From assembly GCA_963822445.1 (NCBI GenBank), contig CAWGHO010000001.1, forward strand, positions 960,001 through 1,024,000: DNA of 64,000 nt, given 5' to 3'. How positions within the stretch are numbered: position 1 is the stretch's first letter; each line of letters starts with the position of its first letter. Source of the stretch: an uncultured Acidobacteriota bacterium. Its GTDB lineage: Bacteria; Acidobacteriota; Thermoanaerobaculia; Gp7-AA8. Below the pieces are notes generated by a model. That model had not been told where the DNA came from, made no database searches, and was given only the letters and a program-made list of their open reading frames with translations. The position numbers and the translations under genes are program-made. Shown one piece after another: positions 1 through 64,000 of the stretch.

Positions 1-661
1 AGATCTCACGGACGCGCTTGAGGCAGTTGTGGATCAGCTTCTCCGCGTAGCGGTTTGTCGTCTCCAGCTCGCGGGCCACGTCGGCGGCCGAACGGCCTTC
101 GAAGTAGTGCAGCCAGAGCGTCTCGCGGCAGCGGGGCTGGAGGTAATCCAGCGCCTGGCGGATGGTCATGCGACGCGCGTACTCGTCCGCCAGCCCCTGT
201 GAGCCCGGATCGCAGTGATCGTTGAAATCCTCAGGCAACGACTCCGTCCGCCCCGATGCGCGCCAGTAGTGACGGCTGGCGTTGCACATCGCGGCGACCA
301 GCCACGCCCGCACGTTGTCGATCTTCGTGCCCGTCTGCAGGAAGGAGAGGAACACTTCCTGGATCAGATTCTCGGCGTCGGTGTCGGGGATGCGGAACTT
401 GCGGCAGGCGACATAGAGCAGCAGATTGCGGTGCTCGATGTACAGCTTCTCCACGTCATCGCCCGCCGTCGGAACCGGCGCCGGCACCGTTGCCGGAGCG
501 GCCGCGACCGGTGGAGTGGGTTCAGACTTCGGCTGCGCCTTCTTCCCGTTCTTACGGGAAGCGGCTGGCGTCACATCGCTCGTGTTCTGTTCAAGCACGG
601 CGGCGCTCTCCTCGCCTTCCTGTTCCGCGGACCGATGCACTCTTGTGGACTTTAGACCCAT
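1..661 (-). CDS. ECF-type sigma-70 family RNA polymerase sigma factor (3' end runs off the window)
   Basis: Hand translation from the ATG at 661 gives ...DAENLIQEVFLSFL...VRAWLVAAMCNASRHYWR (region 2) and ALDYLQPRCRETLWLHYFEGRSAADVARELET (region 4). Pro/Ala-rich N-terminal extension. Absent from the ORF track because there is no stop in the window. Confidence 0.85.
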   Translation of the reverse strand, partial: MGLKSTRVHRSAEQEGEESAAVLEQNTSDVTPAASRKNGKKAQPKSEPTPPVAAAPATVPAPVPTAGDDVEKLYIEHRNLLLYVACRKFRIPDTDAENLIQEVFLSFLQTGTKIDNVRAWLVAAMCNASRHYWRASGRTESLPEDFNDHCDPGSQGLADEYARRMTIRQALDYLQPRCRETLWLHYFEGRSAADVARELETTNRYAEKLIHNCLKRVREI

Positions 662-825
662 GTCACGTTACCACGTTTCTTCCGTGGGGGCTGAGCTTCC
701 GTAGTGAAAGCCTTACCTCCCGCGACCTCTTGTGGACGAGTGAAGCCTACCGCAATTACTCAGATTTTCCGGATGTATGGAGATCATCGCACGAACCGGG
801 TCTTCGATGCTATCCTCCGCCGCCG

Positions 826-2235
826 ATGAGCGCCGATCAGACCCGCCGGCTCGTCGACGAAACCTGGTCCTCGTCGATCGTGCCCACCCTCGAGCAGTAC
901 ATCCGCATTCCCAACCAATCTCCCCTCTTCGATCCGGACTGGAAACGCAACGGCCATATGGATCGCGCCGTCGCGCTCGCCAGGAGCTGGGTCGAGCAGC
1001 AGGGCATCGCCGGTCTGACGCTCGAAGTCCACGAGCTCGGTGATCGCACTCCATTGATCTACATGGAGATCGAGGGCGACGATTCCTCGACCGTCCTCAT
1101 GTACGGCCATCTCGACAAACAGCCGGCCATGGTCGGCTGGGAAGAAGGCCTCGGACCCTGGACGCCCGTCCTGCGCGACGGCAAGCTCTTCGGCCGCGGC
1201 GGCGCGGACGACGGCTACGCGATCTTCGCCACCATCGCCTCGATCAAAACACTGCAGCAGCAGAAGCTCCCCCACTCGCGCATCGTCGTGATGATCGAGT
1301 GCTGCGAGGAAAGCGGCTCGGTCGACCTGCCCGCGTACATCGATCTTCTCGCCGACCGCATCGGCACGCCGCGCCTGGTCATCTGTCTCGATTCCGGCTG
1401 CGGCAACTACGACCAGCTCTGGATGACGACCTCGCTCCGCGGATCGATCGTCGGCAACCTCAACGTCGAAGTCCTGACCGAAGGCGTTCACTCCGGCGAT
1501 GCGTCCGGCATCGTGCCTTCCAGTTTTCGCATGATCCGGATGATCCTCGATCGCCTCGAAGACGCGAAGACCGGCCAGATCATCCCGGACTGGCTCCACG
1601 TCGAAGTGCCCGCCGACCGTCTCGAGGAAGCGAAAGCAACCGCGAAGGTACTCGGCGACGAGGTCTGGTCGAAGTTCCCCTTCATCGGCGACATGCAGCC
1701 GGTCAGCAAGGACCCGCTGGAGCTGCTCCTGAACCGCACCTGGCGGCCCGCGCTGTCCTACATCGGCCAGGCCGGACTGCCCGACCTCGTCCAGGGTGGC
1801 AATGTGCTCCGGCCGAAGACGTCGATCAAGCTTTCCCTGCGCATCCCGCCGTCACTCGATGCGACCGACATCGACCGCAAGCTGAAAGAGCTGCTCGAAA
1901 GCGATCCGCCCTACGGTGCGAAGGTCTGGTTCGAGCCGGAAAAGGGCGGCGGCGGATGGGTAGCGCCGAAGGTCGCGCCGTGGCTCGAGGAAGCGGTGGA
2001 GCGCGCATCGCAGACCTGCTTCGGCAAGGGCGCGATGACGTTCGGCGAAGGTGGCTCGATTCCGTTCATGGGAATGCTCGGCACGCGCTTCCCGACCGCG
2101 CAGTTCCTCATCACCGGCGTCCTCGGCCCGCACAGCAACGCCCATGGCCCGAACGAGTTCCTCGACATCGAGTACGCCAAGGGACTCACCGCGTGCGTGA
2201 CGCAGGTGCTCTCGGCCGAACGCGCCAGCGCCTAG
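826..2235 (+). CDS. M20/M25/M40 family metallopeptidase (dipeptidase/ArgE-DapE-like)
   Basis: Motifs YGHLDKQP, GRGGADDG, CEESGS and HGPNE. Start placed at ATG 826, downstream of a TGCTATCCT box. Confidence 0.9.
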   Translation: MSADQTRRLVDETWSSSIVPTLEQYIRIPNQSPLFDPDWKRNGHMDRAVALARSWVEQQGIAGLTLEVHELGDRTPLIYMEIEGDDSSTVLMYGHLDKQPAMVGWEEGLGPWTPVLRDGKLFGRGGADDGYAIFATIASIKTLQQQKLPHSRIVVMIECCEESGSVDLPAYIDLLADRIGTPRLVICLDSGCGNYDQLWMTTSLRGSIVGNLNVEVLTEGVHSGDASGIVPSSFRMIRMILDRLEDAKTGQIIPDWLHVEVPADRLEEAKATAKVLGDEVWSKFPFIGDMQPVSKDPLELLLNRTWRPALSYIGQAGLPDLVQGGNVLRPKTSIKLSLRIPPSLDATDIDRKLKELLESDPPYGAKVWFEPEKGGGGWVAPKVAPWLEEAVERASQTCFGKGAMTFGEGGSIPFMGMLGTRFPTAQFLITGVLGPHSNAHGPNEFLDIEYAKGLTACVTQVLSAERASA

Positions 2236-3107
2236 GCGTGCTTTCCCGTGTACCGCTTCTCCCCCGCCTCGACGCGAATCGGTAGCCGGTTCTGCGGCGG
2301 CGGCAGCGGGCAGGTCGCGAACGGCGTGAACACGCACGGCGGGTTGTAGGCCTTGTTGAAGTCGATGATGACCTTGCCGTCGGTACCCGGCTTCTTCGCG
2401 TACAGATAGCGGCCCGCCTCGTACGTCGAGTCCTTGCTCGTCTCGTCCTTGAAGATGATGAAGAACTCGTCCCCCTCGATGATCGGATCGATGCGGTACT
2501 CCTTGCCGTCGATCTCGAACACCAGCGCTCCCGGCGCGATGTTGTTGGTCGTCATCCCCGTCACGTCCGTGATCGGGACCTGTTTCGGCGGGTGATAGGC
2601 CTCCAGCCGCGCCTCCACGCGCCACTTCGGATCGATCGGGAAATACTCGAGACCCTTGAAGTTCAGCCGCGTCGGCGCCTCCGAATCCTTGATCCGCAGC
2701 CCGAAGCGGTCGCCGCGTTTGATCACGTTGAACTGCTTCGTGCCCATGCGGACGATCGTCGGACCACCTTCGTCCGCGTCTGCCAGCAGTTTCACCGATC
2801 CACTGACCGGCGCCCCTTCGATCTGCGCATCCTCGGACGGGTTGAACGTAACCTGGCCGCCGTTCAGCGAGACCGTGCCGGCAGGTGCCTTGTTGTCCCC
2901 CTCCTTCAGCCAGTCCAGCCCGACCAAAGTCAGCCAGCTGTCTTCCTTCTTCAGCCGCTCCGCCCGGTCGGTCTGCCACTTCCGGATCTCATCCTGATGG
3001 CTCGTATCGGGCGCCGAAGCGGTCGTGTCAGCTGCTTTCTCCACCACCTGTTCCTGCTTGCAGGCCACGACTAGCAAAAGAAGGAGCAGCGCCGACAGTC
3101 GTCTCAT
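2232..3107 (-). CDS. DUF1684 family lipoprotein
   Basis: Lipobox-like LVVAC; motifs WLTLVGLDWL, FKDETS..TYEAGRYL and DFNKAYNPPCVFTPFATCPLPP. Confidence 0.85.
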   Translation of the reverse strand: MRRLSALLLLLLVVACKQEQVVEKAADTTASAPDTSHQDEIRKWQTDRAERLKKEDSWLTLVGLDWLKEGDNKAPAGTVSLNGGQVTFNPSEDAQIEGAPVSGSVKLLADADEGGPTIVRMGTKQFNVIKRGDRFGLRIKDSEAPTRLNFKGLEYFPIDPKWRVEARLEAYHPPKQVPITDVTGMTTNNIAPGALVFEIDGKEYRIDPIIEGDEFFIIFKDETSKDSTYEAGRYLYAKKPGTDGKVIIDFNKAYNPPCVFTPFATCPLPPPQNRLPIRVEAGEKRYTGKHA

Positions 3108-3165
3108 GGCGGGTAGCATACGTGAGGGTGGTTTCTCTTTCGCCAACAGACGTGTCAAAAGAAAC

Positions 3166-3774
3166 GTGGCCGAAGTCGCCTCTTTTCCAACAGCCGAGCC
3201 GGAGCGTGCGAACGTGAGCACGCCCGGGCCGTGGGACGAGGAACGGATGCTGCTCGCGGCCATCCGCGCGGGAGATCAGGTGGCCGCAGAAGAACTGGTC
3301 GACCGGACTTACTCGGCCGTGTTCGCTTCGATCTTCCGGCTGTGCGGCGACAGCGACCTCGCCGCGGACCTGACCCAGGAGACATACCAGAAAGCATGGG
3401 GTGCATTGCCCGGCTTCGACGGCCGATCGCAACTCTTCACGTGGCTTTACCGTATCGCCTACACGACATTTCTGAACTACATCCGCCGCCCGCGGCGGAT
3501 GACGTCGCTCGATGAACCGGACTCGTTCGAACCAAGGGACGAAACGCCGTCGGCCGACGCAGTGTTGATGCAACAGGAGGAGGCCGAGAACCTCCGCGAG
3601 GCAGTGATGAAGCTCCCCGAAGACCTGCGATTCACGGTGACCGCGCACTTCTGGGGAGGGCTGCCTGTGAAAGAGATTGCGAGGATCGAGAACATCACCA
3701 CGGTGGCCATCCGCAAACGGCTGCACAAGGCTTTCTCGCTTCTCGAGTCGACGCTCGGCGAGGACGTCCCATGA
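3166..3774 (+). CDS. ECF RNA polymerase sigma factor
   Basis: AADLTQETYQKAW, FTWLYRIAY (region 2) and LPVKEIARIENITTVAIRKRLHKA (region 4). Start (GTG 3166) is uncertain. Confidence 0.85.
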   Translation: MAEVASFPTAEPERANVSTPGPWDEERMLLAAIRAGDQVAAEELVDRTYSAVFASIFRLCGDSDLAADLTQETYQKAWGALPGFDGRSQLFTWLYRIAYTTFLNYIRRPRRMTSLDEPDSFEPRDETPSADAVLMQQEEAENLREAVMKLPEDLRFTVTAHFWGGLPVKEIARIENITTVAIRKRLHKAFSLLESTLGEDVP

Positions 3775-5243
3775 ATACGAAACGCAAAGCTGATCTCCAG
3801 CGGCGACTGTCGCTGGCTCCGGTGCCGAGGCCGCCCGCGGACCTGGCTGACCGGATCAAGTCCGATATCCCGGAGTATCTGCGTCCGGAAACCGACCGCC
3901 GCCGCCTGACGCGCTCCGTCGCGTTCAACATGCGCGTCGCGGCGTCGATCCTGGTCGTCATCTCGTCCGTCATCGCCGCGATCTACCTCCTCGGACCGGA
4001 GGAGGAGATGATGCGGATGTCCCCCACTCCGCAGGCCGCAGCCGTTGCCGACAACAAGAGTCTCGTCGGAACTGACGAACTGCAGGTCGAGATCGCGCAG
4101 CAGGCGGCTCCGCCGGCGGAGGCGGTGCGTCTTGCCGATGCGCCCGCCTCACTCGATGCGGCTTCGCCTGAGAGTGAAGTCGTCGAGCGCACCGGTTCGC
4201 GCCGCAAGGAAGAAGATCGTCGGACCGACGGCGTCGAGTACGGCGTAGTCGGCGGCGTCGCCGGCGGTGTGGTCGGCGGGATGGTGGGCGGAGTCGTCGC
4301 GAATACGACCACCGCCGTCGCCGCGGCGCCAGCGCCGCCCGCCGATTTTGTTTCCGAGGTTGCAGTTGCTCCTGCGCCGGTGCTGGCTGCGCCACCACCG
4401 ACCGTCTCGGAGAGCATCAGCGTCCAGGCCGCGGCGCCAAGAATCGAGCAGCGCACGGCCAAGACGTCCGCCTCCTTCGTTCGCGAGGCTCACGCCGCGG
4501 ATCTCGCCTTGGGCCCTCCGTCGAGCGTCTTCGGCATCTCCATCGATGAAGGCGTCTTCCATCGCATCAAGGAGACGCTCGAAAAGAACCAGCGGCCCAC
4601 CGCGGCCGCGGTGAACGTCGAGGCCATCATCAACTACTTCGCCGGCGGACCGGTGAAGCCGCCCCGCCGCGGTGTGAAGCTCGAGGTCGAAGGCTCCCCT
4701 TCGCCGGTCGGCGGCGTCGGTGCGCGCGGCGGATACCTTCGCTTCACCATCGACACCCCCGTTGCGGAATCGCAGTTGCCGGTCGCGTCGAATGCGAAGC
4801 TCGAGATCGAATTGAACAGCAAGGTCGTCGAGAGCGCGTCGCCGGTCGGCGACTCCGCGATTACCGCTCCGGAATCCGCGCTGCGGCACAACCTGTCGGT
4901 CACCGGTCTCTACCACCTGACACTCAAGCCGAACCTGCGCACGACCGATCGCGTGGCCACCGTCCGCCTGCACTACACGACGGTGGGCGACGGCAAGCCG
5001 CAGTCGCTCGAGAAGACGGTTTACGTTCGCGACTTCGTGAAACTCTGGACGAAAGCCTCGCGTCGCCATCGCGTGGCCTCGCTCGGCGCGGTCTGGGCGG
5101 AATCGCTCAGAGCGGCGTCGCCGGCGCCGGAAGTCGTGAAGCGTGCGGAAGAGCTCGCGACACAGGATCCGGGCGACGAGCGCGCGCAGGAGCTGGCGAC
5201 AGCGGCAAGTGCTTCGTCGAAGCTACCCGCGAGCAGCTTCTGA
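3771..5243 (+). CDS. Putative membrane-anchored anti-sigma factor with a degenerate YfbK-like (vWF_A + DUF3520-like) C-terminal region
   Basis: ATGA overlap with the sigma gene; one TM helix (VAASILVVISSVIAAIYLL); Ala/Pro/Gly linker; motifs SVFGISID...AVNVEAIINYF, VASNAKLEIELN, SVTGLYHL and VATVRLHY. Confidence 0.6.
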   Translation: MNTKRKADLQRRLSLAPVPRPPADLADRIKSDIPEYLRPETDRRRLTRSVAFNMRVAASILVVISSVIAAIYLLGPEEEMMRMSPTPQAAAVADNKSLVGTDELQVEIAQQAAPPAEAVRLADAPASLDAASPESEVVERTGSRRKEEDRRTDGVEYGVVGGVAGGVVGGMVGGVVANTTTAVAAAPAPPADFVSEVAVAPAPVLAAPPPTVSESISVQAAAPRIEQRTAKTSASFVREAHAADLALGPPSSVFGISIDEGVFHRIKETLEKNQRPTAAAVNVEAIINYFAGGPVKPPRRGVKLEVEGSPSPVGGVGARGGYLRFTIDTPVAESQLPVASNAKLEIELNSKVVESASPVGDSAITAPESALRHNLSVTGLYHLTLKPNLRTTDRVATVRLHYTTVGDGKPQSLEKTVYVRDFVKLWTKASRRHRVASLGAVWAESLRAASPAPEVVKRAEELATQDPGDERAQELATAASASSKLPASSF

Positions 5244-5244
5244 G

Positions 5245-5508
5245 TCAGCGTCGCGGGTCGCGCTTCTTGCCGCCGCCGAAGTTGCGCACCGACTGAAAGT
5301 GGACGTTGAAGTAGTTCGCGGCAGCGCGAAGCGCGTTCGCCACGACTCCCTCATCCTTCGCCGGGATGTTCTCGATTGCCAGCCTCATGTGCGGCGGAAG
5401 CTTGCTCCGGCACCGGCGGCAGAGAGCATTCCCGACAGTCTTTTCCAGATCGCAGCGCGGGCAGCTCTTCTTCTTTGCCAAGCCGTTGACTTGATCTTTG
5501 GTGAGCAT
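5245..5508 (-). CDS. Small hypothetical protein with CxxC-x10-CxxC (putative Zn-binding)
   Basis: 87 aa, MLTKDQVNGLAKKKSCPRCDLEKTVGNALCRRCRSKLP...; fills the gap between neighbouring genes. Confidence 0.65.
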   Translation of the reverse strand: MLTKDQVNGLAKKKSCPRCDLEKTVGNALCRRCRSKLPPHMRLAIENIPAKDEGVVANALRAAANYFNVHFQSVRNFGGGKKRDPRR

Positions 5509-5560
5509 CGATTCGTTGGTTATTGTGACACAATCCGCCGCCGCAAAAAGCGGAGGAGCC

Positions 5561-6238
5561 ATGAAGGGTCAGCGAGTCGAATTTCCATCCAATGCTCATA
5601 CGTGTCAGGGCTACTTTTCGTCGCCCCCCACCGGTACCGGTCCGGCTGTGGTCGTCATTCAGGAGTGGTGGGGCCTGGTGCCGCACATCGAGGATGTCGT
5701 CGACCGTTTCGCCGCTGACGGCTTCGTGACCATTGCGCCCGATCTCTTCCACGGCAAGACCACCAAGTCCCCCGACGACGCGGGCAAGATGCTGATGGAG
5801 CTCGACGTCGAGCGCGCTCACAAGGAGATCGCCGGGGCGGCCGACTTCGTCCTGGGCCGCCCCGAATGCACGTCGGAGAAGTTCGGGGTCGTCGGTTTCT
5901 GCATGGGCGGCGCGCTCGCGCAGTACGAGGCGACGCTCAACCCGAAGGTCGGCGCGGCCGTGAGCTTCTACGGCGGATTCAAGAAGGTGCCGCTCGACTG
6001 GGCGAACCTCAACGCGCCGCTGCTTTTGATCTACGGCGAGAACGACAGCGGCGTGCCCGCGTCGCAGGGCATCGAGCTGCAGAAGAAGCTGCGCGAGATG
6101 GGCAAGACGGTCGACGCCGTCGTTTACTCAGGCGCCAATCACGCGTTCTTCAACGACTCTCGGTCCGAGGTTTACAACGCTGATGCGGCGGCCGACGCGT
6201 GGCGGCGGACGATCGAGCTGTTCCGGCGCAGTCTGTGA
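5561..6238 (+). CDS. Dienelactone hydrolase family protein
   Basis: IQEWWGL, nucleophile motif GFCMGG, HAFFND; GGAG RBS upstream. Confidence 0.92.
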   Translation: MKGQRVEFPSNAHTCQGYFSSPPTGTGPAVVVIQEWWGLVPHIEDVVDRFAADGFVTIAPDLFHGKTTKSPDDAGKMLMELDVERAHKEIAGAADFVLGRPECTSEKFGVVGFCMGGALAQYEATLNPKVGAAVSFYGGFKKVPLDWANLNAPLLLIYGENDSGVPASQGIELQKKLREMGKTVDAVVYSGANHAFFNDSRSEVYNADAAADAWRRTIELFRRSL

Positions 6239-7149
6239 TTCGCACTGCGGCGTTCGTCGCTCTGCTGCTGTTCTGCCTCACCCCCTGGTGCTCGCCGCCG
6301 ATCGCCCTGGCCCTCGGCCTCGCTTTCGCGTTGACCGTCGGCAGTCCGTTCAAGACTTCGAAGGCGACGAAGATCCTGCTCCAGGCCTCGGTCGTCGGTC
6401 TCGGTTTCGGTATGAACCTGCAGCGCGTGATCGCCGCCGGTCGCACGGGCATCCTGTTCACGCTCGCGACGATCGTGGGCACGCTCCTCCTCGGCTACGC
6501 ACTTGGACGAGCGATGCGCATCAGCACGGGAACCGCGCACCTCATCTCCTCCGGAACCGCGATTTGCGGCGGCAGCGCGATCGCCGCGGTCGGTCCGGTG
6601 ATCGGCGCAAGCGATGAAGAGATGTCCGTGTCGCTGGGCACGGTCTTCATTCTGAATTCGATCGCGCTCTTCATCTTTCCGCTGATCGGAACGGCCCTTC
6701 ACCTGACGCAGACCCAGTTCGGGGTCTGGTCGGCGATCGCCATCCACGACACGAGCTCGGTGGTCGGCGCGGCCGCGGCATTCGGTGCCGAGGCGTTACA
6801 GGTCGCGACGACGGTGAAGCTCACTCGCGCGCTCTGGATCGTGCCGCTGACCATCGGAACGGCGCTGGCCTTTCGCCGCGGCAAAACCCGCGTGGCCATT
6901 CCCTGGTTCATCGGACTCTTTCTTCTCGCGGCGGTGATGCGAACGTATGTCGACGCGCCTGCTGTCGTCTGGGACACGATCGTGCGCGCGGCGCGCATCG
7001 GTCTCACCGTGACGCTGTTCCTCATCGGGTCGCAGCTCTCGCGAAAGAGTCTCGCCGCCGTCGGCATCCGTCCGCTGATCCTCGGCGTGGTGCTCTGGAT
7101 CGCCATCTCGGCCGCCGGTTTGTGGGCGGTTCGGGCGATGCTCGTCTGA
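6235..7149 (+). CDS. YeiH/UPF0324 putative sulfate exporter family membrane protein
   Basis: Polytopic; GTAICGGSAIAA, AIHDTSSVVGAA and TTVKLTRALWI. GTGA overlap with the upstream gene. Confidence 0.88.
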   Translation: MIRTAAFVALLLFCLTPWCSPPIALALGLAFALTVGSPFKTSKATKILLQASVVGLGFGMNLQRVIAAGRTGILFTLATIVGTLLLGYALGRAMRISTGTAHLISSGTAICGGSAIAAVGPVIGASDEEMSVSLGTVFILNSIALFIFPLIGTALHLTQTQFGVWSAIAIHDTSSVVGAAAAFGAEALQVATTVKLTRALWIVPLTIGTALAFRRGKTRVAIPWFIGLFLLAAVMRTYVDAPAVVWDTIVRAARIGLTVTLFLIGSQLSRKSLAAVGIRPLILGVVLWIAISAAGLWAVRAMLV

Positions 7150-7172
7150 GCGCGGTTACAATCGCCTCCTCC

Positions 7173-9637
<2,465 letters not shown>

Positions 9638-9644
9638 TCATAAA

Positions 9645-11264
9645 TCAGTGACGCGCGGCGCGACGGCGCATCGGCTGAGCGTCCTCGAGATCACCGGTGA
9701 TCACCAGCGCGTAGCTCTGCTTCGTGCCGAAGCCGAGTTGGTGCGCGGTCACGGTGATGTCGTACGTCCCCCCTGATGGATCGTCGATGGAGATCACCTC
9801 GACGTTGTTCAGCCGGTCCGGCGTGGTGGTCACGCCGCTCACGGTAAGGTCGAGGTCATTCACCAGCTGCGGCGTCGTGTCGTTGACTCCGCGAACCGTG
9901 CCGGGCGGATCGGTCCACACCAGGACGGCCTTCAGCGGCGTGCCGGCCCGCGCTTTCACACGAACTGTCGACGATGCACCCGCGGCCAGACCGTTGCTGA
10001 GCGGGACGTCAACCACGCGCAGATCCTTCGTGTCTCCGTCGAAGAAGAGCGCGTCATCGAGCACGGGGAAGCCCCAGCCCTGCTCCGGCGATGGAACGGG
10101 AAGCGCCGGCACATCGAGCACGCCTTCGCGACGCCAGAGCGCGGGACGCGCGGCGGAGATGAGCGTCGCCTTCATCAGCGCGGCGCTGGGCGTCATCGCG
10201 TTCGGCGCGCTGCGCGAGCCGCTGGGATAAAAACCGTCGGTGTAGTACTGGCGAACCAATGCCGCCGCGCCGGCAATCGTCGGCGAAGACCAGGACGTGC
10301 CTGCCTGGCGGGTCACGTCGCACGTGTTCGGATTCGAATCGAAATCGCGATCGCCACCGACAACCGAGGAGGGGCCGATGAGGTCGGGCTTGATGCGGCC
10401 GTCGCGAGTCGGGCCGAACAGCGTGAACGACGAGATCACGTCGTCGTCGTTGCCGCGCGAGCGCGAGCCGCCAACCTGCACGGTGTTCTTCGCGCTGCCC
10501 GGTGCCGAGAGGGAGCGCGGCGGCGAGACGGTTCCGCTGCCGAGGTTGCCGGTGTTGAAGAGCACCAGCGAATCGGGGTGCGACCAGACGAAGGCATCGA
10601 CGTCGCGCGCCGACTGCGGGTAATTCGCGCGCGGCGGGTTCTGAAATGCATTCGCCCCCTGGCGATCGCCCCAGGAGTTCGAATGAATGCGCGCGCCCTG
10701 CTTGTACGCCTGTTCGAACACGCGGGTCAGGTCCAGCGGGCAGCGCAGACCGGGAAGTTGCGCGCAGGTGTCGCCGGTGTTGACGAAGCCGCCGTCCTGA
10801 ATCACGAGCTTCGCCGCAGGAGCGATCGCGTCGGCGTGGTCGTGCATGACCGGCGCGCCGCGATCGCCCGCTGCCGCGCCCGCGGCGTGAGTGCCGTGGC
10901 CTTGGTTATCGAGCGAGCCCGCCGCGCCCGGCGTGTCGCAGCCGACCGCGTTCGGATACTGATCGCAGGAGTAGAGGAAGTTGTAGGCGATGACTTTCCG
11001 CCGCGACAGATCGACGTTCTCCCACTCCAGCCCCGCCGCCGAGCCGGTGTTGAACGGCGGCGCGGAGCCGTCCGGCTCCGCGAAAAAGCAGGAGCTGTAC
11101 TCGAGCCCCGTGTCGATGATGGCGATGATCTGCCCCTGGCCATGGATGCCGCGGTCGTGCAGCGGCGTGGGTCCGCCCGGCCCTCCGGACTGGAGCGAGC
11201 GGTAGGAGACCTCGTTCGCGAACGCGGTCATGGAGATGAGGAGGATCGCAAATAACTTGCGCAT
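9645..11264 (-). CDS. Secreted S8 (subtilisin-like) serine peptidase
   Basis: Signal peptide; triad motifs IDTG, HGTHAAG and GTSWSSP; SNSWG; C-terminal beta domain (LVWTDPP..LVNDLDL); ends in RRRAARH. Confidence 0.9.
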   Translation of the reverse strand: MRKLFAILLISMTAFANEVSYRSLQSGGPGGPTPLHDRGIHGQGQIIAIIDTGLEYSSCFFAEPDGSAPPFNTGSAAGLEWENVDLSRRKVIAYNFLYSCDQYPNAVGCDTPGAAGSLDNQGHGTHAAGAAAGDRGAPVMHDHADAIAPAAKLVIQDGGFVNTGDTCAQLPGLRCPLDLTRVFEQAYKQGARIHSNSWGDRQGANAFQNPPRANYPQSARDVDAFVWSHPDSLVLFNTGNLGSGTVSPPRSLSAPGSAKNTVQVGGSRSRGNDDDVISSFTLFGPTRDGRIKPDLIGPSSVVGGDRDFDSNPNTCDVTRQAGTSWSSPTIAGAAALVRQYYTDGFYPSGSRSAPNAMTPSAALMKATLISAARPALWRREGVLDVPALPVPSPEQGWGFPVLDDALFFDGDTKDLRVVDVPLSNGLAAGASSTVRVKARAGTPLKAVLVWTDPPGTVRGVNDTTPQLVNDLDLTVSGVTTTPDRLNNVEVISIDDPSGGTYDITVTAHQLGFGTKQSYALVITGDLEDAQPMRRRAARH

Positions 11265-11301
11265 CGGGCGAGGGAACGGAGGGCGCGGCGAGGCAATTCC
11301 G

Positions 11302-12399
11302 CTAATGCACGAACTTCCGCCGGTTCCGGATGTAGTCCGCCAGGATGTACTCCCCCAGCCGGTCCGCCGAGGCGTAGAACGCCCGGCCGCGATTGATCTT
11401 CGAGAGCTGGTCGACGAAGTTCACCAGCATCGGATCGGTGGCCAGCATGAACGTCGTGATCGGAATTCCCTGACGGCGGCAGCGATCGGCCTCTTCGAGG
11501 GTGCGGTTCACGATCTTCATGTCCAGCCCGAACGAGTTCGTGTAGAGGCGGCCGTTCTCGGTCAGGGCCGAGGGCTTGCCGTCGGTGATCATGAAGATCT
11601 GTTTGTTGTTGTGTTTGCGCCGCCGGAGGATCCGCTGGGCGAGCTCGAGGCCGGCCTTCGTGTTCGTGTGATACGGCCCGACCTGCACGTAAGCGATCTC
11701 CGAGATCGGCACTTCCCTCGCCTCGTCCCCGAAGAGCAGCACGTCGATGGCGTCCTTCGGATACTTGGTCAGGATCAGTTCCGTCAGCGCGAGCGCGACC
11801 TTCTTCGCCGGCGTGATGCGATCCTCGCCGTAGAGGATCATCGAGTGGGAGATGTCGATCATCACCACCGTCGCGCAGCTCGAGGCGTGCTCGGTCTCGA
11901 AGACTTCCAGATCGTCCGCGGCGATGGTGATCGGATCCGCGGGGTCGTTGTGCTTCATCGCGTTCTGAATCGAGCGGATGGAGTCGATCGACATCGGATC
12001 GTCGCCGAACTGATAGGGCCGCGTCTCGGTGAGCCGTTCCGTTCCCTGCCCCGCCGTCGGCACGGAGTGCGATCCGCTCATCGACCGGTGCAACCCGCCG
12101 AAAATCTCGTCGAGAGCATCGCGGCGGATCTGCCGCTCCCCGCCCGCGGTCAGTGACAGATTGCCTTCATGATCGGCGGTGATGACGTTCTCAGCCATGA
12201 GCTGCGCGAAGAACTGATCGAGGTCGATGTTCTCGTCGAGATACCCGCGCTGCTGCAGCATGCGCATCCAGCGCATCGCCTCATCGACATCGCCACCGCT
12301 CTGCAGCAGAAGGTGATTGAAGAGCCGCCGCAGGCCCATCTCGGAAAGCAACTGGCGGATGAGATCCGGATCTAAGTGCGAGTACCGAGTTCGAGGCAT
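11302..12399 (-). CDS. VWA (von Willebrand factor A) domain protein, partner of the AAA+ ATPase
   Basis: MIDAS motif DISHSM, TNTKAGL and ITDG. Confidence 0.88.
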   Translation of the reverse strand: MPRTRYSHLDPDLIRQLLSEMGLRRLFNHLLLQSGGDVDEAMRWMRMLQQRGYLDENIDLDQFFAQLMAENVITADHEGNLSLTAGGERQIRRDALDEIFGGLHRSMSGSHSVPTAGQGTERLTETRPYQFGDDPMSIDSIRSIQNAMKHNDPADPITIAADDLEVFETEHASSCATVVMIDISHSMILYGEDRITPAKKVALALTELILTKYPKDAIDVLLFGDEAREVPISEIAYVQVGPYHTNTKAGLELAQRILRRRKHNNKQIFMITDGKPSALTENGRLYTNSFGLDMKIVNRTLEEADRCRRQGIPITTFMLATDPMLVNFVDQLSKINRGRAFYASADRLGEYILADYIRNRRKFVH

Positions 12400-12411
12400 G
12401 AGACGAAAGAT

Positions 12412-12493
12412 ATGAGTGATGAGTAATGAGGGATGAGTGATGAGGTATGAGTTCTGAAAACTCATACCTCATCACTCATTACTCATACCTCAT
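12412..12493. repeat. Hairpin made of tandem 7-nt units: (ATGAGnn)x6, 5-nt loop, (nnCTCAT)x5
   Basis: atgagtg atgagta atgaggg atgagtg atgaggt atgagtt ctgaa aactcat acctcat cactcat tactcat acctcat; the last unit contains the stop codon of the RHH-TPR gene. Confidence 0.9.
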
Positions 12494-12924
12494 GCCTCGC
12501 CTCTAGGCTTCATCTTCTGCAGTTTCTCGATCCAGCGGGCGATGGTGGGATTATTGGGCAGTTTCTCGTGGGCTTCCTCGAGCGCCAGTAGCGCGTCGCC
12601 TTCGCGGCCGAGCACCAGCAGAATCTGCACGCGCAACTCGACCAGCGACTGGTAGAGCGCGAAGTCGGTCATGTTGTGATTCGCCAGCAGCGACAGTGCG
12701 CGGGTCGTGAACTTCAGCGCCACCTCGGGTTTCGAATCGTTCAGCGCATCCGCGGCGAAGCGGTGCAGCATGCGGGGCGAGTCGCCGAGGAACGACTTCG
12801 CGTCGACGAACTGCAGGAGTGCTTCGCGAACCACTGACTCGTGATCGGGAAACCATCCATCGCGGATGATCCGGTCGATCTGGCGGGACAGTTCGTTGGG
12901 AATCTCGGCCGTCAACTTCGGCAT
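12490..12924 (-). CDS. Ribbon-helix-helix (CopG/Arc-like) N-terminal domain fused to TPR-like helices
   Basis: MPKLTAEIPNELSRQIDRIIRDGWFPDHESVVREAL follows the RHH beta-alpha-alpha pattern; C-terminal GREGDALLALEEAHEKLPNNP is TPR-like. Confidence 0.65.
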   Translation of the reverse strand: MPKLTAEIPNELSRQIDRIIRDGWFPDHESVVREALLQFVDAKSFLGDSPRMLHRFAADALNDSKPEVALKFTTRALSLLANHNMTDFALYQSLVELRVQILLVLGREGDALLALEEAHEKLPNNPTIARWIEKLQKMKPRGEA

Positions 12925-12975
12925 GGACCGCGATTGTAAGTCCCAAAGTCGCGGAGCGCGCCTCCGGCGCGTCGG

Positions 12976-13003
12976 AAAGCGGCGGCAGAGCCGCCGCACT
13001 CCA
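12976..13003. repeat. Short REP-like palindrome AAAGCGGCGGC-AGA-GCCGCCGCACTCCA
   Basis: 8-bp GC stem directly after the AAA+ gene stop; single copy in this window. Confidence 0.5.
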
Positions 13004-14599
13004 TCACACCGTCCGCAGCACGTTGAACTTCATCAGCTCGTGGAACGTGATCGTCGAATCCAGGTCCTCGCGCGCGAGCCGCAGGGCCTGATGCAATCCC
13101 TCCAGCACGAGCTCCATCCAGAACGCCACTTCCTCGTCGCGTGACGCACCGGAATGCTTCCGCGCAACGTCGGCGAGCTGGGGAACGCGCTTCAATTCGC
13201 CGAAGAACTCGGCGAAGGGCTGTTCATCGGAGAGGGTGATCTTGTTCCCGTCTGCGAACCAGCCGAGGATCGCGTCGTAGGCCGGTTCGTGCGGCGCGGT
13301 CGGCTTCGGCTCCTCGCGCGGCGGCTCTTTCTTCTTCGTCCGGCGGCTGGCGAACGCGTCGTCGAGATCATCGTGGTCGATCTCGATCTGCCCGTACCCA
13401 GGGCCGCGACGCTCGCGCGCCGCGCGCTCGCCGATGCCGGCGCGCTCGATCGGCGGGAACTTCGTCGCGAACAACTTGCCGACGGCCATGCCCACCAGCT
13501 TCCGGGCCACGACCTCCGCGCCCTGCTGCTCGCCTTCGTAAACCATCTCCACCTTGCCGGTGATCGCCGGCAACACCATCGAGAGATCGGAAAGCCGCGG
13601 AAAGACGAAGCGATCGCCGGTCATCGCCGCGCGGCGCTCCAGATTCGAATGCAGCAACTCCATGGCCGCGATGGTCAGCCGCGCGGACACGCCGGACGAC
13701 TGATCGACGAGATCCGATTCGCGCGCGACGAACGCCACCGACTCCACGAGGTCGCTCACGTACGCGGGAACTTCGATCTGCGCACCGTTTTCGCGTTCGA
13801 GCCACGCTTCCTGCTCGGTAATTCGCCGCGCGGTCTCGACCGACTGCGGGTAGTGCGTGAGGATCTGCGAATCGATGCGGTCCTTGAGCGGGGTGATGAT
13901 GTTCCCGCGGCTCGTGTAGTCCTCGGGATTCGCGCTGAACACGAGCACGACGTCCATCGGAATGCGGATCGGAAAGCCGCGGATCTGCAGGTCGCGCTCT
14001 TCGAGGATATTCAGCAGCGCCACCTGAATGCGCGGCGCGAGATCGGGCAGCTCGTTGATCGCGAAAATGCCGCGATTCGTGCGCGGGATGATGCCGTAGT
14101 GGATCACTTCCTCGTCGGCGTACGTCAGGCGCTGGTTCGCGGCCTTGATCGGATCGATGTCGCCGATGAGATCCGCGACAGTGACGTCCGGCGTCGCCAG
14201 CTTCTCGCGGTAGCGCTGATCGCGCTCGAGCCAGGAGACGTGCAGGTCCTCGCCCATTTCCGCGGCGAGGCGGCGGCACCGTTTGCAGGTCGGCTCGAAC
14301 GGTGAGTCGTTGATCTCGCATCCTTCGATGATCGGCACGCGCTCGTCGAGCAGCGCCGTCAGCGAGCGCAGGATGCGCGTCTTGGCCTGACCGCGCAGGC
14401 CGAGCAGGATGATGTCGTGCCGGGAGAGCACAGCGTTGTGAATCGCAGGAATGACCGTCCGCTCGTAACCGTGGATTCCGGGGAAGGTGGTCTCCCCTTT
14501 TGCGATCTTCCGGAGCAGGTTCGAGCGCATCTCGTCCTTGACGGAACGGACGCGCGTGGCCGACGCGCGCAGCTCGCCGAGGGTGTGAATCGCCGTCAT
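13004..14599 (-). CDS. Magnesium chelatase subunit I-like / MoxR-related AAA+ ATPase
   Basis: Variant Walker A GLRGQAKT, Walker B FAINELPDL, ANPEDYT..G.IITPLKDR; same strand and upstream of the VWA gene. Confidence 0.85.
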   Translation of the reverse strand: MTAIHTLGELRASATRVRSVKDEMRSNLLRKIAKGETTFPGIHGYERTVIPAIHNAVLSRHDIILLGLRGQAKTRILRSLTALLDERVPIIEGCEINDSPFEPTCKRCRRLAAEMGEDLHVSWLERDQRYREKLATPDVTVADLIGDIDPIKAANQRLTYADEEVIHYGIIPRTNRGIFAINELPDLAPRIQVALLNILEERDLQIRGFPIRIPMDVVLVFSANPEDYTSRGNIITPLKDRIDSQILTHYPQSVETARRITEQEAWLERENGAQIEVPAYVSDLVESVAFVARESDLVDQSSGVSARLTIAAMELLHSNLERRAAMTGDRFVFPRLSDLSMVLPAITGKVEMVYEGEQQGAEVVARKLVGMAVGKLFATKFPPIERAGIGERAARERRGPGYGQIEIDHDDLDDAFASRRTKKKEPPREEPKPTAPHEPAYDAILGWFADGNKITLSDEQPFAEFFGELKRVPQLADVARKHSGASRDEEVAFWMELVLEGLHQALRLAREDLDSTITFHELMKFNVLRTV

Positions 14600-15177
14600 G
14601 CGGGCGAGGGTAGCACGTCGTCTTTGTTGTATTGATTCATCGCGCGCTTGAGATCGTCGCGGCAGAAAAGGACCAGCGCATCGACCGCTTTGGCGATGGC
14701 CTGATCGATGGCCGGCTGCTCGTCCGGCGTGAACTCGTCGAGCACGTAATCGCGCAGGTTTCCCTCACCCGCCGAGCCGATTCCGACGCGCAGCCTCGGA
14801 AAGTTCTCGCTCTGCAGCTCGCTGATGATCGAGCGCATGCCGTTGTGCGTTCCTGCTGACCCGTTCGGCCGGATGCGCAGCCGCGCCAGCGGCAGATCGA
14901 TGTCGTCGTAAACCACCATCAGGTCCTGCGTCGACTCGAGATACGCGTTGACCAGCAGCCGCACCGAGTCACCGGAAAGGTTCATGTAAGTCAGGGGCTT
15001 GCCCACCATCACGCTGCCGCCGGCCACCCGCCCTGTCCCGGTCATGGCGCTCTTCTCGTGGCGCGACAGCTCGATGCGGAACTTCTTGGCAAAGGCGTCG
15101 ATGACCTGCCATCCGACGTTGTGCCGCGTTCGCTCGTACTCGGCGCCCGGATTGCCCAGGCCGACGATCAATTTCAT
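14596..15177 (-). CDS. pth: Peptidyl-tRNA hydrolase
   Basis: LIVGLGNPG.EY..TRHNVG, KPLTYMNLSG, DDIDLP and GTHNGMRSI. Confidence 0.97.
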   Translation of the reverse strand: MKLIVGLGNPGAEYERTRHNVGWQVIDAFAKKFRIELSRHEKSAMTGTGRVAGGSVMVGKPLTYMNLSGDSVRLLVNAYLESTQDLMVVYDDIDLPLARLRIRPNGSAGTHNGMRSIISELQSENFPRLRVGIGSAGEGNLRDYVLDEFTPDEQPAIDQAIAKAVDALVLFCRDDLKRAMNQYNKDDVLPSPA

Positions 15178-15236
15178 GCGCGCGGAGGGTACAACGGGTA
15201 GGGATCTGCGTCGCGCCCGACTCTCCTTTTTCGATC

Positions 15237-16994
15237 ATGAGACGAATCAGCGCCGCCCTTGCACTTCTCTTCTGCCTGTCCGCCGTTGCCGCGCCGCCGA
15301 AACATCTCCCGCAGAACTGGTCGGCCATCGACTGGGACTGGTTCTACACGACGCCGCAGGGATCGAAGCTGATCCCGTACGGATGGGCGCTCGCGCTCGA
15401 GGAGGCCGGCAATGACAAGCTGTTCCTCGCCGACGGCCTGGCGCGTCTCGGCTATCTGCCGAACGCGAAGAGCTCGGACAATCCCGACGGCCTGCCGGTC
15501 GGCTTCGTCCGAGATCCCGCCCACGCCGGCGATCACCTCGGCATGACCTGCGCCGCCTGCCACACGAGCCAGCTCAACTACAAAGGCACGATCTACCAAG
15601 TCGATGGCGCGCCGACGGACGCCGATCTGTTCGGACTGCTCGCGGAGATGTCCGAGTCGTTGCAGGCGACGACGGTCAGTGCGTCCGATCCGAAGTTCCT
15701 CCGCTTCGCCGGCCGCGTCCTCGGAACGAAAAACAGCGCCGCGCGGCGTGCCGACCTCTATTCGAAGGTGAAGGCGTTCTCGCGTTACTTCGCGGACTTC
15801 GTCGCGGCCACGTCCTCACCCACGCAATGGGGTCCGGCGCGCGCTGACGCGTTCGGCGCGATCTTCAACCGCGTCACCGCCATCGACCTGAACATCCCCG
15901 CGAACAACCGCCCACCGAACGCACCGGTCAGTTACCCGTTCCTCTGGGACACGTCGTGGCACAACGTCGTGCAGTGGAACGGCTCCGCGCCGAACACGCA
16001 CGCCGTGCTCCGGCTCGCCCGCAACGTCGGCGAAGTCCTCGGCGTCTTCGCCGAGATCGACATCCGCAAGCCCAAACCGCTGCACTGGTTCTACGCGTCG
16101 AGCGCGAATCGCATCAATCTTCTGGAGATCGAGGACCGCCTCGCCAACCTCCGCGCGCCGAAATGGACGGACACGATCTTTCCGCCGATCGACTCCGCCA
16201 AAGCCGCGCGCGGCCAGCAGATCTACACGCAGCAATGCTTGAGCTGCCACGCCATCGCCACGCCCGGAGTCCATCAGGACGTGGTGATGACACCGCTCGC
16301 GACCGCGGGGACCGACCCGGAGATGGCGACCGTCGCCGCCACGCGAACGGCGAAAACCGGCGTGCTGGAAGGCGTCCCGTCGATGGTCCTCCTCGGCCCG
16401 AAGCTCGGCGCGACCGAGCCGGCCGGCACGATCACGTTCAACGCCGTGGTCGGCGCGATTCTCTCGCCCATCCCCAGCGATTGGTTCAAGGGATCGCCCG
16501 GCACGGCGTCCACGAAAACGGCGAAAGCCTCGTCGGCAACGCGAACCGGCGAAGGATCGGAGCACGACCTGCGACTCGATCTGCTGTCGGCCATTCATCA
16601 GAAGTCCTCGAAGGCCAAGCCCGCGAATCACGATGCGCCCGAGGATCCGGTGAAGGACGACCTCGAGGATGCGGTCGCGGCGATGAAGGACCAGGCGGCG
16701 ACGGGGCTGGCCTACAAAGCGCGGCCGCTCGACGGGATCTGGGCAACCGCGCCGTATCTGCACAACGGCTCCGTGCCGACGCTGCACGACCTGCTGTTGC
16801 CGCCCGCGCAACGACCGAAGACGTTCCGCGTGGGCAGCCGCGAGCTCGACCCGGTCAAAGTCGGCTTCGACAACGCGGGCCGGTTCCTGTTCGACACCAG
16901 TCTGGTCGCGAACAGCAATGGCGGACACGACTGGGGAACGGTGTTGCCGGCGAGCGATCGGGAGGCGCTCATCGAATATCTGAAATCGCTTTAA
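15237..16994 (+). CDS. Secreted di-heme c-type cytochrome (RoxA/MauG/CCP-like superfamily)
   Basis: Signal peptide; two CxxCH motifs (CAACH, CLSCH); GIWATAPYLHNGSVPTL. Confidence 0.85.
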   Translation: MRRISAALALLFCLSAVAAPPKHLPQNWSAIDWDWFYTTPQGSKLIPYGWALALEEAGNDKLFLADGLARLGYLPNAKSSDNPDGLPVGFVRDPAHAGDHLGMTCAACHTSQLNYKGTIYQVDGAPTDADLFGLLAEMSESLQATTVSASDPKFLRFAGRVLGTKNSAARRADLYSKVKAFSRYFADFVAATSSPTQWGPARADAFGAIFNRVTAIDLNIPANNRPPNAPVSYPFLWDTSWHNVVQWNGSAPNTHAVLRLARNVGEVLGVFAEIDIRKPKPLHWFYASSANRINLLEIEDRLANLRAPKWTDTIFPPIDSAKAARGQQIYTQQCLSCHAIATPGVHQDVVMTPLATAGTDPEMATVAATRTAKTGVLEGVPSMVLLGPKLGATEPAGTITFNAVVGAILSPIPSDWFKGSPGTASTKTAKASSATRTGEGSEHDLRLDLLSAIHQKSSKAKPANHDAPEDPVKDDLEDAVAAMKDQAATGLAYKARPLDGIWATAPYLHNGSVPTLHDLLLPPAQRPKTFRVGSRELDPVKVGFDNAGRFLFDTSLVANSNGGHDWGTVLPASDREALIEYLKSL

Positions 16995-17006
16995 CATGGC
17001 GGCCCC

Positions 17007-18131
17007 ATGGAGAAGCGGGAGCGGATCGTCGTCATCGACGACAGCGCGAATGATTTGCAGGTGACCCGGCGCTTTCTCGAGCGCCGCGGATACGACGCCG
17101 TGCCCGCACTTTCCGGCGAGGAAGGCCTTCGCCTGGCCCGGCAGGTCCTTCCGGACGCGTTCGTCATCGACTACCGGATGCCGGCGATGGATGGGTTCGA
17201 AGTCACCCGCCAGGTCAAAGCCGATCCCGAGCTCCAGACCATCCCCGTGCTCATGCTCACGGGCGCCGACGCGCCGCAGACGATCGTCGACGGCCTCAGC
17301 GCGGGCGCCGACGACTACGTCACCAAAGGTTCCGATACGGAAGTGCTCGTCGCGCGATTGCGCGCGCTGCTCCGGGTCAAGGCCTATCAGGATCAGCTGC
17401 GGCGGATGAACCAGCAGATGACCCGCGATCTGCAGATCGCGCGGCGCGTGCAGGAGGCGCTCGTTCCGCAGCGCACGTTCCGCTCGCAGAACATCGAGAT
17501 CCGCTCGGCCTACATCCCCAGCGAAGTGCTCAGCGGCGATTTCTACGACTACTTTCTGCAGGACAACCTGATGTACCTGTTCGTGGCCGACGTCTCCGGC
17601 CACGGCCTGCCCGCGGCGATTCTCGTGTCGCTGCTGAAGAGCTACATCCACACCGAGGCGACGCCGGATGGGTCGCTGGCGGAGTTCATGACCCGGCTTA
17701 ACGACTTCCTGTTCAGCGTGAGCCTGCCCACGCAGTTCGCGACCGCGGCGCTGTTCCGGATGAACGAGCAGCGCCAGATCGTCTACTCGAACGCCGCCCA
17801 CCCGCCGTTCCTGCTCTACGAGCGCAAGCGGAAACGCACCACCGTTTACGAGCAGCCCAGCAATCTCCTCGGCGCGATGCCGAACATGGCTTTCGAGGAG
17901 CACAGCCTCACCGTCGCGCCCGGCGACACGCTCTTCGTCTACACCGACGGGCTCACCGACCGGCGGAACGCGGAGGGCGACTTCTACTCGATCGACCGCG
18001 TCGCGGCGATGCTCGAGCGCGACACGGACCTCGCCGAAACGTACGACGCGATCTTCGCCGACGTGCAGGGCTTCGCCGCCTCGGAAGAATTCAAGGACGA
18101 CATTGCGTTCGTGGTGACGCGGTTCCACTGA
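17007..18131 (+). CDS. Response regulator receiver + PP2C/SpoIIE protein phosphatase
   Basis: REC motifs IDD, DYRMPAMDG and K; SpoIIE motifs SGDFYD, ADVSGHG, YTDGL and DDIA. Confidence 0.92.
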   Translation: MEKRERIVVIDDSANDLQVTRRFLERRGYDAVPALSGEEGLRLARQVLPDAFVIDYRMPAMDGFEVTRQVKADPELQTIPVLMLTGADAPQTIVDGLSAGADDYVTKGSDTEVLVARLRALLRVKAYQDQLRRMNQQMTRDLQIARRVQEALVPQRTFRSQNIEIRSAYIPSEVLSGDFYDYFLQDNLMYLFVADVSGHGLPAAILVSLLKSYIHTEATPDGSLAEFMTRLNDFLFSVSLPTQFATAALFRMNEQRQIVYSNAAHPPFLLYERKRKRTTVYEQPSNLLGAMPNMAFEEHSLTVAPGDTLFVYTDGLTDRRNAEGDFYSIDRVAAMLERDTDLAETYDAIFADVQGFAASEEFKDDIAFVVTRFH

Positions 18132-18138
18132 ACGCAAG

Positions 18139-19155
18139 ATGAAGAAAATCCTGGCCCTTCTCCTCCTCGCGGCTACCAGCGCGCTCGCAAACGGCCGCCG
18201 GGAGCCGTTCCCCGACGACTACACGCCGCATCCCTGTGCGCCGGCGGCGACCTGCCAGACCATCCCGCAGTCGCAGTTCGTCGACATGGCCGCGCTCGCC
18301 AAAGGCTTCGCCATCGACAACGACTGGCTGGACGAGAACTGGAACCGGATGATCGAGCTCACCAAGCCGGTCTGCGGGAAGCTGGGGACCTGTCTGGCGA
18401 CGCCGGGCAACCTCTCCGTCTTCTGCATGGATCTCATCTGGCCGGAGATCATCGCCACGTGCGACCGTTTCGAGAAAGGCACTCAGGACTTCGACCAGTG
18501 CTCGATGTTCATGCGCACGTTCGCGATCGGCGCCGATCTTCGCGACAAGAAACCGTGGCAGGAAGCGCAGGCCTGCGCCGCGAAAACGCCGCGAACCGGC
18601 GAGCGCACGATGGAGGCCTGGATCGAGCCGGCCGATTTCTCGACGTACGACGGTTCGTTCCGGGTGTACGCGATCGATACCGAGACGCACGTGCCGGTGA
18701 TGGCGCTCGTGTCCATCCCTGACACGACCCTTCGCGCCGGCGCGCCCGGTGGCAAGCCGTACATCGGTTACGACATCAAGTGGAAGCCGAAGTTCCTCCG
18801 CGTCCCGAACGCGGACGGCCACACCGATCTCGCCGCGCCGAAGATCACTGTCACCGCTGAAAACTACGCGCCAGTGACGCTCGACATACCTATGAAGCCG
18901 GGCCAAGTGATCGTGGAGATGAATCCGCCTGTCTCGCAGCTCACCCGTGGCAAGAACACGATCACCGTGACCGCGCGCGACGCCGCGACGAACAAGCCCG
19001 TCGAGCTCCGCGTCCTCGCAGGAGAGACGATCCTCGGCGACACGAACAAGCCGCTGGAGATCGAGCTCAAGAAGGGGCAGAAGCGGCCGGAGATCTGGGC
19101 GACGTCTCTGTTCAACGTGTACAGCGACGTGGTCGTCGCACCGGCTGAAAAGTAA
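18139..19155 (+). CDS. Secreted hypothetical protein (Cys-rich N-terminal domain, beta-rich C-terminal region)
   Basis: Signal peptide MKKILALLLLAATSALA; eight Cys in the N-terminal half; typical codon usage. Confidence 0.7.
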   Translation: MKKILALLLLAATSALANGRREPFPDDYTPHPCAPAATCQTIPQSQFVDMAALAKGFAIDNDWLDENWNRMIELTKPVCGKLGTCLATPGNLSVFCMDLIWPEIIATCDRFEKGTQDFDQCSMFMRTFAIGADLRDKKPWQEAQACAAKTPRTGERTMEAWIEPADFSTYDGSFRVYAIDTETHVPVMALVSIPDTTLRAGAPGGKPYIGYDIKWKPKFLRVPNADGHTDLAAPKITVTAENYAPVTLDIPMKPGQVIVEMNPPVSQLTRGKNTITVTARDAATNKPVELRVLAGETILGDTNKPLEIELKKGQKRPEIWATSLFNVYSDVVVAPAEK

Positions 19156-19212
19156 TGAGGTATGAGGTATGAGTAATGAGTAGAGCGCTTCTACTCATAC
19201 CTCATCACTCAT
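19155..19212. repeat. Hairpin of tandem 7-nt units, (ATGAGnn)x4 / (nnCTCAT)x3, between convergent genes; probable bidirectional terminator
   Basis: atgaggt atgaggt atgagta atgagta gagcgcttc tactcat acctcat cactcat; overlaps both stop codons; same unit family as 12412-12493. Confidence 0.85.
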
Positions 19213-19624
19213 CACTTTCGAGCAGTTCTTCGAGATCGCGCTCCGCGAAAAGCTCGTCCGTGATTCCGGCATGCTTCTCCGTGCCGTAGTACCACGCGGC
19301 CTTGATCTCCGGTGACTCCGGAAACCCGCCGTCGTAAACCGAACACTCCAGCGATCGCAATCGTCCGCTGTACACGTTGAGCGCGGTGTCGACCGGCGTC
19401 TTCGCACCTTCGAGCTCGACCTGCAGGTCGTCGAGATGCATCAGCTTCCGATCGATCGCCTCCGCGGACGCGGGGACGTCGAAACGCGTGACGAAGCCGG
19501 TAGGTGTGATCTCGCGATCGCGAACCGTCGCCACTTCGTACTGCGCGCGCAGGGTCTCCAGAAGCGGGTCGTCGCCCGCGAGGAGCGCCTGCATCACGGC
19601 CCGTTCGAATTGTTCGAGAGTCAC
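19205..19624 (-). CDS. Hypothetical acidic protein (139 aa)
   Basis: GTG start overlapping the upstream stop; typical codon usage. Confidence 0.7.
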   Translation of the reverse strand: MTLEQFERAVMQALLAGDDPLLETLRAQYEVATVRDREITPTGFVTRFDVPASAEAIDRKLMHLDDLQVELEGAKTPVDTALNVYSGRLRSLECSVYDGGFPESPEIKAAWYYGTEKHAGITDELFAERDLEELLESDE

Positions 19625-20712
19625 TAGGCGATTCGCTGGAGCAGCTCGACGGCTTGCGGCTTCTTGTCGTAGCGGACGTCGGTCGCGGCGATCTTCTCCA
19701 GATACTTCCGCGCGTCGGCCGAGGCGTCGCGGCGCAGGTGGCAGCGCGCGATCCAGAACCAGGTGTCGACCACGTACTCGTTCTCGCTGAAGCGGTGCGT
19801 CTGCACGGCCTTTTCGAACGAGGCCACGGCGTCGTCGTACTTTTCCTGCGCGTAGTAAATGCGGCCGAGGTGGGAGAGCGCGTCGAAGAAATCGAACGAA
19901 GTCTGATCGACGCTGCCGATCACGCGGCGGTAAAAGCCCTCCGCTTCCGGATACGCGCGGCGATCGAAGTGAATCGCGCCGCAGAACAGCAACGCGTTCC
20001 GGAAGAAGTAGGAGTTGAAGAAGGGCTTGTTCTCGTCGAAGAGCGCCAGGGCCTCGCCGAAGAGGTGCAGGGCCTCGTCGTAATCCTGAAGCGCGTACGA
20101 GTTCAGCGCCTTGAGCGCCAGCGCCTGCGCGGTCACGTTGTCGTTCGGCGAGTAGCGCATCGACTGGTCGTGCAGGTCTTTGGCCTTCGCGAAGTCGCGC
20201 TCTTCGTGTGAGAGGTGGCCGAGGATCACGTACGACTTATACTTGATGTCGTTCGCTTCGTCCGACTCCTCGGAAGCACACGCCGCGCTGAACCCCTCGC
20301 GCGCGCGACCGAGATCGCCGGCATACAGCGCCGCGACGGCGCGGTAGTACGTCGCTTCGAGCGTGGTGAGCACCGAGCTTTTCTCGCGGCTCATGTCGTC
20401 GATGAACTTCGTCACCAGCTGCGCGAGCAGGCGATTCTCCGAGCTCGGGTCGACGATGAAGTTCTGCAGGTAGACGAGCCGGTTCTCGAGGATGCGCATC
20501 ATCTCCAGCATGATGGTGATGCGCTCCTGGTCCGCGGGCGCGTCCTTGAACATCGACGCAAGCTGGCGCTGGAGCGTCTGGTACTTGCCGTCGTATTCGT
20601 GGAGGGAGCCGTCAGAGAGGTCGCCGGGCTCGTTCTGGAGTTTCGTTTCAACAGCGACACGCTCATCGACGATCTGTCGGAGGCGCGTCGCGAGATCTGT
20701 GCGGTCTGCCAT
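19624..20712 (-). CDS. Tetratricopeptide repeat protein
   Basis: Repeated TPR-like helices, e.g. ALSHLGRIYYAQEKYDDAVASFEKAV; N-terminal coiled coil. Confidence 0.8.
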   Translation of the reverse strand: MADRTDLATRLRQIVDERVAVETKLQNEPGDLSDGSLHEYDGKYQTLQRQLASMFKDAPADQERITIMLEMMRILENRLVYLQNFIVDPSSENRLLAQLVTKFIDDMSREKSSVLTTLEATYYRAVAALYAGDLGRAREGFSAACASEESDEANDIKYKSYVILGHLSHEERDFAKAKDLHDQSMRYSPNDNVTAQALALKALNSYALQDYDEALHLFGEALALFDENKPFFNSYFFRNALLFCGAIHFDRRAYPEAEGFYRRVIGSVDQTSFDFFDALSHLGRIYYAQEKYDDAVASFEKAVQTHRFSENEYVVDTWFWIARCHLRRDASADARKYLEKIAATDVRYDKKPQAVELLQRIA

Positions 20713-20787
20713 GTAATTGCCCGTTCTATCAGGGGTTACAGTCGCCTGCAATGGCCGCGCCGGACTCAACGGTCGATTAATTTGGGG

Positions 20788-22996
20788 CTACCGCTCCCGC
20801 TCCGCGATCGGTTTCCCGGCCACTTCCAGCAGGCGGAACTCGATCTGGTGCTTGTCCTCGTCGATCGACTCGACGCGGATGCGGACCTTGTCGCCGAGGC
20901 GCATCTCGCGATTCGAAGACTCGCCGCGCATGCGGTGCTCGCGATCGGCGTAGTGCCAGAAATCGCCGCCGATCGTGGCCACGGGCACCATCCCCTGCAC
21001 GAAGATTTCATCGAGCTCGACGAACAGGCCGAACGACGCGACGCCGGTGACGATGCCGGTGTACTCGTTGCCGACCTTGTCGCGCATGAAGATGACTTTC
21101 TTCCACTCCAGCACTTCGCGCTCCGCCTCTTCCGCGCGGCGTTCGCGATCGCTGGACTGCAGCGCGTACTGCGGATGCAGCCGCTCGATCTCCTCGCGGC
21201 GCTCGCCGTACAGCGCGCCGGTGGTGATCAGCTCGAAAAGCCGCCGGTGCACGATCAGATCGGGATAGCGGCGGATCGGCGACGTGAAGTGGCAGTAGTG
21301 CTCGAACGCGAGCGCGAAGTGTCCCGTGCTCTCCTCCGAGTAAAAGGCGCGCTTCATCGAGCGCAGGATGATGTTCGTGAGGAACCGCTCTTCCGGCGTT
21401 CCCGCGACTTCCTTCAGAACGCGCTGCAGCTCCGCGGGGCGGATCTCTTCGACGTTGCCGCGCAGCTTGAGCTTGAACTCTTTCAGGATCTCTTTCAGAT
21501 CCTCGAGCTTCTGCGCATCGGGCTGCTGGTGAACGCGATAGAGGCCGGGCTGATTCGCGAAGACGAGCTCGCGGGCGACAGTCTCGTTCGCGGCGAGCAT
21601 GAACTCTTCGATCAACCGGTGAGCAACGTTGCGCTCGGTGGCGCGGATGTTCTCGATCACCCCGCTCTCATCGAGCATGACCTCGGCTTCGGGAAGATCG
21701 AAGTCGATCGACCCGCGCTGCTCGCGGCGCGTGCGCAGGATCTCGTAGAGCTGATGCATCCGCTCGAAGTCTTCGAGGAGATAGCCGTAACGCTCTTCGA
21801 GCTCCGGCGTTCTCGCGGTGAGGATCGCGTTCACGTTCGTGTACGTCATCCGCTCGCGCGTCTGATCACCGATTTGTAGATCTTGTGATTGACGAACTTG
21901 CCGCGCGGATCGATCTCCATCTCGCAGGAGAAGGTCAGCCGGTCGACTTTCGGATTCAGCGAGCAGATGCCGTTCGACAGCCGCTCGGGCAGCATGGCGA
22001 TGGCGCGGCCCGGGAAGTAAACCGAAGTCGCACGCTCAAAGGCCTCCGCATTCAGCAAGCTCCCCTCGGTCACGTAATGCGAGACGTCGGCGATGTGCAC
22101 GCCGAGGAGGATAGTTGCCGTTCGGAAGGCGCTGCACTTCGACGGCGTCGTCGAAGTCCTTCGCCGTCTCGCCGTCGATGGTGACGATGTTCCGCTCGCG
22201 CAGATCGACGCGTTTCGCGATCTCCTCCGCGGAAACCTCCGTCGGGATCGCTTCCGCCTCCTCGCATCACGTCTTCGGGGAAGTGATGCGGGAATGTGAT
22301 GCTTGCGGATGACCACTTCGATGTCGACGCCGGGATCGCCGATGAATCCGAGGACCTCCACGACGCGACCGTGGGCGAACGGGCTGGAGCGATCGGGATA
22401 GCGATCGATTCCACGTTCACCATCTCGCCGTCGCGCGCGTCCATGCGTCGCGTCGTGATCGATGAGGATGTCGTTGTCGATGCGGATGTCGAAGGGGACG
22501 ACGTACGGATCGGGCTCGTGGACATGGAAGCGGCCGACCAGCGTGCGATGCGCGCGACGGAGGATCTGCGGATCACCTCGCCGTCGATGTACTCGCGCTC
22601 GCGGACCCGGCGGATCTTGGGATTGCGCTTGTCGACGCGGACGACGACGAGGTCGCCGTTCATCGCGCCCTTCATAGCCTTGCGCTCGATGTAGATGTCG
22701 GGGTTGCCCGGGCCGCCGAGGACGTTGCCGTGGCCGTCGTTGAAAACCTTGATCGTGCCGGCGTGATACGGCGTGAACTCGAGCAGCGAGTAGCGCTTGC
22801 CGCGCGATGGCGATGAGCACGCCGTCCTGCTCGAGATCCTCGACGGCGCGATCGACGTCATCCGCGTGACGTCAGGATCGTCGAGCCGCTCGTGGATCTC
22901 CTTCGAGCCGAGCAGACGGTTCCCGCGCTGGCGGAGAAGCTGGATGATCGCTTGATGGAGCTCGGGACGCTGCGGGACCGCGAGGGAGCGCGCCAA
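20788..22996 (-). pseudogene. rnr: Ribonuclease R, frameshifted as sequenced (probably sequencing error)
   Basis: Fragments in several frames: cold-shock domain (GAMNGDLVVVR), LGVHIADVSHYV, ERATSVYFPG..MLPERLSNGICSL, IEEFMLAAN, HFTSPIRRYPDLIVHR and a C-terminal S1 domain. Start is approximate. Confidence 0.9.
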
Positions 22997-23010
22997 ATGC
23001 CGCGACTCCG

Positions 23011-23323
23011 TCAGTCGCGGCGTGCGCGAGATCTTGCTCGGGCGGGTGGCCGGGGCGTGAGACCGCTTGTGCGAGACGCGGCGGCGCACCGGACGCACCG
23101 ACTCGGCGAACCCGTTCAGCATGGTCTGCGTGCGCAGCTTGTTGTGCAGCGTGTTGCGGTGAACGCCGAGCTTGCGCGAGGCCTGGGTGACGTTGCCCTT
23201 GCTGGCCGTCATGGCCGCGACGATGTACTTTCCCTCGAAAGCTTCGACCGCCTGCTCGAGTGTGATTCCGTTGCCGATCAATTCGCGAATGATGGCGTTC
23301 AAGCGATCGTCGATGCTTACCAT
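23011..23323 (-). CDS. Fis-type helix-turn-helix (HTH_8) protein
   Basis: FEGKYIVAAMTASKGNVTQASRKLGVHRNTLHNKL. Reads into rnr as sequenced; a TGA at 23011-23013 would be used after a 1-nt correction. Confidence 0.75.
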
Positions 23324-23371
23324 TTCTGTTGTAGACCTCAGTGGTGATGTCTGGAGGAAGCGAGGATTCTA

Positions 23372-25207
23372 CTACTCAAGATTCGAGAGACAGGAAGAAA
23401 AATTTTTCTCTTCGTCGTCATCGCGAACGCTTGACAAACGCAAGAAATTTGCATCGTGAGAGCAGTGATCAGACGTCACCAGAGCACCCACGAAAAGTGT
23501 CTTCGGACGATATGTCCAGACGATCTCGTGCTGCCCCTTCGTCACTTCCACGCCGCGGAAAATGTGTTCTACCACGAGCGGCTGTCGCGATTGCCCATCA
23601 ACCGTGACACTCCAACCCGGAGCGTGCTGCTGAGCGAGAATTACCACGCCATTTTGTGGCGCGTCGAACGTGATTCGCGCCGATCTCGTGGTCATTTCCC
23701 ACTTATTCGCGGCCACCGCGACGCCGTTCACCATCATGCGCGCCATCGGCCAGGCGTTGGGGTCGTAAAAGAGGTGGACGTGACCGGCGTGACCGATGCG
23801 CTGGAGGCCTGGCGGCATCGGAATCGAGCTCAGGATGTAACCCGCGGAGAGAAACCTCACCTTCTCCGGCGAGGGCGACTCCAGAACGCCGTGATGAAAG
23901 TGCAGATAGCGATCGGTGGAGAACGGCGCGGCGCTGTCGGCGTCGAAACGGCGGTCGTAGAGATTGAGATAGCCGGAGATCCAGGTCTCCCTGTCCGCGG
24001 GCGTGCGCTCGGCGACGCGCAGGAACTTCAGGTCCGCGCCGATGTTGCGCGGATACGGAACGATGTCGCTTCGGAACGGCGCTGCATCGAGCAGCGGGCG
24101 CATGCGCGGCAGCAGATCGACGATGACCAGCGCGATCAGAATCAGATCGAGCCATCGCTTGTTCGCGCGCAGCCGATCCCAGCCCGCTACAGCCAGTCCG
24201 GCGATGGCCAGCGCGCCGAGGGGGACGAGCCGCGCCGGGTAGCGGAAGAAGGTCAGCGGAAGCTGCGCGAGAAACGCCGGCCCGGAAGCGATGAACGCGG
24301 CGACCGCGAGCAGCACGACCCATCCGTAAACGTGCGGTTTCCTGATGGAGATCAAGCCGACCAGAGCGAGAGCCACGACGAGCATGCCCGTGTAGATGAC
24401 GGGGATGAAGTGCTGGCCGAGGTTGGGGTCGAATGCGCCGTCGGTGAAGGTTGGAGGAATGACGATGCGCAGCCAGTCGCGCCACGGCATCGAATCGCGC
24501 AGGATCAGCTCCGGCTTCATGCCCGCGAGGCGATCGCTTTCCTCCAGCGCTTCGAGAAAGGGAAAGAGCTGCACCGCGGCGAGTCCGGTCGCGCCAATCC
24601 CGGCAAGGATCGTCGTCTTGATCGAGCGCGCCGCGACGATCGCGAACATCACCGCGCCGACACCGGCGAAGAACGGCTCGCCCGCGAGAAACGACAGCGC
24701 CAGCACGATCGCGCCGCGCCGCCAGGCCCGTTCGGCCGCGCACCAGATCACCAGCGGCAGCCAGGCCAGCGTGGCCAGGTTGTTGTTGATGTCGAGCAGA
24801 GACAGCGTCGGCCCGCAGAACATCACCGCCGTCGCGCCGACGAGCGCCGCTCCCTGCGACGCCGTGCGCGCGAACAGCAGATACGCCGACCATCCGAGGA
24901 GCACCAGATGGCCGAGGAGGAAAAGCATGTACGCGGTCGCGAACGGCAGCACCAGAAAGATCCACGACGGCGGGTAGAAGATGCCGGTCTGCGGATTCGC
25001 GAGCCACGGCTCGCCGCTGGCGCTGTACGGATTCCAGAGCGGCAGGTGGCCCGCCTTCAGCTCCTGCGCCGTGAACCAGCGCAGCGGCTGGAAGTAATCG
25101 AAGTGATCGCGGACGGTGAAGACATGTTGCCGCAACAGCGGCGGCAGAAAGATGACCGTGGCGACGAGAACGACGAGGGCGAACGCGAAGCGATGCCTGC
25201 GAATCAT
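23372..25207 (-). CDS. YfhO-family / GT-C-fold membrane protein
   Basis: LPLWNPYSASGEPWLANPQTGIFYP; many TM helices; C-terminal PGWSVTVDG..FRGVEV..G.HEI...YRP. The 3' end may be frameshifted. Confidence 0.8.
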   Translation of the reverse strand: MIRRHRFAFALVVLVATVIFLPPLLRQHVFTVRDHFDYFQPLRWFTAQELKAGHLPLWNPYSASGEPWLANPQTGIFYPPSWIFLVLPFATAYMLFLLGHLVLLGWSAYLLFARTASQGAALVGATAVMFCGPTLSLLDINNNLATLAWLPLVIWCAAERAWRRGAIVLALSFLAGEPFFAGVGAVMFAIVAARSIKTTILAGIGATGLAAVQLFPFLEALEESDRLAGMKPELILRDSMPWRDWLRIVIPPTFTDGAFDPNLGQHFIPVIYTGMLVVALALVGLISIRKPHVYGWVVLLAVAAFIASGPAFLAQLPLTFFRYPARLVPLGALAIAGLAVAGWDRLRANKRWLDLILIALVIVDLLPRMRPLLDAAPFRSDIVPYPRNIGADLKFLRVAERTPADRETWISGYLNLYDRRFDADSAAPFSTDRYLHFHHGVLESPSPEKVRFLSAGYILSSIPMPPGLQRIGHAGHVHLFYDPNAWPMARMMVNGVAVAANKWEMTTRSARITFDAPQNGVVILAQQHAPGWSVTVDGQSRQPLVVEHIFRGVEVTKGQHEIVWTYRPKTLFVGALVTSDHCSHDANFLRLSSVRDDDEEKNFSSCLSNLE

Positions 25208-26608
25208 TTCGTCTCGCAGAATCTCCGCACGATGTCGCGCATCAGCATCACGCCGTCCGCGAAGAACGCCGCGCGGATCCGCTCGTCGGTGCTGTGGATG
25301 CTGTCCGCGTCGTAGTAGTTGATCTTGAACGGCAGCAGGCCGTAGGTGGTGATGCCTTTCGCGCGGAAGTAGCGGCTGTCGCTCGCACCGGGCGTCACTG
25401 TCGGCGCGACGTTCGATCCCGGCTCCGCATCACGCAACGCGCTTGCGATCGTGTCGTACAACTCGCCCGACGCCGGACTTTCCGGCGAAGGCTCGCCGGC
25501 GTGAATGATTTCGACGGTGGCATTGCCGCCGGCGGCATCGCGAACGCGCTGGAGCATCGGCCCGGTCTGCGAGTCGGGCAACAGGCGGATGTCGACTTCG
25601 GCCATCGCCTTGACCGGCACGGCATTCACGGCGTTGCCCGCTTCGAGCCGGGTGATGGTGATGGTGTCGTGCAGAAGGTTGCGAATCGAAGCCGGGACTT
25701 CTTTCTCGATGCGCGCGACGTCGAAGGGCTCGCGCACGATGCGAAGGCGCTCCCCTTTCGGCCCCGGCCTGATCGCGCCTGCTGCGGCAACCGCGCGGGC
25801 GACGCTCGGCGTCAGGCGATACGGCGTTTCGAGTTGATCAATCGCCGCCAGCGCACGCACCAGCTTCGCCGGCGCTCCCCCACCCTTCGGCGGTCCGGCT
25901 CCATGTCCGCCCGCGGCATCGGCAGTCAATCGCAGCCAGAGCGGCACTTTCTGATGGACCTCGATGCCCCAGTGGAGCACGTGATCGACGGCGGTCTCGT
26001 TCGCACCGCCTTCGTTGATCGCCGCATCCGGCGCCGGTGAAGAGCTCCGGATATTTTTCGAGGAAGAGTTTTGCGCCGAGGACGCCGCCCAGCTCTTCAT
26101 CCGGCACAGCCAGAAAAATCACATCGCGTTTCAACTTCGCGCCGCGGCGCTTGAGATCGATGAGGGTCATCATCTCGGCGATGGTCAGCGACTTCGTGTC
26201 GAGCGCGCCCCGTCCCCAGATGTAGCCGCCGGAGCGCGCGCCGCTGAACGGCGGCTGCGTCCATACCGCCGCATCCGCGGGAACGACGTCGATGTGACTG
26301 AGCAGCACCAGGGCCTTCTCGTTCGATTTCGGATTCGCTTCGAGCCGCGCGTACACGCCCTGCCGTTTCGGATCGTCACCGACGAGCCGCGCGGCGATGC
26401 CGTCTTTGGTCAGGTAGTCGCGAAGGAAGATCGCGCCGGCGGTCTCGTTGCCAGGCGGGTTGGTGGTGTCGATCCGGATGAACGCGACCAGCGCTTCTTC
26501 TGCCTCGCGCGCGAGCGGATCGCGCGATTCACCGCCGGCCTTGCGGCAGTGAAGCGAGGAAATGAAAAGGAAAAGCGCGAGCAGGACCAGTGTTGCGCGC
26601 GCGCCCAA
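25204..26608 (-). pseudogene. Secreted M20/M25/M40 metallo-hydrolase with one frameshift near 26030
   Basis: N-terminal part has DTTNPPGNE, LSHIDVVP, WGRGALDTK and PDEELGG; C-terminal part in another frame has INEGG, GASDSRYFR and IHSTDERI. Confidence 0.85.
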
Positions 26609-26611
26609 GCG

Positions 26612-27220
26612 TCAACCAGCGACCGGCTGCGGGATCGTGAGCTGCACCGCCGGCGCCTCTTCGGGCGCGGCGTGGTAACTCTCGAAGCAAGCGCGACAGC
26701 GCGCCTCATATGACGAGTCGCCCACTTCCACCTGCGCGTTGCTGCCCGAGACGCGCTGCGAGTAATGCGCGGCAGCGCGGCACCGCACGCACACCGCATG
26801 CATCTTCGACACTTCCTCGGCTACCGCGAGCAGGGCCGGCATCGGCCCGAACGGACGGCGCATGAAATCCTGATCGAGCCCGGCGGCGATCACGCGAATG
26901 CCGGCGTCCGCGAGCTGCATGCAGACGTCGACGACACCGGCGTCGAAGAACTGGATCTCATCGATGCCGATGACCTGCACGCCGATCTCGATGCGGGCGA
27001 GCATCTCCGCGCTCGTGCCGACGGGAATGGCCTTGAGGCGCCGCTCATCGCGCGAAACGACTTCGTCGGTTGCGAAACGGTCGTCGATGATCGGCTTGAA
27101 CACCTGGACCCGCTGGCGTGCAATGACCGCGCGCCGCAGCCTGCGAATCAGTTCTTCCGATTTTCCGGAAAACATCCCTCCGGCAATGATTTCAATCCAG
27201 CCGCCGCGATGACCGTCCAA
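26612..27220 (-). CDS. tdk: Thymidine kinase
   Basis: GGMFSGKSEELIRR, FKP.ID.R, IGIDEIQFF, AGLDQDF and Zn motif C..C / YEARCRAC. Confidence 0.96.
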   Translation of the reverse strand: MDGHRGGWIEIIAGGMFSGKSEELIRRLRRAVIARQRVQVFKPIIDDRFATDEVVSRDERRLKAIPVGTSAEMLARIEIGVQVIGIDEIQFFDAGVVDVCMQLADAGIRVIAAGLDQDFMRRPFGPMPALLAVAEEVSKMHAVCVRCRAAAHYSQRVSGSNAQVEVGDSSYEARCRACFESYHAAPEEAPAVQLTIPQPVAG

Positions 27221-27264
27221 GGATCAGGACCTCCGAGTGAATTGCGCGACAGAATAACAGGCCG

Positions 27265-28448
27265 TCAGGCGAAGACGCGCGCCAACTTTTCCATCCCCTC
27301 CCGAATCCTCTCATCACTCTCTTTTGCGAAGGTCAGGCGCATCGTGTTGCGGCCGCTTCCGTCAACGAAAAAGGGCGCGCCGGGGATGTAGGCGACGCCG
27401 TTTGCGACCGCGGTTTCGATGCGCGCGGCGGTGTCGAGGTCCTCGTTGAACGTCACGAAGGTGAACAGCCCGCCATCCGCCGATGTCCATCGTGCGCGGC
27501 CGGTGAAGTGGCGCTCGAGCGCCTCGATCATCGTCCCGCGTTTGCCGCGGTAGAACGCGCGGACCTTTTCGATCTGCGGAGCGAGCTCGCCGCGGGCGAC
27601 GAGCTCGTCGACGATCGACTGGTCGAGCATTCCCGAGCAGAGATCGGCGGCCTGTTTGGCGATCTCGAGCTTTTCCAGCAGCGCTTTCGGCCCGACGATC
27701 CAGCCGCAGCGCAGTCCCGGCGCGAGCACTTTCGAGAACGAGCCGAGGTAGAGCACGCGGCCGGACGCATCGCGCGATTTCATCGCGGTGGTGTCGGCGC
27801 CGTCGACGTACACCAGCTCGCCGTATGGATCGTCTTCGATGACCAGGAAATCGTGTTTCTCGGCGATTTCCAGCACTTCCGCGCGGCGGGCCTGCGTCAT
27901 CAACCTGCCCGAAGGGTTCTGAAAATTGGGAATGGTGTAGAGCAGCTTGATGCGCCGCTTTGATGCAACTTCCCGCAGCGATGCGGGCACGATTCCCTCG
28001 TCGTCCTGCGCAACGCCCACCAACTCGGCACTGCGCGCGAAGAACGACGCCGACCCGCCGATGTACGTCGGTAGCTCCACGGCAACCACGTCGCCCTCAT
28101 CGAGCAGCGGTGTGGGCGATGAGATCGAGCGCCTGCTGCGAGCCGGTCGTGGTCAGCACATCGCCGCCATCGCACGTCGATTCGCGCGATCGCGACAGAT
28201 CGCCGCGATGGAATGCGCAGAGCCGCGGCAGCCCGCGCGTCGGGCCGTACTGCAGCGTCACCGACCGCCGCTCGCGAATCAGTTTCGCCGCAACTTCCGC
28301 GATCCGACTCCGCCGGAAACGTGTCCGGATTCGGCACGCCGCCGGCGAAGGAAATGATGTTCGGATCGTTGATCAGTTTCGCGAACGCGCGGATGGCCGA
28401 GGGGCGGAAGCTGTGGGCGTCGCGCGAGAGGAAGGCGTCGTACGTCAT
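27265..28448 (-). pseudogene. PLP-dependent aminotransferase class I (LysN/MocR-like), frameshifted at about 28090-28310
   Basis: N-terminal SAIRAFAK...ISFAGGVPNP; C-terminal PNFQNPSG, IEDDPYGEL and GSFSKVLAPGLRCGW. Confidence 0.88.
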
Positions 28449-29462
28449 GGTCCGGTGTGGTGTAGGCCTCCGGCCTGCCCTCGGTCCCGAAAAGGCAGGC
28501 CGGAGGCCTGCACCACACCATCTAAAGCAATCGCGGCGTACGACGCGGCAAACCACGTCCCCAGCGCGGCGGAGAACGCGGAGTTGAGGAGCGACCCCGC
28601 CAGCCGGAGCGGCAGCATCATCACGATGAGCGTGTTCTGGCCGCTGCCGAATGCCTCGCCGAGGCCGGCGAAGAACGAGAACGACGCGAAGAAGGCCGAG
28701 CCGGCCATGGCCACGACGAAGATGGCGATGGCGGCGAGCACGTGGCGTCCGAGGTCCGCGCGGATCTCACTCGACGCGGATGCTGTTGCTTCGCGCGCGC
28801 CGCTGTCGCGCATCGCCCAGTCGACGATGGCCCGGTTGCACCAGATCGCGGCGACGATGGTCACGATCACCGCCAGAAACATCGTCACCAGCAGGCCGAG
28901 ACAGCCCGCCAGCACGGCCACGCCTTCCTGCGCGCGGAAGATGAGCATCAGCGCGATCGTCGGAATCAGAGGAATGAGCAGGATCAGACAGGCGACGCCC
29001 CAGATGATGTTGTAGATCCAGAAGACGGTCCACCAGCCGTCCTTCGCGGCGGTCAACCAGCGCTCGAGCGAGAAGCGCGCGATAGCGGCCGCGATCTCCG
29101 GCAAGCGCCGGACCGGCCTTGCGATCGGCATCGACGAGCACGCGCACACATCCCGCCTCGACGAATGCGTGAATGAGGATGAAGACGAGCAGCATGACCG
29201 TGATGCCGAGGAAGACCCAGAGCAGCAGCACCCACTTCCCCGCCAGGAGGACCAGCGCCTGCTCGATCTCCTCCGGCGCGTTGATGCTGGCCGCGCTGAG
29301 GCCGAGCGAAACGGCGATGGGCGCGATGAGGATCACGATCACCGCGCCGATGCCGATGGCCATGAACAGGATCGCTTCGAGAAAACGGATCAGCGAGACC
29401 TGCCAGTTGGCGATGGTGTTGTCGAGACCGCGGCGGAGGACGTCGAAAATGCCGCGCTTCAC
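28445..29462 (-). pseudogene. Polytopic membrane protein of unknown function, frameshifted near 29100
   Basis: GTG start VKRGIFDVLRRGLDNT overlaps the upstream stop; hydrophobic segments continue in a second frame that ends in an ATGA overlap with the aminotransferase. Confidence 0.65.
28454..28519. repeat. REP-like palindrome, copy 1 (26-bp arms)
   Basis: GGTGTGGTGTAGGCCTCCGGCCTGCC, 14-nt loop, GGCAGGCCGGAGGCCTGCACCACACC; second copy at 54968-55028. Confidence 0.85.
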
Positions 29463-30181
29463 AACGTGTTCCGCCGATGATCGGTCGCGCCCGCGAACTC
29501 GATCCGCTCGGCCATCTCCGCGAGCCGGCTCCTCAGGCGCGTGCCGATGCGCTGCTCGAGCGTCTCTTCCTTCGCGTCCGCGGAGCGGTCGTAGTAATTC
29601 GTGGTGAAGATCGTGGCCAGCTCGGAGTTGTACCGCGTGTTGATCACGTAATAAAGGATGTCCTGCACGAACGTGGTCGGCTTCTGCGACCCGAGCTCGT
29701 CGAGGACGAGCAGGTCGACCTCGAGCAGCGGCCGCATGAGCTCGGACTTGCTCGGCACCTGATCGGAGTCGAAGGAAGCCTGGATCTCCTGAATCAGATC
29801 CTGGAAGTTCGAGAAGAGGACGCGTCCGGGCTTGCCGCTGTTGACGATGTCGATCAGCGCGGCTACGGCCAGATGGGTCTTGCCGACGCCGCATCCGCCC
29901 ATCAGCAGCAGGCCCTTGCCTTCCTGCGTGTTCGGCCAGAGATCGACGAACTCCTGCACGCGCCGCTTCGCATTTTTCAGCACCGTCGATTTCTCGCGGA
30001 ACGTGTCCAGCGTGCAGTGCGCGTAGCGCTTCGGAATCATCGACGCGGCGATCCTCTGCTGTCGTCGCAGATCGCCCTGGCAACCACACGCCTCCACTCT
30101 CAGCGAGTCGCCGGGGAGCGGGATCCAGCCGGTCCCGTTGCAGCGGGGACAGGTCGCGGGCGGGGCGGAAGCAATGCGCAT
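29459..30181 (-). CDS. DnaC/IstB-like AAA+ ATP-binding protein
   Basis: N-terminal CPRCNGTGW...CGC; Walker A GGCGVGKT; Walker B LLVLDELG; YYVINTRY..ATIFTTN; RLRSRL. Confidence 0.88.
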   Translation of the reverse strand: MRIASAPPATCPRCNGTGWIPLPGDSLRVEACGCQGDLRRQQRIAASMIPKRYAHCTLDTFREKSTVLKNAKRRVQEFVDLWPNTQEGKGLLLMGGCGVGKTHLAVAALIDIVNSGKPGRVLFSNFQDLIQEIQASFDSDQVPSKSELMRPLLEVDLLVLDELGSQKPTTFVQDILYYVINTRYNSELATIFTTNYYDRSADAKEETLEQRIGTRLRSRLAEMAERIEFAGATDHRRNTL

Positions 30182-30184
30182 GGG

Positions 30185-30305
30185 AGTCGTTAGTGGTTAG
30201 TCGTTAGTCGTTAGTAGAACCGGAGCTAACCGGAGCAAGAGTACAGCACTCGGGACCCGCGCGCCGCCTCTACTACTAACGACTAACCACTAACGACTAA
30301 CGACT
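30185..30305. repeat. Inverted arrays of 7-nt units, (AGTSGTT)x4 ... (AACSACT)x4, in a divergent promoter region
   Basis: agtcgtt agtggtt agtcgtt agtcgtt at 30185-30212 and aacgact aaccact aacgact aacgact at 30278-30305; the spacer holds AACCGGAGC twice. Confidence 0.9.
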
Positions 30306-30341
30306 CGACTGTCTATACTTCCCCCTCACTACACCCGGCCA

Positions 30342-32686
30342 ATGCTGCCCCTCATCTCCTATCTCGCACAACGCGCCGACAGCGCGACGTTCCTGCTTCC
30401 GAACGATCTGGAGCGGACGCTGCGAGAGCTGTTTACGCGGCCGGAAACGATGCTTCCGCAGCCGTACAAGATTTTCCCGGCCGACGAGACCCAGCCGCCC
30501 TCGCTCGGCTTTCCGGTCGCCGAGTCGGCGGTGATGAAGGACCTCGAGCAGAAGCTCGACCGCTGGCTGGCCGAGGAGATTCCGTGGCAGGTCAACCGCG
30601 CCACGAACAAGGAAAAGGCCCAGGCCGCGTTCACGGTCTACATCACCCAGCTGATGAAGGCCGCCGAGAACGCGCTGCTGTCGAATCTCGTCGGCGACTA
30701 CTTCGCCATCTTCTGGCTCGCCCACTCCTTCGATCTGGCGAAGCAGTTCAGCTCGAATTCCGCGGCGCATCAACGCCGTCGACGCGCAGGCGGGCAAGGC
30801 CCTCGGCGAAACGCTCAAGTACCGCATCTTCGGCCGCTGGGTCAGCGAGACCCGCGAGCAGATGTCGCAGGTCGCCTCGAAAGCGGCGTCGCTCCTCGAA
30901 GGCGAGGAGCAGCGCGCGCTGCAGTTCTTCCGTCTGCTGCAGGACGACGTGCTGATCCTGACCGAGGAGTTCGTCGGTCCCGATCTGCGCGAGCTGCGCA
31001 GCTTCGTGACCGGCTACCTGCGCCGCGATTTCCAGAGCTTCCGCGATTCCGTGGAGAAACTGCGAATCACCGCCGCGGACCTGCTGCAGAAAGAGCGCAC
31101 GTTTCGCGCGTCCTTGCCGCTGTTCGGCGTGAATCCCGATCAGGGCATCACCCTCGCGTTGCTGCTCGATCCCCGCTTCGAAGCGTTCCTCTTCGATCAC
31201 CCGGCTGTGCAGAACGCGATCACCCGCGAAGACCGTGAGCAGCTGCATCTCATCGCCCGGCGCATCCGGGAGTTCGCGGTCCTCAATCAACTGCGGCGCG
31301 CCATCGTCTGGACGGCGACGCTTCCCGATGGCCAGGTCGTCTCGGCGGACCGGCGAAGCGGCGCGGCGTTCTCGCGCTCGACGCGGCCGCTCGACTTCGG
31401 CAGGCCCGGCGTGGTCGATCCGATGGTTCACCGCTTCGGGATGATCTACGACATCTCCAAGTTCTCGGAGACCCTCGGCAACATCCGCCGCGGCGGCGAG
31501 AAAGAGGAGATCAAGCTCGTACCGGCAGATGCTGATGTTCCAGCGCAAGCTGGACGCGATCGCCGAGCGACACCTGCTCCAGTTCGAGAAGTTCCTCGGC
31601 GACGGCGCGTTCTACACGACGCGCCGCGCGCTCCGTCTCGTTCGCGCGGCGGTCGAGATCCAGCGCTTTTACGCGGAGATGAAGCGCAAAGGCTTCGCGT
31701 TCAACAAAGGTCTGCGCATCGCCCTGAACTACGGCTACTACCGACTGCTGCCGATGCGGACCTCGCTCGATTCGAACGAGAAGATCACCGAGTTTTACGG
31801 CCCGGGAATCGTCGAGCTGTCGCGACTGACGACGGGAAAGGCGAACAAGGAGATCGAAGAGATCGCGACCTTCCTCGTCTCGCACGGCTTCGATCAGACC
31901 AAGGTGCAGACGTTTTTCGCGCCGCTGGCGCAGGGCGTGGACATGATCGATCGCGCCCAGCACGCGCGCGAGTACTACGCGTATCTCGACGGCAACGGGC
32001 ATCTCGTCAACGAAGGCATCGTGGCCTCTCTGCCGCTGCTGCAGGAGCTCTCCGCGGAGCTTTCCCACGAAGCGCAGCAGCTCTACCGGATCCGCTCGCC
32101 GTTCGGCGCGTACGTCGGCTTCGCGCCGGCGATCAAAGACATCGACTACATCGGCGTGCGCCACCTGGGCATGGTGCAGCTCAAGGGGCTGGACAACATC
32201 GAGGTCGGCGAGATCGTGCCGTTCGGGCAGGGCGAGGCGGAGGAAGTCGTCCCCCTCGATCCGCAGGAGTCGTTCGTAACTCTGCTGCGCCAGGACTTCC
32301 ACATCCGCAAGGAAACCTCGGGCGCCTATCGCGCGGTCACGCCGGCATTCGACACGACCACCGAGCACCTGCTGGTGAACGAGATCGTGATCTGCGTGAA
32401 GACGATGTCGAGCGATACCGACGATGAGGTCCTGATCGGCGAATGGGACCCGCGCTCGGACGATGTCAAGCGCCCCCTGCGCCTGCCCCGCGGCGACTTC
32501 CAGCGCCTGTTCTCGCTGAAAGGCGAGCTCAGCGCGGAAGTGCTCGACGAGAAGAAGGACAGCGTTCGGGAGATGTACGAGCGCCTGTCCCTGAAAACCC
32601 TTGCCCCCGCCACCGCTCTCGCCCCTTATCGCGAAGACGCCGAATACGAGGCGTACGTGCTGGGGGCGGTGGTGGAGAAGCTGTAA
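30342..32686 (+). pseudogene. Large protein with a divergent class III nucleotidyl-cyclase-like domain, split by two frameshifts (about 30760 and 31515)
   Basis: ORFs 30342, 30862 and 31529 join into one coding run; motifs GMIYDISKFS, EKFLGDG, LRIALNYG, FYGPGIVELSRL and VQLKG. Confidence 0.6.
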
Positions 32687-32690
32687 AGGA

Positions 32691-32788
32691 GGGCGGGCCG
32701 CCCCGGCCGCGCTCGCCGGCCACCCTGGCCGGCGATCAGGGCCGGGCGAGGCGCCCGGTCCGAGCCGAGCGAGGCGCTCGGCCTCCGG
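32691..32788. other. GC-rich nested hairpin cluster in an intergenic region
   Basis: TCGCCGGCCA/TGGCCGGCGA (32713-32735) nested in CGCCCCGGCC/GGCCGGGCG, followed by GCCGAGCG/CGCTCGGC (32764-32782). Confidence 0.5.
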
Positions 32789-32805
32789 TGATTTAAAATA
32801 ACCCC

Positions 32806-35247
32806 ATGCGCGTCGACCACGAGAAGAAGGAGATCGTCTGTTCCGTCGGCGATCTCGTGCATCAGTCGACGTATCGCCGCATCGGCGTGGAGCGCGGCGA
32901 CGGCTTCCGGCGGATGTGGATCGGGCAGGACATCCACACTCGCCGCGCGGAGCAGCGCGCCAACGACGATCCGAATTACAGGGCTGAAGTTCACGTCATG
33001 CACCGGATGCAGATCGGCGCATGGGCGATCACCATCACCGGACGCATCGACGGCCTTTCCATCGACAAAGAGGCGAAGCGCGTCTCCATCGAAGAAGTGA
33101 AGTCGATTCACTTCGACCTCGAGCTCGAGGCGCTGTCGCGATCGGACAAGCTGCAGCGCCACCTCTATCAACTACTGCTCTACGCGTACTTCCTCTCCGG
33201 GCAGCCGGAGCTGGAAGGCTTCACCTTCGCGCCGCAGCTCGCGCTGATCGACCTCGTCTCCGGCGAGGCGAAGATCATCGACACCGAGTTCGAGCGCGAG
33301 AAAGTCGCGGCCACGCTCGAAGCGCATCTCACGCGGATCATCGAAGAGATCGACGTCGCCAGCGCACTGCGCGTCGCCAAGCGCGCGTTCGCCGACGCGC
33401 TGGAGTTTCCATTCGACGGCATGCGTCCGGGGCAGGAAGAGATCGTGTCCTCGGTCGCGCGGGCGATCTGGCAACGCGACGCGCTCCTCGTGTCCGCGCC
33501 GACGGGCATCGGCAAGACCATGGCCGTGCTCTATCCCGCGGTCCGGCAGTCGCTGAAGCTCGGCAAGAAGCTCTTCTTCCTCACCTCCAAGACGCTCCAG
33601 CAGGACGCGGCCGTCGAAGCATTGCGGCGGCTGAACGACGGATCGTTCCGTGTGCTGCGCATCCGCGCGAAGCAGAAGATGTGCGCGCACACCGAGATGA
33701 TCTGCCACGAGGACTTCTGCCCGTTCGCCGCGCAGTACTCGGCGAAGATGCAGAAGAGCGCGCTGCTCTCGCACCTGGTGACGTCGATGAGCTACTTCGA
33801 TCCCGACATCACCTTCGAGCTCGCCCGCGACACGGAAGTCTGCCCGTTCGAGGTCTCGCTCGAGCTCATCGAGCAGGCCGACGTCATCATCTGCGACTAC
33901 AACTACATCTTCGATCCGTACGTCGGCCTGAAGGCGTATTCGCAGGAGAACGACTACGGCGATTGCGTGCTGGTCGTCGATGAAGCCCACAACCTCGTCG
34001 ACCGCGGCCGCGGCTATTACTCGCCGGACCTGCACGAGAAGCAGTTCGACGAGATCAAGCATCACCTGATGACGCGCAACTGCTGGCTCGATGGCTGGGA
34101 AGAGCTGCTGGGCATGCTTCGCGACCACTTCAAGGAGCTCGCGGAAGTGCTCGATGGCCCGGCGGGTATCAACCAGGCTCTCTGCTCGCCGAATCGCGAG
34201 CTATTCCTCGAGCAGCGCGTGGAATGGGAGCGGCTCGTCCTCGAATACATCGGCTGGAAGATCGACAACCGCATCGCCGAGGAAGAAGACCCGCTGATCG
34301 ATTTCTACTTCAAGCTGGTCAAGCTCACGAATCTCCTTTCCGAGGAAGGCGAGGAGATCGCTCACATCATCGAGCGGACGAACGAAGGGCTGCGGCTGAA
34401 GATCTTCTGCAAGGACCCCTCGCGGTTCCTCGGCAAGATCTTCGAGTCCGCGCACGCGACCATCGCCCTCTCCGCAACGCTCGAGCCGTTCGACTTCTAC
34501 CGCAAGACCCTCGGCTTTCCCTCCGAGCGCACGGCCGAGCTCTCACTCCCCTCGCCGTTCCCGCGCGAGAACCGGAAGATCGTGGTGATCTCAGAAGTCG
34601 ACACAACGTACAAGAAACGCGCGGATCACTACGATCGCATCGCCGCGAACGTCGCCGAGATCTCCGACGCCGGCGACGGCAACTTCCTCGCGCTCTTCCC
34701 CAGCTACGCGTTCCTGCGCGAGATCGCCGACCGCATGCCGCCGATCACCAAGCGGGTGATGGTGCAGCGCAACGACATGACCGATTACGAGCGGAACGCG
34801 ATCCTGGACATCCTCCGCGACAAGCCGCGCCGCGGAAATCTGATCATGGCCGTCTCGGGCGGGATGTACGCGGAAGGCATCGACTACCAGGGCGATATGC
34901 TGTCCGGCGTGATGGTCGTCGGTCCGGCGTTGCCGCAGGTGAGCTTCGAGCAGGAGCTGCTCAAACAGTATTACGACGAGCAGTACGGCTCGGGATTCGA
35001 GTTCGCGTACCTGATCCCGGGCATGACCCGCGTCGTGCAGTCGGCAGGTCGCGTGATCCGCAGCGAAACGGACATCGGCGTGATCGCGTTGCTGTGCAAG
35101 CGCTTCACGCAGGAGAGCTACACGCGCTACTTTCCGATGGATTGGTATGAGGAATCGCCGCGCGAGCTGGTCACGCGAAAGGCGGCCGCGGATGTGCGCT
35201 CGTTCTTCGAAGCGAAAAACGCGCCGCAATTGAGGATGTTGTTTTGA
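32806..35247 (+). CDS. DinG/XPD (Rad3)-family Fe-S DNA helicase with N-terminal PD-(D/E)xK nuclease domain
   Basis: GRIDGL...IEEVKS...QLLLY nuclease motifs; Q motif RPGQ; APTGIGKT; Fe-S Cys residues; DEAHNL; SATL; QSAGRVIR. Confidence 0.92.
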   Translation: MRVDHEKKEIVCSVGDLVHQSTYRRIGVERGDGFRRMWIGQDIHTRRAEQRANDDPNYRAEVHVMHRMQIGAWAITITGRIDGLSIDKEAKRVSIEEVKSIHFDLELEALSRSDKLQRHLYQLLLYAYFLSGQPELEGFTFAPQLALIDLVSGEAKIIDTEFEREKVAATLEAHLTRIIEEIDVASALRVAKRAFADALEFPFDGMRPGQEEIVSSVARAIWQRDALLVSAPTGIGKTMAVLYPAVRQSLKLGKKLFFLTSKTLQQDAAVEALRRLNDGSFRVLRIRAKQKMCAHTEMICHEDFCPFAAQYSAKMQKSALLSHLVTSMSYFDPDITFELARDTEVCPFEVSLELIEQADVIICDYNYIFDPYVGLKAYSQENDYGDCVLVVDEAHNLVDRGRGYYSPDLHEKQFDEIKHHLMTRNCWLDGWEELLGMLRDHFKELAEVLDGPAGINQALCSPNRELFLEQRVEWERLVLEYIGWKIDNRIAEEEDPLIDFYFKLVKLTNLLSEEGEEIAHIIERTNEGLRLKIFCKDPSRFLGKIFESAHATIALSATLEPFDFYRKTLGFPSERTAELSLPSPFPRENRKIVVISEVDTTYKKRADHYDRIAANVAEISDAGDGNFLALFPSYAFLREIADRMPPITKRVMVQRNDMTDYERNAILDILRDKPRRGNLIMAVSGGMYAEGIDYQGDMLSGVMVVGPALPQVSFEQELLKQYYDEQYGSGFEFAYLIPGMTRVVQSAGRVIRSETDIGVIALLCKRFTQESYTRYFPMDWYEESPRELVTRKAAADVRSFFEAKNAPQLRMLF

Positions 35248-35756
35248 GACATTTGCCGGTTCTGCTTCTTCTTCTCGCCGCCTGCGCTTCCACCACTCCC
35301 CCACCCGCACCGCCTCCCGTCCCGGCGTGGGAAGCGGTTCCGGCGGGAATCAGCGGAGCGCTTTGTCAGCGGCTGCAGCTGGACGGCATCGGGACGATCG
35401 GTGCCGAGGTGGGGATGGTGAAGATCACCCAGCCGATCGCGTCGCCGCAGATCCTGGCTTCACTCGGCAAGCCGAAGCGCAGCGTGAACATCGTGCATCG
35501 CGCGCTTCCGATCGCCACGGCGACGACCGGAACCGGATCGTGCGCGTGGAGGCTGATCGACGCACTCGATCCGCAGCGGCACCGCGACGCGATGGTCGTC
35601 GAGCTTTCCTCGCCCGTCCCCAATCCCTCGAAAAACGCCGCCGGCCTGGTCGCCCGCGTCTCCCTCGGCGGCACGCATCCGACCTGGTACTGGATCGAGC
35701 TGATCCCGCGCGGCGAAGGGTGGTCGGTGGGGCGGATTCTGCCGCTGGGGTTTTAG
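35244..35756 (+). CDS. Hypothetical lipoprotein
   Basis: TTGA overlap with the helicase gene; lipobox LAAC followed by a Pro-rich tether. Confidence 0.7.
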   Translation: MRHLPVLLLLLAACASTTPPPAPPPVPAWEAVPAGISGALCQRLQLDGIGTIGAEVGMVKITQPIASPQILASLGKPKRSVNIVHRALPIATATTGTGSCAWRLIDALDPQRHRDAMVVELSSPVPNPSKNAAGLVARVSLGGTHPTWYWIELIPRGEGWSVGRILPLGF

Positions 35757-37555
35757 GCCCAGTTCTCCAACCAGTACTGCAGCATGATCACCGCCCACAG
35801 CGGTTTGGCGTGATTGGCAGTGCCCGCGCGGTGCTCATCCAGTAGTCGCCTGACGTACGCCTCATCGACGAGTCCATGCAGCCGTTCAGGCGCGAGCAAC
35901 CGATCGACTTCCGATCGCAGCCCGCGATTGATCCAGCTCGCCACCGGCACACTCAAACCGCGCTTGCGGCGATAGATGACGTCGCGCGGCAACCACTTCT
36001 CCGCGGCTTTCTTCAGCACCCATTTCGTGGTCAGTCCGCGAACGCGCAGATCGGCTGGCAGCGACAGCGCGTACGCAGTGAGGAAGCGATCGAGATACGG
36101 CGCGCGCGCTTCGACTGACGAAAGCATGGTCGCGCGATCGACTTTCACGAGCAGGTTGTCGCGCAGGTAGCTTCGGTAGTCGAGCAGCATCGCGCCCGTC
36201 AGCGCGTTCTCGCCATGCGCAACGACGTCTGGGAGCGCACGCGCGGGCAGGCCGGTGCCGAACCAGGCCAGATGGCGCTCGATCCAGGGGCGCTCGGCGT
36301 CGGTGACGAACTTCTTCAGCAGATATTCGAGCGTGACCTTCTTCCCCGAGGGCGGAAGCGCGAACGCGAGCTTGCGCAGAGCCGTACGCGCGAAGGACGG
36401 CATGGAGTCGTACAGCGGCGCGACTTTGTGTCCGAGGTACGTCGGGTAGCCGCCGAACAGCTCATCGGCACCTTCGCCGCTGAGGATCACCTTCACATGC
36501 TCGCGAGCGGTGCGGGCCAGCAGGAACGTCGGAAGAATCGCCGGATCGGCGAGCGGTTCGGCGACGCGCCTCGTGACGTGGCGCAGAGCCTCGAGCAGCG
36601 TCTCCTCGTCCGCGCGCACCGGCACGTGGCGCGTGCGCATGTGTCTGGCCAGCTCCGCCGCATCCGCACTCTCGTCATAAGACTCCTCGGCGAACTGCGC
36701 CGAAAACGTGTGCACCTTGTCGACGCCGATCGCCTTCGAGGCGAGCGTGGCCAGGAGCGAGGAATCGAGTCCGCCGCTGATGAAGACGCCGACCGGGACG
36801 TCGGACATGACCTGCTTGGTCACCGCGTCCTCGATGAGCCGCTGCGTCGTGGCGATCGCCTCGCGGGCATCGCGCGGCTCGATCGTGAATCGCTCCGGAT
36901 CCCAGTAACGGATGGTCTCTTCGCCGCCGTCTTTGAAGAGCATCAGCGTTCCCGCCGGAACGCGGCGGATCGCCGCAAACGGGGTGCGCGGCTCGGGGAT
37001 GTAGCCGAGGGTCAGGTATTCGTCGATGGCGACACGATCGAGATCGCGCGAGATTTCGGGATGCCGCAGCAGACATTGCAGCTCCGAGGCGAAGAGCACT
37101 TCGTCGCCGGAGCGCATGTAGAACAGCGGCTTCTCGCCGGCGCGGTCGCGCGCGAGGAGCAGCGTGCGCGTGCGGTTGTCCCAGATCGCCAGCCCGAACA
37201 TGCCGTCGAGCATCTCCACGGCCTTCGGACCCTGATCGAGGTACAGCGGCAGGATCGTCTCGACGTCGGAGTGCGAGCGGTACGGGTAGTCGCGATAGCG
37301 CGCGCGGATCTCGGCGGCGTTGTAAATCTCGCCGTTCGCCTCGAGCCACACCGAACCGTCAGGCGATGCGAACGGCTGGTCGGCGCGCTCGTGCAGGTCG
37401 ATGATCCGCAGCCGCTCCGTACCGATGCGGGCGTTCGGATGCGTGAGCACCGCCCGCCCGTCCGGACCGCGATGACGCAGGGCCTCCCCCATCTCGTCGA
37501 GGACGTGGGGGAAGCGGAGCGCGTTCGCGCCGATCATTCCGTAGATGCCGCACAT
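35753..37555 (-). CDS. asnB: Asparagine synthase (glutamine-hydrolysing) family amidotransferase
   Basis: N-terminal MCGI, HRGPDG, NGEIYN, RDRAGEKPLFY, SGGLDSS and SGEGADELFGGY. Confidence 0.93.
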   Translation of the reverse strand: MCGIYGMIGANALRFPHVLDEMGEALRHRGPDGRAVLTHPNARIGTERLRIIDLHERADQPFASPDGSVWLEANGEIYNAAEIRARYRDYPYRSHSDVETILPLYLDQGPKAVEMLDGMFGLAIWDNRTRTLLLARDRAGEKPLFYMRSGDEVLFASELQCLLRHPEISRDLDRVAIDEYLTLGYIPEPRTPFAAIRRVPAGTLMLFKDGGEETIRYWDPERFTIEPRDAREAIATTQRLIEDAVTKQVMSDVPVGVFISGGLDSSLLATLASKAIGVDKVHTFSAQFAEESYDESADAAELARHMRTRHVPVRADEETLLEALRHVTRRVAEPLADPAILPTFLLARTAREHVKVILSGEGADELFGGYPTYLGHKVAPLYDSMPSFARTALRKLAFALPPSGKKVTLEYLLKKFVTDAERPWIERHLAWFGTGLPARALPDVVAHGENALTGAMLLDYRSYLRDNLLVKVDRATMLSSVEARAPYLDRFLTAYALSLPADLRVRGLTTKWVLKKAAEKWLPRDVIYRRKRGLSVPVASWINRGLRSEVDRLLAPERLHGLVDEAYVRRLLDEHRAGTANHAKPLWAVIMLQYWLENWA

Positions 37556-37579
37556 TGGCGGCGCGCATTGTGCCAGACC

Positions 37580-37699
37580 ACGAGGGGCCTCCGGCGGGCG
37601 GCCCCGGGCCGCCGCGCTGGTTGTGCCTTCTGCCGGGATCGCGCTGGATGCGCGAATCGCGTTCACGCCAACACTAACGCAGCGGCCCGGGGCCGCCCG
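37580..37699. repeat. REP-like inverted repeat pair whose right arm is interrupted by the IS110
   Basis: Left arm ACGAGGGGCCTCCGGCGGGCGGCCCCGGGCCGC (37580-37612). Right arm GCGGCCCGGGGCCGCCCG (37682-37699) continues after the IS as TCCGGAGGCCTCTCGT (39240-39255). Confidence 0.85.
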
Positions 37700-37715
37700 C
37701 CTATAGCTTGTCCGG

Positions 37716-37955
37716 CCGTCTCTCCGCTTCTCCCTCAGCCCTCAGAGAAGTACCCGTTGGGTGGCAATCGGGAGAATCGGGTTCAGGCGGCGCGATACTG
37801 AGAGGAAGGGTTCGTCCCGCTACGAATTCCGCCCGTGTTCGGATCGACGAATCCCTCCGGACTTTCGAGCGGGACGAAGTGCTTTGGCCCGAAACGCATT
37901 CTCAGATGCTGTCGGAGCACGACTCGACTATAGGCCTTGCGCGCGGCCAAAGCCA
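37716..37955 (+). ncRNA. Predicted IS110 bridge RNA (target-binding loop 37811-37878, donor-binding loop 37881-37953)
   Basis: Closing stems TTCGTCCCGCT/AGCGGGACGAA and GCTTTGGCC/GGCCAAAGC. Guides: LTG CCGCCCGT 37829-37836, RTG CCTCCGGAC 37854-37862, LDG CTCAGATGC 37901-37909, RDG CTATAGGC 37928-37935. The 5' and 3' limits are estimates. Confidence 0.85.
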
Positions 37956-37973
37956 ACCCGAAGGGAGGGTGTG

Positions 37974-39218
37974 ATGAGCGAGTTCGAGTTTGGGGCGTTG
38001 GTGGGACTGGATTGGGGTGACACATCGCACGAGGTGGCTCTTTGGGACGAGCAGCAGCAGACGTGCACGAACGAGCGCATCGAGCACACGCCTGCGGCTC
38101 TGCGCGCATGGATCGAAGCGCTGCAGGCGCGCTTCGGCGGGGCACCGATCGCCGTGGCCATCGAGCAGTCCCGCGGCGCGGTCTTCGACGCGCTCAGCGG
38201 CTATCCGTTCGTCACGTTGTATCCGATCAACCCACGCAGTGCAGCCCGGTATCGTGAGGCGTTTCATCCGAGCCTTTCGAAAGACGATCCGACCGACGCG
38301 GCGTCCTTGCTCGACCTGCTCCGTAAGCACCGCAACGAGCTGCGCCCGTTCATCGCCGACGACGCTTCTACGCGGCTGCTGCGGCTTCTGACCGAGGATC
38401 GGCGGGAGCTCGTCGATCAGAGGACGCAACACGTCCAACGCATGACCGATCGGCTCAAGACGTACTACCCGCAGGCGCTCCGGTGGGCCGGCGCGTTGAT
38501 TACGGCCCAGGCCTGTGACTTCCTCGAACGCTGGCCGACGCTCGAGGCCATCCAAAGGGCTCGGCCGTCCGCGATACGGAGGTTCTATGCGGGTCATCAT
38601 CACGCGGCCGCGTGGATCGACCAGAGGCTCGCCGAGATCCGTTCAGAGGTCGCGTTCCACGACGACCAGGTCACCACTGACGCTGCCGTGCTGCTGATCG
38701 GAAGCGAGGTTGCGCAGATCCGGGCCCTCAACACGAGCATCGCCACGTACGACCAGAAGATCTCGGCGGCGTTCGCCGCCCACCAGGACGCGTCGATCTT
38801 CGCGAGCTTCCCTGGCGCCGGCCAACAGCTCGCGCCGCGGCTCGCCGCCGCCTTCGGGACCGATCGCAAGCGCTTCGGCAGCGCCGTCAACGTCGCCACC
38901 CGAAGCGGCATCGCCCCGGTTCTCCGCCGGAGCGGCAAAACGGCGGTCGTGCACATGCGCTGGGCTTGTCCGAAGTTCCTGCGTCAGACGTTCCATGAGT
39001 ACGCGCGAGTCTCGATCGGTCAGTCCGAATGGGCTCGAGCCTTCTACAAGCAGCAACGCGCGCGCGGACACAGCCACCACGAGGCTATCCGCACGCTCGC
39101 TTACCGCTGGATCCGCGTCCTTTACGCCTGCTGGAACAATCGCACCGTCTACGACGAAGCTCTCTATCTGCGGCAGCTCGCCACCCGAGGCTCAACCCTC
39201 GCCACAGCTGCTGCCTGA
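37974..39218 (+). CDS. IS110-family transposase/recombinase (DEDD RuvC-like + Transposase_20 domain), 414 aa
   Basis: GLDW, AIEQ and SKDDPTDA catalytic motifs; FPGAG..LA..L; GIAPVLRRSGK (catalytic Ser region); RBS GGGAGG before GTGATG. Confidence 0.96.
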   Translation: MSEFEFGALVGLDWGDTSHEVALWDEQQQTCTNERIEHTPAALRAWIEALQARFGGAPIAVAIEQSRGAVFDALSGYPFVTLYPINPRSAARYREAFHPSLSKDDPTDAASLLDLLRKHRNELRPFIADDASTRLLRLLTEDRRELVDQRTQHVQRMTDRLKTYYPQALRWAGALITAQACDFLERWPTLEAIQRARPSAIRRFYAGHHHAAAWIDQRLAEIRSEVAFHDDQVTTDAAVLLIGSEVAQIRALNTSIATYDQKISAAFAAHQDASIFASFPGAGQQLAPRLAAAFGTDRKRFGSAVNVATRSGIAPVLRRSGKTAVVHMRWACPKFLRQTFHEYARVSIGQSEWARAFYKQQRARGHSHHEAIRTLAYRWIRVLYACWNNRTVYDEALYLRQLATRGSTLATAAA

Positions 39219-39219
39219 C

Positions 39220-39225
39220 TTGACA
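39220..39225 (+). promoter_or_regulatory. -35 box TTGACA in the IS right end, pairing with a -10 box in the left end (37702-37709) only in the excised circle
   Basis: Circle junction reads TTGACA-ggaaggctcagatgcc-TATAGCTT (16-nt spacer to TATAGC, 18-nt to TAGCTT). Confidence 0.75.
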
Positions 39226-39232
39226 GGAAGGC

Positions 39233-40849
39233 TCAGATGTCCGGAGGCCTCTCGTCGTTCCCGTTCGCGTACGCCACGTGATGGGCGCCGGCAGCGACGT
39301 TCGTCCAACCGCGAGCTTCGAGCAATGCCCGCCGCGGCTTGTCGTTGTTCCGGACGATGTAGACCCGTGGATTGGCTGCGGCGAGCGAGCGCTCGAAGTA
39401 CGGCAGCGGCTTGAGCGGCGACGCGGGATTGGTCGTGAACTTCTCGTAGCGACGCACGAGGTAATTGCTGGTCATCTCGCTCGCGTCTTCGGTCACGACC
39501 ACGATCGGCCTCTGGAGATAAAACGCCATCGATCCGGTGAAGGCCTCGACGCCGATGATCTCCGTGTCCGGACGCACGTGCGGCGCGAGTCTCGCCACGA
39601 ACGAGCGCGTCGAGCGCCGTTCGCCGATCGCCTTCATCAGCGGATTGGTGATCAGCGGCATGAGCAGCACGGGCAACGACAGCGCGATCAGCACCAGCTC
39701 TTTCCGTTTCGCGAAAAGCGCGACCAGACCACCCAGCGCGAAGGCGCCGCCGAGGAAGAGCGCGGTGTCGTCGGCGACCGCGGCGATCTCCGGCTTCATC
39801 TTCGTCCGATGAAACACGAACGGCGCGACGAGCAGGATGCCGCCGAAGATGGCGAACACGATCGCCGCCGCGCGCGTCCGCGCCTCTTCCCAGATGCGCG
39901 CGATCACCAGCGCGATGGCTGGCATCAGCGGCAGGATGTACTGCGGCCGCTTCGACTGCGAGATCGAGAAAAAGACCAGCGGAATGGCGATCCAGAGCGC
40001 GAGAAACAGCAGGTCCCGCCGCTTCAGCGAGCGCCAGCTGAAGATCGCCACGAGCGACCAGGGCATCGCCCCGGCGAGCAGATACGGCAGGAAGTACCAG
40101 GGCGGTCCGGTGCGCTGCAGCTCTTTCGTGGCCATGCGCGTGGCGGTCTCGGTCACCAGCACGTAGTGCAGAAACTCAGGCACGACCTGGGTCACGCCCC
40201 ACAGCCACGGCGCGATAACCGCGGCGAACAAAACGATCCCGAGAATCGGGAAGAGCACGCGCACCGCTCGCTGAATGAGCGCGTACGGAATGACCACGAA
40301 CAGCACCAGCACGAACGTGACCGGGCCCTTGGTAATCATGGCCAGGCCCATCGCCGCCCAGGCCAGAATCGACCATCGCGAGTTACGCTCTTCGATCGCG
40401 AAGTAAAACGCGACCAGCGCGACGGTGCAGAAGAACATCAGCGCGCTGTCGAAGATCACCGTCCGGGCGAAAGCAACGGTCAGCGGCATCGCCAGGAACG
40501 TGATCGCCGCGATGTACGGCGCGTCTCCACCCCACACGCGCCGCGCGAACCAGAAAATCACCGCACCTGTGGCAATCGTGAAGAGGTACGCCGGCAACCG
40601 CGCCGCGACTTCCGTAGGTCCGAGGACCTCCATCGCCGCGGCTTCGGCCGCGAAATAGACCACGGGCTTATCGAGATACGGCAGCCCGTTGAGACGCGGC
40701 ATGACGTAGTCGTTCGTCTCCGCCATCTCCCGCGCCACTTCCGCGTTGCGGCCTTCATCGGCGTCGAGAAGCGGAAAGCCGCCGAGGTGAATCGCGAGGG
40801 CGATCACCGCGGCGGCTGTCCAGAATTTGAGGAGAGGTGAAGCGGTCAA
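39233..40849 (-). CDS. ArnT/PMT-like (GT39/GT83) membrane glycosyltransferase
   Basis: DADEGRNAEVAREM...PRLNGLPYLDKPV, ARLP, LAMITKGP, PPWYF and SKRPQYILP. TTG start overlaps the upstream stop; the stop codon lies inside the IS right end. Confidence 0.9.
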   Translation of the reverse strand: MTASPLLKFWTAAAVIALAIHLGGFPLLDADEGRNAEVAREMAETNDYVMPRLNGLPYLDKPVVYFAAEAAAMEVLGPTEVAARLPAYLFTIATGAVIFWFARRVWGGDAPYIAAITFLAMPLTVAFARTVIFDSALMFFCTVALVAFYFAIEERNSRWSILAWAAMGLAMITKGPVTFVLVLFVVIPYALIQRAVRVLFPILGIVLFAAVIAPWLWGVTQVVPEFLHYVLVTETATRMATKELQRTGPPWYFLPYLLAGAMPWSLVAIFSWRSLKRRDLLFLALWIAIPLVFFSISQSKRPQYILPLMPAIALVIARIWEEARTRAAAIVFAIFGGILLVAPFVFHRTKMKPEIAAVADDTALFLGGAFALGGLVALFAKRKELVLIALSLPVLLMPLITNPLMKAIGERRSTRSFVARLAPHVRPDTEIIGVEAFTGSMAFYLQRPIVVVTEDASEMTSNYLVRRYEKFTTNPASPLKPLPYFERSLAAANPRVYIVRNNDKPRRALLEARGWTNVAAGAHHVAYANGNDERPPDI

Positions 40850-42159
40850 ACAGCGTTCGAGGTTAGCACGCGGGCCTCGTTCAGGCAGCGATCGAAGATC
40901 TCCACGGCGCTGTCGATCTGCGCCTCGCTGTGCGAAGCCATGACCTGGAACCGGAAGCGCGCCCGCTCGCGCGGAACCGCAGGAAACTCGACGAGGTTCG
41001 CGATCAGGCCGTTCTCTTCGAGCAATCGCGACGTCCACTTGGCCACGGTCTCGTCGCCGCACATCACCGGAACGACGTTGCTGGGATTGCCGAGGCACTC
41101 GATACCGCGCGACTCGTAGCCCACGCGAAGGCGCAGGATGTTGTCGAACGCGCGCGTCCGCAGCTCATCGCCTTCCTCGCTGCGCACGATCCGCAATGCC
41201 TCCAGCGCCACCGCCGACTGCACCGGGGAGATGCCGTTCGAGTACATGTGCGAGCCGCCGTAGATGCCGAGGAACTGGCGCACCGATTTCTCGTTCGTGG
41301 CCACGAAACCGCCGTTGCTCGAAAACGTCTTCGAGAAACTGCCCATCACCAGATCGACTTTCCCGAGCATCTTCTGGATGCCGATCTGCCCCGTGCCGCC
41401 GGGACCGGTCGCGCCGAAGTCGTGGGCGACGTCCATCATCAGCACCGCGCCGAATTCATGCGCGACCTGCTGCAGACGCTCGATGTCGGGGCTGTCCGAG
41501 TCCATCGAGAAAAGGCCTTCCGACACGACCAGGATCGCGTTCTCCGTGTCTTTCTCGCGGATCTTCGACAGCCGATGCCGCAAGGCGTCGGCGTCGTTGT
41601 GCCGGAACATCCAGACGTTCTGCGTGGCCGCGCGTGCGCCCTGCAGAAGACAGGCGTGGGAGAGCTGATCGATCACGATCGTGTCCTGCGGCCGCACCAG
41701 GCCGGTGATCAGTCCGAAGCCGGCCGCCCATCCCGTCGGAAACAGGAGCACATGTTCCATCTGCAGCATGTCGCCCAGGGCACGCTCGAGCGCGCGGCCG
41801 GGAATGGTGTTGCCCTGCAGCATCGGCGAGGCCGCGGCATGCGGGCCGTACTGGCGGAGCGCGGAGATCGCGGCCGAAGTGATGTCGGGATGCGCGGAGA
41901 GGCCGAGGTAGTCCTGCGAACCGAAATTCAATCCAGTCACGCGGCGGCTGTTCTGGCTCGACAGCTCCGTGGTCGTGCCCGGCTTCGCATGCAGCGTGCG
42001 CGCATACGGCCAGGTGTTCAGCTCGGCGCGAAGGTCGAGCCACTCGCCCAGCGGACGCGTCCGATTGAGCAGGTGCGATCCTTTCGGACTCGCGAACAGA
42101 CCAAGGTGTTTGGTGAACGCCGGTGATTCGATCGAAGACACGTCGGGCAGAGAAGTCAA
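40846..42159 (-). CDS. Alpha-oxoamine synthase family PLP enzyme (BioF/KBL/serine palmitoyltransferase-like)
   Basis: NFGSQDYLGL, DQLSHACL, FRHND, EGLFSMDSD, DVAHDFG and GSFSKTF (PLP Lys). Confidence 0.88.
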   Translation of the reverse strand: MTSLPDVSSIESPAFTKHLGLFASPKGSHLLNRTRPLGEWLDLRAELNTWPYARTLHAKPGTTTELSSQNSRRVTGLNFGSQDYLGLSAHPDITSAAISALRQYGPHAAASPMLQGNTIPGRALERALGDMLQMEHVLLFPTGWAAGFGLITGLVRPQDTIVIDQLSHACLLQGARAATQNVWMFRHNDADALRHRLSKIREKDTENAILVVSEGLFSMDSDSPDIERLQQVAHEFGAVLMMDVAHDFGATGPGGTGQIGIQKMLGKVDLVMGSFSKTFSSNGGFVATNEKSVRQFLGIYGGSHMYSNGISPVQSAVALEALRIVRSEEGDELRTRAFDNILRLRVGYESRGIECLGNPSNVVPVMCGDETVAKWTSRLLEENGLIANLVEFPAVPRERARFRFQVMASHSEAQIDSAVEIFDRCLNEARVLTSNAV

Positions 42160-42296
42160 TCAGGCTCCTTCGGACTCAGTAGTTTTGGACCGCACTCCAC
42201 AACGCGTCTCCGATACGTCGATTCCAGAAGGAGGGCATTCCACTATTCCAATTCATATGTGATGGATGAACGTGCACCGGTCTGTACAATTCGCGC

Positions 42297-45053
42297 ATGG
42301 CCCTGCAAGCGAACGAGATGCTCGGCCCCTATCAGATCGCCGGTCTCATCGGCGAAGGGGGCATGGGCGCGGTCTATCGAGCAAAAGACACACGCCTCGG
42401 CCGCGACGTCGCGATCAAAGTCCTGACCAACGTCACGCTCAGCGATCGCGAGCGCCTGCTGCGCTTCGAGCAGGAAGCGCGCGCGACGGGGATGCTCAAT
42501 CATCCCAACCTGCTGACGATCTACGACGTCGGCCGCGACAGCGAGGGCTCGCCGTTCCTGGTCAGCGAGCTGCTGGAAGGGGAAACGCTCAGCAACCGGC
42601 TCATTCGCGGAGCGCTTTCACCGCGCAAGGCCGTCGACGCCGCGCTGCAGATGGCCAACGGACTCGCGGCCGCGCACGACAAAGGGATCGTTCATCGCGA
42701 TCTCAAGCCGGACAATCTCTTTCTCACGCGCGACGGCCGTCTGAAGATCCTCGACTTCGGCATCGCCAAACTGAACGCGACGAAGTCCGGTGAAGGTCCG
42801 GCCTTCGAAGTCGCAGCGACCGAGCCGGGCATGGTCCTGGGCACGGTCGGCTACATGTCGCCGGAACAGGTCCGCGGCGAGCTCGTCGACCACCGCTCGG
42901 ACATCTTCTCTCTCGGCGCGATCTTCTACGAGATGCTCACCGGGAACCGCGCCTTCAAGCGCAACTCCGGCATCGAGACCCTCGGCGCGATCCTCAAGGA
43001 AGATCCGCCCGAGCTCACCGAAGTGCTGCCGAACGTTCCGCCGGCCGTCGAGCGGCTGGTGCGGCGATGCCTGGAGAAGGATCGCGAGCTGCGCTTCCAG
43101 TCGGCGCGCGACCTCGGCTTTCACCTGGAAACGCTGTCGTCGATGTCGCAGTCCAGTGGCACGTTGTCGAGTGTTGCGCGGCCGGCAGCGACGAATGCGT
43201 CGACGGCGATCCGTTCCTCGACGGAGATGCCGACGACGCGGACGCCTGTGCCTTCGGCCGCCGCGCCGACTGCGCGTACTTCGGCCGTGCCGGCGCCGAC
43301 TGCCGCGCGGCGGCCGTTAACGAAGCCGAAGCCGCGGGTCTCGCCGGTGCTGCTCACGCTGCTGTTCATCGCCGCGGTGGCCGGTGCGGCGTACGGCGGA
43401 TGGAAGTTCGCGCAGCGCGAGACCGAAGTGATCGTGGAGCCGAAGTTCCACCGGATGACCTTCCGGCGTGGCGACGTGCGCTCGGCGCGATTCACGCCGG
43501 ACGGTCAGACCATCATCTACACGGCGGCGTGGGACGGGCAGCCGTCGGACATTTACGCGGCGTCGGGTCGCGCGGCCGAGGCGCGGCAGCTCGGGATTCC
43601 GGACAGCGAGGTGCTGGCGGTTTCGAAAGGCGCGGAGCTGGCGATCCTGCTGCGCCGCGATCGCATCACGCGCGTGGGCACTCTCGCGCGCGTACCGCTG
43701 GGTGGCGGCATGCCGCGCGAGCTCGCGGTCGACGTACAGCAGGCGGATTGGTCGCCGGACGGCACGAACCTCGCCGTCATTCGCGTGGTCAACGGCAAGA
43801 CGCGCGTGGAGTATCCGCTCGGGACCGTGAAATACGAGAGCACCCATGAAGTGCGGAACATGCGTGTGTCGCCGGATGGAACGAAGCTGGCCCTCCTGGA
43901 GCGAATCCGCGGCGCGTACGACGTGGTCATCATCGGCAGCGGTGCGCCGGATCCGATCGCGCGAGGCTGGTCGAATGGCGCGAGCGGCCTGGCCTGGTCT
44001 CCGGACGGCACACAGATCTACGTTTCCGGCACGAACACGACCGCGCCGCCGTCGCTGTACGCGATCGCTGTCGATACCGGCGCGATCCGGCTCGTCTCGC
44101 GGCTGACCGGATTCGTCGCGCTGTTCGACGTGTCCCCGAACAATGAATTTCTGCTGGCGACGGGAAGCCTGCGCGCAGCGTTGGTCTGGAAAACGCCGGA
44201 TCCTCCTCAGCAACCCAGCGACCCGGCAACGCAGCAAGCCGGCAACCCGGTTCCCGCTCCTGAGAAAGACGCCTCCTGGTTCGACTGGTCGATCCTTGCG
44301 GACCTGTCGGCCGACGGACGCACGATCCTCTTCAGCGAGACGCGTGAAGGCGGCGGTGCGAAGTCTGCCGTGTACATCCGCCGCGATCACGAACCGGCGC
44401 CGGTGCGGCTGGGCGACGGCATGGGCGACGCGCTTTCGCCCGACGGCAAATGGGTGCTCATGCATCAGGGGCAGAAGCTGGTGCTCGTTCCCACCGGCAC
44501 CGGCGACGCGCGCGAGCTGAAAATCGAAGGCACGTTCGAATCCGGCGGCGCCTGGTTGCCCGACTCGCGCCGCGTGGTCGTCGGCGGCGCGACGGGCGAG
44601 CGCAAGTATCAACTGCACGTCATCGACACGCTCGACGAATCGATCAAGCCGATCTCGCCGGAGGACATCTGGTCCGGAGGCTCGCGCGCATTCGCGGTCT
44701 CGCCCGACGGCCGTTTCGTGGCCGGCATGACGAAGGAAGAGACGATCGCCATTTACCCGGTCGATGGTGGTGCACCGACGCCGGCCAGCGGCGTGGAGAA
44801 AGGCGAGATCCCGATTCAATGGTCCGCCGACGGCGCGTCGCTGCTCGTTCACCGCCCGACCGGCCTTCCCGCGCGCGTACATCGCGTGACACTGGCAACG
44901 GGCACGCGTGAGCTCCTGCGCGAGTTCGCCCCCGCCGATCCCGCCGGCGTCTACAAAATCGCGCCGGTCCTGGTCACGCCGAACGGCGACGCCTGGGCGT
45001 ACAACGCGATGCGGACGCTGGCTGATTTGTACGTGGCGGAGGGGATCAAGTGA
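42297..45053 (+). CDS. Hanks-type Ser/Thr protein kinase with TM helix and TolB-like (PD40/WD40) beta-propellers
   Basis: [29 protein letters not shown] and [10 protein letters not shown]; TM segment; repeated WSPDG/SPDG. Confidence 0.93.
44208..44247 (+). repeat. Tandem 8-nt units (CRGCAACC-like) x5 inside the kinase CDS
   Basis: cagcaacc cagcgacc cggcaacg cagcaagc cggcaacc; encodes the linker [14 protein letters not shown]. Confidence 0.6.
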
Positions 45054-45131
45054 AGGCGCAAAGGCGCAAAGGCTCAAAGGCTCAAAGAAAAAGCGCCTTT
45101 GCGCCTTTGAGCCTTTGCGCCTCTGAGCCTT
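45053..45131. repeat. Hairpin of tandem 8-nt units, (AAGGCKCA)x4 / (TGMGCCTY)x4
   Basis: aaggcgca aaggcgca aaggctca aaggctca ... tgcgcctt tgagcctt tgcgcctc tgagcctt; begins at the kinase stop codon. Confidence 0.9.
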
Positions 45132-45150
45132 TCTCCGTGGCGGCAAGCCG

Positions 45151-45912
45151 GTGACTCTCGCGAATCTCGTGATCTTCACCGCCGGCATCGCCGCCGGCGC
45201 GATCAACGCGATTGCCGGCGGCGGCACGCTGATTTCCTTTCCGGCGCTGCTCTGGATCGGCCGCGACGCCATCGTCGCCAATGCCACGAATACCGTCGCC
45301 ATCTGGCCGGGATCGCTGGCCGGAGCGTATGGATTTCGGCGCGAACTCGCGACCGCGCGCCGCTGGCTGCTGTTGCTCATCGCTCCTTCGCTCGTCGGCG
45401 GCGCGCTCGGCGCGTGGTTGTTGCTGCGCACGCCGACGACGACCTTCGAGCGGCTGGTGCCGTTCCTCATCCTGGCGGCGACGATCCTCCTCGCTGCACA
45501 GGAAATGGTCACTACTCGTCTCGGCCTCGTCGCGAAATCGCACGAGAATCCCGGCGCGGGCTGGCTGACCTTTGTGCTCATCTTTCAGTTCATCGTCGGC
45601 GTTTACGGCGGCTACTTCGGCGCGGGTATGGGCATCCTCATGCTCGCCGCCCTCGGCCTGATCGGCATGACCGACATGCACCAGATGAACGGCGTGAAGA
45701 ACGTCCTGGCCGTCTTCATCAACGGCATCGCCGCGATCTACTTCGCGCTCTCGAACGCCGTAGCCTGGAACGACGTCCTGGTGATGACCGTCGGCACGAT
45801 CATCGGCGGATACTTCGGCGCGCGCGTCGCGCGGCGGTTCGGACGGGTCTTCGTCAGGCGCGCCGTCGTTGTTATCGGGATCGTGATGAGCGTGGCGTTG
45901 TTCCTCGGGTAG
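45151..45912 (+). CDS. TauE/SafE (TSUP) family membrane protein
   Basis: AGAINAIAGGGTLISFP, ANATNT, GVYGGYFGAGMGI and NGVKN. Confidence 0.9.
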   Translation: MTLANLVIFTAGIAAGAINAIAGGGTLISFPALLWIGRDAIVANATNTVAIWPGSLAGAYGFRRELATARRWLLLLIAPSLVGGALGAWLLLRTPTTTFERLVPFLILAATILLAAQEMVTTRLGLVAKSHENPGAGWLTFVLIFQFIVGVYGGYFGAGMGILMLAALGLIGMTDMHQMNGVKNVLAVFINGIAAIYFALSNAVAWNDVLVMTVGTIIGGYFGARVARRFGRVFVRRAVVVIGIVMSVALFLG

Positions 45913-45921
45913 TCTCGCGCC

Positions 45922-47676
45922 ATGCGCCTGCTGTACTCCTACATCCTCCGTTACAAGCGCCTGGCCGTCTCCGCGCTGATCCTGGCCACGATCAATCAGG
46001 TCTTTTCGCTGCTCGACCCGCAGGTCTTCCGGCTGATCGTCGACCGCTACGCCGTCAACGCCGGCAAGATGCCCCGCGACGAGTTCATGAGCGGCGTGGC
46101 CCTGCTGCTCCTGGCCTACGTCGGCGTGGCCATGGTGTCGCGCATCGCCAAGAACTTTCAGGATTACTTCGTCAACGTGATCTCCCAGCGCACCGGCGCG
46201 GCGTTGTACGAGCGGAGCGTCAGCCACTCCTTCTCACTGCCCTACGCGGTCTTCGAGGATCAGCGCTCCGGCGAGATCCTGCAGAAGATGCACAAGGCCC
46301 GCGCCGACGCGCAGTCGCTGATCAACAACTTCATCAACTTCCTGTTCATCGCTCTCGTGGGCATGGTCTTCGTGACCATCTACGCGTTCACGGTGCACTG
46401 GTCGATCGGCATGGTCTACCTGCTGCTCGCGCCGTCGCTCGGCACGCTGATGTTCTTCCTCAGCCGGCGCATCAAGACCCAGCAGAAAGTGATCGTGACG
46501 CAGACCGCGGAGCTGGCCGGATCGATGACGGAAACGCTCCGCAACGTCGAGCTGGTGAAATCACTCGGCCTCGAAAATCAGGAGATCGCGCGGCTCAACA
46601 CCGTCAACGCGCGCATCCTCGAGCTCGAACTCAAAAAAGTCCGTTTCCTGCGCTTCTACAGCTTCCTGCAGGGCACGATCATCAATAGCACGCGGGCGAG
46701 CATCCTCTTCCTCACGCTCTGGCTTCTCTACAACCGCCAGCTGACCCTCGGCGAGTTTTACGCGCTGTTTTTCTACTCATTCCCCATCTTCTCGCCGCTC
46801 GCCGAGCTCGGCGCGATCATCGCGCAGTACCAGGAAGCGCGGGCAAGCATGGAGAAGCTGGAGGAAGTGCTGGCCATCCCGCCGGCACCGAAGCCCGCGG
46901 AACCGGTCGCCGTTGGCGCGTTGATGCGCGTCGCGTTCGAGAACGTCGGCTTCACCTATCCGTCGGCGAGCACGCCGTCGCTCGAGGCGATCGATCTGGA
47001 AATCCGCGGCGGCGAGACCGTCGCGTTCGTGGGACCGTCGGGATCGGGAAAAACGTCACTGGTGAAACTGCTGGTCGGCCTCTATCGCCCGAGCAGCGGC
47101 AACCTGACCGTCAACGGGATCGACATCGAGAAAATCGACTCCGACGAGCTTCGCGGGCGCATCGGATTGGTTACCCAGGACACGCAACTCTTCGCCGGCA
47201 CGATTCGCGACAACCTGCTGTTCGTCAACCCCACGGCGACGGATGCGGAATGCATCGAAGTGCTTCGCCAGGCCGCGGCGCTGCCGATCATCGAGCGCGG
47301 CGGCCTCGGCCTCGACACGAAGATCGGCGAAGGAGGCATCAAGATCTCCGGCGGTGAGCGTCAGCGGCTGGCCATCGCCCGCGCGCTGCTGCGCGAGCCG
47401 GAGCTGATGATCTTCGACGAGGCCACGTCGAGCCTCGACTCGATCACGGAGAAGTCGATCACCGAGACCATTCGCGAGCTGACGACGAACGGACATCGCC
47501 GCATGACCGTGCTCGTCGCCCACCGCCTGTCGACGATCGCCCACGCCCAGCGCATTCACGTGCTGGCGAAGGGAAAGATCGTGGAGACGGGAACGCACGA
47601 CGCGCTGCTGGCGATGCATGGGTTGTACGCCGCACTGTGGCGGGAGCAGAGCGCGCGCCGGGAGGAAGCGGCTTAA
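45922..47676 (+). CDS. ABC exporter, fused permease and ATP-binding subunit
   Basis: N-terminal TM domain; GPSGSGKT, ISGGERQR, FDEATSSLD and AHRLST. Confidence 0.93.
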   Translation: MRLLYSYILRYKRLAVSALILATINQVFSLLDPQVFRLIVDRYAVNAGKMPRDEFMSGVALLLLAYVGVAMVSRIAKNFQDYFVNVISQRTGAALYERSVSHSFSLPYAVFEDQRSGEILQKMHKARADAQSLINNFINFLFIALVGMVFVTIYAFTVHWSIGMVYLLLAPSLGTLMFFLSRRIKTQQKVIVTQTAELAGSMTETLRNVELVKSLGLENQEIARLNTVNARILELELKKVRFLRFYSFLQGTIINSTRASILFLTLWLLYNRQLTLGEFYALFFYSFPIFSPLAELGAIIAQYQEARASMEKLEEVLAIPPAPKPAEPVAVGALMRVAFENVGFTYPSASTPSLEAIDLEIRGGETVAFVGPSGSGKTSLVKLLVGLYRPSSGNLTVNGIDIEKIDSDELRGRIGLVTQDTQLFAGTIRDNLLFVNPTATDAECIEVLRQAAALPIIERGGLGLDTKIGEGGIKISGGERQRLAIARALLREPELMIFDEATSSLDSITEKSITETIRELTTNGHRRMTVLVAHRLSTIAHAQRIHVLAKGKIVETGTHDALLAMHGLYAALWREQSARREEAA

Positions 47677-49601
47677 CGCACGTGTTTGTCGAACAACTCC
47701 ACGTTCCGGCGCATCACATCCATCTTCAGTTTCGGCTCCGGCACGCCATGTCTGCTTCGCGGATAAACCACCATCGTCACGTCGACTCCAAGCTCGTCGA
47801 GTAACCGGTACAGCAGCGTCCCCTGCGAAAGCGGAACACGATCGTCATTCTCGCCGTGCTGGATCAGCACCTTCGCGGGCGTCGGTTTGAGGTGCCAGGC
47901 CGGCGATTGGGAACGCAGAAGCTCGACGGACAGCGGCGGATGACGCATTTCGTCGAGTGATGAATCGGGTGTTTCACGCTGATCGAAGTAGTGCGGAAGG
48001 AAATCGCGGATGTCGGCGGTGCCGTGATAGCTCAGCAGGTCCGTGACCGCGGCGCCGATGCTGTACGCGCGGAAACGATCGCTGTGGCCGAGAACCCATG
48101 CCGCGAGATAGCCGCCGTAGCTCCAGCCCATGATGCCGAGGCGTTTGGGATCGGCGATGCCGTCGGCGATGAGCTTGTCGATGCCGGACTCGATGTCCAT
48201 CCACGGCATGACCGCCCAGTCATTGCGATTCGCGCGATGGAATGCGCTGCCGTAGCTGCCCGTGCCGCGCGGATTGGGCCGCAACACCGCGAATCCGCGC
48301 GCGGCAAGGACGTGCGGCGCATAGGTCAGGCCGTGATAGCCGAGAAAACCCTGATCGAAGTTCGAGGCCGGACCACCGTGAATGAAGGTCAGCAGTGGCA
48401 CGCGCTGACCGGGTTTGTAGCCGACGGGCAATGTCAGCAGGGCCTCGATCTCCAGGTTGTCTTTCGGGTTCTTCCAGCGGATCACCCGGGTCTCGCCGAG
48501 GGTGCGGTTGCGATAGGCGGCGTTGTGGTTCGTGACCCGCTGGCCTTCGACGAAGATCTCCGGCGGCTCGGTGAGCGACTGCTGCACGAACGCGACGCGG
48601 CCGCCCTGCATGTCCACGTCTCCGACGACGCCATCGATTTTCGTCGTGTTGGTGAAGCCCGTCCCGTCGACATTCACGCGAAAGAGCTGCGCGGTCGTGT
48701 TCCAGGAGCCCTCGAAGAAAACCGAGCGCGAGTCGTCGCTCCAGAGAATCGCCTCCGGCGTCCGGTCGTACTCCCTGGAGATGTTCCGCGGCGTGCCTCC
48801 GCTGCTGGGAACGACGTAGACCTCATGCTCGAGCAACCAGTCATGCGCGCCGGTGCTGGTGAAGGCGACCCACTTCCCATTCGGCGAGAACACCGGACCG
48901 CGATCGAGTCCGGGTCTGGTGACGAGCGGTTTGAGCGCACCGCCGCGTGTCGAGACGAGATAGATGTCCGAACGGAACAGATCGTCGAGGCCATTGCCCG
49001 GCGCGCGATCGATGGCGATCCACTGCCCATCGGGCGACCAGGAGAAGTCTCGCCAGATCGAGAACGCGCCATTGGTGAGCTTGCGCACCGTACCGCTGGC
49101 GACGTCGACGATGTAGAGATGCACGTATTTGCGTGCGCCGACGATCTTCGGGTCGTCGCGCTCCTTCGCGCGCCGCTCCTCGTCGGCCGTCTGTTCGTCG
49201 AGGCGCAGAAAGGCGATCGATTTGCCGTCCGGCGACCACTGATATTCGCGGACCGGAGTCGGCTCGTTGGTCAGACGGCGAGCTTCGCCGCCGTCAGGAT
49301 CGATGAGCCAGATCGCGTGCTTTCCGCCATCGCGATCCGACAGAAACGCGATCCGCTTGCCGTCCGGCGACCACTGCGGATTGACATCCGACGCTTCGTT
49401 GCGCGTGAGCTGGCGGTCACTCGATCCATCGGCGCGGACGATCCAGATGTCGGTGTCGTACACGCTCCGCTTGAGGTCCGCGCGGCTCACGACGTACGCG
49501 ACGCGCGTGCCGTCCGGCGACAGCCGGGGCGTCGATAGCCCCGGCATGGTCGCGTAGTCTTCGATGGTCAGCGTGCTGGCGAGGATGAGCGCGAGAAGCA
49601 T
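47673..49601 (-). CDS. S9 family (prolyl oligopeptidase/acylaminoacyl peptidase-like) peptidase
   Basis: WSPDG propeller repeats; HGGP, GWSYGG, HGENDDRVP and catalytic His in SRHG. Confidence 0.92.
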   Translation of the reverse strand: MLLALILASTLTIEDYATMPGLSTPRLSPDGTRVAYVVSRADLKRSVYDTDIWIVRADGSSDRQLTRNEASDVNPQWSPDGKRIAFLSDRDGGKHAIWLIDPDGGEARRLTNEPTPVREYQWSPDGKSIAFLRLDEQTADEERRAKERDDPKIVGARKYVHLYIVDVASGTVRKLTNGAFSIWRDFSWSPDGQWIAIDRAPGNGLDDLFRSDIYLVSTRGGALKPLVTRPGLDRGPVFSPNGKWVAFTSTGAHDWLLEHEVYVVPSSGGTPRNISREYDRTPEAILWSDDSRSVFFEGSWNTTAQLFRVNVDGTGFTNTTKIDGVVGDVDMQGGRVAFVQQSLTEPPEIFVEGQRVTNHNAAYRNRTLGETRVIRWKNPKDNLEIEALLTLPVGYKPGQRVPLLTFIHGGPASNFDQGFLGYHGLTYAPHVLAARGFAVLRPNPRGTGSYGSAFHRANRNDWAVMPWMDIESGIDKLIADGIADPKRLGIMGWSYGGYLAAWVLGHSDRFRAYSIGAAVTDLLSYHGTADIRDFLPHYFDQRETPDSSLDEMRHPPLSVELLRSQSPAWHLKPTPAKVLIQHGENDDRVPLSQGTLLYRLLDELGVDVTMVVYPRSRHGVPEPKLKMDVMRRNVELFDKHVR

Positions 49602-49631
49602 GGCGCGAGTATGCCACCCGCGACACAACTA

Positions 49632-51599
49632 CTACTGCACGAGAACGCTGTTGCTCAGCTCCGACGTATTCACGCCATACGGCAGCGACCCGAAGTCGCT
49701 GAAGTGCGTGCGGGTCCAGGTCGCATTGATCCACTTCCCGCGATGGTCGCCCGGAACGGTGATGGTGATGGTCTGGTCCCTGATCGACGAAGTGCTTCCC
49801 GATCCGATGAACCACTCGCCGTCGCCGTCAGGACCGTCATTGGTGAAGAAATCGAACGCGCCGCTGTTCGAGTCCGGTCCCAGCGGCTTCGAGTTGACCG
49901 TCACGGTGATGCTGGTCATGTTGCTCGCCGCGTCGTACTGAGCCGACAGCAGCACGGGCGCGTTCGAGGCCTTGTCGCGATCGTCCGTGTCGACGGGCGA
50001 CACGCCGTCCAGGCCCCAGTCGATGCCGATTCCGAAGTTGTTCCGCATCGAATTGCGGCGCATCTCCACGACGTCCGCGGCTTCCGCGGCGCGCGCGACC
50101 GCGATTCCCATGTGACCGTGGTCGCGGATCACGTTGTCGTTCACTTTCGCGAAGAAGATCTCCGGCCCGAGGAAGATGCCGCTGGCGCCGTTCTGGCCGA
50201 TGAAGTTGCTGGTGATCGTCGCCGATCCCCGCCACATCCAGATTCCGCTGAACTGGTTGTTGGCGATCACGTTCTGCGACACGACCACGCCCTCGGCGAA
50301 GTCGAGGCGCAGCCCACGCTGATTGGGCATGGGATCGAAACCGTCGGCTTTCGCGCCGATGTGGTTGTTCTTCACCTCGCGGCGATCGGGCCGGCCGCCG
50401 CAAGACCCGCCGGTTGCGAACCACAGTCCCTGATCCTCATCGAAGTTGCCGATCGCCAGTCCGTTGACGACGCCTTCGCACAAGGCGAGCATCCGGATCC
50501 CTCGACGCGCGAGGCGGCCGTCGATGGCGATCTCCGGCCCGCGCTGATTCGTGTTGCCCGTGAATGTCGTCTGGCGATCTCCCTCCAGCGTCACGCGGTC
50601 AGCGGTAATGGACGGCAGCGGCGTGAGCGGGGTGATCGTGAACCAGCCTTCCGCCGGGACCGGCTTCGGAATCTCGAAGACGATGCGGCAGGGACCGGGC
50701 GTGCATCCCGCGTTCGCATCGGTGATGGCCTGGCGCAGCGAGCCCGGGCCGTCGTCGGCGGTGCTGTCGACGGTGATCCAGCGATAGACCGGAACAGCGT
50801 TGATGTTCTCGTTGTCCGATGAATCGGGATCGGCCAGATCGCCGGACACGCGGGCCATCAATTTCACCTCGCCGCCGCGGCGGTCGGAGCTCGCGCGGAC
50901 GCCGATCCGGAACGGCTCGCCCGAACAACCGTGCGGGAGCTCGGCTCGCGTGCAAACCGCGGCCGACCCTTCGATCCGGCAGGTGTAACCCGAGGCGGGA
51001 GTGATGGACGTGACCGTGCCGCCGGCCGCGGTGAATTCCGCGCGGACGGTTGGCGGACGATTGTCGCGGGTCTCGTTGCAGACGTTTGCGGTGAACGTCG
51101 CGCTTTCACCCGGATCGATGCGCTCGGTTCGCGCGGAGATGAAGATGTTGAGATCCGCTTCGATCCTGGTTTCCCAGGAAAAGCTGTGGGAGTTGTTGGC
51201 CAGGCTGGGATCGGGTGTCTCCGAGAGTAGCGATCCCTTGACCGTGTAGGTCGCGTTGGCGATCGGCGCCCGCAGCTCGATGCTGCCGTAGTGGAAGGGC
51301 GCGCCGACGTGCATGTCGCCGACTTCGCAGCGGATCGGGCGCTGCATGGAGTCGCATTGCTTGATCACGTCGCCCGCTCCATAGCCGAGGCGGGTGACGG
51401 TGACACCTTCCGGGACCTCGAAGGTGAGCACGGCGTTGCGCGCCACGTCCGGCCCGTGATTGACCATGGCGAACGTGACGTCGACGCGATCCGGATAGCG
51501 GTTCGCGCTCATCGAGAACAGCAGGTTCGCGTCGGCGAGCGCGGCGGAGGAGACGAGAAGGGAGAGAAAGAGGAAGAGAGTCCGGGAAAGTTGGGTCAT
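49632..51599 (-). CDS. Secreted protein with two DUF11-like Ig domains and a right-handed beta-helix
   Basis: Signal peptide; N.GP..A and DP...NN motifs; DDGPGSLRQAI..AN; Asn-ladder repeats. Confidence 0.75.
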   Translation of the reverse strand: MTQLSRTLFLFLSLLVSSAALADANLLFSMSANRYPDRVDVTFAMVNHGPDVARNAVLTFEVPEGVTVTRLGYGAGDVIKQCDSMQRPIRCEVGDMHVGAPFHYGSIELRAPIANATYTVKGSLLSETPDPSLANNSHSFSWETRIEADLNIFISARTERIDPGESATFTANVCNETRDNRPPTVRAEFTAAGGTVTSITPASGYTCRIEGSAAVCTRAELPHGCSGEPFRIGVRASSDRRGGEVKLMARVSGDLADPDSSDNENINAVPVYRWITVDSTADDGPGSLRQAITDANAGCTPGPCRIVFEIPKPVPAEGWFTITPLTPLPSITADRVTLEGDRQTTFTGNTNQRGPEIAIDGRLARRGIRMLALCEGVVNGLAIGNFDEDQGLWFATGGSCGGRPDRREVKNNHIGAKADGFDPMPNQRGLRLDFAEGVVVSQNVIANNQFSGIWMWRGSATITSNFIGQNGASGIFLGPEIFFAKVNDNVIRDHGHMGIAVARAAEAADVVEMRRNSMRNNFGIGIDWGLDGVSPVDTDDRDKASNAPVLLSAQYDAASNMTSITVTVNSKPLGPDSNSGAFDFFTNDGPDGDGEWFIGSGSTSSIRDQTITITVPGDHRGKWINATWTRTHFSDFGSLPYGVNTSELSNSVLVQ

Positions 51600-52351
51600 G
51601 AGAGTTGGCGATCGTGCTCGTGCTGGAGGAAGGCGCGGGTGGCCGGATGTTGCGGTCGTGTCAACACTTCGCGGGCGTCGCCCTCTTCGGCGACCTCTCC
51701 TTCCGCGAGGATGACCACGCGCGTTGCGAATTCGCGGGCGAAGTCGTCGTCGTGCGTCGTCACGACCAAAGTACGGCCCTCGGCGGTGAGTTGTCGCAGG
51801 GTCTGGCCCAGCTCGAAGCGCCGCGCGGGATCGAGCGACGCCGTCGGCTCGTCCATGAGCAGCAGAGGCGGATCCATGGCCATGGCCCGGGCGATGGCCA
51901 CGCGCTGGGCCTCCCCGCCGGACAACTCGCGCGGATACGCGTTGCGCCGATGCGCGACGCCGAGCGATTCGAGGAGCTGCGTGGCCTTGCCGTCGGCATC
52001 CTCGCGTGACACCCGCGCGACCTGCACAGGCGCGAGCGTCACGTTGTCCAGCGCGGTCAGGTGCTCGAACAGCGAATGATGTTGAAAGACAAGCCCGACG
52101 CGGCGGCGCAGATCGCGCAGCGTTGCAGGCGACGGCGCACGACCGGAGTGCAGGACGACTCCGTCGACGTCGATCGTGCCGCCGTCGAACGGCTCGAGGG
52201 CCGTGACGGCGCGAAGGACCGTGGTCTTGCCGCCGCCGGAGAGTCCCATCAACGCGACGATCTCTCCGCGTGCGGCGGTGAAGGTGACTCCGCGGAGGAC
52301 TTCGGTCGCCCCGCGATTGAGGCGGAGGTCGTCGACGCGGAGCACGCTCAT
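51596..52351 (-). CDS. Polar amino-acid ABC transporter ATP-binding protein
   Basis: GLSGGGKT, LSGGEAQRVAIARAMAMDP..LLMDEPT. Confidence 0.92.
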   Translation of the reverse strand: MSVLRVDDLRLNRGATEVLRGVTFTAARGEIVALMGLSGGGKTTVLRAVTALEPFDGGTIDVDGVVLHSGRAPSPATLRDLRRRVGLVFQHHSLFEHLTALDNVTLAPVQVARVSREDADGKATQLLESLGVAHRRNAYPRELSGGEAQRVAIARAMAMDPPLLLMDEPTASLDPARRFELGQTLRQLTAEGRTLVVTTHDDDFAREFATRVVILAEGEVAEEGDAREVLTRPQHPATRAFLQHEHDRQLS

Positions 52352-53832
52352 GGGGTCGCTGCCCTCCAGCGCATTTCCAACGCCCGCGCCGCGCGTGCGA
52401 GCGGCAGGGACATGCAGAGGTAGAGCAGCGCGCAGAGGATTCCGGGGATGACCCAGCTTCCGATGTTCGCGGCGAAGATCTGCGTCTGCTTGGTCAGCTC
52501 GACGACGGTGATGACGGAGACGAGCGACGAATCTTTGAGCAGGGCGACGAAGTCGTTGGTCATCGGCGCGAGCGCGAGGCGGAAGGCCTGCGGTCCGCGG
52601 ATGAAGCGGAAGACCTGAAACTCGCTGAGCCCGAGCGTCCGCGCGGCTTCGAGCTGTCCTCGGCCGACGGCTTCCATCGCGCCGCGATAGATCTCGCTCT
52701 CGTACGCCGCGTAGTTGAGTCCCAATCCAACGAGAGCGGCGACGAACGCCGGCAGGCGGATGACCGAGGAAAGGCCGTAATAGATGACGAAGAGCTGCAG
52801 GAGGACCGGCGTGCCGCGGGTGATCTCGACGTACGTCGTGAGAATCGCCCGAACGAGACCGTTTCCGTAGACGCGGCCGGTCGCGACGAGCACGCCGAGG
52901 ACGATGGCCAGGGCCATGGCCAGGCAGGAGAGAACGATGGTGATTGCAGCGGCGCGCAAAAGCGCCGGGAGATAGCGCAAGGTCGCGTTCGCGACCGGTT
53001 GCGGGGTTTCGGGGTTTCGAGGTTGCGGAGTGGTTTCGGGTTCGACGACCTGGGCGAACAACTTTGGCTGGAACTCGTCCCAGATCTCCCACTTTTTGTA
53101 AATCCGCTCGAGCGTTCCGTCCTTCATCCGCGCTTTGAGAATCGCGTTCACTTCGTCGCGGAGCTTCGTGTTTTCTTTGGCGAGGACGGCGATGTAGTGG
53201 CCGGTGGCGATCGGTTTGTCGAAATGCGTGTAGAGGCCGGGCGTGCGGCGCATCGAGCGCATGGCGATGATGTTGTCGAGGAGGACGGCGTCGAGGCGGC
53301 CGGAGACGACGTCTTCGTAGGGATGCACGTCGTCGTCGTACGAAACGGCGGTGATGCCGTGCGTTTTCTCGGCGGCCAGGAGGATGTCGTAGGCGATCGT
53401 GCCGCCGAGGGTGCCGATGCGGCGATTGCGGAGATCGTCGAGGGTCTTGAAACGGTCCTTGTCCGCCTCGCGCACGGTCAGCGCCTCGGTGAACTGGTAG
53501 TACGGAATGGTCGCGGCCAGAGCGGCCCGTCGCGCCGGCGTGTCCTCGACGCCGCTCATGCCGATGTCGAAGTCGCCGCGCTGCACGGACTGATCGATGG
53601 ATGCGAAGGCAACCTGCACGAACTGCGGTTTGCGTCCGAGGCCTTTCGCGATCTCCTCGGCCACCTCGACGTCGAAGCCGGTGACTTTCGAAGGATCGTT
53701 CGGGTCCGCTTCGACGAACGGCGCGCCGCCTTCGGAATCGCCGCCCCAGCGAAGGATCTCCTGCGCGCGCGTGTCAGTTGCGAACAGGAGCAACGCGGCT
53801 GACGCGGCCGTTGCGAATTTCCCAGCCCTCAT
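52348..53832 (-). CDS. Polar amino-acid ABC transporter, fused substrate-binding and permease protein
   Basis: SBP_bac_3-like N-terminus (GFDVEVA); permease motifs YVEITRGTPVLLQL, AAYESEIYRG, GQLEAARTLG and LLKDSSL. Confidence 0.92.
   Translation of the reverse strand: MRAGKFATAASAALLLFATDTRAQEILRWGGDSEGGAPFVEADPNDPSKVTGFDVEVAEEIAKGLGRKPQFVQVAFASIDQSVQRGDFDIGMSGVEDTPARRAALAATIPYYQFTEALTVREADKDRFKTLDDLRNRRIGTLGGTIAYDILLAAEKTHGITAVSYDDDVHPYEDVVSGRLDAVLLDNIIAMRSMRRTPGLYTHFDKPIATGHYIAVLAKENTKLRDEVNAILKARMKDGTLERIYKKWEIWDEFQPKLFAQVVEPETTPQPRNPETPQPVANATLRYLPALLRAAAITIVLSCLAMALAIVLGVLVATGRVYGNGLVRAILTTYVEITRGTPVLLQLFVIYYGLSSVIRLPAFVAALVGLGLNYAAYESEIYRGAMEAVGRGQLEAARTLGLSEFQVFRFIRGPQAFRLALAPMTNDFVALLKDSSLVSVITVVELTKQTQIFAANIGSWVIPGILCALLYLCMSLPLARAARALEMRWRAATP
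52997..53039 (-). repeat. Tandem 8-nt units (CCGMAACC-like) x5 in the linker between binding and permease domains
   Basis: Plus strand ggttgcgg ggtttcgg ggtttcga ggttgcgg agt ggtttcgg; encodes PETTPQPRNPETPQP. Confidence 0.65.
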
Positions 53833-54934
53833 TGAGCGTGAGAGTGTAGCCGTCGCCGCTCGCCGGCACCGTCAGCTTTTTGAAATCGGGCGACATCAGC
53901 GCGCCGCCGGTCACGACAATTTTTCCCCACGTGTCGCGCACTTCCATCGACGGATAGACCGTGCCGTGCTCGCCGAAGGGCTGGACGTTGTTCGGGTCGA
54001 AGGTGAATTGCATCTGATCGAATTCGATGAGCAGCACCGGACCGTCGATGAATTTCGCCTGCAGCTCGGCGAACATCTTCCGCTTCTTCTCGGCCCGTGC
54101 ATCTTCGTCGGCACGTACGACTGCGCCGTCGTACTTTTCAGGATGGAGCGGCGTGTCGGCGATCTTCCAGGCGCGACGCGCGAGCTCGCCGAGGTCGTCC
54201 GCCGCTTTGACGCGGCGGGTCCAGTGCCGATCGCGCGTCTCGATGAGCGCGCCCCACGCCGCGCCGCTGACGTACGCGAACGAACGCGCGAGACGCTCGC
54301 TCCTGTCCGCGGAATTGAGCCGGCGCACGAGCGGGGCGATGCGCTCGGCGAGCTGTGGAATGGCCATGGCGTAGCCGGTGTGCTCGCTGAGGCCTTCGTT
54401 CATCTCCAGCAACCGCTCTTCTTCTGCGGCTCGAGGAAACAGCGATCGGCGCTGCGCGCGAAACGCAAGCGCATCCGCGACGGCATCCGCATCGCCGGTC
54501 GCGAGCGCCCGCGCCAGCGCGCGGAATTCGAGGCGCATCCAGTAACGCGCGTCGGCGGTGTCGAGATGCGCGTTCGCGGGATTCGAGCTCGGCAGGCCGA
54601 GGGCGGGTTGCAGGCGATGGAAGGACTCGTGCGCGAGCAGAGTGCGGCGCGAGATCACGTTCTCCGGCAGAGGCCACATCACCATCGTCCAGCGCTTGCC
54701 ATTCCACTCGACCGCGGTGTTGGCGATGCCAATGGAGTCGGGAATCGTGGCCGGTCCTTCCTTCGTCATGGCCTCGCGCGTGCGCGGGTCGGCGAAGACC
54801 AGCGGACCGCACAGCGAGCGGCCCCACAACCGTCCGTTGTCGCGCGCACACATCGCTTCGAGCTCGGTGAAGGCGCGCTGCGCGCTGCCAACGTCGATGG
54901 ACGCGAGAAGAGCAACCGCGAGCAGTGCCTGCAT
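53774..54934 (-). CDS. Secreted hypothetical protein with HExxH and NEG motifs (possible gluzincin-like metallopeptidase)
   Basis: Signal peptide; LLAHESFHRLQ; downstream MNEGLSEH. Confidence 0.65.
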   Translation of the reverse strand: MQALLAVALLASIDVGSAQRAFTELEAMCARDNGRLWGRSLCGPLVFADPRTREAMTKEGPATIPDSIGIANTAVEWNGKRWTMVMWPLPENVISRRTLLAHESFHRLQPALGLPSSNPANAHLDTADARYWMRLEFRALARALATGDADAVADALAFRAQRRSLFPRAAEEERLLEMNEGLSEHTGYAMAIPQLAERIAPLVRRLNSADRSERLARSFAYVSGAAWGALIETRDRHWTRRVKAADDLGELARRAWKIADTPLHPEKYDGAVVRADEDARAEKKRKMFAELQAKFIDGPVLLIEFDQMQFTFDPNNVQPFGEHGTVYPSMEVRDTWGKIVVTGGALMSPDFKKLTVPASGDGYTLTLNEGWEIRNGRVSRVAPVRN

Positions 54935-54967
54935 GGCGATTGGACGATGGCTCGCGGCCGAGGTTAC

Positions 54968-55028
54968 GTGTGGTGCAGGCCTCCGGTCTGCCCTTGGGCG
55001 GGAGGCAGGCCAGAGGCCCGCACCACAC
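54968..55028. repeat. REP-like palindrome, copy 2
   Basis: GTGTGGTGCAGGCCTCCGGTCTGCC ... GGCAGGCCAGAGGCCCGCACCACAC; same family as 28454-28519. Confidence 0.85.
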
Positions 55029-55043
55029 CGATACACTACCCCC

Positions 55044-55802
55044 ATGGAACTGCCCGACCTCCGGCTCGCGCTCGAGCTGGCTGAAGCCGCCGACGAGATC
55101 ACCATGAAGCACTTCCGCCTGGCTTCACTGGAAGTGCGCACGAAATCCGACGCGTCGCCGGTCACCGAAGCCGACGAGGCCGTGGAGCGCATGATCCGCG
55201 ACCGCCTCTCGCGCGAGCGCCCCGACGACGGCATCCTCGGCGAGGAATTCGGAACGTCCGGCAGTGCCGCGCGGCGCTGGATCATCGACCCGATCGACGC
55301 CACGAAGAACTACATCCGCGGCATCCCCATCTTCGCCACGCTGATCGGGCTCGAGGAAAACGGCCAGATCGTCACCGGCGTCGTCTCCGCCCCCGCCCTC
55401 GGCCGCCGCTGGTCGGCATCGAAGGGCAATGGCGCGTTCTGCAACGGCATGGCCATTCGCGTCTCCGAGGCAGCCACGCTCGAGGAAGCGCAAATCGGCT
55501 ACGACGGTCCCACGGACTTTGATCCGTTCGAAACGACGGACAACTTCATGAAGCTCGTCCGCCGCTGCGGCCGTGCGCGCGGATTCGGCGACTTCTGGAT
55601 TCACATGCTCGTCGCCGAAGGGGCCATCGACATCGCCATCGAGCCGCGCGTCGCACCGTGGGACATGGCCGCGGTGCAGGTGATCGTCGAAGAAGCCGGC
55701 GGCCGTTTCAGCGATCTGCGCGGCGACGCTCGTTACGATGGCGGCAACGCGCTCTCGACGAACGGGGCGCTGCACGGTGCGGTGCTGGAGCACTTCCGAT
55801 GA
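55044..55802 (+). CDS. Inositol monophosphatase family protein, probable histidinol-phosphate phosphatase (HisN-type)
   Basis: SPVTEAD, GEEFG, WIIDPIDATKNY.RG and PWDMAA..IVEEAGG. Confidence 0.85.
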   Translation: MELPDLRLALELAEAADEITMKHFRLASLEVRTKSDASPVTEADEAVERMIRDRLSRERPDDGILGEEFGTSGSAARRWIIDPIDATKNYIRGIPIFATLIGLEENGQIVTGVVSAPALGRRWSASKGNGAFCNGMAIRVSEAATLEEAQIGYDGPTDFDPFETTDNFMKLVRRCGRARGFGDFWIHMLVAEGAIDIAIEPRVAPWDMAAVQVIVEEAGGRFSDLRGDARYDGGNALSTNGALHGAVLEHFR

Positions 55803-56368
55803 CCGAACAGGTGATGGTCGTGGAGCGCGAGCACATCGCGGACTATCTCGTGGAACGCGGTCTGATCACCGAGCACACGGAAGTCCTGCTCGACACGATT
55901 TACGACCGCCACTTTTTCATCGATCGCCCGACGGCCGAGGTTTCGCCGCAGTACAAGCAGATCATCCCGTACGTGCTGATCCGTCGCGGGCAGTCGTGGT
56001 ACCTGCTGCAGCGCACGCAGAAGCAGACCGAGGCCCGTCTCCATCACAAGCTCTCCCTCGGCATCGGCGGTCACATCAACCCCGACACGCCGGACCTCAT
56101 CGACGGACTACAGAAAGAGTTGGAAGAAGAAGTCGGCGTGAGCGGCGACTACGAGCTGACATTCATCGGTATCCTCAACGACGACACCACCGAGGTCGGC
56201 AGCGTGCACCTCGGCGCGGTGTTCGTGCTCGATCTGGAGCAGGGGGACGTCGAAGTGCGCGAGACGGAAAAGATGAGCGGGCGGTGGGTGGCGCACGACG
56301 AGCTGGCGTCGCTGCGCGAGCAGATGGAGACGTGGACGCAGATCGTTTATGACGAGTACGTGGCATGA
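55799..56368 (+). CDS. NUDIX-fold protein (YmaB-like)
   Basis: YKQIIPY, EARLH.KLSLGIGGHIN, ELEEEV and INDD-like segment LNDDTTEVGSVHLG. Confidence 0.8.
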   Translation: MTEQVMVVEREHIADYLVERGLITEHTEVLLDTIYDRHFFIDRPTAEVSPQYKQIIPYVLIRRGQSWYLLQRTQKQTEARLHHKLSLGIGGHINPDTPDLIDGLQKELEEEVGVSGDYELTFIGILNDDTTEVGSVHLGAVFVLDLEQGDVEVRETEKMSGRWVAHDELASLREQMETWTQIVYDEYVA

Positions 56369-56889
56369 CGGACAACATCCTCTGGCGCTGGCTCGATCGT
56401 GAAGGCCACGAAGCGGCGAAGCTCGACGGCCGCATGCTGCGCGGCGCGGCGGCGCTGAAGAACGGCGGCGACGGATGCGCTCTCGTCTACACGATCATTT
56501 GCGATGACCAGTGGCATACCCGGAGCGCGCAGGTCGGCGGCTTCGTCGGCGAACGCGATCTCACGATCCAGATCAGCGCGGAGAACGGCCGCTGGACGAT
56601 GAACGGCGAGCACGTCCCGGCGGTCGATGGCTGCATCGACATCGATCTGAATTTCAGCCCATCCACGAACCTCTTGCCGATTCGCCGATTGAACTTGAGC
56701 GTCGGGGAGGAGGCGAGCGTCCGCGCGGCATGGCTGCGTTTTCCCACGTTCACGCTCGAGCCGCTCGATCAGAGTTACCGCCGTCTCACCGAGAACACCT
56801 ACCGATACAAAAGCGCCTCGTTCACCGCGGAGATCACGGTGAACGAGGCGGGGTTGGTGCTCGAGTACGGCGTCTGGAAAGCGGTTTAG
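56365..56889 (+). CDS. Putative glycolipid-binding domain protein
   Basis: GCIDIDLNFSPSTNLLPIRRL, LEPLDQSYRRL and F.AEI.V.E.GLV..Y. Confidence 0.8.
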   Translation: MTDNILWRWLDREGHEAAKLDGRMLRGAAALKNGGDGCALVYTIICDDQWHTRSAQVGGFVGERDLTIQISAENGRWTMNGEHVPAVDGCIDIDLNFSPSTNLLPIRRLNLSVGEEASVRAAWLRFPTFTLEPLDQSYRRLTENTYRYKSASFTAEITVNEAGLVLEYGVWKAV

Positions 56890-59800
56890 CGGCCGGCGAA
56901 GAACACCGGGTCGCCGGAGAGGTTGTCGACCATCGAGCCGTAGGCGAAGAGCTTCGCGTTGCCGTCGCCGCGCAGAGCGAGCGTGAAGTTGCCGGTCGAC
57001 TGCGAGAGGTTCGGGAACAGGCTGCTGATCGAAGCCTGGGCCTGGCCGCCCGCGGCGAGCGTGTACTGCGTCGACGCGAGCTCGGTTCCGGACGGCGAGA
57101 GCACGATCACCGAGAACGTCTCGGTAGCACCGCCGCCGTTCACGAAGCCGACGTTCGAGCGATAGCTGCCGTCGGAGCGCAGGCCGGGCACGAACACTTC
57201 GTTCGCGAAGGACGCGACCGGGTCGATCGACTGGCCGAACGTGCCATGAGTCTCGGTGGAGGTGTAGGTGCGGCTGGTGACGATGGGACCGGTGTCGCCG
57301 TTGGTCCAGGTCATGGTCAACGCGCCCTGGCCCGAGGTCAGACCGAACTCGGAGAGCACGTCATCGAGGACGGCGGTGTCGCGCGAGCCGAGAGCAAACG
57401 ACTTCGTGTCGCCGCCGTAGCCGACAGTCAGAGTCAGGCTGCCGGACGTCGGATTGAAGACCGAGACGTCGCTGCGCCAGAACGTGCCGTTTGCGCCGGG
57501 CGAGCGGCCGACGATGGGAAGGGTCAGCGATCCGTCCGTCGACGTCGGCACGGCCTGCACGTAAATCGGATCCTGCGTGTCGTTGTCGATCACGGACGCG
57601 TACGCGCTGATCGAATCCGCCGACGCGGCCACGAGCCGCATCGAGAGCACGTCGTACGACCGATCGGCGATGTCGGGGAAGAACGACGCCAGCGGTGCCT
57701 GCTGGAAGTTGTGCGCCGGCACGGTGACGTTCGCCGTGCCGAGGATCGTGCCGTTGGGGCTGTAGAGCGTGAGCGTGGTGGCCATGTCCGACGCGCCGCG
57801 GTTCACGAGCCCAACGTTCGTGCGGAAGCGCGCGTTCGACTGCATGCCGGTGATGTAGAGCGTCTTGTCGAGCGAGACCACGTCCGGTACGGCCTGACCG
57901 TACGTGCCGCGCGAGCCGTTGGTGTAGGTGCGGCTGCTGACGCGAAGCTGCGCGCTCGTGCTGGCGCTGGTGGCCTCGATGGCCACCGCTCCGGCGCCGT
58001 TGGGAACGCCGAACAGCTCGAGGAGCGTGTTCGCGTACGTAACGGACTGATTGGGCGACAGGAAGATGTCGCGCGAGATCGCAGTGCCGCCCGCGCCGGG
58101 GATGAAGAGCAGGGTCACGTTCGCGCCCTGCGTACCGGCGTTGAAGACGCTCAGCTCCGTGCGCCAGGCCGTCCCGCCGACGCCGTTCGTCTGCGTGGTC
58201 ACCGAGACCAGCGAGCGATGCGGCGTGTTCGCGGTAACGGAAACCTGCTTCGAGATCGTGCCCGAGTTGGCGCCGTTCGACGCGGTCAGGCTGACGGTGT
58301 ACGTGCCCGGCGACGCGAAGGTGATGGCCGGATTCCGCGAGGTGGACGTGCGTCCGTCGCCGAACGACCACGACCATTGCGTCGGGTCGCCGGTCGAGCG
58401 ATCGGTGAAGCTCACGCTCGAGCCGACCGTCGGCCTCGCCGGCGAGAAGTCGAAGTCGGCGACGACAGGCGGCGTGACCGGCGCGGGATTGTTCACGGTG
58501 ATGGTCTTCGTGACCGTCGCCGACTCGGCATTGCGGAACACAGTCAGGGTGACGGTGTAGGTCGACGCGGTCGAGTAGCTCTTCGACGGATTCTGGCCGT
58601 TCGCAGTCTGGCCGTCGCCGAACACCCAGCGCCACGAGGTCACACCGCCCGTCGATTCATCGACGAAGTTGACGGTGTCGTTCGTGGTCGGATTCGCCGG
58701 CGTGAAGCTGAACGCGGCCTCGAGCGGGCCGGTGACGTTGATGGTCTGCGAGGTTTCGAGCGTGCTTCCGCCGCCGGTCACGGTCAGCGTGACGGTGTAG
58801 CGGCCGGACCGCGCGTAAATCTTGTTCGCGACGGCGGCCGTCGAGGTCGTGCCATCGCCGAAGTTCCAGAGCCGCGAGGAAGCGCCGCGCGATTCGTCGT
58901 AGAACGTGAAGGTCGTGACGCCGGCCGTTCCCGTTTGCGGCGTGAAGCTGAAGCCGACGGTGAGCGTCGTGCCGGTGATGGTGACCGTGGCGGTGTTCGA
59001 CTGTCCCGAGGCGCCATTCGCGTTGAATGCCGTGACGTAGAGGCGATGCGTGCCCGCGCCGATGCCGTTCAGCGTCGCGCGGGTCGAGTTCGCGGCGACG
59101 TCGGTGACCTTCGTGAAGGCGGCGTTGTTCGTCGACAGATAGATGGAGAAGCCGGTCTCGTTGTTGGAGTTGTCGAACCATTCCACGGTGATGGAGCTGG
59201 CCGAGGATGTGGCACCGACTCCCGACGGCGCGGCCGGCACCTGCGGTGGCGGCGGCGTAACGCTGCCGTTCGGATAGAGCCAGCGCGCGGCGATCTGATC
59301 GTCTTCCTTCAGCGAAGGACCGCGGCCGGTGACGTTCGCGTACATGAGCGCCGTTGCATCGGGGCTGTGTCCGAATCCGAGGGTGTGGCCGAATTCGTGG
59401 GAGATGATTTCGGCGAGACGGCTCGAGCCGATGCCGTTCGTTGGCGTCACGCCGTCCTGAATGGTCAGGTTTCCTTCGATGATGCTGACCGCGCGCATCG
59501 TTCCCTGCGGATGCGCCGCATCGAAGGCAAACGGCGAGGTCCAGTTTGCGCTCCCGCTGATGCCGTTGAATCCGCCCGTGCCGACCACGCCGCCCGCTCC
59601 ACGCGAAAAGGTCCCGGCAATCTCGCTGAGCGGATCGTCGAAGAGCACTTCATTGGCGCTGTTGCGGCTGGACAGTCCGCCGAACGAGCCGCTGCGCGTT
59701 CCGGCGTAGTTGTAGAGGATTTTGGCCTGCTCGTAACTGGTCCAGGCTTCCATCGCCGTCCGCAGCTCGTTGACGCCGCCGCCGGTGTAGCCGGTCTGCG

Positions 59801-60500
59801 TTCCGCCGCTGTACCAGTTCGCGGTGTTGCCGCTGTCGAACATCGCCCAGCGGTAAACGGTCGGCTCGGAGAGCAGGGTGAAGTTCGATTCGATGCCGCG
59901 GCCGGAGGTCTCGCGCGCGAGCACGGGGTTGGCGATGCCGTAGTTCTTGAGACCTTCGCGGCCGGCGACGCGCTCCTTGATGAACTGCTCGAACTTCGTC
60001 GCTTCGCGCTGCACGTTCGCGGCGACGATCGGCTGGAAGTCGTGATCGAGAAGTGTGACCGGCTCCGCGGCGTCGTTCCGCAGCCAGAGCTGGCGGCCAT
60101 CGGTCATCGCGGCCCTGACGAACTTGCCGACGAAGAGATCCATCGTGCGATAGCCGCCCTGCGGCGCCGGCTCGAGAAAGAGCAGCACGCGCTCGCCGTC
60201 TTTGAATTCAGGCGTTCCGAAGACTCTCGTGATTTTTCCGTTCAGCTCGCCGCCGATCTCGCGGACGACGATGGTGGTTTCGGCAGTGCCCTTCAGCGTG
60301 CGCTCGACGGCGACCACGGTCTCCGTCCAGATCCGTCCGTCGCGCTCGATGGCTGACGTGGAAACGACGCGCCCTTCGACGATGACCGGTGTCTTGCCGA
60401 TGAGCTGCTCGTCGGCGGGCATGACGATGGTCGTCGCGTTAGCGAGCGCGGCAAACAGGAAAAGGGCACACGTCAGCCCGTACACCTTGAATCGTTTCAA
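56886..60500 (-). CDS. Secreted matrixin-like metalloprotease with FN3, three PKD domains and a duplicated C-terminal module
   Basis: Signal peptide; HEFGHTLGFGHS plus Met-turn ALMY; three W.FGDG PKD repeats; two copies of the (W)RT/SD.SVFN...SRTYT...GT.GQ...R.NVG.VN...DN...DP module. Confidence 0.88.
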   Translation of the reverse strand: MKRFKVYGLTCALFLFAALANATTIVMPADEQLIGKTPVIVEGRVVSTSAIERDGRIWTETVVAVERTLKGTAETTIVVREIGGELNGKITRVFGTPEFKDGERVLLFLEPAPQGGYRTMDLFVGKFVRAAMTDGRQLWLRNDAAEPVTLLDHDFQPIVAANVQREATKFEQFIKERVAGREGLKNYGIANPVLARETSGRGIESNFTLLSEPTVYRWAMFDSGNTANWYSGGTQTGYTGGGVNELRTAMEAWTSYEQAKILYNYAGTRSGSFGGLSSRNSANEVLFDDPLSEIAGTFSRGAGGVVGTGGFNGISGSANWTSPFAFDAAHPQGTMRAVSIIEGNLTIQDGVTPTNGIGSSRLAEIISHEFGHTLGFGHSPDATALMYANVTGRGPSLKEDDQIAARWLYPNGSVTPPPPQVPAAPSGVGATSSASSITVEWFDNSNNETGFSIYLSTNNAAFTKVTDVAANSTRATLNGIGAGTHRLYVTAFNANGASGQSNTATVTITGTTLTVGFSFTPQTGTAGVTTFTFYDESRGASSRLWNFGDGTTSTAAVANKIYARSGRYTVTLTVTGGGSTLETSQTINVTGPLEAAFSFTPANPTTNDTVNFVDESTGGVTSWRWVFGDGQTANGQNPSKSYSTASTYTVTLTVFRNAESATVTKTITVNNPAPVTPPVVADFDFSPARPTVGSSVSFTDRSTGDPTQWSWSFGDGRTSTSRNPAITFASPGTYTVSLTASNGANSGTISKQVSVTANTPHRSLVSVTTQTNGVGGTAWRTELSVFNAGTQGANVTLLFIPGAGGTAISRDIFLSPNQSVTYANTLLELFGVPNGAGAVAIEATSASTSAQLRVSSRTYTNGSRGTYGQAVPDVVSLDKTLYITGMQSNARFRTNVGLVNRGASDMATTLTLYSPNGTILGTANVTVPAHNFQQAPLASFFPDIADRSYDVLSMRLVAASADSISAYASVIDNDTQDPIYVQAVPTSTDGSLTLPIVGRSPGANGTFWRSDVSVFNPTSGSLTLTVGYGGDTKSFALGSRDTAVLDDVLSEFGLTSGQGALTMTWTNGDTGPIVTSRTYTSTETHGTFGQSIDPVASFANEVFVPGLRSDGSYRSNVGFVNGGGATETFSVIVLSPSGTELASTQYTLAAGGQAQASISSLFPNLSQSTGNFTLALRGDGNAKLFAYGSMVDNLSGDPVFFAGR

Positions 60501-60529
60501 CTGGTCTGGCCTCCCGAAAGTTATTCGGT

Positions 60530-61378
60530 CTAACGAGCCGCCTCGGACAACTCATTCCGCACGCGATCCTCGAAGCGTCTCTCGGCGGCCGTGACGAACC
60601 GGTGATAACCCTCACTGTCGATGAAAGGGTTCACCCTTTGGTACGGGCCGAGGGACTTCATCTTCCCCGCCAGGTCGAAGAAGTTGCCGTGGGAGGCCAG
60701 GAAGATATCGCAGCGGAGGGCGTGGAGCGTCGCGAACTGGCGCCGGTAGTCCTCCACGGCGTTGGGATAGCGGGGATTGTCGGTCAGGCGGTACTCGGAA
60801 GGGACGCTGGGACTGCCGAGGAAGACCACGTCGAGGTCGCCGACGCGCATGGTCCAGCTCGTACAGCCGCGGGTGTGGCCGGGAGTGATGTGCGCGGTCA
60901 GGGTCGTGCCGCCCAGGGAGATCTGCTGCTTGTCATCGAGGATCCTGTCGGCGCGGACGGGCGGGAAGGGGAACCGGTTGCCGAACTGCGGATCGTCGAG
61001 CCCGCCGCGCGCGAGCATCGGCAGATCGCCCGCGGTCGCGTAGAACGTCGCGCCCGTCACGCGCTTGAGCTCGGCAAGGCCGCCGGCATGATCGTAGTGA
61101 GCGTGGCTGCTGAGGAGGATCTTCACGTCCTCGACTTTGAATCCGAGGCTGCGGATGTTCGCCATGATCATCGGAGCCGTCTCTTCGAATCCGCCGTCGA
61201 GCACGATGTGCCCTCCGGGCGTGGTGACGAGGTACGAGGTGACGTCCGACGCGCCGACGTAATAGAGGTTGCCGGCGATGCGGAATGGTTCGACGGGCTG
61301 GTTCCAGGATCGCGAGACGGGGTCTTTCTGCGCGAGGAGCGGCGCGGCGATCAGGAGCAGCGGAAGGAAGCGGCGCAT
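60530..61378 (-). CDS. Subclass B3 metallo-beta-lactamase
   Basis: Signal peptide; WNQPVEPFRIAGNLYYVG, SHAHYDHAGG, TPGHTRGC and CDIFLASH. Confidence 0.9.
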   Translation of the reverse strand: MRRFLPLLLIAAPLLAQKDPVSRSWNQPVEPFRIAGNLYYVGASDVTSYLVTTPGGHIVLDGGFEETAPMIMANIRSLGFKVEDVKILLSSHAHYDHAGGLAELKRVTGATFYATAGDLPMLARGGLDDPQFGNRFPFPPVRADRILDDKQQISLGGTTLTAHITPGHTRGCTSWTMRVGDLDVVFLGSPSVPSEYRLTDNPRYPNAVEDYRRQFATLHALRCDIFLASHGNFFDLAGKMKSLGPYQRVNPFIDSEGYHRFVTAAERRFEDRVRNELSEAAR

Positions 61379-61379
61379 T

Positions 61380-63905
61380 TCACTCCGTCGGAATGGTGAA
61401 GGTGAACATCGCTCCCCCACCCGTCGCGTTCTGCGCCCAGACCTGGCCGCCGTGCGCGTCGATGATGCCTTTGACGATGGCCAGGCCGAGGCCGGCGCCC
61501 ATGTGCGCGGTCTTCTTGGCCTGCCAGTAAGGCGTGAAGACCTTCGACAGATCCGCCTCGGGGATCCCCGGACCGGTATCGCGCACGACGAACTGCACCG
61601 CGTTCCTCGCGGGAACGGCCTCGACGGTGATCGTTCCCCGCTCCGGCGTGAACTTGATGGCGTTGCCGATCAGATTTCCGAAAACCTGCACCAGGCGATC
61701 GCGATCGGCGCAGATGCGCGGCAGTTCGCCGATCTCGCAGACGATCTTCTGTTTCTTCTGCAGCGCGATCGCGGCGTGGGTATCGCAGACTTCGCGCACG
61801 AGCGGACCGGCGTCCATGAGCTTCGCGTCGACGGAGAAGCGGCCCGCCTCGAGTCTGGCGACGTCGAGGAGATCCTGAATGAGGCGCTCCATCTGGCGCG
61901 CCGACGAGCGGATGGTCTCGATCAGATCGCGTTGCTCCTCGGGCGGCGAGTCGGTGAGCAGGTCCGCGCTCAAGGCGATCTTGGTCAGCGGATTTCGAAG
62001 ATCGTGCGAAACGATTCCCAGCGTTTCATCGCGCACGCGCACCGCCGCCTCGGCCTTCTCCTTCGCTTCGCGCTCTTCTTCCATCAACCGCACGCGGCGC
62101 AACGCCAACGACGTCAGATCGCCGAGCGTTCGCGCGCGAACGACGTCGGTGTCGCGAAACTTGCGGCCGGAGGATGCGCTGTTGAGCAGCACCAGCGCGC
62201 CGAGAGGCTCGTTCTCAGCGATGAGCGGCGTGACCAGCACTTCGCAGTTGCCACAGGTGTCGGCGAGATAGGGAGCCATCTCCCGTCCGAAGCCGCTCAT
62301 CTCCGCGAGGACGACCGGCGCACCGCCCCGCATGATCTCTTCGGTGAGCGATCCCGGAAATCCGACCCGCAATCCACGCGGCGGCGTGCCCCGGCCGGCC
62401 GATGAAACCACTTCGACCGTGCGCGCGCTGTTGACGATGCGCTCGACGTAAACGCCATCGGCGCGCGTGACATGCGTCGCGCGGTTGGTGATCTCGTAAA
62501 GCACCTCGGTCATCTCGACGGCGCCAGTGAGAGCACTGGCCAGATGGCGGAATGCCGACTCTTCATCCGCGCGCCGCTCGAGCTGCGCCCGCGCCGCCTG
62601 GGCTTCCGCGCGCGCCTGCTGTTCCTGTTCGAGGCTCTGCTGCAGATCGAGTCGCGCGCGCTGCCGCTCGGTGATGTCGCGCGCGAAACCGGTGAACACG
62701 GTCTGTCCGTCGGTGCTCCATTCGCCGAAAGAGATCTCGCATGCGACTTCATGTCCGTCTTTGTGCAGCGCCGGCAGCTCGATGCCGTCCCAGGGGATGT
62801 GTTTCTCCTTCGTGCGGAGATAGCGCTGCACACCACGTCTGTGCGCGTCGCGCAGACGCTCCGGAACGATGACGTCGAGATTCCGGCCCAGCAGCTCTTC
62901 GGGTTTGTAGCCGAGGATGCGCTCGACGGCGGGGTTGCAGAAGGTGATGACGCCGCGCTCGTTCATGGTGAAGATCGCGTCCTGCGCGGTCTCGGAAACG
63001 ATGCGGTAGCGGGTCTCACTTTCGCGCAAGGCCTGCTGGGTGCGGCGGCGCTCGATGAAGTCCCCGATCTGCGCGCCGATGAGCGTCATCACCGGAAGCA
63101 ATGCCTGTTCAGGCTCGCGGTCAACGCCGCTGAAGAACTCCATCGCCCCGATGACCCGTCCCTGGGTGACGATCGGGAACGCGAAGGCCGCGACCATGCC
63201 CGCGTCTTTCGCCAGCGGCGCACGCGGATAGCGCACGGAATCGCCGAAGTCGGGGACCCAGACCGCGCGGCCGGTGTCCCACACTTCGCCGATCAATCCG
63301 ACTCCGCGGCGCATGTCGCGGGTGTCGCAGAGACCGAGTACCGCGCTGCTGTCGATGGCCGGCGCATGCCAGAAATCGACGCAGCGGATGGCGTCGCCGT
63401 CGACTTCCCAGAGCGCGCCGATGTCCCAGCCGAGGTTTTCGCAGATGGTCTGCATGACCTGCCGGGCCGCGGCCTCGAAGTTGAGCTCCTGGCTCAGCAC
63501 ATTGGTCAGGGCAAGCTGCGCGGCCAGGCGCTGCTCGGCGCGATAACGGTCGGTGATGTCGCGCGCGAACTTGGAGAACCCGCCTTCTCGCAGTTTCGTG
63601 GTCACGCCGTCGACGAACACGCGCCGGCCGTCTTTGCGCATGTGCCAGCGGGTGTCGTCAGCCCGTCCGGTCTCCCGTGCTCGGGCGATTTCTTTCTCGG
63701 GAATGCCGAGACGGCGGTCTTCGGCAGTGAAGAGGACGTCGAAGTCGCGCCCGACGATCTCGTTGGCGGACCAGCCGAAGGTCCGTTCCGCGCCGATGTT
63801 CCACAGCTCAATCAGGCCCCGTTCGTCGAGGACGAAAATCGCGAGATCGCGAGCTTCCTCGACGATCTGACGGAACATGCCACCTGCCACGGCGGATTCG
63901 TTCAT
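61380..63905 (-). CDS. Cytoplasmic PAS-GAF-PAS-GAF sensor histidine kinase
   Basis: Two PAS and two GAF regions; H-box SHDLRNPL; NLIGNAIKFT; DTGPGI; GAGLGL; no TM helix. Confidence 0.93.
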   Translation of the reverse strand: MNESAVAGGMFRQIVEEARDLAIFVLDERGLIELWNIGAERTFGWSANEIVGRDFDVLFTAEDRRLGIPEKEIARARETGRADDTRWHMRKDGRRVFVDGVTTKLREGGFSKFARDITDRYRAEQRLAAQLALTNVLSQELNFEAAARQVMQTICENLGWDIGALWEVDGDAIRCVDFWHAPAIDSSAVLGLCDTRDMRRGVGLIGEVWDTGRAVWVPDFGDSVRYPRAPLAKDAGMVAAFAFPIVTQGRVIGAMEFFSGVDREPEQALLPVMTLIGAQIGDFIERRRTQQALRESETRYRIVSETAQDAIFTMNERGVITFCNPAVERILGYKPEELLGRNLDVIVPERLRDAHRRGVQRYLRTKEKHIPWDGIELPALHKDGHEVACEISFGEWSTDGQTVFTGFARDITERQRARLDLQQSLEQEQQARAEAQAARAQLERRADEESAFRHLASALTGAVEMTEVLYEITNRATHVTRADGVYVERIVNSARTVEVVSSAGRGTPPRGLRVGFPGSLTEEIMRGGAPVVLAEMSGFGREMAPYLADTCGNCEVLVTPLIAENEPLGALVLLNSASSGRKFRDTDVVRARTLGDLTSLALRRVRLMEEEREAKEKAEAAVRVRDETLGIVSHDLRNPLTKIALSADLLTDSPPEEQRDLIETIRSSARQMERLIQDLLDVARLEAGRFSVDAKLMDAGPLVREVCDTHAAIALQKKQKIVCEIGELPRICADRDRLVQVFGNLIGNAIKFTPERGTITVEAVPARNAVQFVVRDTGPGIPEADLSKVFTPYWQAKKTAHMGAGLGLAIVKGIIDAHGGQVWAQNATGGGAMFTFTIPTE

Positions 63906-64000
63906 GCGGAAGCTGGTTGGGCCTCTCGGTCTTCATGGAGCACACGACGTGCCCGTCTCTTGCTAGACTTCGCGCCCCGCAATGCAGCGCCGGGTGCGTA

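What the first reader, a model, noticed from the sequence alone, without database searches (positions are those of the whole stretch)
37716..37955. IS110 non-coding end encodes a readable bridge RNA with all four guides matching this insertion's target and donor
Seen: two stem-loops upstream of the transposase, each with an internal loop on either side of a small inner hairpin. Loop 1 (37811-37878) carries CCGCCCGT (37829-37836), identical to the left flank plus core of the empty site, and CCTCCGGAC (37854-37862), the reverse complement of GTCCGGAGG at the right junction (39239-39247). Loop 2 (37881-37953) carries CTCAGATGC (37901-37909), which is the right end of the element joined to the first base of the left end, and CTATAGGC (37928-37935), the reverse complement of GCCTATAG at the left junction (37699-37706). 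Two guides (CCGCCCGT, CTCAGATGC) match fully only the empty target or the circle, not the inserted form. Known: IS110 recombinases such as IS621 use a bispecific bridge RNA with LTG/RTG and LDG/RDG guides. Inference: this is an intact RNA-guided recombinase with target CCGCCC-GT-CCGGAGG and donor CTCAGAT-GC-CTATAG, and probably an uncharacterised ortholog.
Basis: partly seen in the sequence, partly recalled or inferred. Interest (0 to 1): 0.92.

Follow-up and report, generated by a model that had tools for sequence, protein, structure and literature searches.

The report
IS110 element with readable bridge RNA

Summary
The element is a 1,541-bp IS110-group insertion sequence (37702-39240 plus one CC). 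It has a 414-aa DEDD/Ser recombinase and a left-end RNA with a 5' hairpin, a target-binding loop and a donor-binding loop.

The genome holds 9 full copies plus fragments, all in one REP-like site. A covariance model finds the same RNA upstream of 59 of 72 related recombinase genes. Its stems covary and its guides track each element's own flanks.

- The empty site is GCCCG-CC-GGAGG: 41 copies here and 1,222 in 31 genus genomes.
- The proposed T-containing site has 0 and 5 copies.
- The core is therefore CC, and the T is the last base of the element.

The 9- and 8-nt junction matches are right guides plus handshake guides, as described for IS621. The two left guides match one base less than claimed.

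Verdict: a real bridge-RNA recombinase, probably active. It is a new member of a known kind, with an unusual CC core. No RNA or activity data exist.

The parts
37587..37599 (-). Intact, unoccupied sister target site (GCCCGCCGGAGGC read on the minus strand) in the other arm of the same ~130-bp palindromic REP-like unit
   Evidence: row C1 - 997599, which is window 37599
37691..37699 (+). Left target flank (LT) GGCCGCCCG. Its last 7 nt equal the LTG. It overlaps the 3' arm of a GC-rich hairpin (37682-37696).
37700..37701 (+). Left copy of the CC core, the 2-bp overlap shared by target and element
   Evidence: left junction GCCCG-CC-TATAG, right junction GATGT-CC-GGAGG, empty site GCCCG-CC-GGAGG
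37702..39240 (+). Body of the insertion sequence (1,539 bp; 1,541 with one core copy). Left non-coding end 272 nt, right non-coding end 22 nt.
   Evidence: 9 full copies at 96-100% identity plus fragments in the same genome; identical ends
37702..37707 (+). TATAGC: the right donor arm and, in the circular form, the -10 box of the reconstituted promoter
   Evidence: the same arrangement can be read in the L018, L037, L055 and L054 families
37715..37791 (+). 5' stem-loop of the predicted bridge RNA. Its sequence and length vary among relatives.
   Evidence: fold; up to 10 substitutions here in diverged copies; distance from left end to TBL is 50-202 nt in relatives
37811..37878 (+). Target-binding loop (TBL): outer stem 37811-21/37868-78, CGAA/UUCG stem 37823-26/37864-67, inner hairpin 37837-52
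   Evidence: helix 1: 96.9% of cells paired, 14 of 15 pairs with changes on both sides
37829..37836 (+). Left target guide (LTG) CCGCCCG plus U. The 7 nt equal LT. The U lies opposite the first core C (a possible U-G wobble with the bottom strand); close relatives L015 and L016 have C here.
37854..37860 (+). Right target guide (RTG) CCUCCGG, the reverse complement of core CC plus right target GGAGG
   Evidence: own mean match 7.74 vs cross 3.31
37861..37862 (+). TBL handshake guide AC, complementary to donor positions 6-7 (GT, 39239-39240)
   Evidence: position 7 paired in 12 of 14 elements, position 6 in 10 of 14; concept from PMC11208158
37881..37953 (+). Donor-binding loop (DBL): outer stem 37881-91/37942-53, CGCA/UGCG stem 37895-98/37938-41, inner hairpin 37911-28
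   Evidence: helix 3: 11 of 11 pairs with changes on both sides
37901..37908 (+). Left donor guide (LDG) CUCAGAUG, equal to the right end CTCAGATG (39232-39239). The next bases CU lie opposite T and C.
37928..37934 (+). Right donor guide (RDG) CUAUAGG, the reverse complement of core CC plus TATAG
37935..37936 (+). DBL handshake guide CC. The first C pairs with target position 7 (G, 37699). The second does not pair with position 6.
   Evidence: position 7 paired in 14 of 22 elements
37963..37969 (+). Shine-Dalgarno-like GGGAGGG, ending 4 nt upstream of the ATG
   Evidence: read from sequence
37974..39218 (+). Recombinase gene, 414 aa: DEDD RuvC-like domain (10-166) and Tnp domain (274-359); D13, E64, D105, D108, S320
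39220..39225 (+). TTGACA: the -35 box, which lies 17 nt from TATAGC only when right and left ends are joined
39232..39240 (+). Left donor arm (LD) CTCAGATGT, the last bases of the element including the disputed T
39241..39242 (+). Right copy of the CC core
39243..39249 (+). Right target flank (RT) GGAGGCC

Best explanation
Window 37702-39240 is an intact, probably active IS110-group insertion sequence that moves by bridge-RNA-guided recombination, as described for IS621.

Proposed cycle (inferred):
- Excision joins the right end to the left end. This places TTGACA (39220-25) 17 nt from TATAGC (37702-07) and creates a promoter.
- The promoter would drive a ~240-nt RNA (~37714-37955) made of a 5' hairpin, a target-binding loop and a donor-binding loop.
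[quoted passage not shown] - The 414-aa DEDD/Ser recombinase exchanges strands at the shared CC core.
- After top-strand exchange, the dinucleotide AC (37861-62) and the C at 37935 pair with the incoming strand as handshake guides.
- The natural target is GCCCG-CC-GGAGG in the arms of a REP-like palindrome.

Shown here: the anatomy, the multiple identical copies, the empty sites, the covariation of stems and guides, and the protein family and fold. Inferred: RNA expression, circle formation and catalysis.
For: - Protein family: Pfam DEDD_Tnp_IS110 (1.6e-28) and Transposase_20 (1.3e-11). NCBIfam NF033542 'IS110 family RNA-guided transposase' scores 143.2 bits against a cut-off of 140.
- Catalytic residues: D13, E64, D105, D108 and S320 are invariant in 13 of 13 aligned relatives at 40-89% identity.
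- Fold: AlphaFold model pLDDT 87.3. The best PDB folds are the ISCro4 and IS621 bridge recombinase complexes (E ~1e-12, TM 0.73-0.76 on the target).
- Copies: 9 full copies plus fragments in the genome. All lie in the same site, with identical ends in 10 of 10 left and 12 of 12 right junctions.
- Selection on the RNA: TBL and DBL loops, guides and inner hairpins are invariant in 10 copies (one substitution in one copy, in the DBL outer stem). The 5' region carries up to 10 substitutions.
- Empty site: GCCCGCCGGAGG occurs 41 times here and 1,222 times in 28 of 31 genus genomes.
- RNA conservation: model R1 finds the RNA at full length, on the plus strand, just upstream of the recombinase gene in 59 of 72 related loci at E<=0.005.
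- Stem covariation: 90.4% of cells are paired, against 32-40% when partners are slid. 32 of 40 pairs change on both sides.
- Guide covariation: RTG plus handshake guide matches its own right junction with mean 7.74 nt, against 3.31 for other elements' junctions (1 of 328 cross pairs reaches 7). The LTG side gives 6.23 against 2.94.
- Close pairs differ in LTG together with their flank (L026 vs L029; L065 vs L056).
- Natural specificity control: 77 sites of another repeat share CC-GGAGGCC but have a different left side. None is occupied.
- Promoter geometry: TTGACA, 17 nt, TATAGC.
Against: - No RNA data exist. No listed sequencing run is on record as RNA, and the contigs laid showed no circle or excision joint.
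- The -10 box is TATAGC, not TATAGT as in relatives, so the promoter may be weak. The scan tool found no plus-strand promoter in the integrated copy.
- The left guides are imperfect. LTG position 8 is U opposite core C. LDG positions 7-8 read CU opposite TC. In 7 of 10 left junctions the LTG also has one mismatch at position 2.
- Sequence similarity to IS621 is weak: phmmer E 3e-4, Tnp domain only. The NCBIfam score is barely above its cut-off.
- The alignment used for pair counts was fitted to the model's structure, which favours that structure.
- Rfam gave no family hit.
Confidence: 0.9

Rival explanations
1. The element is a genuine IS110 with a bridge RNA, but this lineage is no longer mobile. 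The copies would be relics, and the left-guide mismatches (U at LTG position 8, CU at LDG positions 7-8) and the weak -10 box would have disabled it.
For: Mismatches at LTG position 8 and LDG positions 7-8. The -10 box is TATAGC rather than TATAGT. Two rearranged or partial copies exist. No circle or excision joint was seen in contigs.
Against: Nine full copies are 96-100% identical, 4 of them at 100% rounded identity to the query. The ORF is intact with all catalytic residues. TBL and DBL loops, guides and inner hairpins are invariant across copies while the 5' region drifts, which fits selection on the RNA. The same CU/CUG pattern after the LDG is present in the multi-copy L055 family. IS621 itself tolerates non-canonical guide pairs (PMC11208158, passages read).
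Confidence: 0.06
2. One reading: target CCGCCC-GT-CCGGAGG and donor CTCAGAT-GC-CTATAG, with unequal cores. All four guides would match perfectly, and the element would insert only into rare T-containing repeat variants.
For: With that boundary all four strings match end to end. Unequal cores at the two junctions (CT left, GT right) do seem to occur in gammaproteobacterial relatives.
Against: The T-containing site occurs 0 times in this genome and 5 times in 31 genus genomes, which is control level. The T-less site occurs 41 and 1,222 times. A T would be a bulge in an otherwise perfect palindrome (L006 flanks). The relative L018 family has the same right end CAGATGT-CC next to an unrelated flank, ATGCC, so the T travels with the element. 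Relatives L015 and L016 have C, not U, at LTG position 8.
Confidence: 0.02
3. The stem-loops are not a guide RNA. They would be a 5' UTR or regulatory structure, or protein-binding terminal DNA. The matches to the flanks would come from captured repeat sequence, since the target is itself palindromic.
For: The target repeat is GC-rich and palindromic, so CCUCCGG also occurs in the other repeat arm. Rfam gives no hit. No RNA evidence exists.
Against: The LTG and RTG are separated by a 16-nt hairpin (17 nt from the last LTG base to the first RTG base) and are not a contiguous repeat copy. Relatives with unrelated, non-palindromic targets (CT-ACGTT, CT-GCCAG, CC-ATGCC, CT-CTATT, AT-TGTTA) show the same positional complementarity. 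The stems covary as an RNA.
Confidence: 0.02

Closest known systems
IS621 (E. coli) bridge recombinase and bridge RNA (Durrant et al. 2024, PMC11208160; Hiraizumi et al. 2024, PMC11208158; passages read)
   Same: - Recombinase with DEDD RuvC-like domain plus Ser-bearing Tnp domain, and the same fold.
- RNA encoded in a long left end, with a 5' hairpin, target loop and donor loop.
- Left guides read the bottom strand and right guides the top strand.
- 2-nt handshake guides lie 3' of the RTG and RDG.
- A 2-bp core is shared by target and donor.
[quoted passage not shown]
- The target lies in a REP-like repeat.
   Different: - Only 17-19% identity in the structural alignment, and a weak sequence match.
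- 414 aa against chains of 328 aa.
- The core is CC. For IS621 and its relatives the second core base T is described as 'almost invariant'.
- The RTG is 7 nt (core plus 5) rather than the 4 paired in the IS621 structure.
- The LTG ends at core position 8 with a U.
- The LDG pairs only up to donor position 6.
ISCro4 bridge recombinase (PDB 9t56; seen only as a PDB entry title)
   Same: It is the best structural and sequence match among solved structures (Foldseek E 2.4e-12; phmmer E 1.8e-05).
   Different: 19% identity. Nothing else was compared.
ISPpu10 and ISPpu9 of Pseudomonas putida (abstract of bioRxiv 10.64898/2026.03.19.712850 read; PMC12288879 seen only as the truncated abstract start in the search listing)
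   Same: These are IS110 elements that insert into repeated intergenic or REP sequences. For ISPpu10, a GC-rich stem-loop 5' of the target adds specificity. Here every target also has a GC-rich hairpin directly 5' of, and overlapping, the left target. The hairpin is kept by compensatory changes among sites.
   Different: A role for the hairpin here is only an inference. No sequence comparison with ISPpu9 or ISPpu10 was made.
IS1111-group elements and seekRNA (the IS1111 group is described in PMC11208160; the term seekRNA was seen only in a review abstract listed)
   Same: Same protein family and the same RNA-guided logic.
   Different: In the IS1111 group the RNA lies in a long right end, with long subterminal inverted repeats. 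Here the left end is 272 nt and the right end 22 nt, and the RNA is in the left end.

Membership tests
IS110 family, IS110 group (bridge-RNA recombinases) | Recombinase with an N-terminal DEDD (RuvC-like) domain and a C-terminal Tnp domain carrying the catalytic Ser | tested here: met
   Pfam PF01548 and PF02371. NF033542 at 143.2 bits against a cut-off of 140. D13, E64, D105, D108 and S320 are invariant in 13 of 13. Top folds are the ISCro4 and IS621 complexes. The equivalence to IS621 D11/E60/D102/D105/S241 rests on motif and spacing, not on a residue-level superposition.
IS110 family, IS110 group (bridge-RNA recombinases) | Long left non-coding end and short right end; no long subterminal inverted repeats | tested here: met
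   Left end 37702-37973 is 272 nt and right end 39219-39240 is 22 nt. Repeats were not searched separately.
IS110 family, IS110 group (bridge-RNA recombinases) | [quoted passage not shown] | tested here: met
   Folds. Model R1 hits 59 of 72 related loci. 90.4% of cells are paired, and 32 of 40 pairs have changes on both sides.
IS110 family, IS110 group (bridge-RNA recombinases) | [quoted passage not shown] | tested here: met
   In the window the LTG matches 7 of 7 and the RTG 7 of 7. Own-versus-cross comparison across 19 and 22 non-redundant elements.
IS110 family, IS110 group (bridge-RNA recombinases) | Second loop complementary to the joined element ends (left donor bottom strand, right donor top strand) | tested here: met
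   The RDG matches CC-TATAG 7 of 7. The LDG matches CTCAGATG (8 nt) and then mismatches at donor position 7 and the core. The CTCAG and TATAG parts are conserved across the family, so covariation there is limited.
IS110 family, IS110 group (bridge-RNA recombinases) | Handshake guides 3' of the RTG and RDG that pair with position 7 (and 6) of the other DNA | tested here: met
   In the window, AC pairs with donor GT, and C pairs with target G7. Across the family, TBL position 7 pairs in 12 of 14 and DBL position 7 in 14 of 22.
IS110 family, IS110 group (bridge-RNA recombinases) | Shared core dinucleotide, seen as a 2-bp duplication; CT in IS621 and most relatives | tested here: met
   A shared 2-bp core is present but it is CC, not CT. 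Relatives show CC, CT, AT, GT, TT and AA at that place. The single-copy junctions among them were located using the RDG itself.
IS110 family, IS110 group (bridge-RNA recombinases) | [quoted passage not shown] | tested here: met
   TTGACA, 17 nt, TATAGC, read from the two ends. The same geometry can be read in four relative families. Function was not tested.
IS110 family, IS110 group (bridge-RNA recombinases) | RNA is made, binds the recombinase and is required for recombination | not testable with these tools
   No RNA run is listed. Only short contigs could be laid.
Rfam RNA families | Match to a curated covariance model | tested here: not met
   9 matches at E<=10, all far below their gathering scores and none to a bridge-RNA-like family. 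Whether Rfam 15 holds such a family was not established.

The most novel reading that the evidence does not exclude
This acidobacterial clade (the window element, its Thermoanaerobaculia relatives and the Vicinamibacterales families) uses a CC core. That would relax the second-position T described as almost invariant and backbone-read in IS621. It combines this with left guides that stop short of the core, and with a target-side GC hairpin that acts as a second, structural specificity check. If so, it would be a naturally different core and target-recognition solution among bridge recombinases.
Probability: 0.3. Interest if true: 0.5.

Novelty: new member of a known kind. Interest (0 to 1): 0.36.

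Why it matters
Bridge recombinases are being developed as programmable tools for DNA insertion, inversion and excision.

This element is a distant orthologue, 17-19% identical to the solved ones. All parts of its code can be read directly from one genome:
- 12 occupied and 41 empty natural targets;
- 77 natural near-targets that are never used;
- ten identical copies of the RNA.

It gives a clean natural example of handshake guides. It uses a CC core where T is usually fixed. It shows how a one-base error in an element boundary changes the inferred target and donor.

For the host it is an ordinary, moderately expanded insertion sequence that lands in intergenic repeats.

Tried and rejected
- **Rfam scan** of 37400-39500 at E<=10: only sub-threshold miRNA and sRNA matches, which reflect the repeat hairpin.
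- **Sequencing runs**: no RNA holder listed, and the best DNA holder has 0.26 of the sampled words.
- **Laying contigs** of X1-X4: short pieces only, with no joints, so nothing can be said about the circle, the empty site or expression.
- **Orthologous empty site**: in same-genus relatives L090, L093 and L094 the asparagine-synthase-like and glycosyltransferase-like genes abut, with neither repeat nor IS. This shows that repeat plus IS are insertions here, but it does not test the T question. That was settled by motif counts.
- **phmmer against PDB sequences**: only a weak match to the Tnp domain. The fold search was needed.
- **Alternative LTG register** (CCGCC aligned to CCG plus core CC): rejected, because it gives 5 matches and no equivalent in the donor loop.
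- **Reading the CU after the LDG as a guide with a bulged donor T**: cannot be decided. Across relatives, donor position 7 is often unmatched.
- **Literature search** for 'CC core' together with bridge RNA terms: no paper in the held library has the phrase. This is a term search only. The supplementary files of the papers, which may list core usage for thousands of elements, were not opened, so I do not claim that the CC core is unreported.

Full report
**Observation**

Folding 37700-37974 and 37714-37956 gives three elements: a 5' hairpin (37715-37791), a first stem-loop (37811-37878) and a second stem-loop (37881-37953). Each of the last two has a large internal loop around a small inner hairpin. 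The fold energy alone is only mildly unusual (z -1.9 and -2.3), so the case rests on comparison, not on energy.

Downstream lies a 414-aa ORF (37974-39218). It is preceded by GGGAGGG, which ends 4 nt upstream of the ATG.

**The protein**

- Pfam finds DEDD_Tnp_IS110 (residues 10-166, 1.6e-28) and Transposase_20 (274-359, 1.3e-11).
- NCBIfam finds NF033542, 'IS110 family RNA-guided transposase', at 143.2 bits against a cut-off of 140.
- In an alignment with 12 relatives at 40-89% identity, D13, E64, D105, D108 and S320 are invariant. They sit in motifs with the same D-x2-D spacing as the IS621 catalytic residues named in PMC11208158.
- An AlphaFold model (pLDDT 87.3) has the ISCro4 and IS621 synaptic-complex chains as its ten best PDB matches (E ~1e-12, TM 0.73-0.76 on the target, 17-19% identity). 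Next come TIGR-Tas and Nop5-type proteins.
- By sequence alone the PDB match is weak: 1.8e-05 and 3e-04, Tnp domain only.

**Copies, ends and the true target**

The genome (6.0 Mb, 3 contigs) holds 9 full copies at 96-100% identity plus fragments. Ten left ends and twelve right ends are identical at the junctions. The left junction reads ...GGCC(G)GCCCG|CCTATAG and the right junction reads CTCAGATG|TCCGGAGGCC.

That string occurs 0 times in the genome, whereas GCCCGCCGGAGG occurs 41 times. In 31 genomes of the genus the T form occurs 5 times, against 6 hits for the reversed-pattern control. The T-less form occurs 1,222 times in 28 genomes. 51 of those hits are in the unpublished genomes G002 and G033.

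The 41 sites lie in pairs about 100 bp apart, in inverted orientation, at the two ends of a ~130-bp palindromic repeat unit. The window's element sits in one arm of such a unit. The other arm (37587-37599, minus strand) still has the intact site. At one copy (L006) the two arms are perfect complements only if the T is removed. The L018 family of relatives has the same right end, CAGATGT-CC, next to an unrelated flank.

The conclusions are:
- The T is the last base of the element.
- The overlap shared by target and element is CC.
- The target is GCCCG-CC-GGAGG.
- The donor junction is CAGATGT-CC-TATAG.
- The element body is 37702-39240.

**Re-reading the four guides**

The passages of PMC11208158 read state three things about IS621:
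- The left guides pair with the bottom strand and the right guides with the top strand.
- The core is included in the pairing.
- The two bases 3' of the RTG and of the RDG are 'handshake guides'. After top-strand exchange they pair with positions 6-7 of the other DNA.

Applied here:

| Feature | Coordinates | Sequence | Pairs with |
|---|---|---|---|
| RTG | 37854-60 | CCUCCGG | CC-GGAGG, 7 of 7 |
| TBL handshake guide | 37861-62 | AC | donor GT |
| RDG | 37928-34 | CUAUAGG | CC-TATAG, 7 of 7 |
| DBL handshake guide | 37935 | C | target G7 |

Those junctions are the post-exchange top strands.

- The LTG is CCGCCCG (7 of 7 for this copy), followed by U opposite core C. Relatives L015 and L016 have C there, so U is a variant that could wobble-pair.
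- The LDG is CUCAGAUG (8 nt), followed by CU opposite TC.
- In 7 of 10 left junctions the left flank is CGGCCCG, one mismatch to the LTG at position 2.
- Unoccupied sites are 32 of the CCGGCCCG type and 8 of the GCCGCCCG type, so no preference is evident.

Shuffling each loop 100,000 times reached the observed match length in 599, 36, 32 and 29 cases.

**Comparative evidence**

The recombinase has 72 related loci in the species-representative genome collection. The closest are in Thermoanaerobaculia assemblies (83-89% identity), followed by Vicinamibacterales (about 52%). Further relatives occur in Planctomycetota, Acidimicrobiia, Gammaproteobacteria and others (35-50%).

A covariance model built from the window, L015 and L016 finds a full-length match on the coding strand, directly upstream of the gene, in 59 of 72 loci at E<=0.005. 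It hits only the ten copies of this element in the own genome.

On 35 distinct sequences, 90.4% of cells are paired, against 32-40% with slid partners. 32 of 40 pairs show changes on both sides, and 0 of 500 shuffles reach the observed covariation score. The caveat is that this alignment was fitted to the model.

Ends of relatives were fixed in two ways. One was comparison of copies in multi-copy genomes. The other was the TTGAC/CTCAG and core-TATAG landmarks.

RTGs track very different right flanks:

| Core + right flank | RTG |
|---|---|
| CT-ACGTT | AACGUAG |
| CT-GCCAG | CUGGCAG |
| CC-ATGCC | GGCAUGG |
| CT-CTATT | AAUAGAG |
| CT-CTCCC | GGGAGAG |
| AT-TGTTA | UAACAAU |

Own-versus-cross longest matches are as follows:
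- RTG plus handshake guide: 7.74 against 3.31 (19 elements; 1 of 328 cross pairs reaches 7).
- LTG side: 6.23 against 2.94 (22 elements; 6 of 462 cross pairs reach 7).
- The TBL handshake base pairs with donor position 7 in 12 of 14 elements.
- The DBL handshake base pairs with target position 7 in 14 of 22 elements.

For single-copy loci the left junction was located with the RDG itself, so RDG agreement there is circular. The LTG and handshake tests are not.

The donor loop is conserved across the family (CUCAG... and ...CUAUA), as are the ends. This matches the statement in PMC11208160 that the second loop is the more conserved one.

**Promoter**

TTGACA (39220-25) is followed by exactly 17 nt (GGAAGGCTCAGATGTCC) to the end of the core. 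In a right-end/left-end joint the next bases are TATAGC (37702-07).

The same -35/17/-10 geometry can be read in the L018, L037, L055 and L054 families, which have TATAGT. This explains why TATAG and TTGAC are conserved. It parallels the reconstituted promoter of IS621.

The integrated copy has no plus-strand promoter-like site by the scan. That scan would also not accept TATAGC.

**Specificity in nature**

A second repeat family ([AG]AGG[TC]AGG-CCGGAGGC, 77 copies) shares the core and right target but not the left target. It is never occupied. By contrast, 12 of the 53 sites with the GCCCG left side carry a right end. This is what a requirement for both the LTG and the RTG predicts.

Every target also has a GC-rich hairpin directly 5' of the site and overlapping the left target. 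The arm pairs are GCGGCC/GGCCGC, GCCGGCC/GGCCGGC, GGCGGGC/GCCCGCC and GCCGGT/ACCGGC. This recalls the target stem-loop reported for ISPpu10 (abstract). A role for it here is only an inference.

**What it is and how new**

All testable defining features of an IS110-group bridge-RNA element are met.

It departs from IS621 in these ways:
- The core is CC. The second core base T is called almost invariant.
- The RTG is 7 nt.
- The left guides stop at or before the core.
- The protein is longer and very divergent.

Thousands of such RNAs have been predicted computationally. I therefore rate it a new member of a known kind. I could not check whether CC cores are tabulated in the closed supplements. 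The only search found no paper with the phrase 'CC core'.

**Limits**

- No RNA, circle or activity evidence exists.
- Organism names come from the record titles of relatives, not from the window's own genome.

Noticed in passing
window 37580-37699 plus 39241-39270; genome-wide list: A ~130-bp palindromic REP/MITE-like unit with the target site in both arms, in pairs about 100 bp apart. There are 41 unoccupied sites in this genome and 1,222 in 28 of 31 genomes of the genus, ranging from 0 to 297 per genome.
   Followed up: partly
genome G000, e.g. C1:145548, C1:149692, C1:988491 (the last is window ~28491): A second repeat family with 77 hits ([AG]AGG[TC]AGGCCGGAGGC inside GTGTAGTGTGGGCCTCCGGCCTACC...), which shares the core and right target of the IS but is never occupied.
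   Followed up: partly
G000:C3:469299-470839 (loci L010, L012, L014): One copy of the element has an internal 161-bp segment (element positions 417-577, inside the recombinase gene) inverted in place, with 3-bp overlaps at both breakpoints. Whether this is a real rearrangement or an assembly artefact was not examined.
   Followed up: no
G000:C1:940359-941429 (loci L011, L013): Two partial right-end halves (element positions 849-1541 and 1163-1541) are joined head to head. Both face outward into repeat flanks, and no left end is present.
   Followed up: no
L043, L065, L056, L070, L081 (Gammaproteobacteria): In these relatives the left junction reads ...CT-TATAG but the right junction reads ...GGGCGT-GT-TGTTA, while the RTG and RDG both expect CT. 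The two junctions therefore seem to carry different first core bases.
   Followed up: no
L027 and L025 versus L029, L026, L018 (left-end to TBL distance 187-202 vs 50-57 nt; alignment): Some Vicinamibacterales copies carry an extra ~135 nt between the left end and the target-binding loop, so the 5' part of the RNA is highly variable.
   Followed up: no
window 35753-37666 (-) and 39233-41098 (-); L090, L093, L094: The IS and its repeat lie between an asparagine-synthase-like gene and a membrane glycosyltransferase-like gene (labels are from reading the translations, not from a search). In three same-genus relatives these genes abut with about 20 bp between them and no repeat.
   Followed up: partly
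L017 (contig start): This relative has RTG CCCCCGG and handshake AU, while its own right junction is GT-CC-GGAGG. The guide does not match its present site at two positions. The copy is cut by the contig end.
   Followed up: no
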